Source: Lama guanicoe
Taxonomy: Eukaryota
Reading direction: 5' to 3'
Assembly: GCA_013239625.1 (NCBI GenBank)
Contig: MU053758.1
Coordinates: forward strand, 2,604,001 to 2,668,000
Length of the DNA: 64,000 bases
Shown: piece after piece, positions 1 to 64,000 of the stretch
Numbering within the stretch: the stretch's first letter is position 1
Layout: each line of letters starts with the position of its first letter
Notes under the pieces: model-generated
Seen by the model: only the letters and a program-made list of their open reading frames with translations
Database searches by the model: none
What the model was told of the DNA's origin: nothing
Translations under genes and position numbers: made by a program

Positions 1-150
1 TCCTGACTGGGATCTTGGAGCAGAAAAAGCTCATTAGGTAAAAACTAAGGAAATCTGAATAAAGCATGGACTTTATTTAGTAGTAAGATATCAACATTTG
101 TTCATTAATTGTAAGAAATGTACCATAACTTAATGTTAAGATGTTACTAT
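1..150 (+). mobile_element. Old L1 (L1MC/L1MD-type) 3' fragment
   Basis: gggatcttggagcagaaaaag...aaaactaaggaaatctgaataaag; a related copy lies at about 33,880-34,250. Confidence 0.55.
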
Positions 151-299
151 TTAGAAAGAGTTGATGGATACTTTGAACAAACTACTACTACTCACTTGGT
201 AAAGTTTCTTCTCATAGGATTCAAAGTTGATCACACAGGATTTACAAGGATCAATGACTTATAACTGGAAACTAATAAGACACTTCTAAAAAATGTTTT

Positions 300-437
300 A
301 CTTATTTATTATTGTATTATTTATTTTATTTGGGGTGGGTGACTAAGTTTATTTATTTTTAGAGGAGGTACTGAGGATTGAATCCAGGACCTCATGCATG
401 CTAAGCATGCACTCTACAACTTGAGCTATACCTTCCC
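300..437 (-). mobile_element. tRNA-derived SINE (camelid-type)
   Basis: Reverse complement reads gggaaggtatagctcaagttgtagagtgcatgcttagcatgcatgaggtcctggattcaatcctcagtacctcc plus an A-rich tail; A and B boxes visible. Confidence 0.85.
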
Positions 438-1429
438 TAATAAGATACTTTTTAAATAATGTACTTTGACTAAAGTTGGAATGATAAACTTCCAGGGATT
501 CAAAGATAATGCCTAAATTTGTCTCCATTATCCTCACTTTAAGAAGGAGACAGTTGAGACTAAATCATGAATCTAGACACAGTAACTGACATGGGTGGAT
601 CTGACTCAAAGAATCACATTTCATGGCTTATGCTAGGTAGGTAAAATTAACAGTGACTAAAAACGAAATCACTGACAAAGGTTGCTCCCGGACTATCTGA
701 AATAGTCCAAGTACTGACTCGGCTCAAAGGAAAGAAAACTGAAAACTCTTGATCTCACCCCCAAATAATCATTCTGCACCCTGTCTGAACCTTGGGCTCT
801 TTACCCACCAGCCTACTCAAAACCACCACTGAGGGTGTCCCGCTGCTAAGAAACAGACAACACACAAGGCTTTCCAGGCCACTAAACTAGTAGCCAAGAA
901 GGAACCATGAAAGACACTGGCATGGTCTCTTTGGGAGCTCACCGATCCTGACTTACCATCCCACCCACCGGAAAAGCAGATTTGGGGATCTTGCCATTCA
1001 ATAGGGTCCGTTTCTTAAAAACAGGCTTACTTCACATCCCTAGATAAATTTGCATGTGGGGTCTCTCAACGTCGTCTGATAACTGAAGTTGAAAATGAAG
1101 ATGAAATGTTCCTCTAGAGTGGGAAGGCCTGGAGATGCCTTGTTGGCACCCTAGTGGTTCTTCGGGCTCTTTGCTTTGTGGGTAGAAGAATACAGATCGG
1201 TAAAAACTGGGTGTAAGGATTTGAAAAAGACTGTGCACAGTTTCAGAGTTCATGAGAAGAAAGGCATAGGAAATTCCCACCAGGGGCTCTCTGTTTCCGG
1301 TGAAGTGGAAATTCTCACAAGCTTCTCCCTCCTGAGGTCCTAATGAAATCGCATCCCCTACCTGCCCTATCCCATTGGGAGGACGGTGTTCCTCTTGTCG
1401 ATCTCTTCAGCTCCTAGACTAAGAAGGTG

Positions 1430-2300
1430 ACCGAGACGCGAAGCCTTGGGTTCTTTTACTCCTTTCTTCTCTCACAGACCTCTCAGAAAACTAAGCCGAA
1501 GAGCGCGCGGGGAAATGGCCACAGACGGGAGACACGAAGCACCAGCACGACGGCGGCCGCGTGCGAGCGAGGGGGTGGGGCGCTCGCCTCCCGCGCACCA
1601 GCCCAGGGCCCGGCCCTCTGGCCTCGCCCCGCCCCGGCCCCGCCCACGCGCCCTGCGCCCGGCCCGGGCGCGCGAGGCCCCCGAGCACGCACGCGCTCTC
1701 TTGCGCGTCGGCTCTCGCGGTAGCGAAGGACGGATAACGGGGCTGACCACTGGCGGTTTGCTCCGCTGTGCGGAGGAGAGATGGGGAGGCGTTGTGCCGG
1801 GGCTGAGGTAGAAAGGAGCCCGCCCCATCGACGCCTCCTGCGACACTAACCCCTGAACCGTGATGCGAGCGTGGGTCCTTCTCTCCGCGGTGCTTTGGTA
1901 CTTCGCAGGAGGTGGGGCTCCTCCCGCCCTGCCCCTAGGCCTCTCCCCTCGTCCCCATCCTGCCTCCTCTGCTTCGCCCCGCCCTGCCCTAGTCTGAGCC
2001 CTGGCTCCTCTTCTACGTAAAAAGTCAGTGGTTTCTTTCCTCCGCAGTTGGATGGCAGCGTTCTTCCATAATCACTAAGGAAGGCTTCGTTTATGGCAAA
2101 GTGGGACGCCCAGGTAATAAGGACCTCTTCACTCGCAGTGTATCCGAAGAGCCGGGGGTGCCGTGTTTCTGCTAAGGTTCTTCCCGCGGAGGGAGATGGA
2201 GCGAACGTTTATTGAACGCCTGCCGTGTGCTTGGCACTTCTCGATGGTTACATCGTTTCATCTTTAGAGCGACGCTACTGCACCTCAGTTGTATCTCCTT
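1430..2300. promoter_or_regulatory. CpG island / ZPBP2 promoter
   Basis: High CpG density with several GC boxes (ccccgccc) at about 1620-1665, spanning ZPBP2 exons 1-2. Confidence 0.85.
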
Positions 2301-5300
2301 GCCGAAAGCCGCACAGCTTGTAAGGAGCTAGGATTCAATCCACACCTCTTTCTCTGACACCACTTCTCTTCTAGGTGTCCCTGTTGCTTAGCAAAGTGCG
2401 AGGCCCACGCAGAGGAGTGCTTTCTGGGGCTGGAAGTCCCTCTGTTTGGAATGCCCTTAGCCCTTCCCTTACTAACCAGAAATCCTACACATCCTTTACG
2501 GCTCAGCTCTAATGTGAGTTGTCACTGTGTTGAAACTTTCTCACACTCCCCAAGGAAAATTGGTTACTAAGGCTAACTTTAGGTAACTTTAGGCCAGTTC
2601 ATAGCATTTGTCAGGTTTGGAATCTCTCCGTGTTTGGAAGGAGACACTCCACTTCCCTGCCACCACCAAATTGTAGGATGGTGTCTTCTTTATGTTCAGA
2701 GCCTGGCGTTCAGTAGGCTTTAAAACTGGTATCTTATGGGCCTGTGTTGTTTCCAAACACATTATTTCTGCTTCCATCAAATCCGAAGCAGAATAAGTTA
2801 CTGCCGAAAATCTTCCTTGTATGCCCCACATCGGCTTAATTATTGTTCCTAACAGAGGACATTTATAGTTAAATATCAGGTTTGCCTAGGGGATGACAAT
2901 GATCATCTTTAAAATAGTTTCGCAACCAAAAAGATCCTTTTCTGATCTTTGAAATGATTCCACTAACCTCAAAAGTTTTTATTTCTGAAGGTTCTGAATG
3001 TGTGCGTTAAAACCAACTTGTAAATGTGTTACGTACTTTTTCATAAATAACACAATAATATCACAGAAAGGAGAAAAAAATTGACTCCCTAGCAGTCCAG
3101 AGTTTTAAAAATCTACTATGAGAAGCAAAAAGGACTTCAGCATTCTAAGTGTTATAATTATATGCTGATTTTTAAGATAGTGAACTCCAAAAAGAACTAA
3201 TCAAAGCAACTTTGGGACAAAATGGTAGGAAGTGTATTTCTTAATTTAATTTTGCTATATAATGTAGTTATATATTGTTGTATTTTGTCACAGTGAAATT
3301 ATATGTAGAATTACATCACAATAGCCCAGTCCTTCTCTGTACTGATTTTAAACGTGCTCAAAAGGAAACAGTGGACCCCACCTATTTATGGATTGGGCCT
3401 AATGAAAAACCATTAACAGGTAAATCATTTGATTTTAATATCTCCTTTTTTAAATGACTTAAACACTTTTTAAAGAAATGCACTGTCACTTATTGGAATA
3501 AACAAATTGAAGTTTAATTTTAACTGCAGTTTCACTTACTCCATAGTTAAATCATATTTATATTATGGTCTTACTTTCTCCTTATGCAAAAACTAAAGCA
3601 GTACTTTTTGTACGTTAGTCCCCAGAGCTGTATTAGTTCAGAAGTTTTTATAAAACCTAAAATTTATCCTTGTGATAAATGTGATAAAAGCACCTGCGGT
3701 AGGAGAGGAGGTAATTAATATATAATTTGTCATGGTTAGAAGGGTTTCTTGGAATAGAAGCATTATTACTTCCTGTCTTAGGTGAAAAAATTGCATAGTG
3801 TCACAAAGCAGTGTAATCTCCCTTACTGAATTACTGGCATAAATCCATCAAAATTAGATGCCAAGAAATAAATTAAAGAAAACCAAAATATATTTCAAAA
3901 GTGTACTTATCTCCTGTAGTTTTCGATTGAGCAATACCACAGAATTAAGATTTAGTTGAAATCATGAAGTTAAAATAGCCCATTAATTTTTAATTTTTTG
4001 TATTTATTTGTAACCCCAAGTTTACTAAATAATGTGTGAATTGTTACATGTTAAATAACCAAGTAATTTACTACTTCTGTTTAGGAACTAGTAGAATAAA
4101 TATAACTAAAACAGGAAAGCTGCTGGTAAAAGACTTTCTGGAGCCTTTGTCCGGACTTTACACATGCACTCTTTCTTATAAGATTGTCAAAGCAGAAACC
4201 CAAGAAGAAAAGACAGTAAAGCAGAGATACGACTTTATGCTTTTTGGTAAGAATACAGGCGCAGTTTAACTTATACATTTAGTTTGGGTCAGAATTAAGT
4301 ATATGGTTTCTTCATTTAGTGAAAATGAGTCTGTTATGTATAATCATTATGACTTACAGAGTTTTGGGGCTGTATTTGACTAGGAGAACTCTAAAATTGA
4401 CATCAAAATAGTGTGTCCTAAATAATCCTCTTTCAGCGTCCCACTTCCCACTGTCTGCGTATGCAGGCACAATCTATTTTATCACAATATCGCCAGGTAA
4501 TTTAAAAATTGATGCTCAAATCTATAAAAGCAAATTAATGATTCTTTTCACTGGACTGTGCTGATAGCAGTGACACTTCTATAAATGAAGACCCTCCCTA
4601 ACAAAATCTTATTTTTTTCTTGACACTTGTAACATATATATAGCCAGCCCACAAAAGCCATATCTTCACTTGTATGAAGTAGATAATATATTAGATGAAA
4701 ATAACCTTTTTTCATTAAAGTTACTAGTTTTTTATCTTTTTGTGAGGACAAACTGTTAAAATATTTTATTAGATAAAGTAAGTTTCTGTGCTGGTTTGCA
4801 AGATAGTGGGATTTAATATTACCTGTTATTTGAAAAGTAATGCTAGGCATGATTGTTTTTTATTCTTATCTTTTTTTAAAGCCTATCGGGAACCTGATTA
4901 TGCATATCAGATAGCTGTACGTTTTACCACAAAATCTTGTGTAGGAAAATATAATGATCTGCTTTTTAAAGTGCTGAAGAAAATCTTGAATAATTTAATT
5001 TCTGATTTGTCATGCCATATCATAGAACCATCATATAAATGCCATTTTGTTAAAATTCCAAAACATGGCCTCACTCATGAGCTGTTTATAGCCTTTCAAG
5101 GTAAAATTTTTTTCATGTTTCTTTAATTTTATGAGTTTAAATCTTGATTACAGAATTAATTACCATATTAATATAAGATAGCTTACAAATAGTAGGCCTT
5201 AAATGTTTGTTAAGAACTAAAGTGTACGGTTGGTCTTAGCCTGGTTGTGATTTTAAAAATTAACACATTAATTATTTACCTTCATATTTACCTATGATAT

Positions 5301-7699
5301 TTGTTGCTTTTTAGAAGTGAATTTCATTTTATAAATATGGCCTTTAAGCAGCTAATATTTAACTTATAACTTCTTATAGAATTTTAAATTGTATTTTTGA
5401 GAACTTAGCAAAAGGGAGAAACCAAACTAAATTTATTTCTATTTATTTAATTTATTTTTTTAATGAAGTATAGTCAATTTACAATGTGTTGATTTCTGGT
5501 ATACAGCATAGTGATTCATTTATATATATATATAAAGATGTTTTGTTTTGGAATAGGATATCTGCAATATTATATAGCTCCCCAGGTTAATATTATATAT
5601 AATATATACACACACACATACACTTTTCATATTCTTGTTCATTATGGGCCATTACAAGGCACTGAATATAGTTCCCTGTGCTATATACAGTAGGACCTTA
5701 TATCTATTCACTCTAAAGCCTTGTAGTTACCTCCATTAGCCCCCAGATGGAGTGAAATCATAATGTATAAATGATTCAAATTGTGAACCTTTCCTTTATT
5801 ACTAGAATGACACAGATTAAACACATGCACACATGCATACTGAATTCAGCATTTGGAGCTTTACTGGAATGTTTGTAACTTCTTAGAATCCTTTTGTGAA
5901 GATGTTGTTTTTCCCCCTCCAGTTAATCCTTTTGCACCGAGGTGGAAAGGTACATGCAATGAATCTGTTGACTGTGAAGATACCACTAATCATAATATCC
6001 TCCAGGTAAGAATTTCAGTGTAAGGGGAAAGTATTTGAATAGTCAGTAAAGCTATTTAAAAACTTAAAATATGAAGTCTTACTGATTTTTGGCTTCATTT
6101 CAGTTTTATAAACAGATTCTGAGCATCTTGGCTCTTCTGAAGATGTTTTGTTTTGGAATAGGTTATCTGGTTAATATGATGTATTTTCCCTATGACAGAA
6201 GGATGGTTCACTGGTCTTTGTTCTCCAAATGGTAACTAAGCAGCAGCTTGAAGAACAACCTTACAATCATGTCATCCCAGGCTAAGCCAGTAGTTCTTCC
6301 AGAATTGTATCTGTACTGATGATAATACCTGCTCTCTCCTTTACCTCCTCAGAGGCTAAGGACATAGTCTAAAAATTTCCTTCACTTTCCTAGTCTAGTC
6401 CCTGAGCCTACACCCATAATATTATGCATGGTTTATGGGAATCATTTAGTTATTACTAGTTAATTATTTAAACTTTATGCTCAAAAGATAAAATTTACAT
6501 CATTCGTCTGTAATGCTGATTAGAGAAAAGTTTTGGTTTCCTTGGCTCTTTGGAATTAGAAGTAAGGAACTCCCAGTTATCTACATATGGAATAGACATG
6601 CTGCAAATATTTCAAAACAAGTGTTTTTAACCTCAATTTAAGTTTTCTTAACCTTTGTACATATAAATTGACAATAATTGATAAAGTCTAGGCTAGACTA
6701 ATTTTTAATATTAACACACATCATTTCAGGAATTCTTCTGCTGTGTAAAGCATGGCATGCTTATACTGCATTTCATTGCCTCTGATACAAGAGGAGAAAT
6801 TTGGTCCACAGTTTAGTAATTGTACTTCTCTCTGGTATTTTTCAATCTTAGGCAAGAAATCGAATAGAAGAATTTTTCCGGCGCCAAGCATATATTTTCA
6901 AGCATGACTTTAAGAAAACTCTACCAGCTATGCATTTTGTGGACCACAGTTTTCATATAATGCGTATGGATAGCTGTCGTCCAGGCTTTGGGAAAAACGA
7001 AGGTCTGCACAGCAATTGCGCTAGTTGTTGCGGTAATTATAAAATATAAATATCTAAATATTTAGGTTTTATAGTCAGAATTCACTTGGCATAACTGATT
7101 TGAATCTTTATAGCGATTCTCTTCCCAAAAAACATACTTAGTTAAAGGGAAGTAAAAATTCAAAGTCCAGATTTCTAAATATAATTATCTTCATGTATAT
7201 TAATTCTGCCTAATGTAGTCTTTTGTATTACAAAACATTTCTGTGGTATTCTGGCTTAAGCTACTATACTGTGAAAGACAGCAAAATGTTCCTACCTAGA
7301 AACTGGAAATAGGAACTAGAAAATGAGAAATAGGAGCTCATAAATGGAGCACTGCAGAAGATACTGTAAAATGCTGATACTAAAGGAAAAAATAGCTAAG
7401 ATTCTAACTTCCTCCTACTTTTAAGATCATCAGATAACAATGTTTAAAACTCATGAATAATCTTCCATTTGTTAATTGGCTGAACATTACTCAGTGTAAC
7501 ATAGGTATAGGGATGGTGTGACATTGACGGCAGTTGGTATTCTTGGTATAAAATACCTCTAAGTGAAGTTATAATAATCTATTCCATTGTGTTTTCCTCT
7601 GCAGTGGTTTGTAGTCCTGGGACGTTTAGTCCTGATGTCGATGTTACATGTCAGACTTGTGTTTCCACGCGTATCTACGGAGCTAAAACTTGCCCATAA
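1863..7699 (+). CDS. ZPBP2: Zona pellucida-binding protein 2, 8 coding exons, 326 aa, intact
   Basis: Exons 1863-1911, 2048-2113, 3294-3419, 4085-4246, 4882-5100, 5923-6005, 6852-7032, 7605-7699. All introns GT-AG with compatible phases, 981 nt total. Translation [17 protein letters not shown]...[15 protein letters not shown]...[12 protein letters not shown]...[16 protein letters not shown]...AYREPDY...[10 protein letters not shown]...[10 protein letters not shown]...YGAKTCP* matches ZPBP2 (signal peptide, Ig-like domain, Cys-rich C-terminus). Confidence 0.96.
5455..5700 (-). mobile_element. L1 3'-end fragment in ZPBP2 intron 5
   Basis: aattgaagtatagt...acaatgt...ctggtatacagcatagtgattc...gaatatagttccctgtgctatatacagtagg pattern, typical of artiodactyl L1 3' UTR. 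Confidence 0.65.
5722..5755 (+). promoter_or_regulatory. CTCF-like motif in ZPBP2 intron 5
   Basis: tgtagt...tagcccccagatggagtga resembles the CTCF core (CCASYAGRKGGC) with an upstream module. Confidence 0.55.
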
Positions 7700-8032
7700 A
7701 CTTCAAAAATCGCAATGTGAAGACTAAAGGTGAAAGCACTGTTCTTGCTTGTGGAGGTGGGAGACATAAGATGACTTGTTCACATCCCAGAGCGTCACAG
7801 ATAGTTCCATTAAGTAAGATCAGTAAGATGATAACATTGGAAAACATACATTTTAGAAATCTTAAAAAGATAGTCGACATGGCATTTCTAAGAAGGCATT
7901 TAATCTAATATCACCAGCATGCAAAGGAAAGTGTAAGTATCAGTGGATGATTTTTAATGAAATATGTTTTGTTGTTTACAAACAGTCTGTACCTAAGACT
8001 ATATAAAGGTCAAGAGTAGCAAAATATAATGT

Positions 8033-8038
8033 AATAAA
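8033..8038 (+). terminator. Probable ZPBP2 polyadenylation signal
   Basis: AATAAA about 335 nt after the stop codon, followed by T/GT-rich sequence. Confidence 0.65.
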
Positions 8039-8164
8039 AACTTTATACTTCCCATATGTTATTTTGTTTGATATCACTCTTGTATGATAAAAAGGCATAT
8101 ATATTACTCTTATAATTAGAACCAAAAAGTTATTTATTTTGGTCTCTTTGCTTTTAGATTGTTT

Positions 8165-11100
8165 TTAGAAAAATAGACTTTATTTTTTAGTATAGTTTTA
8201 GGTTTATAGAATAATCTAGCAGATATTACATGGAGTTCCATATACCCACTCCAGCCCATGCCCTCACGCCTTCCTAGTTTCCTCTATTATTAAAGTCTTA
8301 CATTAGTGTGATACATTTGTTACAATTAATGAACCAACGTTGATATATTATCAGCTATAGCTCATAGTTTATATTAAGGTTCATTATTTGTATGGTATAG
8401 TTCTGTGAGTTTTGACAGATGCATAATGACCTGTGTCCATCCTTATGGTTTCATACAGAACAGTTTCACCACCGTTATTTTAAGCCCTTCACCTGTTCAT
8501 CTCTCTCACTCATCCCAGAGCCCTTGACAACCACTAATTTTTTACTGTCTCTGTAGTTTTGCCTTTTCCAAAATGTCATATACTTGGAATTGTACAGCAT
8601 ATAGACTTTCCAGACTGGCTTCTTTCACTTAGCAATATATGTTTAAGGTTCCTCCTTATATCTTTGTGACTTGATAGATCTTTTTTAATTACTGGATAAT
8701 ATTCCATCATATGGGTATATAAAGGACATCTTGATTGCTTACAGTTTTTGGTGATTATGAATAAAGCTGATAGAAATATTTGTGTGCGGGTTTTTGTACG
8801 GACGTAAGTTTTCAGGTCAATTGCATACATACCCAGGAGCATGATTGCTAGATGTATGGTAAGATTATGTTTAGTTTTATAAGAAACTGCCAAACTGTTC
8901 CTACCTTTTTGCACTCCCACCAGCAATGGATATGTTTCTTGTTGCTCCTCATCCGCACCAAGTTTTGGTATTTACAGTTTGTTGGATTTTGGCCATTCTA
9001 ATAGGTATATAGTGATATTTCATTGTTGTTTTAATTTGAAATTCCTTAGTGACATCTGATTCTGAACATCTTTTCACGTGTTTATTTGTCATCTGTATAT
9101 CTTCTCTGGTGAGATGTCTGTTCAAATCTTTCTCCATTTTTTAATTGAATTGTTTATTCTTACTGTTGAGTTCTAAGAGTTCTTTGTATATTTTAGATAC
9201 AAGTTCTGTATCAGATATGTGTTTTGCAAATATTTTCTCCCATTTTGTCCCCTGTCTCTTCATTCTTCTAACAATGTCTTTCACTGAAGAGAAGTTTTTA
9301 ATTTTAGTAAAATCCAATTTATCAAGTTTTACTTTCATGAATCATGCTTTTGGTATCATACCTAAAAACTCATCACCAAACCCAAAGTCATCTAGATTTG
9401 CTCCTGTTATAGTCTAGCAGTTAGTACAGTTTCATGTTTTACTTTTAATCTAAGATGGATTAGTTTTTGTGAAAAGTATAAGTTTTATGTCCAGATTCTT
9501 TGTTTTGCTTTTTGCATATGGATGTCCAGTTCCAGCACCGTCTGCTCAAAAGACTGTCCTACCTCCATGGAATTTGCCTTTGCTCCTTTGTCAAAGATCA
9601 GTTGACTATGTTTGTGTGGGACTACGTCTGGGTTCTCTATTCTGCTCCATTTATTAATTCATCTATTCTTTCATCAATACCACGCTGTCTTGATTACTGT
9701 GTAGTAAGTCTTAAATTTGGTTAGTGTCAGTCCGCTGTTTGTCTTCAGTATTGTATTAATTATCCTGGATCTTTTGCCTTTTTATATACACTTTAGAATT
9801 AAGTTTGTTGATAACCACAAAATAGCTTGCTGGAAGTTTGGTTGGAATTGCATTGAATCTATAGGTCAAGCTGAGGAAAATTGACATCTTAACGATTTTG
9901 AGTTTTCCTGTCCAGGAACATGGAATATCTCTCTGTTTATTTAGGTTTTCTTTGATTTATTTTATCAGAGATTTTTCATTTTCCTCATATAGATCCTGTA
10001 CATATTTTCTTAGATTTATACCTAAATACTTAATTTTTTGGTGCCAATGTAAACGGTCTTATATTTTTAATTTCAAATTCCAAAGTATTTATTGCTGGTG
10101 TTTAAGAAGGCAGTTAACTTTTGTATATTATTAGCCTTGTAGCCTGTGATCTCGCTATAATCACTTATTAATTCCAGAAAGTTTTTTGTCAATACTTTTG
10201 GATTTTCTACTTAGATAGTCATGTTATCTCCAAACAAAACAGTTTTATTTCTTCCTTCCCAATCTTTTTATCTTTTATTTCCTTATCTCTTTTATTGCAT
10301 TAGCTAGAACTTCCAGTATGATGTTGAATGGGAATGGTGAGAGAGCACACATCCTTGTCTTGTTCCTGATCTTAGACAGAAAGCATTCAGATTTTTACTA
10401 TAGCATGTGATGTTAGCTATAGTTGTCTTTTTTTTTAAATAGATATTCTTTGTTAAGTCAAGGAGGTTCTCCTCTATTCCTACTTTGCTGAGAGTTTTTA
10501 TCATGAATCAGGTATTGGATTTTGCCAAATGCTTTTCCTGCATTTATTAATGTGATCATATGATTTTTTTCATCTTTAGTCTGTTAATGTGATGGATTAC
10601 ATTAATTGATTTTCCAGTGTTGAACCATCCTTTTTTTTTTACACTTTAACATTTTTTATTGATTTATAATCATTTTACAATGTTGTGTCAAATTCCAGTG
10701 AGTGTTCAGCACAATTTTTCAGTCATTCATGGACATATACACACTCATTGTCACATTTTTTCTCTGTGAGTTATCATAACATTTTGTGTATATTTCCCTG
10801 TGCTATACAGTGTAATCTTGTTTATCTGTTCTAAAATTTTGAAATCCCAGTCTATCCCTTCCCACCCTCCACCCCCCTGGTAACCACAAGTCTGATTCTC
10901 TGTCTGTGAGTCTATTTCTGTCCTGTATTTATGCTTTGTTTTTGTTTGTTTGTTTTTGTTTTTGTTTTTGTTTTTTAGATTCCACATATGAGCGATCTCA
11001 TATGGTATTTTTCTTTCTCTTTCTGGCTTACTTCACTTAGAATGACATTCTCCAGGAGCATCCATGTTGCTGCAAATGGCATTATGTTGTCGGTTTTTAT

Positions 11101-13200
11101 GGCTGAGTAGTATTCCATTGTATAAATATACCACATCTTCTTTATCCAGTCACCTGTTGATGGACATTTAGGCTGTTTCCATGTTTTGGCTATTGTAAAT
11201 AGTGCTGCTATGAACATTGGGGTGCAGGTGTCATCCTGAAGTAGATTTCCTTCTGGATACAAGCCCAGGAGTGGGATTCCTGGGTCATATGGTAAGTCTA
11301 TTCCTAGTCTTTTGAGGAATCTCCACACTGTTTTCCATAGTGGCTGCACCAAACTGCATTCCCACCAGCAGTGTAGGAGGGTTCCCCTTTCTCCACAGCC
11401 TCTCCAGCATTTGTCATTTTTGGATTTTTGAATGACGGCCATTCTGACTGGTGTGAGGTGATACCTCATTGTAGTTTTGATTTGCATTTCTCTGATAATT
11501 AGTGATATTGAACATTTTTTCATGTGCTTTTTGATCATTTGTATGTCTTCCTTGGAGAATTGCTTGTTTAGGTCTTCTGCCCATTTTTGGATTGGGTTGT
11601 TTATTTTTTTCTTATTGAGTCGTATGAGCTGCTTATATATTTTGGAGATCAAGCCTTTGTCGGTTTCACTTGCAAAAATTTTCTCCCATTCCGTAGGTTT
11701 TCTTCTTGTTTTATTTCTGGTTTCCTTTGCTCTGCAGAAGCTTGTAAGTTTCATTAGGTCCCATTTGTTTATTCTTGCTTTTATTTCTTCTAGGAGAAAA
11801 TTTTTGAAATGTATGTCAGATAATGTTTTGCCTATGTTTTCCTCTAGGAGGTTTATTGTATCTTGTCTTATGTTTAAGTCTTTAATCCATTTTGAGTTGA
11901 TTTTTGTATATGGTGTAAGGGTGTGTTCTAGCTTCATTGTTTTACATGCTGCTGTCCAGTTTTCCCAACACCATTTGCTGAAGAGACTGTCTTTATTCCA
12001 TTGTATATTCTTGCCTCCTTTGTCGAAGATGAGTTGACCAAAAGTTTGTGGGTTCATTTCTGGGCTCTCTATTCTGTTCCATTGGTCTATATGTCTGTTT
12101 TGGTACCAATACCATGCTGTCTTGATGACTGTAGCTCTATAGTATTGTCTGAAGTCTGGGAGAGTTATTCCTCCAGCCTCTTTCTTTCTCTTCAGTAATG
12201 CTTTAGCAATTCTAGGTCTTTGATGGTTCCATATAAATTTTATTATGATTTGTTCTAGTTCTGTGAAATATGTCCTGGGTAATTGGATAGGGATTGCATT
12301 AAATCTGTAGATTGCCTTGGGCAGTGTGACCATTTTAACAATATTGATTCTTCCAATCCAAGAGCATGGAATATCTTTCCATTTTTTAAAGTCTTCTTTA
12401 ATTTCCTTCATCAGTGGTTTATAGTTTTCTGTGTATAATTCTTTCACCTCCTTGGTTAGATTTATTCCCAGATATTTTATTACTTTGGGTGCTATTTTAA
12501 AGGGGATTGTTTCTTTACTTTCTTTTTCTGTTGATTTATTGTTAGTGTAAAGAAATGCAACTGATTTTTGAACATTAATTTTGTAACCTGTTACCTTGCT
12601 GAATTCTTCAATCAGCTCTAGCAGCTTTTGTGTGGACCTTTTAGGGTTTTCTATATATAGTAACATGTTGTCAGCATATAATGACACTTTTACCTCTTCT
12701 TTTCCAATTTGGATCCCTTTTATTTCTTTCTCTTGCCTGATTGCTGTGGCTAGGACTTCCAGGACTATGTTGAATAGGAGTGGTGATAGTGGGCATCCTT
12801 GTCTTGTCCCAGATTTTAGTGGGAAGCTTTTGAGTTTTTCACCGTTGAGAACTATGCTGGCTGTAGGTTTGTCATATATAGCTTTTATTATGTTGAGATA
12901 TGTTCCCTCTATACCCACTTTGGCGAGAGTTTTTATCATAAATGGGTGTTGAATTTTATCAAATGCTTTTTCTGCATCGATTGAGATGATCATGTGGTTT
13001 TTGTCCTTTCTCTTGTTGATGTTGAACCATCCTTATGTATTCAGAATAAATCCTTTTAGTTTTAGTGTATAGTTATTTTTACACATTGTTGGATTTGATT
13101 TGCTAAAATTCTGTTGAGGATTTTTGCATTTATTTTATGAGACATATTAATCTGTAGTTTTCCTTTCTTATGATATCATTATCTGCTTTTAGTATTAGGG
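8165..13200 (-). mobile_element. Older degraded L1 (3' UTR and ORF2 remnants), interrupted by a younger L1
   Basis: Fragmented ORF2-like peptides on the minus strand (EKDLNRHLTREDIQM, KLDKLDFTKIKNF, MIKTLSKVGIEEN) at 8576-10504; the element resumes after 13,020. Confidence 0.85.
10631..13020 (-). mobile_element. Young 5'-truncated L1 with open ORF2 C-terminal half (RT and Cys-rich domain)
   Basis: 672-aa ORF 10975-12993 ([17 protein letters not shown]...[18 protein letters not shown]...YADN...CWRGCGE...HCWWEC). Poly-A tail seen as T-run 10631-10640. Target-site duplication tgttgaaccatcc(tt) at 10618 and 13020. Confidence 0.95.
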
Positions 13201-13231
13201 TTATTTAGTGTTAGTATTAACATTGTAGGTA

Positions 13232-15225
13232 TGTGTGTTAGTCAGAGTCCAATCAGGAGACAAAAAATAAAGTAATTTGAACAGGGGAGGTTTAATATAA
13301 AGAATTATTAACCAAAAGAGGGGATTAGAATAACAAGGAATTGGATAATAAGATATAAAGAGAACCCTAAAGAATATAGGAATAACAGATATAAAGAGCC
13401 TTCCTACCACTAGGACTGAGACAGAGTGTCAAAGAAAGAGCCGCCATCTCCTAGGGCTGAGATCTAGACCCTTATTGAAGAGGGCACAACTGTGGGTCAC
13501 TGGATGACAGAAAGTCACTGCTGCTGGAAATTCACTCTCTGGAACTTTCCCGAGATCTACCCTCTGCGGTGCAAAGGAAAGCTCTTCATGGGGAGATTTC
13601 TCACTCTGCTGCAAAACCACACTCAAGCACGGAGGAGTGGTTGTTGGAGAAGCTGCTGGCCACCATGCATTGCAGGATATGGACGCTGGGGACACTGCAC
13701 ATGTTGCAGGAGCCTGCCAAGGGAACAACCCAGAACAAAAAGGAAAATTCCTTTCCTTCTGTAATGTCTCTCCAGCATCTTCTGACAAAGTTTGACATTT
13801 GGCCAGCTGGTAAAGGAAAATATTTACAAGGCCCAGATCCATCTTCACAAAGCAGGCAAAAAGGATGATGTGTTGTTGAGAAGCAATGAATTGATAACTG
13901 GTGTAGTCCAACCCTTTGGCTGCTCAGCTTTCACATGCACCTTTCTACACACGTGTGAATTCTCATACATTGACAAAGCAAATTTATGTTTCTACCTAAG
14001 AAGATACAGCCATCCATCTCACAAGTACTTACAAGACATATAGTCCCAACATCATTGTTTCTGTTGCTAACTATATTAATTATTCCTCAAGTTCAGTCAC
14101 AGTCTCATTCTGTTACCTAAGGACTAAATTGCAAAACTTAACTTCCAACAACTTGTCTGTAAAACAAAAAAGGGAGAGGAAACATGAAGATGGGTAGTGT
14201 ATTAAAATAGACGTATGAATGTAACAAGCAAAAAGAAAATATGCAAAGTTACTTTGTTTCTGTAGTTGGTCACAAGGTCATGATTGATACCTGTGGCTTC
14301 CTTCATCAACTACTTATTTCATAGTTTTCTTGCCCTCAGCCAGTTGCTCTGGATTCTTTATCTGATGGAATACCCAAAGGGTTTGAATCCTCATTGTTCT
14401 GCCCTTTTTTATTGTTGCCGTGTAGTTTTCCTTTAACCTTTAGTACTAGGCATTGAAGAACTAAGAGGCACTCCAGAGAATCTCCTGGGTTCCAGACATA
14501 GTCCTCCTTGCTGCTGTTGCATAGCAACTCCGTTTCCCTTGGTTATCAGGATCAATCACTCCATCTGAGAAATGGACACCTTACCTTTTTTGCCTGTTGA
14601 TTTAGTGGCATATGGAACCCAAAATATTCAAGTGACAGTCCATTTTCCATTTCAGGGAAGAACCATTGTTGTGTCCCCTGGTGGAAGCAGCTCCCATCTG
14701 GGGACAAAGATTTCCAGCCAACAGTGTTCAAGGTTGCCAGGATAGGAAGCAAAAATTCTGCAAGTGGGTTATTAGGTGTAATAGTGAGAGGATCCACTCG
14801 CACTTCCACATTTGATTCCTGGACTATTCTGGCCATGACGGAGTCAGCACTCTGTATTAGTCTTTGATTCAAAGCATATACTGCATCCTGTAAAACAAAA
14901 TCCTTTGATTTCAGGGCGTTGTCTCCCAACTGACACTGTAACTGGGATTTTAGCAAGCCATTTCACCTTTCAATTATGCCAGTTGCTTCTGAGTGATGGG
15001 GTTTGTAGTAAGATCATTTAATTCCATGGTTATGAGCCCCTTGCTTTGCTTCTTTTGCTCTGAAGTGAGTTTCTTGATGCACAGTGCTGTACAGAATGCC
15101 AGGATGGTAGGTAAGGCATTCTCTGAGTCCAATGGTGGCGGTGCTGGCAGAAGCATTGTAAACATGGAAGGGATATGCATATCCAGAATACATGTCTATT
15201 CCAGTAAGGATAAATCTCTGTCTGT
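13232..15225 (-). mobile_element. ERVL-class endogenous retrovirus remnant: LTR (about 13232-13906) plus degraded internal pol/integrase
   Basis: Minus-strand peptide LKSQLQCQLGDNAL...LQDAVYALNQR...PLTITPNNPLAEFLLP resembles the ERVL integrase C-terminal region. The LTR end reads ...ctgattggactctgactaacaca on the minus strand, typical of ERVL LTRs. Confidence 0.75.
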
Positions 15226-16740
15226 TGTTTGAACAGTTTTATTCTGTTAGCATTAAAAAAAAATTAGGCACACAGGTTAATGAACGTTAAGATATCCTGA
15301 GACAGACATGTATTATTTTTTAAATTTACAATAGCATCTCATTTTGAAACAGCAAAATTTTATAAAAGTGAGGAACAGAGTATGAACATTTTAATGATAA
15401 AATTCTAAGGGGAAACTTTGGCCCCTTGAAGAATTCAATGTTGAAGGGGGAAAGCTGCATGTGCTCCAGAATAGTAGCCAACACACATATACCACCAGGT
15501 GCCAGGCACTGTTCCAGACATTTCTGATGCATTCATTCAGTAGCCCTCCTTTTCATCATAGTAAGTAGACACTCTGTTCATATTGTGTAGAGTGCAAATG
15601 GAGGCACATAATTGTTAAGCAGTTTGCTCAAAGTCACACAGCTAGTCAGTGGTAGAGTTGGCATTGAAAGTCTCCAGAATCTAGGCTCTTAATTACTAAT
15701 TCTGTCACAGTAAGTTTTACCTTAACAGTAATACTTTATATAAGCTCTTCAAACAAAGCGGTTTTAATGGAAAAGTGCCTAGTAGGCAAATAAGATACAT
15801 CAAAATACAAACTTTAATCGACCCCAGTGATGGAAAGCTTAATAGTGCAAGTAAAAGGGTGAACTAGTGATGGAACTGAGTACCATGAGATTGCCACCTG
15901 CTGCTTTTCGATGTTGTCAGCTCTGGTTTGACTTTTTTCTCCCCTCTCCTTAGAAAATCCCACAGAATGTAGGCACTGCTCTTCTGTTTTTTTTTTTTTT
16001 AGTTTCTTTTTTTCCTAAGCCAGGAAGCTATCTTCTCCTTTTGTATTTTGTTTTCATCCTCCAAAAAAAAATTCCCTTTTACTCTTTAGGTTGCTGCCAT
16101 TATTTGCATCTTAACTGTGTTCACCCTTAGCAAGTTTTCCTTACCCTACAGCTCATGCATCTGATAAATGTTTCTCAGGCCCTTCTTGGCTTCCTCCTTC
16201 AGTTTCGTAAGCTTCTTCAGTCCCTTAGAAGGAAGATTGTAGATAAGCTGACAGATTAGTATGATTACCTTTAGCTCTACGAGTGGAAATAGTTTTATAG
16301 TCAAAACCAAAACCTGACCTCAAGAAAAAAAATATTTTTGAAGTCATAATAATGGGGGAAAAAACATTTGTATCACTGCCAGTTTTGTGCAGGTGTCAGT
16401 GTCCTAGAATAGAAATTATTTTCTCATCATAGCAGACTTAATATTTCACCAATAACTTATTCTTTGGAATTGAAAATTAAGTAGCCAAAGAAAGAACTTT
16501 GGTATTTCTCACTGAGCCAGAGACTGTAACTGTCAAGAAGGAATATAACTTCAGCAGCTTTGCCACAATAATGACTTATGTAGGTCTGAAGGATACTAAG
16601 GTTGCAGAAACATGATTGGTGCCAAAGCATAGTAGGTGCCAAAGTATAGTTCCAGAGTGGCAGCATTTATTATGAAGACTGCTAGATACGTGAGTTGAAG
16701 TTGGGATAAATAGATACTGTGCTATTGTTGCAGCAAAGTG

Positions 16741-17183
16741 TGTTACAGCTCAGTGTTATAACTCAGTTGTGACAGCAACCTGGGTCTGCGGAGAGACCAA
16801 GCAGCACTCGGAGGGTTAGAGAACTCAGGTTTATTACGCCAACGGGCCCAGTGGAGTTAACGCTCTAAGCTCTGGACCCTGTCTGTAGGTTTACACAGGC
16901 TTTTATAGGCTACCAGTCCACATTTTGCAATATTTTGCAACATCATATGGAAATAAGGTATAACAAATGGACCAATCAGGAGTGATAGAAATGGACCAAT
17001 CAGGAGTGAGCTTAGGGAACCAACAGAATCTTAGGGGTAAGTTCTGCTTTCCTAGAAGTAAGCCGTTTCAGAGTTAAAAATTGAGATAATGCGCCTGGGC
17101 CAGAGAACTGAATGGTGCTGGCAGGAGGGTAGTGGCCCTGCTTGGGGGGTCTTGCCATCTTTTTCATGGGGCTTCCCACCTCA
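16741..17183 (-). mobile_element. Solo LTR (ERV1-like)
   Basis: On the minus strand it starts TGAGGTGGG and ends ...aca. It contains TATAAAAG (about 16900), AATAAA (16830-16835) and a tandemly duplicated CCAAT unit aaatggaccaatcaggagtga at about 16965 and 16989. Confidence 0.7.
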
Positions 17184-18229
17184 CTGTCACTTTGGATCAT
17201 CCCAGGGTAACACACTGATAATCTGGTATCAGAATCTGGAAACAAATAGAGAGCAATGAAGGTGTCTAGAAACAGGAAGCAAAGAAAAAAGAAAGTGGTT
17301 TTAATGACCAACCATTGAATAGATAAGGTTGCATACAACTCAGAGGGTAGAGGAAGCACCTGAGTCCCAATGAACTTGAAGTCCTTTTCTTGCAGATATA
17401 GGTCACATAGTTTTGACTGAAGAGCTCTAAGTTAGACTCCTGCGCTCCTCCTACCTCATTTCTGTGGAAGTTTTCTGGAATCTGGCTTACACGGAAGGAA
17501 GTCAACCAAATTTTTAAACGCAGCAGAAAGACTACACTGAGGGTGGAGATATGTGTGTGTGCCTCCGTCTTCTTTCGTATGGCTGAGCAGTTTGAGTCTA
17601 ATATCCAGTGGTTTTCAAAGCATCTTGCAAGATATGTCTACCCTGAATGGCAGAAAGCAAGTGAGGAAGACATCTGCAGTCTACACTGCAAGGGCCCTGG
17701 CTTTCAAATTCTAGTGCTGACTCTGTCATCTTCTATCTTTGGCAGAGACCATGTTCTCATTCCTGCTACAGGAAAACTAATACCAGGTTCAACTTCTCTT
17801 CTAATGTAACTTTACGTAATCATATAATTTGTGTGAAAGAACTATGTAAACCATAAAACACCAACAATTTGAAGGCTCGGTATTAGCTTGTGGGGCTTAT
17901 GATAGATAAAGTGATGCTACACATCCGGGAATCCATAGCTTTCACCAGAACTTGCGTACATTCAGTCAACAAACTTTTACTGACTATAGTTACTGTGCTT
18001 AGTAGTCTCGGCCTCTGTCACCAGGGAGGGCACAGACTAGCGTCTGAGACAAAGTACTCCAACTAAGTGCCATTGTCATCTAGACAGCAGTTTAGGAACC
18101 TCTAGTCCTTGGCTATTTTTAGGTGGTAGATTTGAGGGAAGATTTCAGAAGTCAGAGGAAGGGTTTATACTGCCTCAACACATGGGAAAGCTTAAAATGG
18201 AACAGTAAACATCATCATTCTCTTTTTTT

Positions 18230-21200
18230 CCCACCACTTTTATTGTGAAATACAACATGCATACAGAAAAGTGCATTAAACCCAAACCTAATAGCTTAAA
18301 AATAATTATCAAATAAACATCTAAGCTACACACCATTCCAGGTGAAGAAATAAAATATTTCTAGCACCCTAGACACCCACTCCTTTCCCATGTGCCTGTC
18401 CCTGGCATACCATCCCTCCTCCAAAGAGAATGAATCATAATAATAATTTCCTTCCTTTCCTTGGAGTTTTACCACAAAGTGTGGATCCCTAAGCCATATA
18501 GTTTCTCTGTTTTTGAACATTATGGAGAGAATAATAATGAATATATTCTTTCATGCCTTGATTCTTTCTAAAGATTAATCTCAATAAAATAAATAAAATA
18601 AAGATTAATCTCATGTAGAGTTAGTTCATGTACACCCATTACTGTATAGTGTTCCATTATATGAACATACCACAGTTTGTTTATCCATTCTGTTGTTGGG
18701 GAACATTCAAGTTGTTTCCACGTTTTGACTGTTACAACATCCGACTAAGTAAAATTCTTTAAAGTATATCCCCTGTGATGCCCATGTACGTTAAGTTTCT
18801 CTAGAGTTTATACCTAGCAGTCAAATTTCTGGGTCCTATGGTAGGTTAATCTTCCATTTATAATGCTAAGCAGTTATCCAAAGTGATTGTACTAATTTGT
18901 CTCACCAACAGTAATGTATGAAAGTTACTGTTTCAGATACTTACCAACATTTGATATTGTCAGACGTTTAAATTTTGCCAGACTGGTGAGTGAGTAATGG
19001 TATCTCACGGAGGTTTTAATTTGTTATTTCCCAGATTACTGATCAGGTTAATCATCATTTCATATGTTTGTTAGACATAGGGTTCTCTTTTTCCAAAAGT
19101 CCTGTAGAAGACTTTTGTCCATTTTTCTATTGAGTCATCCTTTTTTATTGATGTGTACAAGCTCCCTCTACTAGACATTACTGCTTTGTAAGTTACATAT
19201 GTTTTAAATATCTTGTCCCACGCTGTGGTTTGCCCTTTCATCTCTTTATGATATCTTTCGATGAACCAAAGTTTTTAATGTTATTATGGCTATAGACTTG
19301 CCTTTCTCATTTAGATCTAAATTCTAACTAGAATTCATTTCATATATGTGGTGTGCTAGGTATCAAATATCATTTTTCATCCATGTGATTACTCAGTTGT
19401 CCTGGCACCATTTACTGAAAAGTCTAGCCTTTCCCCAGTGATCTGCAGTGAGACTTCTCTCACATAGCAAGTGTCTGTTTATGCATGAGAGTCAACGCCT
19501 GAGCAGCCTCTTCTATTTTTCTATTTGCCTATCCCTGCTCTCACGCTGCACTAAAATGTGATAGCTTTAATAATCTGTCTTAATACCTTGTAGAGCAAGT
19601 TTTTCCACCTCGTTCTTCAAGAGTATCAGGGCTATTTTTGCCTCTTTGCACTTGCATATACATCTTAGAATCGCTTACTAAGTTATATACACACAGAAAT
19701 GTTGAGATTTTGTTGAGATTACATTGAACCCAGAGATTAATTTGGGGAGAATTTCACATTTTTTACAATATTGTGTCTTCTACTCCTTCAATATAGTATT
19801 CCTTCTTTCGTTTTAAGTCTTCTCAAGTCTCTCAATGAGAGTTTATAATTTAATGTGTTAGAATTTCTTTCAGATCTTTTGTTAGATACATTTCTAGGTA
19901 TTTTACATTTTTGGTGCTATTACAGTTGGTGTTTTTAATTTCAGTTTTTGTTTGTTGCTGATGTGTGTAAGAATACAGTTGGTTTGTGCATATTGATTTT
20001 AGCAAATTGCTAAAATAACATTCATTTTAATAATTTATCTGTAGATTCTTTTGGACTTTCTATATACAAATTAGGTCACCTGTAATGCAATTTTCTTTTT
20101 TAAGAAATATCCATACATGTTTTGTTTCTCTTTTGGCTTACTATGCTTGCTAGACCTTTCGTGTAATGTCAAATAGAGTGGGCATCTTTGTCTTGTTTCT
20201 GATTCAGAGAGAAAGTTTATAGAATTTTACCATTAAACAGATATTTACAGTAGATATTTTATAGTATGTATATCAGATTAAAGACATTCTATTTCTGGTT
20301 TTCTAGGAATTTTTTAATGCACTTTTTTGCTTCAAAAGAAATAACATTTTTTAAGTATAGTTGATTTACAATGTTGTATTAGTTTCACATGTACAGCAAA
20401 GTGATTCACTTACACATATGTATTCTTTTTCATAATCTTTTCTATTATAGGTTATTACAAGATATTGAATATAGTTCCCTGTGCTGTACAGTAGGTCCTT
20501 GTTGCTTATCTATTTTATATAGAGTATGTGTATCTGTTAATTCCAAACTCTTAATTTATCCCTCCCTCACCCCTTTGGTAACCATAAGTTTGTTTTCTAT
20601 CTCTGTGAACCTATTTCTGTTTTGCAAATGAGTTCATTTGTATCACTTTTTTAGATTCCACATATAAGTGATGTTATATGACATTTATCTTTCTCTGTCT
20701 TACTTCACTTCATATGATAATCTCTAGGTCCATTCTAGGAATTTTTATCATGAATGGAAATAGAATTTTATCAAGTGCATTTTCTGTGTCTATTGAGATG
20801 ATCTTGTCATCTTCTTTTTTTATTTTATTTTTTGTTATTTTTAATTTAGTTTTTTTTTTTTTGAGGGGGTAGGTAATTAGGTTTATTTATTCATTTGTTT
20901 TTTAGAGGAGGTACTGGGGATTGAACCCAGGACCTCGTGCATGCTAAACATGTGCTCTACCACTTGAACTATACCCTCCCCCCTCATCTTTCTTCTTAAT
21001 GTTAATGTGGTAAATTACATAAATTGATTTTTCTCTGTTAAAGCAACCTTAAAATCCTAGCTAAATCTAACTTAGTTTTAATGTATTATTCTTTTTTATT
21101 GCTTGATTTGATTTTATATTTATTTTCTATTTTTGCATCTAAGTTCATGGGTGAGACTGGCCTGCATTTTTCTTTCTCTTGTTCTTAGGTTTTGCTAGCA

Positions 21201-22950
21201 TTAGAAATGATTTGAAAGGTGTTCCCTCTTTTTCTATTCTCTGGAAGAGTTTGTTAAGTTTGGAATTATTTATTCTTGAATGCTTAACTGAATTTACTGG
21301 AGAAACCATCTGGGCTTGGAATTTTCTTTGTGGGAAGATTTTTACTGTTGATATAATATCCTTTCTGGTTACAGGGTTTTTCACATTTTTCAGCAAGTTG
21401 TACTTTTCTAGGAGAGTTCTCATTTCATCTAAAATCTTAAATTTATTGGCATAATGTTGTTCTAATATCCTTTTATCCTTTTAATGCCTACAGCATCTAT
21501 AGTACTGTCCCCTGTTCATTTTTGAAATTGATTATATGTGCTTCTTCTCCCTTTCGTTTTCTCCTTATTATTCTTCTCAGATCCAATGTCTGTCTTTATT
21601 GAACTTCTTTACTATTTGTTTCCTATTTTATTTACTGTGCTCCTTTTTAATTTTCTTTCCTTCCATCTATTTGGATTTATTTTGCTAACATTTTTTCTAG
21701 CTTCTTGACATAGATATTTAAACAATTAAGGTGATACATATTTTTCCTCTAAAAAATGGCTTTAGGTTAATCTCACAAGTTTGACATGTATATTTTTATT
21801 GCTAAAATTTTTTCTAATTTCCATGAATATTTCTTCCTTGACCCTTAAGTTATTTAAAAATGTGTGCCTTACTTTCCTAACATTGTGATATCTAATAATG
21901 TTTTTGTTATTGATTTCTAGCTTAATTTGACTGATCAGAGAAGATGCTATATATGATTTCAATCCTTTAAACATGTTGAAACTTCTTTTATGCCTCAACA
22001 CATGGACAATGTTTATAAATGTTCCAGGTGTATATTCTTCAGTTACAGTTCAGTATAACTTTCTAAAAACATCCATCAGTTCAAGTTTGTTAATCATGTT
22101 GTTCAAATCATCCATATTACTGACATTCTTAGCTATTTATTCTATAAATTACAAAGAGAAGTTTGGTAAAATCTTCACTATGGTTGTGTACTTGACTATA
22201 TTGTCTTCTAATCTGTCAATGTTTGCTTTCTATATTTTGAGATTATGTTCTTATGTGCATAACAGTTTAAAGTTGTTGTATCTTCCTGGTAAATTGAAAC
22301 TTTTATCATTGTGAAGTGACCTTCTTTGTCACTAATAATGTTTTATGCCTCAAGTTTATTTTGCCTAATATTAATACATCAACACCAGTTTCCTTTTGGT
22401 TACTATTTACATATCAAATATTTTTCCATTGCTTTATTTTCAATATTTTATATCCTTATGCTATTCAGATATGTCTCATAAACAGCAAATAGATAAATTT
22501 ACCCATTCTGGCAGTATTTTATTTTTGCTGGTTCATTTAGCCCTGTACATGTAATGTAGTTTCTAAAACATTCAGATTTCATTCCACTGTTTTCTTTTGC
22601 ACTTTTTATTTGTCTCACCTGTTCTAGGTTTCTCTTTCTCTTGTTTCTTGTAGACTTTTTGTTGATAATCTTTTTATCATTCCATTTCCCCCCCCCCAGT
22701 TTGTTTCTATTCTTTTGATGGTTACCTTAAAATTATAGCATACATACTAAGTTATCAATCTAAAATTAAAGTCTAAAATTAAGCAATATCTTTTATCTTT
22801 TCCCAGACAAAATATAATCCTTTAGAACACTTTAAATTCATTATATTATTTTATTACATTACCATGTATTTAACCCCACAAGATACTAATACTATTTTAC
22901 TATATTTATATACAATTCCTGTTCATTTAGATGTAACCATATATTTACCA
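18230..22950 (-). mobile_element. Long old L1 remnant with nested younger L1 3' end (about 20345-20730) and a SINE
   Basis: T-rich plus strand; degenerate ORF2-like peptides such as KLNKLFQRIEKEGTP and SQIKLEINNKN on the minus strand. Confidence 0.75.
20815..20983 (-). mobile_element. tRNA-derived SINE (camelid-type)
   Basis: agaggaggtactggggattgaacccaggacctcgtgcatgctaaacatgtgctctaccacttgaactataccctcccc with a T-rich tail. Confidence 0.85.
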
Positions 22951-24419
22951 GGGATAATAAATAACCTAGCTTGCGATTACCAGAAACAAGATTGACATCA
23001 CCATTCTTGAATGTTCTTCACCTGTCCCATATCTGGAAGTCTTTACTACCTCACCTTGCCTCAGCCTCTCCATCTTGCTTGTGCTTCTCTCCTCCTCCAT
23101 TCTCTCTTTTCAGTGTCCCTCTCTTCCATCTTAGGAGCAAAATCAATAAAGTCCTCAATTTGTTACCTGAAAAGTAGTTTTCTCTTTTCAAGACCTGTTG
23201 GCATCCAACTATGTAGGATGTTATCGATCCCAAGGTGGCTAAACTAGCATTTCTCCAAAATGGTTTCCTTCCTAACTCAGACTAGAGACATGCAGAAGCT
23301 ATCAGAGGGGGTTTTGCTTGAGCTAAGAGGTCTGAAGAATGAGTAAGAGTTAGTGGACTCTCCCAAATCCTTTCAAGCTCAGATAATGAATATCCCAACT
23401 GTCTCCATTTCAAAGCCATCTCTATCACCAGTTTCAGCTTCTGGAGCAGGAAATTCCTTACAGACTTATGTAATTAATGCATTGAACTTCACTCTGAAAT
23501 CAGAAATGTGGAATGAAAAGAGAGGGAAATCAGCAGATCAAATAAGATCCTCAGGTTTCTGGGTTAGTTTAATCCCCCCTAGACAACTAGTTCCTTGCTG
23601 GAACTCTAAGAGGACAGGGGAAAAAAAAGAAAAATCATGTGACAACTGGTTGAGTCAGCCTCATGAAATTCCAGATGTGTCTCCCAAAATTCCCCCAACT
23701 CAAAGGCACTTTTGAAGCAAACAAATGTTTCCTGGGCCCTAGAAAAGAAAAGAAAAACTTAAGCCTTGTTCTCTGGAAACTTTCACATCAGTGGAACACA
23801 CATATGTATTAATAATTGAAGTGTAATATGATGAATGCTGTAATAGCAATGTATTCAACATGCTATGGGGCATAGAGAGGAAGAAGTAAACAAATTCTTT
23901 GGAAAACTGGGATAACTACTGAGGAAGTGATATTTGAGCCATAGCTTAAAAGATGGATAAGCTGGAGGAAGGTAATGCAGGTAGAGGGAGAGTGTAACTT
24001 ATATATAAAAAAAAGCACATCCTTGTAAAAGTACATGACATGATCAAATAAAAAACCAATAGTTGGCACGGCTGGCATCAGAGTTTAAGGAAGAGGGAAG
24101 GGGACGGGACAGTGTCAGATGTAAGAGGGGCCCACCCTGTTACCTCTTACTAAATGCTCTGTCTCATAGTACCCTGTATTTTTTTTATAACACTCTTCCT
24201 ACTTTGAACTTCTTGTTCAATGTCTTTTTTTTCCCAGTATTCATCCTTAATACTGGGGAGTCAATAAGTGCTATCTAAAATTAATAAATGAAGAACAAAT
24301 ATAAGAATATCATTTTTACATATAATAGTAACAAAAAGAAAAACTGTTAACATGGCCGTCTCAAGAAAGTGGGGCTAGGTTATGGGATTTGAAATGAAAC
24401 TTTCAGAAAAAAAAAGACT

Positions 24420-24735
24420 AAGGAACTCATCTACAAAACAGAAACACACACTTATAGACACAGTAAACAATCTTATGGTTACTGGGGTGGGGGGAGGGTG
24501 TGGGAAGGCATAAATTGGGAGTTTGAGATTTCCAAACATTAACTACTATGTATAAAATAGATTTTTAAAATCCTTCTGTATAGCACGGAGGACTATATTC
24601 AATATCTTGTAGTAACCTATAATGAAAATGAATATGAAAACTAATATATGTATGTATATGTATGACTGAAACATTATGCTGTACACCAGAAACTGACACA
24701 TTGTAACTGACTATACTTCAATTTTAAAAAAAGAA
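24420..24735 (+). mobile_element. L1 3'-end fragment
   Basis: gaactcatctacaaaacagaaac...tatagcacggaggactatattcaatatcttgtagtaacc...gtaactgactatacttcaattttaaaaaaa. Confidence 0.75.
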
Positions 24736-25047
24736 AGATACTTTTACTTAATTTGTTTATATTCTTTTGTACTGTTCAAATGTTTTCATGTATATATATT
24801 ATGTTTTTAAATTAAAGTTTTTATTGAGATAAAAACTTAAAGTGTGCAGATCTTAAGTGTTAGCTTAATAAATGTTTACACGAGTAAACATCCATGTAAC
24901 CACTATATTTCCGGTGCCGCAGGAGAGTCCCTTGTGCCCCTTCCCAGGCAATACTGTTCCCACTAAGATAAACACTATTTTGACTTCTACCACCATTGCT
25001 TAGTTTTGTCTGGCCTTGAGCTTAATATAAATGGAATCCTACAGTAT

Positions 25048-25472
25048 TGTGGTGGCCATGGAGGGTACCAACAGATTTTCTTTAGGAGAACCTACTGTGG
25101 GAAGTATAATTGACTGAGAACCCCTAGCCTGCCCCTCTGCAGATCTGCCTCCTGAGCTCAGCTCCCCTGGGCGGCTCCCAGCCAAAGGCTGAGCATGAGG
25201 TGCTGGAGCCTGGCCATCCTACCTGGTGGGGAGTCCGGCAGACCACCTTTGCTCAGGTCGGCTTGGCTGAGGCCCTCAGACTGTGCTGCCATCAGGACAC
25301 TGCCTACTCAACCTTTCCCTCCTGCCCTTCTTTCACAGGTTTTAGACCTGCATTGTGATTTTGCCACACTCATTCGTGCTCCCTCTCCCTTTATTCTTCA
25401 TGGACTTCTCCCCTAAAAAGTCTCTTGTATGTCTGATTCCATTTTGGAACCTACTTCTCACAGGACCCGAAT
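25048..25472 (+). mobile_element. ERVL solo LTR (LTR16-like)
   Basis: Starts tgtggtggccatggag and ends ...gtctgattccattttggaacctacttctcacaggacccgaa, the pattern of the LTR16 family. Confidence 0.6.
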
Positions 25473-26429
25473 ATAAATATACGTTTTTGTGTAGGCTTCA
25501 TTTGCTCAGCATTATGACTGTGAGAGCCATGCATGTTGTTATGTGTAATTTGTTCTCTTTTATTGCATAAGCATACAACAGTATATGTATCCATCCTAAT
25601 GATATTGACATTTGAATAGTTTCCAGCTTGGGGCTCTTATTTTAATGTTTTTGTACGTGCATGTCTTTTGGCAAAAACGTGCGCTCATTTCTCTTGGGTA
25701 TGGGCCCAGGAAGTGGGGTTGCTGAGTCACAGGCATATGTTTAGCTTTAGTAGATACTGTCAAACAGTTTTCCAAAGTGGTGGACCAATCTACGCTCCAA
25801 CAGCACTTATAAGAGTTCCTGTTGCATCTAATATTTTTATGAATTAAAAAAAAAACTCTAGTTCAAAAGATAAAAAACAAATTTCTGTTATATCATCCTA
25901 GCTTCATGTTTGAATTACCATTTTTAAAACTGCTCCATACAAAAGACGTTAACACACCCCAAAATGTTAACAGTGGTTATATTAAAAGGAGAAGGGACTT
26001 TGACTTTGAGAAATACCTGAAATGCTTTACAACAAGTATATATTTCTTTTACTTTTAATTGGATTGTCTTAAATACTAAATAGAACTAAAAGGCTTATCA
26101 TGATAACCAGCAGTCTCCTCCTCCACTCCTCCACACCCATCACTCCCACCCCTCCTAGCTTGCACTCCTTTCATTGCTTTCCTGCTTCCAAAGATGTACT
26201 GAAATCCCTTATCTGCAGCCTAATGCTCTTTATCCTTGTGGGTTTGTATCTTTTCCAATGCTTTATTGACATTTAGTGAGATTTCAAGAGGGAGAGGAAA
26301 TTGATATGATCAATCTACCACTTTTAATCAGAAATACATGCATACAATCCAGGCTGAGTTTTGGACAGTATCCCAGTGAATAGGATGTATCAAAAATAGC
26401 CAGTGGCTTGTTTTAAAGACATTGTTCTG

Positions 26430-26490
26430 GGCGGGGGAGGATATAGCTCAAGTGGTAGAGCACACGCTTAGCATGCCCAGGGTCCTGGGA
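26430..26490 (+). mobile_element. 3'-truncated tRNA-derived SINE just downstream of the GSDMB stop codon
   Basis: ggggaggatatagctcaagtggtagagcacacgcttagcatgcccagggtcctggg, then similarity ends abruptly. Confidence 0.75.
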
Positions 26491-28337
26491 ATGGGGATGG
26501 TGAGGATGGACTGGGGAAGGGAGCACCCAGAGACTTGGTTGAATTGTTGAAGAGCTAACACAGAGTTAGGAACACCCAGTGTCAGGCTTCTCACCCAGCT
26601 GCAGCAGGGTGGAGACAACAATGTAAAGGGCGTAGACAGTTCGTGCCTGGGGGTCACAGCCCATATTCTGGGGCTGCTCCCTCCAGTCCTGCTTCAGGAT
26701 AGACTCCACCTGGAAGGAAATCCACCAGACTGTAAAAGCTAGGAACAAGGAAATATACTAGAAATGGCACATACATGGACACACTCCTTAATCCTGAGCC
26801 CACGGCAGACACAGTTATCCATCACAGCACTCTCTCCTGCGGAGCCCAGCGAGCCTCACACCCTCAGCATAGTGACAGGCACTGCTCATCAGTCAGCGTT
26901 GGCACTCAAGGTGGAGCCAGCCACCCTCCCGGGACTAACAGTTTTCCACCCGCTCTCTTGCCCACAGGCAAGCAATAGAGCCTGAAAAGCACATCCCTAA
27001 TTGTCCCAGAAACTGTATGTCTAGGGAATTGCCACAAACCGGCTACACAGACAGGAGCTGACAGAATTATAAAGGAGAGAGAGGCTGGTTCCTAGGTCCC
27101 TTGAGAGCATGCGCATTCACTTCCAGTGGGACTTGGGCCCTCAGCACAGGCTGTCTTACCTTGTTCTTCAACAGGGGCAGGGTCCCCTTCTCTAGGACCT
27201 CAGCCACAAGCTGCCGCTCCTCAGACAGCTCTGGGGGCAAAAAAGAGGGTGACTGGCAGAGAGGAGAGGCACGTAATGGGACAGGGCTTCACTGTCTGGT
27301 CAGACCTGGGACAAGCATCAGAGGAGGTTCCCGAGAGCCCCCGGGGGCCAGATGGGGGTTATTCCAAATGGGCTCCTGCTTTCCTCTTAGCCTGGGGAAG
27401 GGAAGGGGAAGCAGTCCCTCAATCCCTGGCCTGGGGAAGATGGCTAGTTTCTGAAATGTGAAGGTCTATGCCTCACAAAATGTAAAAGGCAATGTATACC
27501 CCCTTCCTCCCAAGATTTGATGCCCCACAGGCTCCTCTGCTCAGCGTCTCCTCCAGGTCAGCTCACATCCAAACCCTTCCTCACCTGTCATGGCATCCAG
27601 GACATCCCAAATGGCTTCTGTGTGCACTTCTACCAAGATCCCAACAGCATTAAAAAGGCTGCTTATGAAAAGAAATGCTGGGCCTTCTATCTGTAGCTCA
27701 CCAGACCTCAGGACATCAGACACCTAGGGCCAGGACAGGGGAGATGAGCCCAGTCCCATGATAGCAGACTGTCTTCAGTGTGTCACCTGCCCTCCCCACG
27801 GGCTCCTCTCTCCCTCTGCCCCAGTCCTTCCTTGGGCCTCTTACTCTTTGCTGTAGATCCTGCAGCTGTTCATCCCTGCTGAGGCGCTCAGTGAGGCAGC
27901 TTAGCACCTCTTTTCGCTCATCCTCAGTCAGATCCTGGAGGGCTCTCATCATGTCCTGCACCTTCTCCTCCATGTTTCTGAAATCCTCCAAATTCAAGGA
28001 CTTCCCTGTAGAAGCAGAAATTAAGAACCCAACCCACAGCCCAGCAAGCTCCATTACCTAGGCCCCCATTTTTCTGTCTTTATTCTGGAGACCACCTCTC
28101 TGTATCTTCCCTTCTTCTAATCTTTTCCTGTTAAAACAAAGCATCTTTCTTCCTAGACATCCATCATCATTGCCTCCCACTGGCCCCACATCCACCTTCC
28201 CAGCTCAGCCTCAGTCTAGTACCAAATCCAAATTCTTCTCCACCTCCAGGAAATCAAAGCCTATTTAGTCCTTGCCATTCAAAGTACAGTCTCTGGACAG
28301 CAGTAGGAGTAGTGAAGATTTGGAGGAAATTAGAGCA

Positions 28338-28520
28338 TTGGTTCTCAGCCTTGACAGTGCATGAGACTCACTTGGGGAGTGATTAAAAATCCCAATGTCC
28401 AGATCAGGCCACATCCCCGGATCAATTAAATCAGAATTTCTGGAGGTGGGACTCAGGTATCACTAGTTTTAAAGTTCCCCCCAGGTGATGTCTACGTACA
28501 ACCAATGAGAATCACTGTAG
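28338..28520. mobile_element. MER5A-like hAT DNA transposon (related copies at about 51535-51690 and 52895-53058)
   Basis: cattggttctcagccttgac...aatcagaatttctggaggtgggactcagg...ccccaggtgat...tgagaatcactg with terminal inverted repeats. Confidence 0.7.
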
Positions 28521-29946
28521 TGTTTAGGGAGGCAGATGCAATCCCCAGACTAAAGCTGAAAACTACTTTGGACACTGCCCAACCCTTCTCCTCCCAACAC
28601 ACCCCACTACCAGGCACACACACACATACTCAGCTGCCACACCTGAGCTGAACTCCTTGCGGCCACAGGACCCAAGGGTGAGGGGTGCAGCTACCCTGCA
28701 CACAACTGGCCCCCATCCTTACCTAACCAAGGTGAACCACCATCTTTTGCTGCAAAGAGAGGAAGAAGAGTCTTCAGACTAATCTCATAGAGTCTTCAGG
28801 TCACCTCCACCTCAATGTGGACATTCTTTTCCCAGTGGTGGAAGTTTTCATTTCTGGACTCTGAGCCCTCACGGCCAATGCCAGGGAGCCTGCATCCTCG
28901 TCATTGTGTGTCAGTGACAAAGCACTATATTTGCAGACCCTTTCCTACATCTCAGAGATGGGCAGCCATAGGATTAGGCCTAGAATGATTGAAGGAGAAA
29001 TGGAAGCCCAGAGAGGGTGCACCACGCCCTCAGCCACTCGGCAAATTTGGGTCAGGGCACAAACTGGAATCTGTCCCCTGACTCCTCTGTTACAGAACTT
29101 TGGAGTGACAGAGATGCACTCTTTTGAGCTAGCCAGGTCTTGCCAGGACTGAACCTGCAACTTCTACAACTTCCAGAAATTTTTCTTGAATTTTCTACCC
29201 CATCTAGATCTCTCCCTACTCCTTCCCAAGACCTCTTAGGCTGTACAACCCTTATGGGATTCGGGGAAAGACTCTGAAATTCCAGAGGAAGCCACATTCA
29301 GAATCATCAGGATCTTCTAGTCTAGTCCTAGCTCATATTGAAGTCAGTATAACCATGGCTCAGGAAGCTCCAGAGCTGGCAAGCAGCACAGCCAGCACTA
29401 GATCGGCCCTGAGACCGTCTGACTCCCAGCCCATTGCTCCTTTCACAGCTAGTGCTGTCATGTGAGAACTGGCCAGGCAACTCAATTGTGCTTCCTTGGC
29501 CAACAAGCCTTCAGTAGGGGCTGTGAGCCCAGGATCCAGCACACTGACCTGCACAGAGCCAATCGAAGTTAGCGGCGCCTGGAAACCCTGGGCTAACATG
29601 CAATCCAACCTGCTATTCCAAGAGGCAGACTCTTCTCCTGCCCTGACCACAGTTCCCAGCTGGGCGCATCCTATTACATTCTCAGCACTCATAACTCTAT
29701 AATTCCAAGCCATTTGTTATTCTCTTCTTTAAACTAGTATCCTTGCCCATTCTGGAACAATGAACAGGGGCCCAGAAGCTCACTCACCTTCTGGAAAGGA
29801 TTTTGTTTTGCCCAAAAAAAAAAAAAAAAAAAAAAACCTAAACCAGTCAAAAAAGAGACAGAGAAAGACCAATTATCACAAAGTCCAGTTCTCTCTCTGT
29901 AAGTTCTTCTTCCTAGCTTCTCCCCAGTCTTCCCACCCTGCCCCCA

Positions 29947-29947
<1 letters not shown>

Positions 29948-29980
<33 letters not shown>

Positions 29981-29992
29981 ATACACACACAC
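29948..29992 (+). repeat. (CA)n microsatellite in GSDMB intron 5
   Basis: Directly visible acacacac... run with two interruptions. Confidence 0.95.
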
Positions 29993-30426
29993 AATACTGG
30001 GAGAGAGATGGGAGTTAACACCTCTAGAGAAGAATTAGTGTCATGGGGGGGCAAGTCCTGGGTCAGTGGTTTCTGAGCAAGGACCCTCCATCCTTCTTCC
30101 CAGTCCTGAACCCTCCCTCTTCCCTGGAACTTCCCCCCACTTTCAAGCTCACCCGGGGCCCCTCCAGGCTGACACAGAACCTGGCAGAATTGACCCCCAC
30201 CCACCTCATGTACTCAGCCCCCCAACCCCAGGCCTTGCTTACTCATTGTCTCCGTCTTGGGGAAGACCAGCTGCTTTATTCGATAGCCCAGGACCTTCTT
30301 AGGGGAAATGGACACTGCCATTTGGTGCTAGGAAAAAGGCGCTCACATTTATTAATCCATAGGTGCTTGACATAGTTATCTTGTCTGATCTCCCAAACAA
30401 TCCTGGGAGGTAGACTTTTTTATCCT

Positions 30427-30514
30427 TTTTTTTTTTTAATGGAGGCACTGGAGAATGAATCTGGGACCTCACAAGCTAAGCATGCACTCTACCACTGAGC
30501 TCTACCCACTCCCC
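30427..30514 (-). mobile_element. tRNA-derived SINE
   Basis: T-run then aatggaggcactggagaatgaatctgggacctc...gcatgcactctaccactgagctctacccactcccc. Confidence 0.75.
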
Positions 30515-33500
30515 ATCCTCGTTTTACAGATGAGAAAACCTGGGCTCTGAGAGGGTCAGTACATAAGCCTGTTTTCACAGCAGCAGAGCCGACATTTAAA
30601 CCAGCATCTGACCCCAAAACTCATGTGGTTCCTAATTCATTCAACAAATACTTATTGAGGACAAAATATGCCTGTTTTGTTCCAGGCATTGTGGCTCCTG
30701 TCTTCTGCCTCCTAGAAAGGGAGGTAGGCAATGAACAAGCAAAACACAACCATGTAATTATGAGCCGTGGGAAGCGCTATGGTGCAAATGAAAACAGAGG
30801 ATCACTAGAGAGTAACAGGAGAGCAACTTATGATGCCACTAAGCGCGGGTGCCAGAGTCATGAGAAGGCCAAGGAGCAGGCAAGACTCCTCAGAGAGGTT
30901 GAAAGGAAGAGTCGAAGAGCCTGGCGTCTGGACCGGCATCCCCCAGACCTGCAAGGGATGAGCGAAGGCTGACTCTCCCACAGCCCCTGCCTCCCAGGAT
31001 CCTAACCTTGTATTCATATTGGAGATTCAAAAAATCCATCAGGATCTTCAAAATACATCACTTTCCACTTTCCATGGTTTCCTCCTTTGTCGTTTCCAGA
31101 GTTTCTGTCACCAGATACAGGTCTTCTTTCACATTCTGGATTGATCGGAATGAAAGGGGCAGTTCCCTCTTCAGCTTCCTGGACAAAGTAGAGAGGAAAT
31201 GAGAGGGGCCCCACCTCCCAGGAGCATTTATTTCTCCTTCTCCACCAGCTACTTCCTATTTAAGAGTAAGTGCTTCTGAGGCTGGAAAACCAAGGAACAC
31301 AGCACTCCCTCCCCATCGCTGTTCACTTTACGCCCTGTCAGGGGAAGGGGGTGCAAGGTGGGAGGGGAACCCGCTTGCATTTATGGACGCCCACAGTGCG
31401 CCAGCACCATGAGACACCTCACGCATCATTCCACTTAACCCTCACCACAACCTTACGTCGTGGGCAGGATTGCATCTACTTTTCATGTGAGGAAATTGAG
31501 GCTTTCGAGACAGGTCGTGAATGGTCCAAGTTCACACAGCTCATAAGGGTAGAGCTGGGTTTCAAACCCTGTCGGCATGAGTCCAAAGCCTGTGGTGCCC
31601 TTCGCTTGGCCCTGAGAAGGGCATCTGCCCAGTCCCAGACACCCCATCTCTGAGAGGGTCTCCAGCTCCCCGTGCTGGTTTCTCGGGCCTGGCCACATTG
31701 TCCACACTTGGGGCCCATGAGGCATCTCTCATTCCACAAGGAAATTCATTTTGTGACCTAAAACAACCTGATGGAATTTCTGGTATTTGCAACCAAAAGA
31801 CGCCTTAAGAAAGACTTACATCCCTCCCTGACCTTCTTTTACCTATCCTGTACCCTCCCCACAACTCTATTTACACATTCCACAAATCCTCACCCTAGAA
31901 ACAACAGGCATTCTAGAAGAAATTGAGTTCCCTTAGAAAAACTCCAAAGGCCCCTCCCCGGCAATACCCTGGTGGGTAGTAGATCAAAGGATCAGTAAAA
32001 TTTCACCGTAAGACTTTCAGTTTTTAATTGAAAAAGGAAAAACAAAAGGCATCCACCCTGCTCAGCGAGAGCTAGCCTAGGAAAACAGTGGGGCCCCTTC
32101 CCCTGAGCTGTCCACACTTTCCAACAACTCCAGCCAGGGAAGAAAACACCAATGCCAACAACAAGACGATTGCTGCTGATGTCCCTCTAAGTCCTTTGGA
32201 AAGACCATGCCCTCAGCTATCAGAACTTCTGTGGCACTAGTTTGGTGCCACCCTGGTGGGGTGGGTGGCGGCACTTCCTGTGCAGAAAATGTTTGACAGG
32301 GGCGCTTCAATTTCATTGTGCTTCACTTTAGTTCTCTTACTGAATACTTCCTGTGTGCTGGGGATAAACAGAGAGCTGAGTAAAGTCTGTTCTCAGCGCA
32401 GTGTAGGAGAGGGACATGGAAACTAGCGGCTTGCTGCAAGGCAGAGTGAAACACACCCGAACTCCAGATGTGGGCAGCACAGTATAGGAAAGCAGAGGAC
32501 AGTGGCGTCTTGAAACCAGCAGGTTTTGGTCCATGCCAGAGTAACTGGTCACTCTGGTGGACAGCAGGGAAGTGAGTGAATTGGGGGCGTCAGAAGAAGG
32601 ATTCTTGGAATCTGATCCTGGAAGGGCGAGAAGGCTTCCTGAGGATGGAGGAGAGGAAGGAGAGGAAGGCGTGCCTAAGTAAAGGAGTGGACTCGGGGAG
32701 TGCTGGGAGTGGAGAGAGAGAGGCTGCAGCAGCCAGGGTCCCCCCCATCTCGGATGTCCGTGGTGCCCAAAATGGGCTCCTCCTGTCTCGTTCCCCACTG
32801 CAACCCACATCCAGCCTTACCTGTTCTCAAGGGAATCCAGGTCTTTAATAACGTGGTGCTCCACTTCCAGGACCTGCTGAAGTCCATTTCAATGGGTTTT
32901 TTAAGTAATGTCAATGTCTCACTTCCCTTTGAGTCTACGTTGTCCATTAATTGGGATTCAGCTTCTGGGACTGGAAAGAGAAGGTAAAAGGTCACACTGA
33001 GGCTGACCCAAAAGATCTCCCTCTAGAAAATCCTCCCTGGAGCCCCCCATCCTGGGCTCCCTGATCCCCTTCCCTTCTGAGGAAGCCCCCAGCTGGGACT
33101 CTCCAGGAAATGCTGTTCTCACCAGAAATCACCAAGGTTTGAGCCTACTCTGCCACCTTCTTACCAAATGACCTTGGATAAGTCACTTCACCTTTGAATC
33201 TGTTTCCTCATCCATAGAAGGAGAATATTAATAGAACCTATTTCCTGTGCTTGAGGAAATTAAATAAAATAGTCCAGTTAAGCATTGAACAAAGTGCCTG
33301 GCACATATACTAAATGCTCAGTAAATGTGAGCGAGTCCTATTTAACTATTTAAGAGGCTGAAATGAGACAAGGAGATGTAAAACGAAAGGATCAGGAACC
33401 CCTGACAATTGGGAAATAAAAATGAAGCAGAGTTCAAGCTCTGGTGTTTGTGGGAACTGTGCAGGTGTAAAGTGAGGCAACCCTGGAGGACTCTGCCCGG

Positions 33501-36500
33501 CCTTGCAAAAGGCATTGCATCAGGGCCTTGATTCCCAGTCAGTTGCTGCCCCAGGGTTAGTGGGGCACATGTGGAGATGCCGCTGGGCTGAGTGCCTTTC
33601 TCTCAGGCCTCCCAGGTCTGAACCCACAGAGAAGGGAGAGAGAGCTTCTACTGCTGGGTATTGGGAAGCAGAGCTGGATTTCCAGATTTGGGGGGAAAAG
33701 AACGCATTTTGAAACTGGTAGAAACATGACAGACCTAGAAATAGTACCTGAAATCAGTCCTGTGTGTGATACTAATGTCTCAGGGCCCATTTGTTCCTTG
33801 AGCAACATAAAAATTTCTGTGTACTTTATCAGAGAGAAAGAAAAGTCACAGTAAGAAGAAGGGCAGGGGACAAGAGTCACTTTATAGTCATTACCTCAGC
33901 CAGGTGACCAAGGTCAACACCAACAATGACAAGTCAGATTGACAGTACATACCCTTTATGATGCGATGAGAACTGCCATTTACCTCTGCAGTCTTCCTCC
34001 AAAACCCATTACCTTAATCCAGCCATGAAGAAAAAAACATCAAATTCCAGTATAAGGGCATCTTACCTAGGCCTGACCAGTACTCCTTAAAATTTTCAAG
34101 GCCATTGAAAACAAGGAAAGTCTGAGATATTGTCACAGCCAAGAGGAACCTAAGGTGACCTGACAACTAAATGTAACATGGGATCCTGGAACAGAAAAAA
34201 GACACTAGATAAAAACTAAGGAAATCTGCATAAAGTATACACTTTAGAGGAAAAAAAATCCTATGTACACCATCCATACCATATAATTAAAAATAAATAA
34301 GTAATCCATTTGAAAAGTGAGCAGGCCAAGTGGCTGAAAATCAGTTCAAATTACCAGTTCATGTCATTCTTAAGGATTTTTTTTTTTTAAGTTTGGGTTC
34401 ACCTCTGCCTCTGCATTTTTTTTATGCAAAGAGATAGACTTTCCCTCTAGGGAAGTTAACTGACTTAGTCAAATTTTTTTTTTTTCCATACTGAAAGTTT
34501 GCCTCTGCCCCTGGGGAGTAACATGATCATTGCAAAACATCCTAGTCTTGGTTTAAAGTTTTGGTTTTTGGTTTTTGGTTTTTTTCTGTTTTCAGCGAAC
34601 TGGTCATTTGGCAAACTGATTTTTTTGAGAACTAGCTTTTAGTAAACTGAGTCTTGGCAATTTTCTTTTCAGAGAACGGACTCACAGAGTCTTTGAAAAA
34701 TGCTCATCTGAAATTTTTCTAAAGCCCCTTGCTTGCTAAATTAAACTTCACTGGTGGAAAAGCCCACCACCTCAGAGTAATACCAGCACTGCTCTTGGTC
34801 ACATAGCAGCAGTGCCTGGCACAGGACAGGTGCTCTCAAACTGTACAGTGGTGGTGACAGAATTCTTTTCTATCTCTTGGTCACCAACAAACTTCCCATT
34901 CAGTCATAATCTCCAGGAAACCGGAGGGGATAATAAAATAATGATTGGGGAGAACTTTTATTGACTGCTCCCCTGAGCAGACACTGTGGTAAATGATTTA
35001 CGTAAATTACCTCATTTGATTCTTGCAAGTTTTCTCGAGTTGACAGATAAGGAAACAAACTTAGGTAAAGCAACTTGTCCAGAGGTCACCCAGCCCGTCA
35101 GCAGAAGAGTCAGGCTTAGAAGCCAAATGCCGCCAAGCCTGCACCCTTTCTTAACCACTAAGCAAACTGCCTCCATTTATTTATCTATTTAAATGATAAA
35201 TATATAAACATGTAAGAAGACCTCAGCTAATTTAAAATTATTTACAAAGGGAAAAAACAGGAAATTAAGACTATTTAGGAATAGTTTCCAATAAAAATAA
35301 ATTTCCACTTCCCCTATTCCCTTCTCCCCACGCAGCTCTCCCATACATTTCTTAAATTGAGGTGTATGGACGTGTGCATACGAATTCCACGGTTTCTTTG
35401 TTGACTGGTTGACTTGGTTGATAGCAGTGGGGAGTTGAGACTGGGGTAGAGTAAGAGTGGGCAAAGTCTCCTGGCTCCATCTCTCACTCACCTCATACTG
35501 ACCTCGGAGCCCAGAATCCAGCTTATCAAACAGCTCTTCACCCTCTTCCATCTCCAGTATGTCCTTCAGAGTGAGGTCTGTCTTGTCATATTGGTAGCCA
35601 AGAAAACGCTTCTTCTTCTCCACCAGACAGAAGCAGTGGAATCTGTCAGCATCAATGATGCTTCTGACAGCAATCATATCCCCTCCAGGGTCCATCTCTT
35701 GGACCACAGCTCTTGTGTTTTCCTCAAATACCGTGGGCATTGTGCCTGGACCAACTTGGAAGAGGAAGCCAATTTCAGTTTGGGGGTGGTGGGGTGGATA
35801 CTGGTTCACGTTTTTAAATCTACCTTTGGCAGCCTGGGGTCAAGAAATATTTAAAAGTTCTAGGACAACCAGGACTTGGAATGATTTGCCTTCCCTGTTT
35901 TTAAGAAGGTGTGGTGGTCACTGCACACTAAGGTGGAATGACTACCACAAAGGCCAATTCTCCTCTGCCCTTCATGGAACCCTCTGGAGGAAAGAGAGAG
36001 CAGTGATTGCCCCAAAAGGAAAATAAGACCTGTTTTCTGCATCTCCCACAGCAGAGTTGCCCCTCACTCAGAGGGGCCTGAGGGGTGGGAAGGCAGGCCC
36101 ACCAGCCCCAGCCAGACCCTCACCAGTGTTGATGAAAGAGGATCCAGAAAGAGAAGAGGGGCTTGGCTGCCAGACCTCACATTACCAACCCCAACAGACA
36201 ACTCCTTCCCTTGGTTCTGACTCCTGGGCCTCCCTCCCTGCCTATTCTGCAAGGCAGTTGGATGGGTGTCCCCACCAACCATTGCCCACTGAGATGTTGC
36301 TAAATTGGCCTCAGAAGGAAGCAAAAAAGGTGGAGTACAAGAGTATCTTGGAGCTGGATGCCCTGGACAGCCCCCTACATCCAAGTCCTGTCTCCTCAGT
36401 TTCTGGTCACCTTCTAAAGGGTCCTCTTATACTTGGTAAAATAAAATGAATCCCCAAACCCCACCTAGGGCATCTCCCACCAGCCACTCTCCCCGCCACC

Positions 36501-37023
36501 CTCTCCGGGTTTACATTGGCCTCTGTACCTCTCCATCTTGCCTGCCCTGCAGAACCCTCCAAGGCCCATCGCAGGTCCAACCTGACACGATGGCTCCTCC
36601 CCTACTTCTGGTCAGTGGCAGCTCTTTGTCCCCACCACACCAAACCCTTTGGGTTCTCTTCCCTCCAAATCTTTCTTACTCTCTCCCTTTCCATCAATCA
36701 CTCTGCAATTCCCCCCTTTTGAAATCTCTTTCCTTTTCTTCAGGCTCCTTTGCTTCCCTTCTGGGGCCAGGCTTCCCCTCACAAGCTTCCTGGGCTCCAT
36801 ATCCACCCCCCCCCACCTCTGGCCACCTTCCCCTCTGTCCCTTCTGGCTGGTCCAGGTAACTAGTCACCCATGCTCCCTTCTCTATCCCTGCCCTGTCAT
36901 GGTGGTCAGCTCTCAACTCACTCCCAACTGATGAATACTTCTGGGTGTATGGAAGGGCAGTGCCCAGGGCCCACAGGTCCATCTCAGGGGCCACCCACCT
37001 CTTTTTTGTCCTCAGCTACTCAC

Positions 37024-37100
37024 CAATAATGGAGGTTGTAAGAATCCCCTGTGGGTAAGATCTCTGCACGGTTCCTGTGTTTAAGGAAGCTATAATAAGA
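37024..37100 (-). other. GSDMB: Probable non-coding 5' exon of GSDMB
   Basis: Strong donor ttg|GTGAGT at 37024/37023, about 1.3 kb upstream of the acceptor at 35755 that lies 14 nt before the ATG. The 5' boundary is uncertain. Confidence 0.45.
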
Positions 37101-38810
37101 GAACAGGAGAAAAAAAAAAACTAGAAAGCTGGGTGCCCCACCTCTCATTTATCTAAAGATAAGCCACATGATGTCTGGGCCGGAGACAGAGAGGCCAAAG
37201 GTAAGAAACCAACCCTTCCCTCCTCTTGGACCCAGGAAACAGGTAGGAGATAGATATTCACCTGGTATATATTCTAGGTGAGTTTGGGCTACAGAATGGT
37301 ACAGAACAAGGGATACTGAGCTGTGAGTTCGGAATAGAGAAATAGAATATGGGTACCAACCAAGTGACCGCAGGTAATGGCTATGGCTGTGCCAAGGATA
37401 TGACGAGAGAGACCTCATGGGAAAACCAGCCCCCCAGATCCCATGGTTGGGTAGGGGGGGACACCAAAGACTCAGGGAGCAACAGCAGCAAACATCTGTA
37501 GGGAACAGACTGGGCAGGTAAGGAGGACTCAGCTCCGCTGCCCACATCCTCCCTCAAGAGAGAGGCATCACCTGTCCTCTCCACCCACCTCCTCTAGGAT
37601 GAGCCCTCCGGCCCCACCCCAGTCCTCAGAGACAACCACCTGGGTGAGCCCAGCCTGTCTTCTGGCCCCTGCCTCCCTGAGTTCTGAAAGAACAATTAAG
37701 GAGATGGTAATGGCGGTAAAAAATTAACAATAATCAAACGGCTACCATGTGTTAAGTATTTACAACGTGCCAGGCGTTGTGCTAACACTCACAACAGCCC
37801 TACGAGGTAATATCCCTATACAAGAGGGGAAGAGACTGAAGCTCAGAGAAGTAACCTGACAAGCCACAAGACTAGTAAGTGACGGACCTAGGATTTGAAC
37901 CAATTGCTGTTAATGTGCCCCAGACCTTCACCCTGACTGCGCTCCTGCAGATCCATGCAAGCCCCCAGGGTGCCCCAACCCCAGGACTGAGCCCAGGTGG
38001 CTGCATGTCTCCTCCCAGTGCGGTGTGGGCCTCCCTCAGGGGCAGGTAGGGAGGCTGGGGAAGGGACTAGGGCAAAGATCCTGCACTCTTCCTGATATCC
38101 ACTTCCAAGGACACTGTGATGCTGGGCCAGGGCCAGAGAGGGGCCGAGGCTCCAGAGGGAAGCTGCTCCCTTCTACCTGGACTATGGGCCTGTCCTGGGG
38201 ACAGCAGATGATACTGCACAGAGCACGAGGTAAGGACTCCTCCCTTTCCCGGCCATTGGAGCCTAAATATGTCCTGAGGGGTTACCTCTTCCCCTCCCAC
38301 TCCCACTTAGGGCCGGCAGGGGGAAGCGGGAAGATTCCCCTGAAGACACAAAGGCCCGGAGGAGATGTAGCCCTCCAAGGGAAGGAGGAGAAGTGAAATG
38401 GGGGAGGAATTCAGAGGAAAGGACTGAGCACCCCTTGGGACTTTATGAAGCCATTGTTGAACTGACCCCTCCCTGGCCATGGCACAAGCCATCCCTCTGC
38501 CAGCCCAGCCTGGCTCAGCCAGCCTGTGGAGCCCAGAGGTGTTAAGTCCTGTCAGAGGAAGAGCCAGGATGCTGCTCTCTGGCCGGCTTGCTTGCGGCCT
38601 CGGCCAGTTCTCACAGCCCATACAGCCGCTCCAGCTTGCTCTGCGGGAGGGAGGCAGCGGGAGGAGCAGCAGTCCCAGGGTCCCTCCCACCATCCGAAGG
38701 GTCGGACTGATGCTCCCACAATCCCATCCCCCCAACTCCGCCCTGCCTCCTCCCCCAGAGCCCTCCAGGAAGCAGAGGCCAGACTCAGGCGAAACAGGAA
38801 CACATCGTCC

Positions 38811-38816
38811 TTTATT
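38811..38816 (-). terminator. Probable ORMDL3 polyadenylation signal
   Basis: AATAAA on the minus strand (tttatt on plus), about 1.48 kb after the ORMDL3 stop. Confidence 0.7.
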
Positions 38817-40288
38817 TGTGTTTTTCAGAATACTGTACAAAGGGAGTAAAAATCCTATTCACACTTTGCTTAGAAAGATTTTGAGGTGAAAGTTCCCTAT
38901 GATACATGGGGTGGGGGTTGGGAGGACCAGGAGGCAGAAAACAGGGCCCCGTGACCTCCCCCGCTCCCTCAGGGCCCTGGCACCCACACTTTCTCGGAAG
39001 TAGCACAGACCCAGTCGGATTAGGGAGGAGAGAAAGCGCCTCCTCTCCAGCCCAGGCTCCTGCCCTCGCCTCGGTTCCTCAGCCTGAGGAGGCAGCGCCT
39101 GCAGGTCACTCCTAGCTCCTTCCACTGTCCTGCTTGAGCAGGGACCATGCAGGACTTTGCAGCCCACCAACCATATCTGGGGAAAGCCTGACAGCCCCAC
39201 GTGTGCATGCCACACAAGAGACCCCGGCCCGGCGCCAGTCTGCACAACATTACCAAGGAAAAGGCTGCAGAAGGGCCCCACCACTCATCATTTCTGTCCC
39301 AGTGTCCCCATGCCCCTCACACCACTGTAGACAGTGTCAAATTGGATCCATGCTTAAGATGACTCATGAGCCTCTTCCACCAACCTGCACCAAGCCAAGC
39401 CAGGAGCTTCAAACCCACAGCAGCTTCCCTTCCTATTACCGCCACCATGCTGTGGGTGAATGACTCCTCCAAGCCTACCCGCTCCCTGACCACTTTCCAA
39501 AGAATGAGGCTGGGTCTGTCCCATCCCTCCCCCCATCACTTACACCAACCCCTGCTGCTATGTGGCCCCACTCTTCTAAGTCCCAATTTACCATCCCCAG
39601 CACTTCCCCAAACCCCCTCCCCACCTCCACCAGGGCCAGGATGGCTGCAGCCTTGGCCCCCTCACCTCTGGGACCAGGCCATCCACACCCAGCCCCACAT
39701 CCTTCTCCTTACCCTCCCCACCCCTACCTAGCACCCAGCGTGAGCTGAGTTGTACGGGAGCTGTCTGACTTGGATTAGACAATACTCTACGCGGAGGGAT
39801 GAGGCACTGTCCCACACTTGCTTATATATAAGCGCAAACTGAGTGTCATCCTAAAGACATAAGAATTAAAGTGAAACAATCTAGAAGCTGTACCGTCCCC
39901 TCTGCTCCCCTCACAGGGGTTAAAGTGCTTCAGCAGTCTGAGGATGAGCCAGCGAGCAGGGGGTTTCCCTGGCCTCCTGTCCCAACCTCGCAGGTCTGTG
40001 TTCAGCGTAGGAGCCCAGCCCATGCCATGACCACCCCCACCAAGTCTCTAACCAAAAGGCAAAAGGGAAAGATCAAAAAATTCAGAAGGGTCAGAGCCCC
40101 AGGGGGGCCCACCCCAACCCACTAAAAGCTACTTCAAGTCTGCTACTGGGGGAAGTGAGGGGAAAATTAGTGCCCAGAGGCTCAACCCCCATCTCTGGAG
40201 GTGCCCAAAGGCTCCATCTGTCTTCAGCATCGCAGCACAGGCATCTACCCGTCCCCTGCCACGCCAGGCAGGGGAAGGGGCTGCACCC

Positions 40289-41859
40289 TCAGTACTTATT
40301 GATTCCAAAAATCCGGACTCCGTGGAGCTGGGGCAGCTTGGGGATGAGCACGCTCATCAAGGACACAGTGTTGAGGATGAAATGGATCTGGTCGTACTTG
40401 GTATAGAAGCTGGTGAGGAAGTACCTGGGCAGGGCAGGTTGGGAGAGGTGTAAGACTCTGTTTGGGAGACCCCTTTCTCCCTCGCTCCCTGATGGGGAGG
40501 GGCAGGTTCCCGACAGCCGAGGAGTTCTGGGCAAGACCCCGGAACAGAAGTAGGGTGGCAAGATCCCTCCAGCTAAAGAAGCACCCGCTGACCCCGTCCC
40601 CTTGCTCTACCCAGGCCTGCGGACCCACTTTACTAGCAGGAAGGAAGCCCCAGCCAAGGATAGGCAGGACCAGGGAGGCACAGGCCTGAGCCCAGCGTAA
40701 GACCCAGGGATACTGTGACTTCCCCTCCTCTGCTCATTCCTATGCCAAGAGCCAGAGCTGGTGAAGAGTTTAAGCCTTGCGGGGCCCCAGGTCCTCCTCT
40801 ACCCAAGACACTCACAGCACGATAGGTGTGATGGTCAGGAATTTCCGAGACGCTGTGAACTGGACCCCATAGTCCATCTGTTCCCAGTGGGTTAGCAACC
40901 TCGCCTTGCCCTGGTCCGGGGTCTCAAACGGTGTCCCTTTCACTGTGTGCAGGAAGATGTACATGCCCTGGAAGCAGGGGGATCCTTCGTTAGAGGACAC
41001 AAAAGGTCAAAGGCTCTCCAGCTCAACTTCTCCACCCCAGTCATAGAAGTGGGCTCCAGGTGATCTGGAGCTCCTCTCTGCTGGGCAGGGGGATGTGGGC
41101 TGGAGGTCAGGCTGGAGCAGCTGGGAGCCTGGCAGGAGAGTGAGGAGACCCACTGGGTGAGAGGGCAGGCCTGGCATGAGAACTCATGGAGAGGAGGCAG
41201 CTACAGAACCAGCAGGGAGATGCCGCCCCTCCAGCCCGGCGGTGGCCTCCCTGTGCTAGCTGGGAGGGGACAAGCTCAGAGGAAGGAACTGGGCCCCTGT
41301 TTTCCCACCAAAAGAGTACCAGGTCGCAAGCAGGTGGTGAGGGAGCAGAGAGGGGCAAGAGGGGTAGACGGTTTGAGATCCTAGCTTCGGAAAGAGGTAT
41401 TTCTACCCTAGGCTAGGCACCTGGGTCCTGTGGACTCTTTGGGGCCCTTAGTTCAGCTCTCAAAGCCCATCTTCGAGGTCCACAAGCTGCACCGGCCCCC
41501 CTAGACCCTGGACATATCTGCAGACTTTATTCCAATAAGAGGAAGTAGGGCACAGAGATGAGAGCTGGGTCTGGGCTCTGGTGACTGCTGTTGTCAGCCT
41601 GTCACGCTGTCATCTGGCCCATGTCTAGGGGGGCTCCTTCTACTTCTCGGCCTCGCCCAAGGGCAGGCAGCAGGCAGGCCCTCACCATGTTGTGGATGAG
41701 GTTGGTGAGGGTCCAGACGACGGGGACGCTCACAAAGGGGATGCTGAGCAGCACGACGTGGAGAAGCCCGATGGCCAGCACGTAGGAGAGCCAGATGCCG
41801 CGGCTGTTCATCACCCGCGTGTTGGGGTTCACCTCGCTGTGCGCCGTTCCCACATTCAT
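40289..41859 (-). CDS. ORMDL3: ORM1-like protein 3 (serine palmitoyltransferase regulator), 153 aa, intact
   Basis: Exons 41859-41686, 40967-40816, 40424-40289 (174+152+136 = 462 nt, GT-AG). [34 protein letters not shown]...[25 protein letters not shown]...[18 protein letters not shown]. Confidence 0.98.
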
Positions 41860-44599
41860 CCTGCTGCCCCTCTCCTGCCGCTGTTCTGCAAACAAGCAGC
41901 ACAGGTGAGACGGGTCACACCACTTTCCCTGCCCCCTCACATCCTCCAAATCCTGCTCTCCCAGAGAACTCCAAGCTCTTCTACCGTCTTGAGTCTCCAG
42001 TGAGGAGGCCAGAGAACGTCCGTGTAGACTTAAATCTGTTCATTTCCCACCGCTGGACTGGGATAAACACCATCCTGCTCCACACATCATCCAATCAGGA
42101 AAGTGCCCTTCCAGGCACTGGGACTGCCTGGGTGGTTAGGTCATCAAGAGGCATTCAGCCCCAGAGCAAAGAAACCACTGCCCGTCCCTCAGTCTCACCC
42201 TCCAGAGGGCTCTCTTCCCACAAAGCCCAGTGGAGAAGAGGCCTGGTCCCTAAGCATCATTCAGTGTAACCCTGCTGGACTCCGTCTCATCGAGGGTCTG
42301 ATATGGGACATCTTCTACTCCTGAGCCCCCCACCCTCCCTTTCAGAAGGAATAAAAGGAGGTAAGAACATGCAGTGGTGGGTGAAATATTTGGGGGTCAC
42401 TGCTTCTACCTATCCCTCCGAATTCTCCAGTCCTGGGATTTCCCCCAGCCCTGACCCAGGCAGAGAAGAAAGAGAGGAAGGGAAGAAAAGAGAAAACAGA
42501 CGAGAGACAACCTTTGCCCAGACCTGGAAGCCTCCTTCTTGGTGACACAAAACAACCCATCCAGATGTTTAATCCATTTGGCAGCCACTCAGTCTAACCC
42601 TTGTGATGCTACTCACTCTGCTGCCAAACCACCATGGCCCTTTTCACCACTAGAGGAGTGGCAAGGATAGAGGACGTGGCCAACATCTACAGCTCCCACG
42701 GGTGCCTGGAATCCATATCAACACACCTCTCCCAAGGACACAAAAGCACACCTGTGGACTCACTCCTTGCCCCTTTCCTCTCTGTCTCCTCATCCTCACC
42801 TCAGCCTCCTTTCCCCTGCACCTGTTTCCAGGTGTAAGTTAGCACCATACGTTCCCTGCCCAGCTCCAAGGGTAGAAGTCCTACAGCAGGAGGAACCAGG
42901 AGAGCTGCCTTTGATGCCCAGGAAACAATACAGCCCAGTTGCATTCCTGGATGCAGGTAAGGAGGGGAGGGAGCAGTCCCTTGTCCAGAGCTTAGCTGTC
43001 CCCAGATCCCTGAGGGCCCTGTGACCAGCAGGAGGTGGGAACAGATGGCATCTTTGTACTGGCTCACCTCCGTAGCTGAGGGAAGATTCTGTCTGATAAA
43101 GGCCCTAAGGTCATCACCATGGTAACAGCCCACCTTCCTTGAGGATGTTAGAAAGGAGTCCCAGCTGAGGGTATCCTGAAGTGCCCAGAAGGCCACCTCC
43201 TTCACGCTGCTGAAACAAACCCCCTCAGACTCAGGTGCCCTCTATCTCTGGCTAGGATCCCAGAGCCTGTCTAGGAGCCGGAATTCTCAAGGATCAGTTC
43301 CCTACTTCCAGGATAATGGGAACAAGTTCCTTCTTCTCAGGTGGCACCAAGCTTAGAGACCTCAGGGGAAATGTGACCCAAAACACACCTTCCCAACATA
43401 CAAACACACATGACATGGCCAAGGGTGCATCCCAGAAGTAGTGATGCTCCTGGGGCCCATCAGCCCAGCCCATTAAGCTGGATAATTGGGCCCAACAGAA
43501 ACCCAAGGAACTAGAAAACTGGGACTGGTTCAGTTGTTTACCTTCCAGGGCCTTAGGGCTTCAGTTACCCTAACACAGCTCCTGGGACATTCAAAAGCCT
43601 CCACTTGGCAGGAGGAGGAGGGGGAGACTGGCTAAGAAGTCTGGGAGGGCTCTGAAAGACTTAACTACTGATTAAGGAGAGAGGAAAAAGTTCCCTAAGT
43701 CTGACCAGAAACTGCTGCCCCTCCCCGTTTCTCCCTACCCTAGACCTACCAGGGTATAGGAGTAGCCAGACCTGTAGCCCTCCTAGTATTCTGTCCAGGA
43801 GCGCCAAGAGCCTTGCTGAGTCCCAGATCATCCTACACTCCTTTCTGGCTGTAACAGGGCATCCAGAGAAGTCTGATCAGTCTAGGAGGGATCCAGACCT
43901 TTGACTTAACTGACCACCCTGGGAAGCTTCTTCCTGTAGCCTTCCTGAACACTAGGTGCCCTGACAGCAGAAAATCCCAGGAGACCCCCCCCAAAAAGAC
44001 AGAAGAGGTCAATAAATTAAGAAAAAGACTGGTAGCAGGAAGCCCTCTTGAGACTTTTGTGTGACTAAGGGTACATATCACGTCCACTAGTATAATAACC
44101 AATTGCCCCCGGCCCGGAAGGGGAGAAATGGGGAGAAGCAGCTGGCAGAGGTGGAGTAAGTGTACAGCAGCTGAGGCAGAAAAGTTCTGCCGCCATAGCT
44201 GGCAGGTGGCTGCCCGTGCCAGTCCCTGACGTGGTTTCATAACCTGCCTCAAACCAGAGCCTGCAGCAACTCTGTTCTGTTAACTACTTTCTTGCTGGTA
44301 GCGCTTTCCTACTCCTTCTCTCCCTTCCCCTCTGGCTTCCTACACAAATATCCCTGCCCAGCCTGTCTGACACCTAAGCCAAGGCCACAGTGAGAGCAGC
44401 CAGATGAGCGCTTCCTAATCTCTCCCCTAAGCAAGGGCAGCAAATCTTTTGCCTTCTGGGTGAGCAGCACAAAGCATCCAAGCCCACAATCTGGACCCCA
44501 ACGAGGAGTCCCTGGCAGCACGCCACAATGCCATGTTTATTCTGCCCACCCCACGACCCGCAGGGCCACAGTGGCTCACCTCTCAGCTCTGGCCCTGTC

Positions 44600-45450
44600 T
44601 CGAACTCGTGAGGACGGTGAGAATGGAAAGGCGGCAAGTACAGGAGCGAACCCAGACTAGCATCGGGAGAGAGTGAAGCGAGGAGAAGGAGTCCTCACTA
44701 TTGTTGGGGTTTTCTGAGTGGGACTTCAAGCCGAAGGCGGGGGGGGGGGGCTCCGCTCCGTTCCCGGGCTGGGACCTCCCACTCGGAGCTTGGCCAGATC
44801 CGGAGCCCCACCCCGAGCCCCTACGCGTTCACCCAGCCCTGGAAGAGGCCAAACCTTTATCCCCTAAGCCCAGCAGGTCCCCGCCCCCCACCCCCAGTCC
44901 GAGCGCTCCTCCGCGACGCCCCGGCCTCGCACACTTTCTTTTCCCTCTAGCCATCCCTTCGACTGACGTACCCCCCTCCTCGGCTGACGCACCCCCTCCA
45001 CCTCCGCTCATACAGTCCCGGTCCCCTCCAAACCCGGGCGCCTCCCCAGCAGCCCCCACCTCCTTCCCGGCCCGCTTCTAGCCTCAGGAGGCTCCCGGTT
45101 CATCCACTCCGAGGCTGCCTCTCCGGACTCACGGTGCGGGGCCGGAGGTCGAGGGCCCGGGAGGGGTGCCCGGGGGCGGGGGCCGCTGCTGCTCCAGCAG
45201 CTGTAATAACCCGCGGCAGCAGCTACCCTGCTGGCAGCTCTGGCCGAATCAGCGCCCCGCGCCGGCCCCCATTGCGTCACCGCCCAGCGCCGGCCCGCCC
45301 GACGCCTCCTGGGAGTTGTAGTCCCCCCCCCCCGCTCCAGCCCAGGCCTCGCTGGGGCCGCACGGAGGTTTTGATAGTGCGCCATACAAAGATCTGATCG
45401 TGTTGCTTTGGCGCATAACAATTCCTGCTTTGGCGTCCGCGGGCTTCATA
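44600..45450. promoter_or_regulatory. ORMDL3 CpG-island promoter with C/EBP-ATF-like site and ZNF143/THAP11-type motif
   Basis: CpG-dense. TGACGCAAT (minus) at 45271-45279 and ACTACAACTCCCAG (minus) at 45309-45322. Confidence 0.85.
45133..45255 (-). other. ORMDL3: ORMDL3 non-coding exon 1
   Basis: Donor acc|GTGAGT at 45133/45132 inside the CpG island. The start site is approximate. Confidence 0.7.
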
Positions 45451-48400
45451 AGGGGTTTACTCTTGCCCGGTTTGGCAGTTGAGGAAACTTGGAGTTTTAA
45501 TTAACTTGCCACAGGTTGCCTCTGGGTCCCAACCTGAACCAAAACCCAGAGATTCTGACCCCAAGTCATAATTTTTCAGCTACACCTCACTACCTCTGCC
45601 CTGGCTCTCCAGAAACTGACTATCCCAGCCCTTTGCCCTTTGGGCCCTCCTGGAAACGGGTTTTTTCTCGACGTTGGTTAGGATGAAAGTCTGGAGGGCA
45701 GTATTTGTCCACAGCCTATCTGCTCCTCAGTTTCACCTGACGCAGGCTGGCCTGCCCCAGGCACCATCCTCAGCACCCCTACATTTAGACGTCAGAAGAG
45801 GATATGTGACTAGGGAAGACGCCCTGATGAATAGCTAGGACCCTGAGTGCCAGTATCAGATCAGCTGTGAGGCTTTGGGTAGGAGGCTCTCTGGTCTGAA
45901 GTTTTCTTCATTCTCTAAAGGAAATGACATGAATTTTCCTGCCAGGTAAATTTAGCAGGCACTCCTTCATCAGCAGCATAACCCTGGGCAAATTACTTGT
46001 CTTAATCTCCAATTCCACACCTACAAAAACCTACCTCCAAGGTTGTGTGAATGCAAAAGAATGTTTGTAAAGCACTTGTTGCAGTGCAGGAGGTAATTTT
46101 TGTAGGAGGTTGAACTTAATGGCTCTTGAGGCCTCCTGGGTCACTCCCACTCTCCATGTCACCAAGAGAGCTTTGTTTGAGTAGTGTCCACTTCCCTGAC
46201 CCAGAAGCTAAGTCCCCTCTATGTATGGTAGGGCTGGAATAGTAGGATCAGGTGATGTAATGACACACCAACCTGACTGGCTGTTAACAAGCACTAAAAT
46301 GAAGGTGAGGAAGCAGAAAGGAGAATGCTGGCTCAGGGAACCTGGGGAGCACTCCTCTGTGACCTCATTCCCCGCTCCTCAGGGGGCTACCAAGAAACAG
46401 TTGTCACAAAGCTGGAGTGGGGCCCCTGGAGGCACCTAGTGGGCACCAGTCTGAACCACTCAGAGCAGGAGAACTGGCAGCTTCTCAAATATTTCCAGGG
46501 CCAGTAGCCCAAAAGCACTCATCCCAAGACCTAAATAATCACCCCAGAGTCTGAAAAAGTTTTGCCTGTGTCCTACAGAAGTCCCTGCTTGTTGGTGGAG
46601 GCCCCTTTCCTTACAGTCAGCCTTCTGAAGACATAAGCAAAAACTGAGTGTTGTCCTTTCTATAGGAATCTCCCCAATATTGAGGCCAAAAAGATGTCTC
46701 TATTTTTCCCAAAGAGAGCCTACTTGACAGTTTCAACTTTTCTCTAGGAGTCTTCCATCCTCCCTAAAATTGGTCAAGCTCTCTGGATCTTTATCGGTCT
46801 CCTCACTCTCTGTGAAGTTCAGTGACCCAGACTGGCTCCACGTCTCACATGGGGCCGGACTAATGCATAGCCTAACGGAAAGATTACTGGACATGCCATG
46901 CCCTATTCATGGCTCCTGTTATCAGGCTTTTTTTTTTTCCACAGTGGGAATGAACAGAGTACTGACTCACTCTAGGTTTGTGGTAAATTGTGGATCACTT
47001 TCTGCTTAATTTAGCCTGCGTCACTGGCATCATCTTTCTCGTCTAGCTCTCTGCCCTTGTGATTACCATGCCTTCACCACACATTCTTCAGCCTTGAAAA
47101 GGCCTAAGTACTGTCCAGAGTGAGTGACCATACTTTTTTATGGCGCCGGGGAACGCATAATCCCTTGGACAAACAATTGGTGAAAGTGCCAGGAGACTCA
47201 AAAGTCATTCAAGACTTGGAGCCGTGATTACATTTCTGGTAGCATCTTCTAAGGAAGTACATGCCATGTACTGTATGTGAAGATGTCATTCCAGCATTAT
47301 GTCTAATAGTGGAAAACTGAAAGCAACCTAAATGCCCAAGAAAAAAACTGTAGTACTCTATGGTTGTGAAAATGTATGGGAAAAATGTCTGCTAGGTTAT
47401 ATGAAAATATCAGGATGCAAAATAGCCTGAAAGCATTCTCCAGGAATGCAGTCAGCAAAACAAACACTTGGTTCCTTTAACAAATACATTGGAAACAATA
47501 GAAATAAAAAGGAGAGGGAGAAACTTACAGATTAAAAGAAATTAAGCAATAGATTAACCTCAAGCCTTGTCTGGGTCCTCCTTCAAGCAAACCAACTTTT
47601 CTTTTAAAACAAGACTTTATTATATTATTGAAGAATACTAACTATTCAAATGGATGATAGTACTGAAATATACATCTTGAAGCATGATATGGTATTATGG
47701 TAATTTTTTAAATTAAAAAGCCTCCTTATCTTTTGGAGCTGAAATATGTGTGGATGAATGATACACTGAGTGGATTTGCTTCAAAATAATCTGGACTAAG
47801 GATAGGGGAGGGGAATAAAAGAAACAAGTTGGGCCATGTGGTGATAATTACTGAAACTGAGAGATGAAGACATGAGATTCCTTTTATTGTTTTCTCTGCT
47901 TTTTTATGTTTGAAATTATCCATAATAAAAAATTTTTATAAACCTGCATATGCATTAATAATTATGATGAGACGAAATAGATCAACATGGTATGATCCTA
48001 CCTAGCACCAGACTGCCAGGGTTCAACTCCCAGCTCCTATAGTTACCAGCTGTGTGACCTTAGGCAAGTCACTGAACCTCTCTGTGCTGCAGTCACTTCA
48101 TTTCTAAACAGAGATGTTGATGATCTTGGTAATACCTCATGTTGTTGTAAAGATTAAATGGGTCATTAAATGGGAATCACTTAGAACAATTCCTGGCACA
48201 TGGTAAATGTTCTATACGTATTCCTTTTATTAATCCATTCCATGTTCCAGTGATATCTGAGCATCTACTTTATAGGCTGTGGAAATTCAATAAAATAAAA
48301 ATAGATCTTGTGTTAGGATGGAGGGCTTTGGGGTGATCTCTTTCATTCTCCAGTTTCAAACCTTGTAATGCGAGATTATTCATTGCAAATTTGTTATGAA

Positions 48401-49196
48401 AAGCGTTTGTATTTTTAAAACAGCGTGAGCCACCTTCACAGACTCTCCCTGCCCTCTGGGAGTTCCTTAGTCTGCTCCAGTAGACATGTTCCCAGCCTTG
48501 GGGCGTTTCCATATGGCAGGGTGGTGTGGCCTCTGCTTGCCACAGATACACTCGTGTTTGCCGAGATAGCAAACGTGGGCTGGGTAATAAGCTGGGAACA
48601 CATTCCTGGGGTGATGGTAGTGGTGGGAAGTGAGGAGGTGGGGCATCAAGAAACAGAGCCCCTTCCCCTGACCCCTGAGGGAATGAATCTTACTACCACC
48701 TACTCCTCTCCAATTCATTCCTCTGCTCCCCCCACCTCACCTCCTTCCTCCCTGAAAGGGAGGTGTTGAGGTCACACATGGAACAAGTGCAAGGAAGCCA
48801 AGAGCTGTTTATTTCTTCTGCTGTTGTGTTTTTGTTTGGATGGGCATGTGGTAGCAGTGGAGGGGAGAGGGCAGTGGTGCTGGGCAGACAAGAGTGCTGG
48901 GTGAGAGCGAGCAGGCTGATGAGAAATAGGAGAGGGTGTCAGGACTGGCAGCCTTGCCAGTGGCCACTCTGCTCTCCTCCCCTTGCCCAGCCCTGTAGTT
49001 AGCTATTTTGGGCTGCAGAGGGAAAGGGCTGAGCTTGCCAGGGCCTCCAGGGCCAGAGCCAAGGCCAGGGAACCAAGAACCTCCCTCTGGGAACCAAGAC
49101 CGGGCCGTTCTTTAGGAACCCTTCAATCTGTGTTTTCTTTGATTTGGACAATTGAGATTTTTCTCCCATGGAAAAAGAAGCAATTTAGAAAACTGT

Positions 49197-49605
49197 AAGC
49201 AACATGGACGGACCTGGAGATTGTTATACTAAGTGAAGTAAGCCAGAGAGAGAAAGAAAAATACCGTATGATATCACTTACACGTGCACTCTAAAAAAAT
49301 GACACAAATGAACTTATTTACAAAACAGAAACAGACTAACAGACATAGAAAACAAACTTACAGTCACAGAGAGGGGAGGGGTATATTGGGAGCTTGGGAT
49401 TTGCAGATACACACCACTATATGTAAAATAGATAAACAACAAGGTTCTACTGTAGAGCACAGGGGACGATATTCAATATCTCATAATAACTTATAATGAA
49501 AAGGAATATGTATATATGTATAACTGAAACATTATGCTGTATACCAGAAATTAACACATTGTAAACCAACTATACTTCAATTTTTTTTAATTGTTAAAAA
49601 AAAAC
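49197..49605 (+). mobile_element. L1 3'-end fragment
   Basis: gcaacatggacggacctggagattgttatactaagtgaagtaagccag... (end of ORF2), then 3' UTR and A-rich tail. Confidence 0.8.
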
Positions 49606-52131
49606 CCTTCATAAAAGAAAAAAGAAAACTGTAAATATTACAGATCAAAAGGGCAATGGCTATAAAAAGATTCTGGGCAGCCACTGCCCCAGGTCACCTT
49701 CCTCCTTCCCCTCCTAACACCAGTTCCTCCTTCGGCAACAATCACAGCCAATGTCACTGAGCGTTTGCTCTGTTCCATGCACCAGGCAAAGAGTTTTACA
49801 TGTACAAACTCTTCTAATCTTTAAAACAGCCTTGTGAAGCAGATATTTTTATTGTCTCCACTTTACAAATGAGAAAATCGCAGTACAGAGAGTTTAAATA
49901 TTTTGCTGAAGGTCACACAGCTAAGTGGCATTTCTCCCAAAAGCCATTCCTGGACACACACACCACCCTCCTCAGCCGTGTGTCCCTTGTGTTTCCATAG
50001 GTGCCTTGTAAAGATTTCTCCCCTGCACTGGGGGCGCTATATTTAAGTTATCCGTGACACATCCGCTTCCCCTATAGGCTGCTTGCTCCATATTGTCTTA
50101 CTCATATTTGCATTTCCTGCATATAGTAGGTTCTCAGTAAATGTTAGCTGAAGGACCCCAAACTACAGCCATACCAAGCCCCTAACCACTCTCAGAACAC
50201 ACCTCTTTCAGGCTCTTGTCTCAGCCTACAATGCCTGTCCTCCTATCCTTGTCCATCTGGTAGACTCCTCTTTGTCCCGCAAGGCCATCCCTCACCTGTC
50301 ACCTTCTCCAAGAAGGCTTCCCCAGCTGTCCATGCAGAACCCACTGCTTCATTCCCTGGGCATCTCAGCCAGAGCCCACCACTAGGCTATCAGGCGGCTG
50401 GACTGGTGCACACGTCCATCCTCCCCCATCGCCTGAGGGCTGTACTGCTTCTCTCCACATCCCCAGTGCCTAAGAGATCCAGGATGCGTGTGTTGAACAA
50501 ATGAGAGAGTACATCTGAGGATGTGAGCACGAGGGGTGTCCAGCCTTGGTCATTTTCCACAAGGAACAAGATTAACAGAGACCTTTGCTGCCCCTCCAGC
50601 TCAAACTGCCCAAGAGACTGGCGTTAGATGGGTCCCCGGCTCTCCTTTCCTTTCATTATTCTCCTCTACCCAGGCTGGACCTGGGGGCTTCAGACATCAG
50701 GGAGGCAGGGGCCTGGAGGCCTACTGACCTTCCTTCCTCCAAGGTCACATCTTTGGGGCATGGAGTTACAGCCCTTGGAGAGAGGAGTTGTGACTCAGCC
50801 CACCTAGGGTGGGGGCCTGAGGGGCCTATTTACCAGGGCCCTGAACTTGAGAGCCAGAACCTGCCATGCCTCAGCCTCTTCCCTGCCCCACCATCATAGG
50901 CACATTGAACATAAGGCTGGAAGGGGTCTCAGAAGCCGTGAGGTCCAGAGAACCAAAGGCCTAAAGAGGCTGGGGAAGGACATGCCCAATGGCACGGATA
51001 TCTGATGATCTTGGGCCTGGCCTAGGGGTTCTCCATGCACCTCACAGGCCACGGTAAAGGATGGAACACCCCAGTCATAGCTCCTTCTGTCCCATGCCAT
51101 GGCTTCCACCAAGGCTCTCATCATCTCCCACATGGACTGTTGCAGTAACTGGTGTCTCTTCCACCCATACATCTCACACACAGCCAGCAAAGTGACCCAA
51201 AGATCAAAGCTAATTTTAAAACCCTTCAATCCATCAGCCACTGAACCAAGTCCTAATCCTTACCTGGTGTACAAGACTGCGGGGATCTGGTCCCTCTCCA
51301 CTCTAGCTGTAGCCTTTGCCACGATCCCTTCTACTCTACTGTCTAGGAGACGCCAAGCCCTCTCATGCTCCCTTGTTCTTGCACATACTCTGCTGCTCCA
51401 CCTGATGAACTCAGCCTTAAAGACCCGGCTCAAGTGTCACTCCCTGGTAGAGCCCTCCCTGATGTCCTGGAAAAGTTAGGGTATCAGGGTAGGAATGCTC
51501 TCAGCTGGAAGCAACAGAAAACCCAAGCAAAGGAATGATTCCGACCCCGGGTTGCCATCAGAATCCCCTAAGGAGCTTGTAAAAGTCCCCATCACTGCAC
51601 ACAGGTCAGATCAATTTAATCAGACTCTCTGAGGTAGACCCAAGTAATTTTCAAAACTTCCCGTATTCACATGTGCAGCCAAGTTAAGAAGAACTGAAGC
51701 AGGGGTTGTTTTCCTCACATAATGAGTCCAGAGGCGGGTGGGTGCTGGTGTCGGCTGAGTGGCTTAGTGACATCCAGGCCAGCGTCTCAGTGATTCTCTT
51801 CACCTTTCCTTTCTGCTTTGCTGCCTGATGGCCACAAGATAGCTGTAGCTGACCCTTCGAGATCAAAGCAGGAAGAAAGCTATAGGGAGAAGGGTAGGCC
51901 CCAATCCATCCTCTCTCATGAGCAAATCAGACTGACCTAGAAACCACTTCATCAGACTTCTGCTTACATGTCATTGATCGTATTTTCCCCATGGCAAAGG
52001 TGGCTGGGAAAGTGGACAATGGCATTTCAGATAAATTGAGAGGACCAATCAGGCTCTGTCATGAGGGGCTGAACGCACTGCTACTCCCAAATCAGCGTGT
52101 GTTATCCGGGTGGGAGGTAAGGCATGGATAC

Positions 52132-52772
52132 TGCAGGGTGGCAGAATAAACCACCTTCCACAAAATATGCCAGTTGGGCATAGGGATTATTTTGAGCTAA
52201 AGGCACATTAGGGAAAAAAAAAGAAACAGCAGATGCAAAAAGAGCATTCTAATCTCTCCTTTTCTTCTAGAAAACAAGAGACAAAAAAATCCCATGTGAA
52301 AGATGCCCTCCCTGTACCGAGAAAAGAAACATTCTTTGATGGGGAATCAAAGCCAAGAAAATTCTGTACAGACCTTGTTAAAATCATTCTTATCCTCGGT
52401 ATATTTTAGTCACTTTTTCACAATTTCCTCCCTTTATTCAACCTAGTATAAAAGTATTAATGTTTTGCCATTTCCTTGGGTCTTCATTTCCTTAATTTTT
52501 CTTATGCATTGAGAATTTTTTTTTAAGGCTTGTTTTTTTTTTTAATGGAGATATTGGGGATTGAATCCAGGACCTCCTGCCTGCTAAGCACGTGCTGTAT
52601 CCCTGAGCTACACCCACCCCCTGGGTCTTCATTTCCTCATGAGGGCTCCCATGTCATGTAAGACATATAAATGTGTGTGCTTTTCTCTTCTTAGTCTGTC
52701 TTATGTCACTTTAATCCTCGGGCCCAGCTGAAAAGCCCTAGTTGGGTGGAGGTAGAATGTTGCCTCCCCAAC
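52132..52772 (+). mobile_element. ERV1 solo LTR (MER34-like) interrupted by a SINE
   Basis: cagaata...caaaatatgcc...ggcatagggattattttgagct start, TATAAAA at about 52448, ends ...cctccccaaca. Confidence 0.65.
52493..52621 (-). mobile_element. tRNA-derived SINE with 16-bp target-site duplication
   Basis: TSD tgggtcttcatttcct at 52477-52492 and 52622-52637 flanking the SINE body and tail. Confidence 0.85.
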
Positions 52773-55649
52773 ACCGCCAGCAGATTCTGCCCCAGAGAGT
52801 TACCTCTCTCTGGTTTCACAGCTTCTGTACACACAGACATCACGTGAGGGCACTGTGGAGACGTGTGTCGACATGTCCATGTCTCCCGCTAGACCAGCAG
52901 TTCTCAACTCAGACTGCACATTAGAAATATCTGGAGAGCTTTTGAAAAATACCAAAGCCTAGACCCCATCCACAGAGGGTCCAGGTAAGCCCAAGAGAGA
53001 TTAATTTTTAGAAGCTCCCCCAAGTGATTCCAACATGCAGACTAAGTGAACCACTGGGTTAACCCCTGCTATCGAAGACCTTTAGAACAGGTCTGAATCT
53101 TGAGCACAGTACTACTTATAACATGGGGCTCACAGGAAATCCTCACTGAATGAATGAGTGAATGAATGAATGAATGAATGGCAGAGAAGAACTTCTGCTC
53201 CAACCTCATCAACTCCCAGCCTGCACTGTGCCCCGTCCCCAGTGTGGGCCCTCCCTCCTCTCCGTTCTCCCTTCTCTACTGAGCCCTGCACTTTGCCGCC
53301 CTCCGTGAACCACATCCAAGGGCCGGCTGGGCTCTCCCAGGTGCGCAGACTTCCCACTTCTCGTGCAGCTGCTGTGCTAGACACCCCGGTCCCACTCTTT
53401 CCTGTAGCTGCCCTAGTCTGAGAAGGAGATAAATCTCTCCACTGACAGCCAGGCTCAACTCTTGTGCCCAGCCCAGCGTGACAGGAGAGCACTGGGAAGG
53501 TTCCATGTACTTTCTATTCCGCACTTAGCCTCAGTCCTGAAATGGACCCCCAGGTAAGCAGTGGGGGAGTGCCTGGCCTAACTAACAAGCAATCCACAGA
53601 CAAAATGTTCAGTTCTCCTGCCCAAGTGCAGGAAATGTGTCTCATCTGATTCCTTGGACTAAGGTGAGTCTGAGAAATGACCCTGTTGATGTCACCAGAA
53701 TGTTAGCGGTGAGGACATTCCCAGAGATGACACCACCCAGTATCCTACCATCTGATTCTAGCTTCCATCACACTTCTGAAACTGCTGGTTCAAAGATCAC
53801 CTGCAGGGCCAGCTTCAGGGGCATGGCACCTGTGCAGTCCTGCATTCACAAGGGCCCTGTACTTGGTTTCACCATCTGCTGCTGTTGCTGCCTTGCAATT
53901 CTTAACGGTTTTGAACCAAGGAGCCCACATTTTCATTTTGCACTGGGCCCTGCAGTTATGTCTGATCTTGGTCATTCACAGTCACTTACAAAATCCAGTA
54001 AGGTTTTCCTTCTCAGAAGGGAAATGACCTCCATCTCCTTTTGTGCAAATCTCTGTGACCCCGACTCTTCTGCCCACTTCCATGACATCAGTAGAACATG
54101 GTGTAATGAGGAGGCATGGCTGCAAAGGAGGGTCGGGATCAAGAGGCCCCAGGGGAGTAAGTCGTCCCCACCCTGCTTGGATCCCAGGCATGAGGGAGAG
54201 TGAAAGGTCCAACTTGATTCCAGCAAACAGACAACCTGAGTCAGCTACAATCCAGAACAGACCGTCTGCGGGAAAGCTTGGAGATGACCACGACAGACTT
54301 AGGAAACCTTGACGAACTCCTTCCAACTCCTGGAGGGGCCGTCTACCAACAGCACAGAGAACTGACTAGAATTGAGCCACAGTGCTCCCTGCCAGGCAAG
54401 CAGGTTGGGCACCCTGTAAGGAGCCAGGAGATGAGGTCCTCCAGAGACAGACAAGTGTTCCAAGGAAAAGGCCAAGGGAAGTTTCCTCACCACGGAAGAA
54501 GGTGCCACGGGGCACCGTAGAAGGGCAGAGGAGAGTTGGGCTGTGATGGAGCTAGGGGCAGTGGATGTGAGACGGGCCCACCCCAGTCCTGCCAAGCAGG
54601 GATCCTTCTGCTCAGCCAGGCTCTGGACAAAGGGCAGAGGTTCCAGGAGGCAGAGTCTCAGCCCCAACTGGGAGAGGAGGGATGGAGGATGGCAACGTCG
54701 AGGACTGGAAGGGAAGCCTGAGACAGGGAATGGAATTGGGGCCTGGTCTTCCCACAGCCGAGTTCATCAGGGTCCAGGATCTGCCCTCTCTTGGCATCAC
54801 CCGGCCAGGCCATGGCTCAGGTATCCGACACCTGGGGCCTGGAGTCACATGCCAGGAAACCCAACACTCTTGGGCCCCAACCCCCAACTTCCAGCAGCTA
54901 CGAGCAAGCAGGGCTGCTGGAGGAGGAAGCGGGTCTCCAGAGCCGAGCAGCAGGGAGGCTTCTTCCCGGGAGAGGGCAGCACAGGAGGAGGCTCTCCCAT
55001 CAACAGGGGTGAGAGGCTGGGAGGAGGAGGGAGAGGACAAGGGAGGAAGAAGGGGGCGAAGAGGACAAAGCTGGGGCAGGCAGAGAGGTGGACGGTCCCA
55101 GAAAAGGGTAGATGGGCATAGAAAGTGGGGTCTGAGCCACCCAGCCTAGCTGGATGCCGTGAAGTCCAGCTGCTGATCCGTCCTCCTCGTCTCCTTCACA
55201 TAGGTGCCAAGCAGGCCCTCTGGTGCCTACCTGGCCCACCTGGCAGCCACCCAGGTTGGTTGGCAGAAAAAGCCTTTATTCCAATGAAGGAAATCAATAC
55301 GTGGGCAGAAGCAGAAGCTTAGAAGCCCCCAGACCCAGAATGACCAACAAGGCCTTGGACCAAGAGACTTTGCAGAGTAGCCCTCCAGAAGCAAAGAGAT
55401 CCTAAGAGAGTCTCAGGCCCAGGGGGGCCTTTTACCCAGTAAGAAGCCTTAGACCCCAAAGAACCAAATTGTTGCCTAGTCCTGGAGAGCCCCCAGAGGA
55501 GAGGCCCCAGCCCAAAGAGAATCCCCAAGGGGACTTGAGGAGGAGAGAGCTGGCCATGGGGAGTGGAATTCTCTTGACTCACTCTTCTTTGATGGGGTTT
55601 TTCCTTCCCCAGATCCTACTCCACTCCAGGACTATGCCAATCTGTGGCC

Positions 55650-56414
55650 ATGCTCCCATCAGCCGGTCACCTCCTGTCCCTGCTGCTGGTGATAGGCACA
55701 GGGGGTGTGGTGCCCAGCCCCCGGGTAGCTCCCCAGGGCTGCTACGTGGCCGAGGAAGCAGGGGAGCGGACATTCCGCTGCAGCCAGGCAGGCCTGAGCA
55801 CCGTGCCCACTGGCATCCCCAACGACACCCGCAAGCTCTACCTGGATGCCAACCGGCTGGCATCGGTGCCGGCTGGTGCCTTCCAGCACCTGCCTGTCCT
55901 GGAGGAGCTGGACCTGTCCCATAATGTTCTTGCCCACCTCTCTGGTGCCGCTTTCCAGGGCCTGGCGGGCACACTGCGCCACCTCGACCTCTCTGCCAAC
56001 CAGCTGGCCTCGGTGCCCCTGGAGGCCTTCGTGGGGCTGCAGATCCAAGTGAACCTGTCCGCCAACCCGTGGCGCTGCGACTGTGCCCTCCAGGAGCTGC
56101 TCAGGCGGGTGAGGCTGGCACCAGGCACTGGGACGGGCATTGTGTGTGGCCCCGGAGCCCGACCAGACCTCGTGGGGCAGGAGTTCCTGGCACTAGCAGG
56201 GGAGGAAGAGCTGTGTGGGACGGGGCGGGGCGGGGCCCGGCGGAGCACTGATGTGGCCCTGCTGGTCACCATGGGGGGCTGGCTGGTGCTCGTGGTGGCT
56301 TATCTGGCCCACTACGTGTGGCAGAACCGGGAGGAGACCCGACGTCCCCTCAAGCGAGCACCCGTGCTGCCTGTGCGCTCTGAGGACTCCTCTACCCTCA
56401 GCACAGTGGTCTGA
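55650..56414 (+). CDS. LRRC3C: Leucine-rich repeat-containing protein 3C (signal peptide, LRRNT, LRRs, LRRCT, TM helix, C-terminal STVV), 254 aa
   Basis: Open frame MLPSAGHLLSLLLVIGTGG...FRCSQAGLSTVPTGIPNDTRKLYLDAN...LEELDLSHN...NPWRCDC...DVALLVTMGGWLVLVVAYLAHYV...STLSTVV*. Splice acceptor at 55611-55612. The ORF-track start at 55644 is GTG; the first in-frame ATG is 55650. Confidence 0.95.
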   Translation: MLPSAGHLLSLLLVIGTGGVVPSPRVAPQGCYVAEEAGERTFRCSQAGLSTVPTGIPNDTRKLYLDANRLASVPAGAFQHLPVLEELDLSHNVLAHLSGAAFQGLAGTLRHLDLSANQLASVPLEAFVGLQIQVNLSANPWRCDCALQELLRRVRLAPGTGTGIVCGPGARPDLVGQEFLALAGEEELCGTGRGGARRSTDVALLVTMGGWLVLVVAYLAHYVWQNREETRRPLKRAPVLPVRSEDSSTLSTVV

Positions 56415-57303
56415 TGACCAGGACCACTCCTCCGGCCCACGCCCCACACTCCTGCTTCTACGCCCTCCCGTCTCCTCCGAACCCCTCTGTCTCCTCTGCA
56501 GCCCTTTCCCATCCCCCAATTCCACCCCCTTCCTCCTCTGTCTCCCCTAAACACCTGATCTCTCTCTCAACCAACACCATCTTTGGTGCCTGAGGTTTTC
56601 AGTGCCTACTGTGGGACTGGATTGTGCTAGACACAGAGCTTCTAAGTCTAGGTAGCGGGGGGAGGGGGACAACAGAACAGAGAATGACAGTAGGTGGTAT
56701 GTGTGCCAACTCAGAGGTAGGAGCAGGCAGCTCAAGAGGCTGGCAGAAGTGATCTCAAAGGCTTCACCCACCAGATGGATGCTTGAACTGACTCTTCAAG
56801 AATGAGGAGGAGGGCTTTGGGCAGAAGAGGGACACCCTCAGCTGAAAGTCGGTGGACAAAGGCAAAGAAGATGTAAGGATTCTGAATGTCTAAGCAGTGG
56901 CAAGACCTACTTGGGGGCTAGAAGGTGCATAGAGGGGCGAGGGGCTGCTGGGACCAAGCTGGCAGTGAGGCCAGAAAGGACCCGGCCGGATCCTCCTCTC
57001 TTCTCCCTCTGCCTCTACTGAAAAGTTCCTGCATCCTCAGCGCTTCTCACCTCTCTCAGGGCCCTAGACTCCTCTTCCTGTACCTTCTATTGGGGTCCAC
57101 CTGGCTTAGCTTCCCTGCTTCCTTTTCCAGAGGTTCCCTATCTCTCTGTCCTTTATACACAGAAGGGCTTCCTGAACCCTTCCCCTTGGGAGAAAAGCAG
57201 TCTCTGCTCGGCCTGAGCTGGGGATGGGTCACTAGAGAGACGGAGGTGGGGGGCGGGAGGGAGCCAGGAGGTTTCCCATCCCCAGAACATCACTGGACAA
57301 TTG

Positions 57304-57309
57304 AATAAA
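57304..57309 (+). terminator. Possible LRRC3C polyadenylation signal
   Basis: AATAAA about 890 nt after the stop codon. Confidence 0.5.
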
Positions 57310-59161
57310 GTCCTTTCATTAATGCCCCGATCTCTCTTATTGTTCATTTCATTGAACACGTGTGGCCCCGCAGTGAGGAAAGGGAGGGTGCTGAGACTTT
57401 CACCACCACCTACACCACCCCTTTGGTGGGGGTTGCCTCCAATGGTCTGGGTGCCAACTCCTCTCTCCCCTCCTACCTCCCAGCTCCTGACACCAGAGTC
57501 TATCTGCCAGGGGTGCCAGGGGTTATGCATTAGTGATGTTGCAACTGGAAGGATGTGGGGTGGGAGGGGACCTGGAGGGAGGACAACCAGGGTAGAGGGA
57601 AGGAGGGCAAAGCCCTGGCATCAGCACAGAAAGCAAAGGGAGAGAGAGCCATGACTCTCTTAACAACCCGTCTCTCCTCTCAGCGGAAGTCTGAGCAGGG
57701 AGTAGGGAGGAACTAGATGTGCTCAAAGTTAACCAAAAGAATTCCTGAGCAGAGGGGGAGGGCAGAGTTGGCTGAGGGAGGGGGCCATATGAGATATCAC
57801 CAACTAGGCTTCTCGAGAGGCCCAAAAGGGCCAACACACCCTGTACCTTGCCCCTAGGAGGGTGACTCACTCATGTGGCTTCCATGGAGGGAACAGCCAC
57901 TTTGGGGAAACTCGTAGGAGCCCCAGTAAAAACTGAAGATAAGAACCATAGAATCAGGGTGCCACCCAGCTTGTGGCAGAGCCTGGGGCAGACTGGTAGG
58001 ACACTTAAGGAACAGCAAAGAGGAATCCATTACCTCCCCTGGTCCTTCTAACCCATTCTGACTTCCCTGTCTCCCTTCCAGCCCCTCCCCTCCTTGCTCG
58101 ATCCCTGAGGCTCCTCCCACCACTCCAAGGCTGAGCTTCCTCGTTATCATCCAGGAAACCTCAATTTGATGATCTCAGAAAAACCTAGGGCCCTCCCCCA
58201 TTTTCTTTTCTCAGGAGACATGGGCCTCCCTCTCCATTTCCAGAGATGCTTAGGGATGGGGGAAAGAACTTGGATGTGGAAAGTTTGTACCTTTGTACAA
58301 ACTTTGTACCTGTACCTTTGACCATCCACCCCAGCCACATCCTGATCTGGCCCTTGGAATCCTGGCCCCATCCCTATCAAACCCTCCATCAGTCCTTCCC
58401 CTGCCACTCAGAATCTGCCCTAGTCTGCTCAGCCACCCTCTTCTGGAATCAAGCTGGGACACATCTCACTGGGTTCTGGGAAGTAGACTGTGGAGACCTG
58501 TAGCAGAGGGGAGGGTGAAGGGCAGGTGGGGCCCTGTGTCCCTATCTTTGGTGCCCATTCCTGGAGCCTCGTTCGACTCCCTGTCATCCTGAGCAGCAGA
58601 GACAGCTTCTTTAAGTTCTGCAAAGAGCCAGTTCCCCTGCTCTGACCCCTAACCTCAATTCTCAGAGGTGAGTTCAGATGGGAAAGGATCCAGGGAGAGA
58701 AGTTTTGCCTGGAGCCCAGGTCAGGGAGAGGTCCTGGAATTCTGGAGAAGAAACATTCCAACAGTTATCCCCACGGCCCCATTCTGGCTCAAATTCCCTT
58801 CCCTCTCAGAGCTAGGACAGGAGGGCAAGGAGAGGGAGGACAATTGGGGCAGAAGATGGGGGGTTGTGGGGGTGACAGGGAGATGCTTCACTGGCTCCCT
58901 TCCCCAGGGAAAGACCCCTTCATCTGAGCCAGTTGGGAACTTGTTGGGAGGGGGTATCAGAAGCTGTAGCTTCAGCTTAGCCCATCACAGGAGACTGGAC
59001 AAAATGGGGCCTCCCCAGACTCAGAGAGGCTCCTGCTAGGACAACCATCACTGAGTACTTAAGCCCTTCTCTCAGCTCCCTGGTCTCTTGGTTGTGTTTG
59101 TCCGCTGGGCAGGCAGGAAGGAGTGGCATAACTGGTTTCACCTCATCCTTATCTCTGCCAG

Positions 59162-59344
59162 GGACCAGGGATCACAGGATCAGTGTTCCGAAACACCAAC
59201 AGGGCGCTGGCAAGACAGCTGGACTGCCTCATTTTTGCAGTCTGCTTCTGGCCCTTCTGCCTGGTCCAGAGGAAAGGGGGATCCACTATGTCAAGACCAA
59301 CCTCTCCCACCTGGATGAGCCGGAGCCAGGAATAAAGCGGCCGG
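59162..59344 (+). pseudogene. Gasdermin-like pseudogene, first coding exon remnant
   Basis: Acceptor at 59160-59161. Reads (T)GSVFRNTNRALARQL-DCLIFAVCFWPFCLVQRKG, frameshift, IHYVKTNLSHLDEPEPGIKRP, then phase-1 GT. Compare GSDMA MFENVTRALARQL...LDSLIDFKRFHPFCLVLRKRK...RYVRTDYTLLDVLEPG. No ATG at the expected start (ACA at 59174). Confidence 0.85.
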
Positions 59345-60519
59345 GTACCAAGGGAGCTCAGCCACATGCCTGGTCCAGCTCGGAAGCAAAAACCTAGGAA
59401 GGCAGGCCCCAGCTTGTCATCTCCAGGCAGCACCCTGGAGCCAGCGGGCAGTGGGTGGGGGTGGGAGGAGAGGAGAGCCCCTCACTCAGCCCTTCTGCCA
59501 CCAGCTTCTTCCTGCCCTCTGGAGGGAAGCTGGAGTGGTAGAGAAAGCAGATGCTGCCCTCCCTCAGGGAGCCCCAGTCTGAGGAGAGATGTGACCCTAA
59601 GTCTCAGGGAATCCCCAGACTAATGGAAGAAATAGAGTCCTTTCTCTTTGGGGAGCTCTGAACCTGGTGAGATCAAGACATCCCTCAGACAAAGACTGAA
59701 GCACCTCCAAAGCCTGGTTCTCCACCAAAGGAAATAAAGAAAGAACAAACTGAACACACAGGAGCTGAGGGAGGCAGTTAAGAGAGGCAGGTGGGGCCCA
59801 GCCCCCACCCTTCCTGTGCTGGGCTCACGTGCAGACATTGCAAGTGCCACGTGAATGAGGGGAGGGCAGCATCAAAACCGGAAGAACCCAGGCAGCTCCT
59901 TCCAAGCACTTCCCCCATTAGACTATGAGGAGTTCCAATTGGAAACAGTTTCCCCTTGTCTCTCTGGGACTCTGTCATCAGCAACGTCACCTGCCTGTGA
60001 GGAATGAGTTCCCAAACCAGGAAGGCAGAACACAAAGCAGACAGAGCAAGGCGTCTGAGCTGTCAAAACAGATCCCACCACTAGCCCATGCATTCAACAA
60101 ACATTATTGAATTACTACTGTGTGCCAGGACCTGCAGATACAAAGATAAAGAAGTTGTGGAGCCCATCCTCGGGGACCTGACAGTTAGTGTATCAATGAT
60201 GGCGGCCCAGAGGACAGAGGCGTGCACCGGGGCCATGTGAGCCTAGTAGGGGCATCTAAAGCAAACACTCACTAAGGTTCAGGTACTTGGTTCACAGGAG
60301 CACTTAGAACCCATTTATTTTACCCATTTTTTAAAATCTTATTTTACACTGAGTTCCAATAATTTTGTATCTCTGGTTTCCCACATACAACAGGTTAGAA
60401 GCAGTATATGTGAAGATATACAGACACACAGACAGAACAACAGCAGTGAGAAACAACAGCCTGGCAGCAGGGAGGGCCATTATTAAAAGAATTTATAAGA
60501 ACTCAAAAAAGCAGGTGTT

Positions 60520-60625
60520 GCGGTGTGTAGCTCAGTGGTAGAACGCATGCTTGGCATGCACAAGGTCCTGGGTTCAATCCCCAGTGCCTTCGTTAAAGGG
60601 GTAAAATAAAATAAAATATTTAAAA
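60520..60625 (+). mobile_element. tRNA-derived SINE inside an intron of the gasdermin-like pseudogene
   Basis: gcggtgtgtagctcagtggtagaacgcatgcttggcatgcacaaggtcctgggttcaatccccagtgcc plus an A-rich tail; aactcaaaaaagca occurs on both sides (about 60500 and 60650). Confidence 0.8.
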
Positions 60626-61396
60626 AACCAAATCACTGTTAAAAAGAAAAACTCAAAAAAGCAACACAGTAGGGCATCTTACTGTCTTCTAAATGGCCCT
60701 GTGGGGACAAATGATTCTCCTCACCTCCAGAGGGCCAATGGACATTGGCAAAATGCATAATACTAATGTCATGGACTTTTGACTTACCTGTAAAAAGAGG
60801 TCAAATCTTGGACTGTCCACTCTCAGGGACAGGAAGCAGGTGATGCATTTGAGAAAGTTTCCCTCCAATCAGGGCAGAAGTTAACGATGAGGAAAGACGG
60901 TGGAGAAAAGGCTCATTCCACCCGGCCTGCCTCCTGACTCCTTCCTCCCACGGCACCGAGGTCTGGCCTGCGTCGAGTAGTCCCGTCTCTCTTGCACACA
61001 ACAGCCCTCTGGACGGGTGAAGATGGCTCTGGAGTCTCCAGCACAAGTCAGCACATCATGGTCTTTCTCTGTTCTTGTCTCTCTGTCCCTGTTTAATGTC
61101 CCACAAATACCACCGCACCCACGCACTTGCCTCAGGTCCCTGGAATCCAGTTTATCTCCATCTGGTCACAATACTCATTTCTGCACTTAGGACAATTACT
61201 ATCCTCCTCTTTCAGAACATTCAAATAAAAAAACAGACCTCAAGTCTGCATATTAAAACTAATGTCTGAGGTCAGCCTTCAATTCTCATTCATTTAGGGA
61301 GTCACAGGCAATTTATCATGCAGAGTCAAACCATCAAGGATGGTTCCCACAAGGGATGTGTGGGAACAAGCACAGGGCATTGTGTCTGCCCTAAAG

Positions 61397-61535
61397 AACT
61401 GGGAAAAGATTCCGAGATCACCCAGGCTGCAGCCGTAGAGCTCCTGGTGAATATCTCCATCACAGTCAGCAGCCAATGTCATCCTGGACATCCAAAACCT
61501 CAGCACTGCAGATGATCTGGAAAACCTAAGAAGAG
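61397..61535 (+). pseudogene. Gasdermin-like pseudogene, second coding exon remnant
   Basis: ...AAVELLVNISIT, frameshift, SQSAANVILDIQNLSTADDLENL..., ending AG|GTGAG at 61535. Compare GSDMA SQNSTLEVQTLSVAPKALETVQER. The 5' boundary is uncertain. Confidence 0.65.
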
Positions 61536-61861
61536 GTGAGCTGCAGAGTGGGGTGGGGAGGCAGGTTGAGGACTCCAGGCCAGCCAAGGGGGCTGGAACT
61601 AAGAGACATGCCCTGACCTAGAGTCGCACAGGCTGTCAGAGCTGGCAGGGATCTTCATTTTACAAAAGAGCCCAGAGAGGGATGGTGAGTTGTCCAAGGT
61701 CACACAGGGAGTCAGGGAAAAAACAGGACTAGAACCCACAGACCCCCTGTCCTTTTGAGACACACACACACACTCCTCTTCCAAGGGAATGGGTTGGGGG
61801 AGGGGTAGATGGAGACGATGGTGGACTCGGAGATGCAACCAAGGGAGCTGGACACAGGCAG

Positions 61862-62048
61862 GAAGAGAGCCCCACCCACTCAGAGCCAGCTCCACCCCAC
61901 CCAGCTGAAGAAGCTTCAGGAGCATGGGGAGAACCTATCCGTACATGGTGACCGAGGCTGTGAAGATGCCGAAGGAAGCCACCCTGGAGGTAGGGAGCAA
62001 GATTGCAGGAGCCATTCCATCTCCCTTCTGACTGCTGCTGGGTTCAAA
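61862..62048 (+). pseudogene. Gasdermin-like pseudogene, third coding exon remnant
   Basis: HPTQLKKLQEHGENL, 4-nt insertion tccg at 61938-61941, YMVTEAVKMPKEATLEVGSKIAGAIPSPF*LLLG. Compare GSDMA HPFLKEMQDQGENLYVVMEVVETVQEVTLERAGKAEACFSLPFFAPLG. TGA at 62029-62031; donor GTCAGG at 62049. Confidence 0.85.
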
Positions 62049-62885
62049 GTCAGGAATCTCCAAGATGATTTCTCTGCTCTGCCCCCCATCCATATACACA
62101 CTCCTTCCCTCCCACAGCCCCTGAGTCTCCCCTGAGTCCTTGCCTGTCATTAAGGCACCCTAACATCCTTCTCTCCCATCCATGCCTGCCTCTCATCCAG
62201 TTCCCCTAACAATGGCCTCCCACCTTTTACAGTACCACTCTTCTCTTTTTAAGGACTTTTGCATCTCATATCTCACATGAATCCTGTGAGGTAGGTGACG
62301 CTGCTACAGCAAACCCCTTCTCATGTGTTTGGGTAACTACCTCAGAAAGCCCAGTGACTCACCAGCTACTCGGTGGTGAATCTGTGAGCAAAACCCAGGC
62401 TTTGAGACTCCAGCCGGTGCTTTCCCCTCACAGCTCCACTCCCTGCCAGAGTTCTTGCCCCCTCTGCCAAGTTCCCCTGTCTTCACATCTCTCCCATCCC
62501 CTCACCACCACCACCTGCCCCAAGCAGAAGTCACCGAGAGGAACAGCCAGAGTGAGCCAGGTGGAAGCCAAGTGGAACTTGAAGGAGAGGAGGGGAGGCA
62601 GACGGCCTAGGGTCGGTCCCCCTGCCTCGGGGCTGAAATCTGGGAGATCAGGGTGTTCTATTCCTCTTTAGGGTCTGTTCCCAAAACCAGCTGGTGACCT
62701 ATAGCCCCTCCACAGGTTTCTCCCAACCCCTTCAGTGTGGCTCCCTAGTGCCTGCACCTCCCACCACTCCTCCCCGCTCAGAGACCACCCTATGTAGGCC
62801 TATGTGGTGAGGGGAGCCAGCCAGAACAGGCCAGGAGAAGTCAGGGAATCAGTGACAGCCAGTGCTCCATTTCTGACCCCCACAG

Positions 62886-62933
62886 ACATCCTCCCACTCA
62901 AAGACCAGAATCTAAAAATGTCCCCCTCTGAAG
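62886..62933 (+). pseudogene. Gasdermin-like pseudogene, 48-nt linker exon
   Basis: ccccacAG|acatc...tctgaag|GTGAG, phase 1-1, encodes DILPLKDQNLKMSPSE. Compare the GSDMA linker exon DIPHICNDNMQTFPPG. Confidence 0.75.
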
Positions 62934-63599
62934 GTGAGAGAAGCTAAAGGACTCTTCTCCCTCCCACCCCATAATGTGATGAGGACAGTCGGACAAAGTC
63001 TTAGAAGGTGAGGACACAAAGACACCACTCCCCCGCCTTCTCCAGCAAAGGAAAGAAACCAGCCCACTGAGGAACACAAGCCTGGAGCCCTTTCTCAAAA
63101 CCATGACAGGATGGTGGGTGGGATGCAGAGGGGTCTCTCTGACTTTGACATGACGTAGTGATGCTGGGGATCCCAGCCACAGGTTTGGTTTCTTGGGCTT
63201 TTAAGTACATCCTCCCCCTGCCCCCAGTCTCCACCACACTCTTCTAGGTGGGATGAGGCTGGACCCACCCAGGGCTGCACCACGGGGCAGGCGGACGCTT
63301 CTTCCCTAGGGGCTCTCTGCCCTCCATCTCCGTCTATCACAGTCACCCTCGGTCCCTTTCGCGTCTGCAACATCCTCAACCCCATTGAAAAATACTGTTA
63401 GGAGCTGAGTTCCCCTGTCACTCCACACCAGCCCCTGCCCTGATCCTCTTTCCCTGGAGAGGGGTACTTGAGGGAGGCACAGGACACCAAGGCCCAGAAG
63501 GAGGACTCTGTGCCTGGGGTGGGGGGCCCTCTGGGTGAAGTTATGTGGAGGCAGGAGGAGCAGGGTATGGTCCTCGTTACCACAGTCCTCTACGCAAAG

Positions 63600-63790
63600 C
63601 TCTGTCTGGGCCTGAGCCGGTCCGCTGGGAGCCCACAGGGTTTCGGGAGCTGCAGGCTGAGGTAGAGGAGGAGCTGCTGTAGCTTAAGGGCCTGACCCGG
63701 AACAGCGGACAGCGGGGCTGAGAGAAGGATTGGCACGACTGGGCCAGGCCCTGAGGCCCAGGAGCTGTGGGACGTAGCAGGGGCGGGGCT
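63600..63790 (+). pseudogene. Gasdermin-like pseudogene, first C-terminal-domain exon remnant
   Basis: Acceptor at 63598-63599 in phase 1. Reads ALSGPEPVRWEPTGFRELQAEVEEELL*LKGLTR..., later QELWDVA in a shifted frame. Compare GSDMA EDFGTLKEEVQRETQQVEKLSR...KELQDLE and GSDMD DFQGLRAEVE. TAG at 63680-63682. Confidence 0.75.
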
Positions 63791-64000
63791 GCGGCGGAGT
63801 GGGCGGGACTGCAGGAGTCTTGGGGCGAGGTGATCGAGATTTCCGGAGCACGCTAGAGTGGTGACTGCAGTCCCGCGGGGCGAGAGGCGGGGCTTAAAAC
63901 GTCTAGGGGGAGGAGTCGGGGATGGGGCGGGGCTAAACTGGTGACGGCTAGACCTGCGCGCCGGAGGCGGGGCTACGAGCCGTAGGAGCCAGATGCAGGC
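63600..64000. promoter_or_regulatory. CpG-rich, GC-box-dense promoter-like region, truncated by the window end
   Basis: At least five GGGCGG/GGCGGGG boxes at about 63781, 63801, 63886, 63925 and 63966, with high CpG density. Confidence 0.7.

Follow-up and report, generated by a model that had tools for sequence, protein, structure and literature searches.

Killer lymphocytes use granzyme A to set off GSDMB, a pore-forming effector protein. Mouse and rat lack the gene, which has held back in-vivo studies. The window analyzed here, a stretch of 64,000 nucleotides, contains a GSDMB-like locus at 26566..35740 that an original prediction, made from the sequence alone, had described as pseudogenised. 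This raises the question of whether the locus can still produce a gasdermin and, if it cannot, when and in which lineage that capacity was lost. We consider it likely that this GSDMB is a unitary pseudogene of a camelid outside the genus Camelus, with a probable age of millions of years.

The best database proteins for the locus were Camelus GSDMB at 94-96% identity, and every named database match was a gasdermin-B. Against the PDB, exon 2 matched human GSDMB chains at E ~1e-24, followed by GSDMA3 at 1e-11 and by GSDMD and GSDME at 1e-7, and this exon alone scored 62 bits against the N-terminal gasdermin pore-forming domain (PF04598; cut-off 25). The exon-4 fragment reached 15.8 bits against the same domain, under that cut-off. 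In single-exon searches for the C-terminal gasdermin regulatory domain (PF17708; cut-off 36.3), exon 8 gave a sub-threshold 19 bits, and neither exon 9 nor exon 11 was matched; exons 8-11 align at 90-100% identity to the Camelus protein, which itself bears PF17708. The gene is flanked by ZPBP2 on one side and ORMDL3 on the other, a neighbourhood that, together with GSDMA, we take to be that of human GSDMB:

3293..4245, plus strand: ZPBP2, two exons, synteny marker (PF07354 matches at C1600:2607293-2608245)
40313..41829, minus strand: ORMDL3 coding exons, synteny marker (PF04061 matches at C1600:2644313-2645829)

The PDB and protein best matches, the PF04598 domain in exon 2 and the two flanking genes together identify the locus as the GSDMB orthologue. 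An intact second copy elsewhere had been named at the outset as one outcome that would speak against a loss, and none emerged when the 2.05-Gb assembly was searched in six frames with the Camelus protein P0001. The 11 matches comprised nine exons of this locus and two paralogues at 40-42% identity, a single-copy result that is valid as far as the assembly (55,231 contigs) is complete; one gasdermin paralogue match in this search lies 5.5 kb past the window end. Judged by these comparisons, the locus is a non-Camelus camelid's orthologue of GSDMB, present in one copy.

Combining tblastn searches with Camelus and Equus GSDMB proteins and the sequence itself, we built a gene model of ten coding exons on the assembly sequence (26566-35740, minus strand), in which exons 7 to 11 were each placed by tblastn and sequence:

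35503..35740, minus strand: exon 2, first coding exon, 238 nt, open; ATG at 35740, where the tblastn match of Equus P0004 also starts
32821..32970, minus strand: exon 3, 150 nt (169 expected); the frame switches inside the exon
31007..31178, minus strand: exon 4, 172 nt, with a TGA in the original frame; ESGK*CIL where Camelus has ESGKRCIL
30243..30327, minus strand: exon 5, 85 nt, open; two changes in the VTIPP motif, T and P each replaced by S
29788..29837, minus strand: exon 6, 50 nt against 39 nt in Camelus; 23-T run, frame lost as assembled
28723..28749, minus strand: exon 7, open
27845..28005, minus strand: exon 8, open
27585..27723, minus strand: exon 9, open
27160..27230, minus strand: exon 10, open
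26566..26709, minus strand: exon 11, open, TAA at 26568-26566

All nine donors carry GT and all nine acceptors AG. Seven of the ten coding exons (2, 5 and 7-11) are open in their expected frames, including all five that encode the C-terminal regulatory domain (exons 7-11, 26566..28749).

The other three exons carry the lesions, as seen in one haplotype of one assembly. In the Camelus protein, exon 3 accounts for 55 full codons and four split-codon bases, or 169 nt, and relative to this protein-inferred length the exon here is 19 nt short and its frame is shifted: the ATG frame is read at its start, while LDSLEN at its end is read in frame with exon 4. The deletion is located at the single remaining copy of ACCTGGATT in this exon (32842-32834), in a gap that corresponds to human GSDMB residues about 126-132; the missing ISPRYLDS-type residues are present in Camelus (P0001, P0127, P0128 and P0131) and in 13 outgroups. 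Exon 4 contains a TGA in the original frame at 31060-31058, aligned with Camelus R174 and human Q175, and every Camelus protein seen has Arg at this site. In exon 6, a run of 23 T at 29836-29814, seen by Tandem Repeats Finder, stands in place of the ICFS-coding part and adds 11 nt to the 39 nt of Camelus, a length that was derived from two protein records reading the exon in two frames (P0001 and P0131). This is the weakest of the three lesions, as it depends on the exact homopolymer length: a run of 21 or 24 T would bring the frame back, and homopolymers as long as this are error-prone and polymorphic.

After the exon-3 frameshift, the first premature stop in the ATG frame is a TGA at 31173-31171 (minus strand), and translation of the canonically spliced exons yields 131 aa ending in WIPLRTGS. 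As assembled, the locus cannot encode a full gasdermin. The original prediction is thus upheld in its identification of GSDMB (by best matches, PF04598 and the flanking genes), in its three lesions, each of which is in the assembly, in its product of about 131 aa, and in its description of the splice sites (18/18 dinucleotides) and of exons 2, 5 and 7-11 as intact.

To place these lesions in time we compared the gene with its closest annotated relatives. The Camelus bactrianus gasdermin-B XP_045376693.2 (412 aa, P0127) is an orthologue that shares the exon structure of the window gene and is 94% identical to it, differing at 23 of 399 compared residues, and both contain the same camelid-specific diverged exon-3 sequence. 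Camelus, however, has the 19 nt of exon 3, the Arg at the exon-4 site, a 39-nt exon 6 and a complete frame, all of which the window gene lacks, and proteins of C. bactrianus, C. ferus and C. dromedarius show intact versions of all three lesion sites. The Camelus records (412 and 461 aa) carry no 'LOW QUALITY PROTEIN' flag, whereas records of other species in the same lists do. GSDMB is thus full-length in Camelus as annotated, and camels appear to keep the granzyme-A-to-GSDMB route. Since the Camelus gene is annotated full-length and unflagged, the lesions postdate the split from camels.

Taking 13 outgroups to set polarity, the 26 differences from Camelus among 401 residues divide into 16 derived here, 7 derived in Camelus and 3 that are ambiguous, an excess that is not significant (binomial p = 0.093). 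Several of the changes here fall at near-invariant outgroup sites, namely T193S (13/13), P195S (11/13), C278R (11/13) and R325H (12/13); the first two alter the exon-5 VTIPP motif, in which T is found in 13/13 outgroups and P in 11/13 and both are S here. The C-terminal exons account for nine of the 16 derived changes, C278R and R325H among them. Coding divergence from Camelus (6.5% of codons) is about equal to that of non-coding stretches (8/131 codons), a yardstick that was counted by hand in stretches translated in Camelus gene models and that is small and biased to low divergence, as only BLAST-alignable segments were counted.

Camelus has changes of its own. Its ancestral start codon is gone (M1 to L, with the start two codons later), while the window gene retains the ancestral ATG, and three outgroup-invariant positions are changed in Camelus as well. 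Together, the lost start codon and these three positions hint at a possible weakening of constraint on GSDMB across camelids as a whole.

The original prediction had described the loss as relatively recent and independent. Its independence holds, as the loss is lineage-specific, separate from that of rodents, and Camelus is intact at all three sites. Recency holds in the sense of a loss after the camel split; the three lesions and the 16-versus-7 excess of derived changes speak of a long decay and not of a fresh event.

The same observations bear on whether the lesions characterize the lineage or one chromosome. A segregating null allele, with the lesions real on one haplotype and an intact GSDMB persisting in the species or its sisters, would also spare all splice sites and leave seven of the ten coding exons undamaged, as would any young null allele, and it could accommodate a non-significant relative-rate excess observed on the one haplotype of the one assembly available. 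Three independent disabling events and an excess of derived changes on that haplotype nevertheless imply a long non-functional history, for the whole of which an intact allele would need to have persisted alongside. The six-frame search found no intact or alternative GSDMB haplotype contig in the assembly, and no GSDMB protein from this lineage was present among the 14, the 120 listed of 130, and the 2 database proteins returned. When exon 2 was compared with proteins of 47-151 aa, no truncated ORF of this lineage (131 aa or so) was found, the two matches (73% and 62% identity) both belonging to other species. We therefore regard a segregating allele as unlikely.

A gene intact in the animal, with deletion, stop and T-run length all produced by sequencing or assembly error, is in our judgement less likely still. 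The 23-T homopolymer is a classic error site, where one T more or two fewer restores the exon-6 frame, and an assembly in 55,231 contigs is fragmented. However, two of the three lesions are outside homopolymers, one of them a stop made by a single base and the other a loss of 19 nt from unique sequence; the adjoining ORMDL3 exons match PF04061 positions 1-135 with no frame break between exons; the window contains zero N; and errors leave unexplained 16 derived residue changes, some of them at near-invariant sites. The region itself recurs in sequencing data: 14 of 24 runs, under four organism labels, contain at least half of the window's sampled 31-letter words. Word shares of 0.93-0.98, like those in contigs from runs that carry three other organism labels (0.93-0.96), attest to the presence of the region and are silent on the lesions. 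In two RNA-seq runs, and in four more that may be RNA, 0.09-0.19 of the sampled words occur, which does not count as evidence of expression, and the exact 23-nt exon-4 motif gave 0 matches in metagenomes.

Could splicing rescue a product? Of 256 exon-skipping combinations, 16 are open from ATG to TAA, and none of these keeps exon 4 or exon 5. An alternative donor inside exon 3 (CAG/GTCCTG) would restore the frame into exon 4, yet the exon-4 TGA then truncates it. We likewise rejected selenocysteine insertion or programmed frameshifting, as the three lesions are unrelated and the stop position is Arg or Gln in orthologues; gasdermins are not known to be selenoproteins. With its 150 nt, exon 3 now has a length divisible by three, so that skipping exons 4-6 leaves an open 309-aa frame from ATG to TAA, consisting of the first 129 residues and the C-terminal domain, and the canonical transcript contains a 160-aa ORF spanning that domain. 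With all splice sites kept, and with pyroptosis-independent activities reported for human GSDMB (PMC10154425), these frames would be the material for a residual function, be it as a protein without exons 4-6, as a protein of the C-terminal domain translated from an internal start, or as a regulatory RNA. This is the least probable of the alternatives, as exons 4 and 5 are both missing from every one of the 16 open combinations, so that none could form a pore, and the nine derived changes in the C-terminal exons, including near-invariant C278R and R325H, argue against constraint there.

We thus favor a unitary pseudogene, and chart the following course for its decay. After the camel split, exon 3 lost 19 nt, possibly by slippage between two short direct repeats, shifting the frame; exon 4 gained a stop at the Camelus Arg codon, perhaps by a CGA-to-TGA change; and the T-rich start of exon 6 was swapped for the 23-T run, adding 11 nt. 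The deletion, the slippage and the CGA codon are all reconstructed from Camelus protein. The canonical mRNA would be a substrate of nonsense-mediated decay, given a stop after 131 codons that lies far upstream of the last exon junction, and any product escaping it would be missing the greater part of the pore-forming domain. The animal would accordingly be expected to lack the granzyme-A-to-GSDMB pyroptosis route, and the splice sites and C-terminal exons may have stayed intact through too little elapsed time and not through use. We consider it evenly balanced whether all South American camelids are fixed for this inactivation, which would then have arisen several million years ago in their common stem.

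Repeated loss of GSDMB in mammals is already documented, with the gene absent in mouse and rat and present as an interrupted remnant in rabbit (PMC10948149). The case described here resembles these as a lineage-specific loss, but the entire body of the gene, each of its splice sites and the majority of its exons can still be read, which indicates a much younger loss, in an artiodactyl lineage. Our literature search found no published report of GSDMB loss in this lineage. A weakening of the GSDMB route in lineages of domestic animals has also been claimed for dog, cat and tiger, where residues for protease cleavage are missing from an otherwise coding gene (PMC7876337). Here, in contrast, the frame is destroyed, and Lys is retained at the positions that align with the cleavage sites of the human protein (GKTKSFPE and LGK-SL). 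Exon 6 is affected both here and in human isoforms without it, which are regulated splice variants of an intact gene (PMC10154425), whereas the change here is genomic and accompanied by two upstream truncating lesions.

These results leave the understanding of gasdermin mechanism unchanged, and add a young loss in one camelid tribe as a further data point for repeated GSDMB loss. The readable skeleton, combined with a sister tribe that has the gene, makes this loss datable and its consequences open to study in closely related large animals. Granzyme A has been reported as potentially functional in alpaca and camels (PMC7924851). If the inactivation is fixed in South American camelids, nature would have provided GSDMB-null large mammals in llama, alpaca, guanaco and vicuna, with the gene kept in their sister tribe, Camelus. 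They would then provide matched domestic lineages with and without granzyme-A-to-GSDMB killing, in which the role of this route in mucosal defence could be tested, and would call for caution in using llama and alpaca as immunological models.

The minus-strand gene at 26566-35740 is a gasdermin-B gene. Among PDB entries, the peptide of its first coding exon is best matched by human GSDMB chains (E about 1e-24), with GSDMA3 (1e-11) and then GSDMD and GSDME (1e-7) ranking lower, and this exon scores 62 bits against the Pfam gasdermin pore-forming domain (cut-off 25). In a collection of 5.8 billion proteins, the top matches are Camelus gasdermin-B records at 94-96% identity, followed by Hippopotamus and Equus at 74%. 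A six-frame search of the 2.05-Gb, 55,231-contig guanaco assembly (G000) with the Camelus protein P0001 returned 11 matches, nine of which are exons of this gene; the other two, both weak at 40-42% identity, are gasdermin paralogues. The search found no second GSDMB in this assembly. The neighbouring genes and the paralogue matches are as follows.

Neighbours of GSDMB and gasdermin paralogue matches (window positions, except where assembly and contig are named)
3293-4245, plus strand: ZPBP2 exons, flanking GSDMB
40313-41829, minus strand: ORMDL3, reading without frame breaks
G000:C1600:2673464-2673688, on the contig carrying the window, about 5.5 kb past its end, plus strand: gasdermin paralogue match, 42% identity to the first coding exon, 139-aa open frame
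G000:C12518:6228347-6228568, plus strand: gasdermin paralogue match, 40% identity to the first coding exon, 116-aa open frame

ZPBP2, ORMDL3 and the nearby gasdermin paralogue are what we take to be the usual surroundings of GSDMB, judging by human gene order. A search for the ORMDL family found three three-exon loci, one in the window and the others on two further contigs, as expected for ORMDL1-3.

Combining tblastn searches with Camelus P0001, dromedary P0002 and Equus P0004 with direct sequence reading, we found ten coding exons (numbered 2 to 11), with GT at all nine donors, AG at all nine acceptors, and open frames in exons 2, 5 and 7-11. Further upstream, 37025-37108 and 38590-38727 (minus strand) show 81-93% identity to N-terminal extensions of Camelus P0001 and P0129; these are probably untranslated GSDMB exons that the Camelus gene models translate, and the second stretch holds an in-frame stop in the window.

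Three exons carry lesions. Exon 3 (32970-32821) is 150 nt long and switches frame internally: the 5' part keeps to the frame of the ATG, and the final 20 nt encode LDSLEN(R) in the frame carried on into exon 4. Camelus proteins read ...LLKTWISPRYLDSLENRKLKR... here, with equivalent residues in 13/13 aligned outgroups; in Camelus the exon has to measure 169 nt, and 19 nt, aligning to human residues about 126-132, are therefore missing from the window. A single copy of a 9-nt word is left at 32842-32834, and because this word can encode both TWI before the gap and part of YLDS after it, the loss may plausibly have occurred by deletion between two short direct repeats, a route read from protein only. 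In an alignment with 13 mammals, exon 3 of the window and of Camelus also has in common a strongly diverged segment, including a one-residue deletion, corresponding to the first membrane hairpin of other gasdermins, a divergence older than the separation of the two camelid tribes.

In exon 4, the original frame meets a TGA at 31060-31058, a position that is Arg in every Camelus protein seen and aligns to human Q175. Exon 6 is 50 nt long compared with 39 nt in Camelus, a length fixed by P0001 and the dromedary protein P0131 reading the exon in two different frames; in the window, a pure run of 23 T (29836-29814) stands in place of the T-rich 5' part and adds 11 bases. The frame would be kept with 21 or 24 T, and this lesion thus hangs on the counted length of a homopolymer, which is prone to error. 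Intron 5 contains an (AC)n microsatellite of about 23.5 copies (29947-29993), which in gene orientation precedes exon 6 by roughly 110 nt. Two dromedary "gasdermin-B" models, P0002 and P0131 (229 and 255 aa), continue into intron 4 or 5 (window 30893-31007, 30150-30241), translate exon 6 in a wrong frame, and look like annotation artefacts rather than real short proteins.

The ATG-frame message ends ...WIPLRTGS at a TGA (31173-31171) after 131 codons, exactly the product of about 131 aa originally predicted; the predicted frameshift, stop, length change, intact splice sites and open exons were likewise all recovered, with the reservation on the T count. An uninterrupted frame between the ATG and the canonical TAA is kept by 16/256 exon-skipping combinations, and none of the 16 retains exon 4 or exon 5. 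The largest, skipping exons 4-6, would give 309 aa without the core of the pore-forming domain, and a 160-aa ORF that covers the C-terminal domain is present in the canonical transcript; we found no indication that either product is made. As excerpted from PMC10154425, human GSDMB pyroptosis requires exon 6 translation, and no pore-forming product is therefore conceivable from the window sequence.

The lesions are confirmed, in one assembly. At least half of the window's sampled words occur in 14 sequencing runs (four organism labels, 7 studies), which attests the stretch rather than the lesions; no truncated GSDMB ORF of the lama lineage was found in the protein collection, and the exon-4 motif had no match in a metagenome scan. 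Assembly error is an unlikely source of the 19-nt deletion and of the exon-4 stop, two of the three lesions: both sit in unique sequence, the adjoining ORMDL3 reads cleanly, and many derived substitutions occur on the same haplotype.

Records from Camelus bactrianus, C. ferus and C. dromedarius are intact at all three lesion sites and free of the "LOW QUALITY PROTEIN" flag, which is carried in the same lists by records from dugong, red deer and several bats; this places the origin of the lesions after the divergence from camels. Reading through the window exons with X at each break, 26/401 residues differ from P0001 and 23/399 from P0127 (C. bactrianus). Polarised with 13 non-camelid GSDMB proteins selected from among 130 matches, the 26 differences comprise 16 window-derived changes, 7 Camelus-derived changes and 3 ambiguous ones (binomial p = 0.093). 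Window-derived changes at conserved sites include T193S (T in 13/13 outgroups), P195S (11/13), C278R (11/13), A318V (12/13) and R325H (12/13). As a crude neutral yardstick, in non-coding stretches translated by some Camelus gene models (upstream exons, intron read-through), 8/131 codons differ from the window by hand count, close to the 6.5% for coding sequence. For comparison, among proteins of this killing pathway, an excerpt of PMC7924851 gives alpaca-camel differences of 5 residues in perforin, 1 in granzyme K and 10-11 in granzyme A. Together these divergence figures fit near-neutral evolution over much of the branch, though they are statistically not firm. Under generic mammalian mutation rates, the presence of three disabling events within 1.2 kb suggests a loss millions of years old rather than a fresh event, again without statistical firmness. 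Camelids have evolved independently for more than 11 million years, according to part of PMC13751797.

Camel GSDMB may itself be under weakened constraint, judging from its residues. Position 1 is Leu in P0001 and P0127, and Met in 13/13 outgroups and the window (35740-35732); Camelus has lost the ancestral start codon, with a new Met start two codons later. Camelus also carries D262G and L321F, at sites invariant in the 13 outgroups.

Pseudogenisation of GSDMB specific to this lineage, as the original prediction held, is thus supported, with the caveat that the three lesions come from one assembly. Excerpts of PMC10948149 (eLife) describe GSDMB as lost in numerous mammals, present as a remnant in rabbit and as a gene in hamsters, and infer multiple independent losses; dog, cat and tiger GSDMB lack protease cleavage residues, according to part of PMC7876337. 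Camelids go unmentioned in a BMC Biology family analysis (PMC8742441, term search), and in the literature on camels, alpaca and llama we found no publication on camelid GSDMB loss, which gene-loss catalogues (TOGA) or NCBI gene records may list; alpaca and llama matches came from nanobody work or from authors' names. The activator, granzyme A, has one potentially functional copy in alpaca and in camels, as excerpted from PMC7924851. This case is a new instance of a well-known event, lineage-specific GSDMB loss, and it is notable mainly because the ruined gene is still recent enough to be legible throughout, with an intact version retained in the sister tribe.
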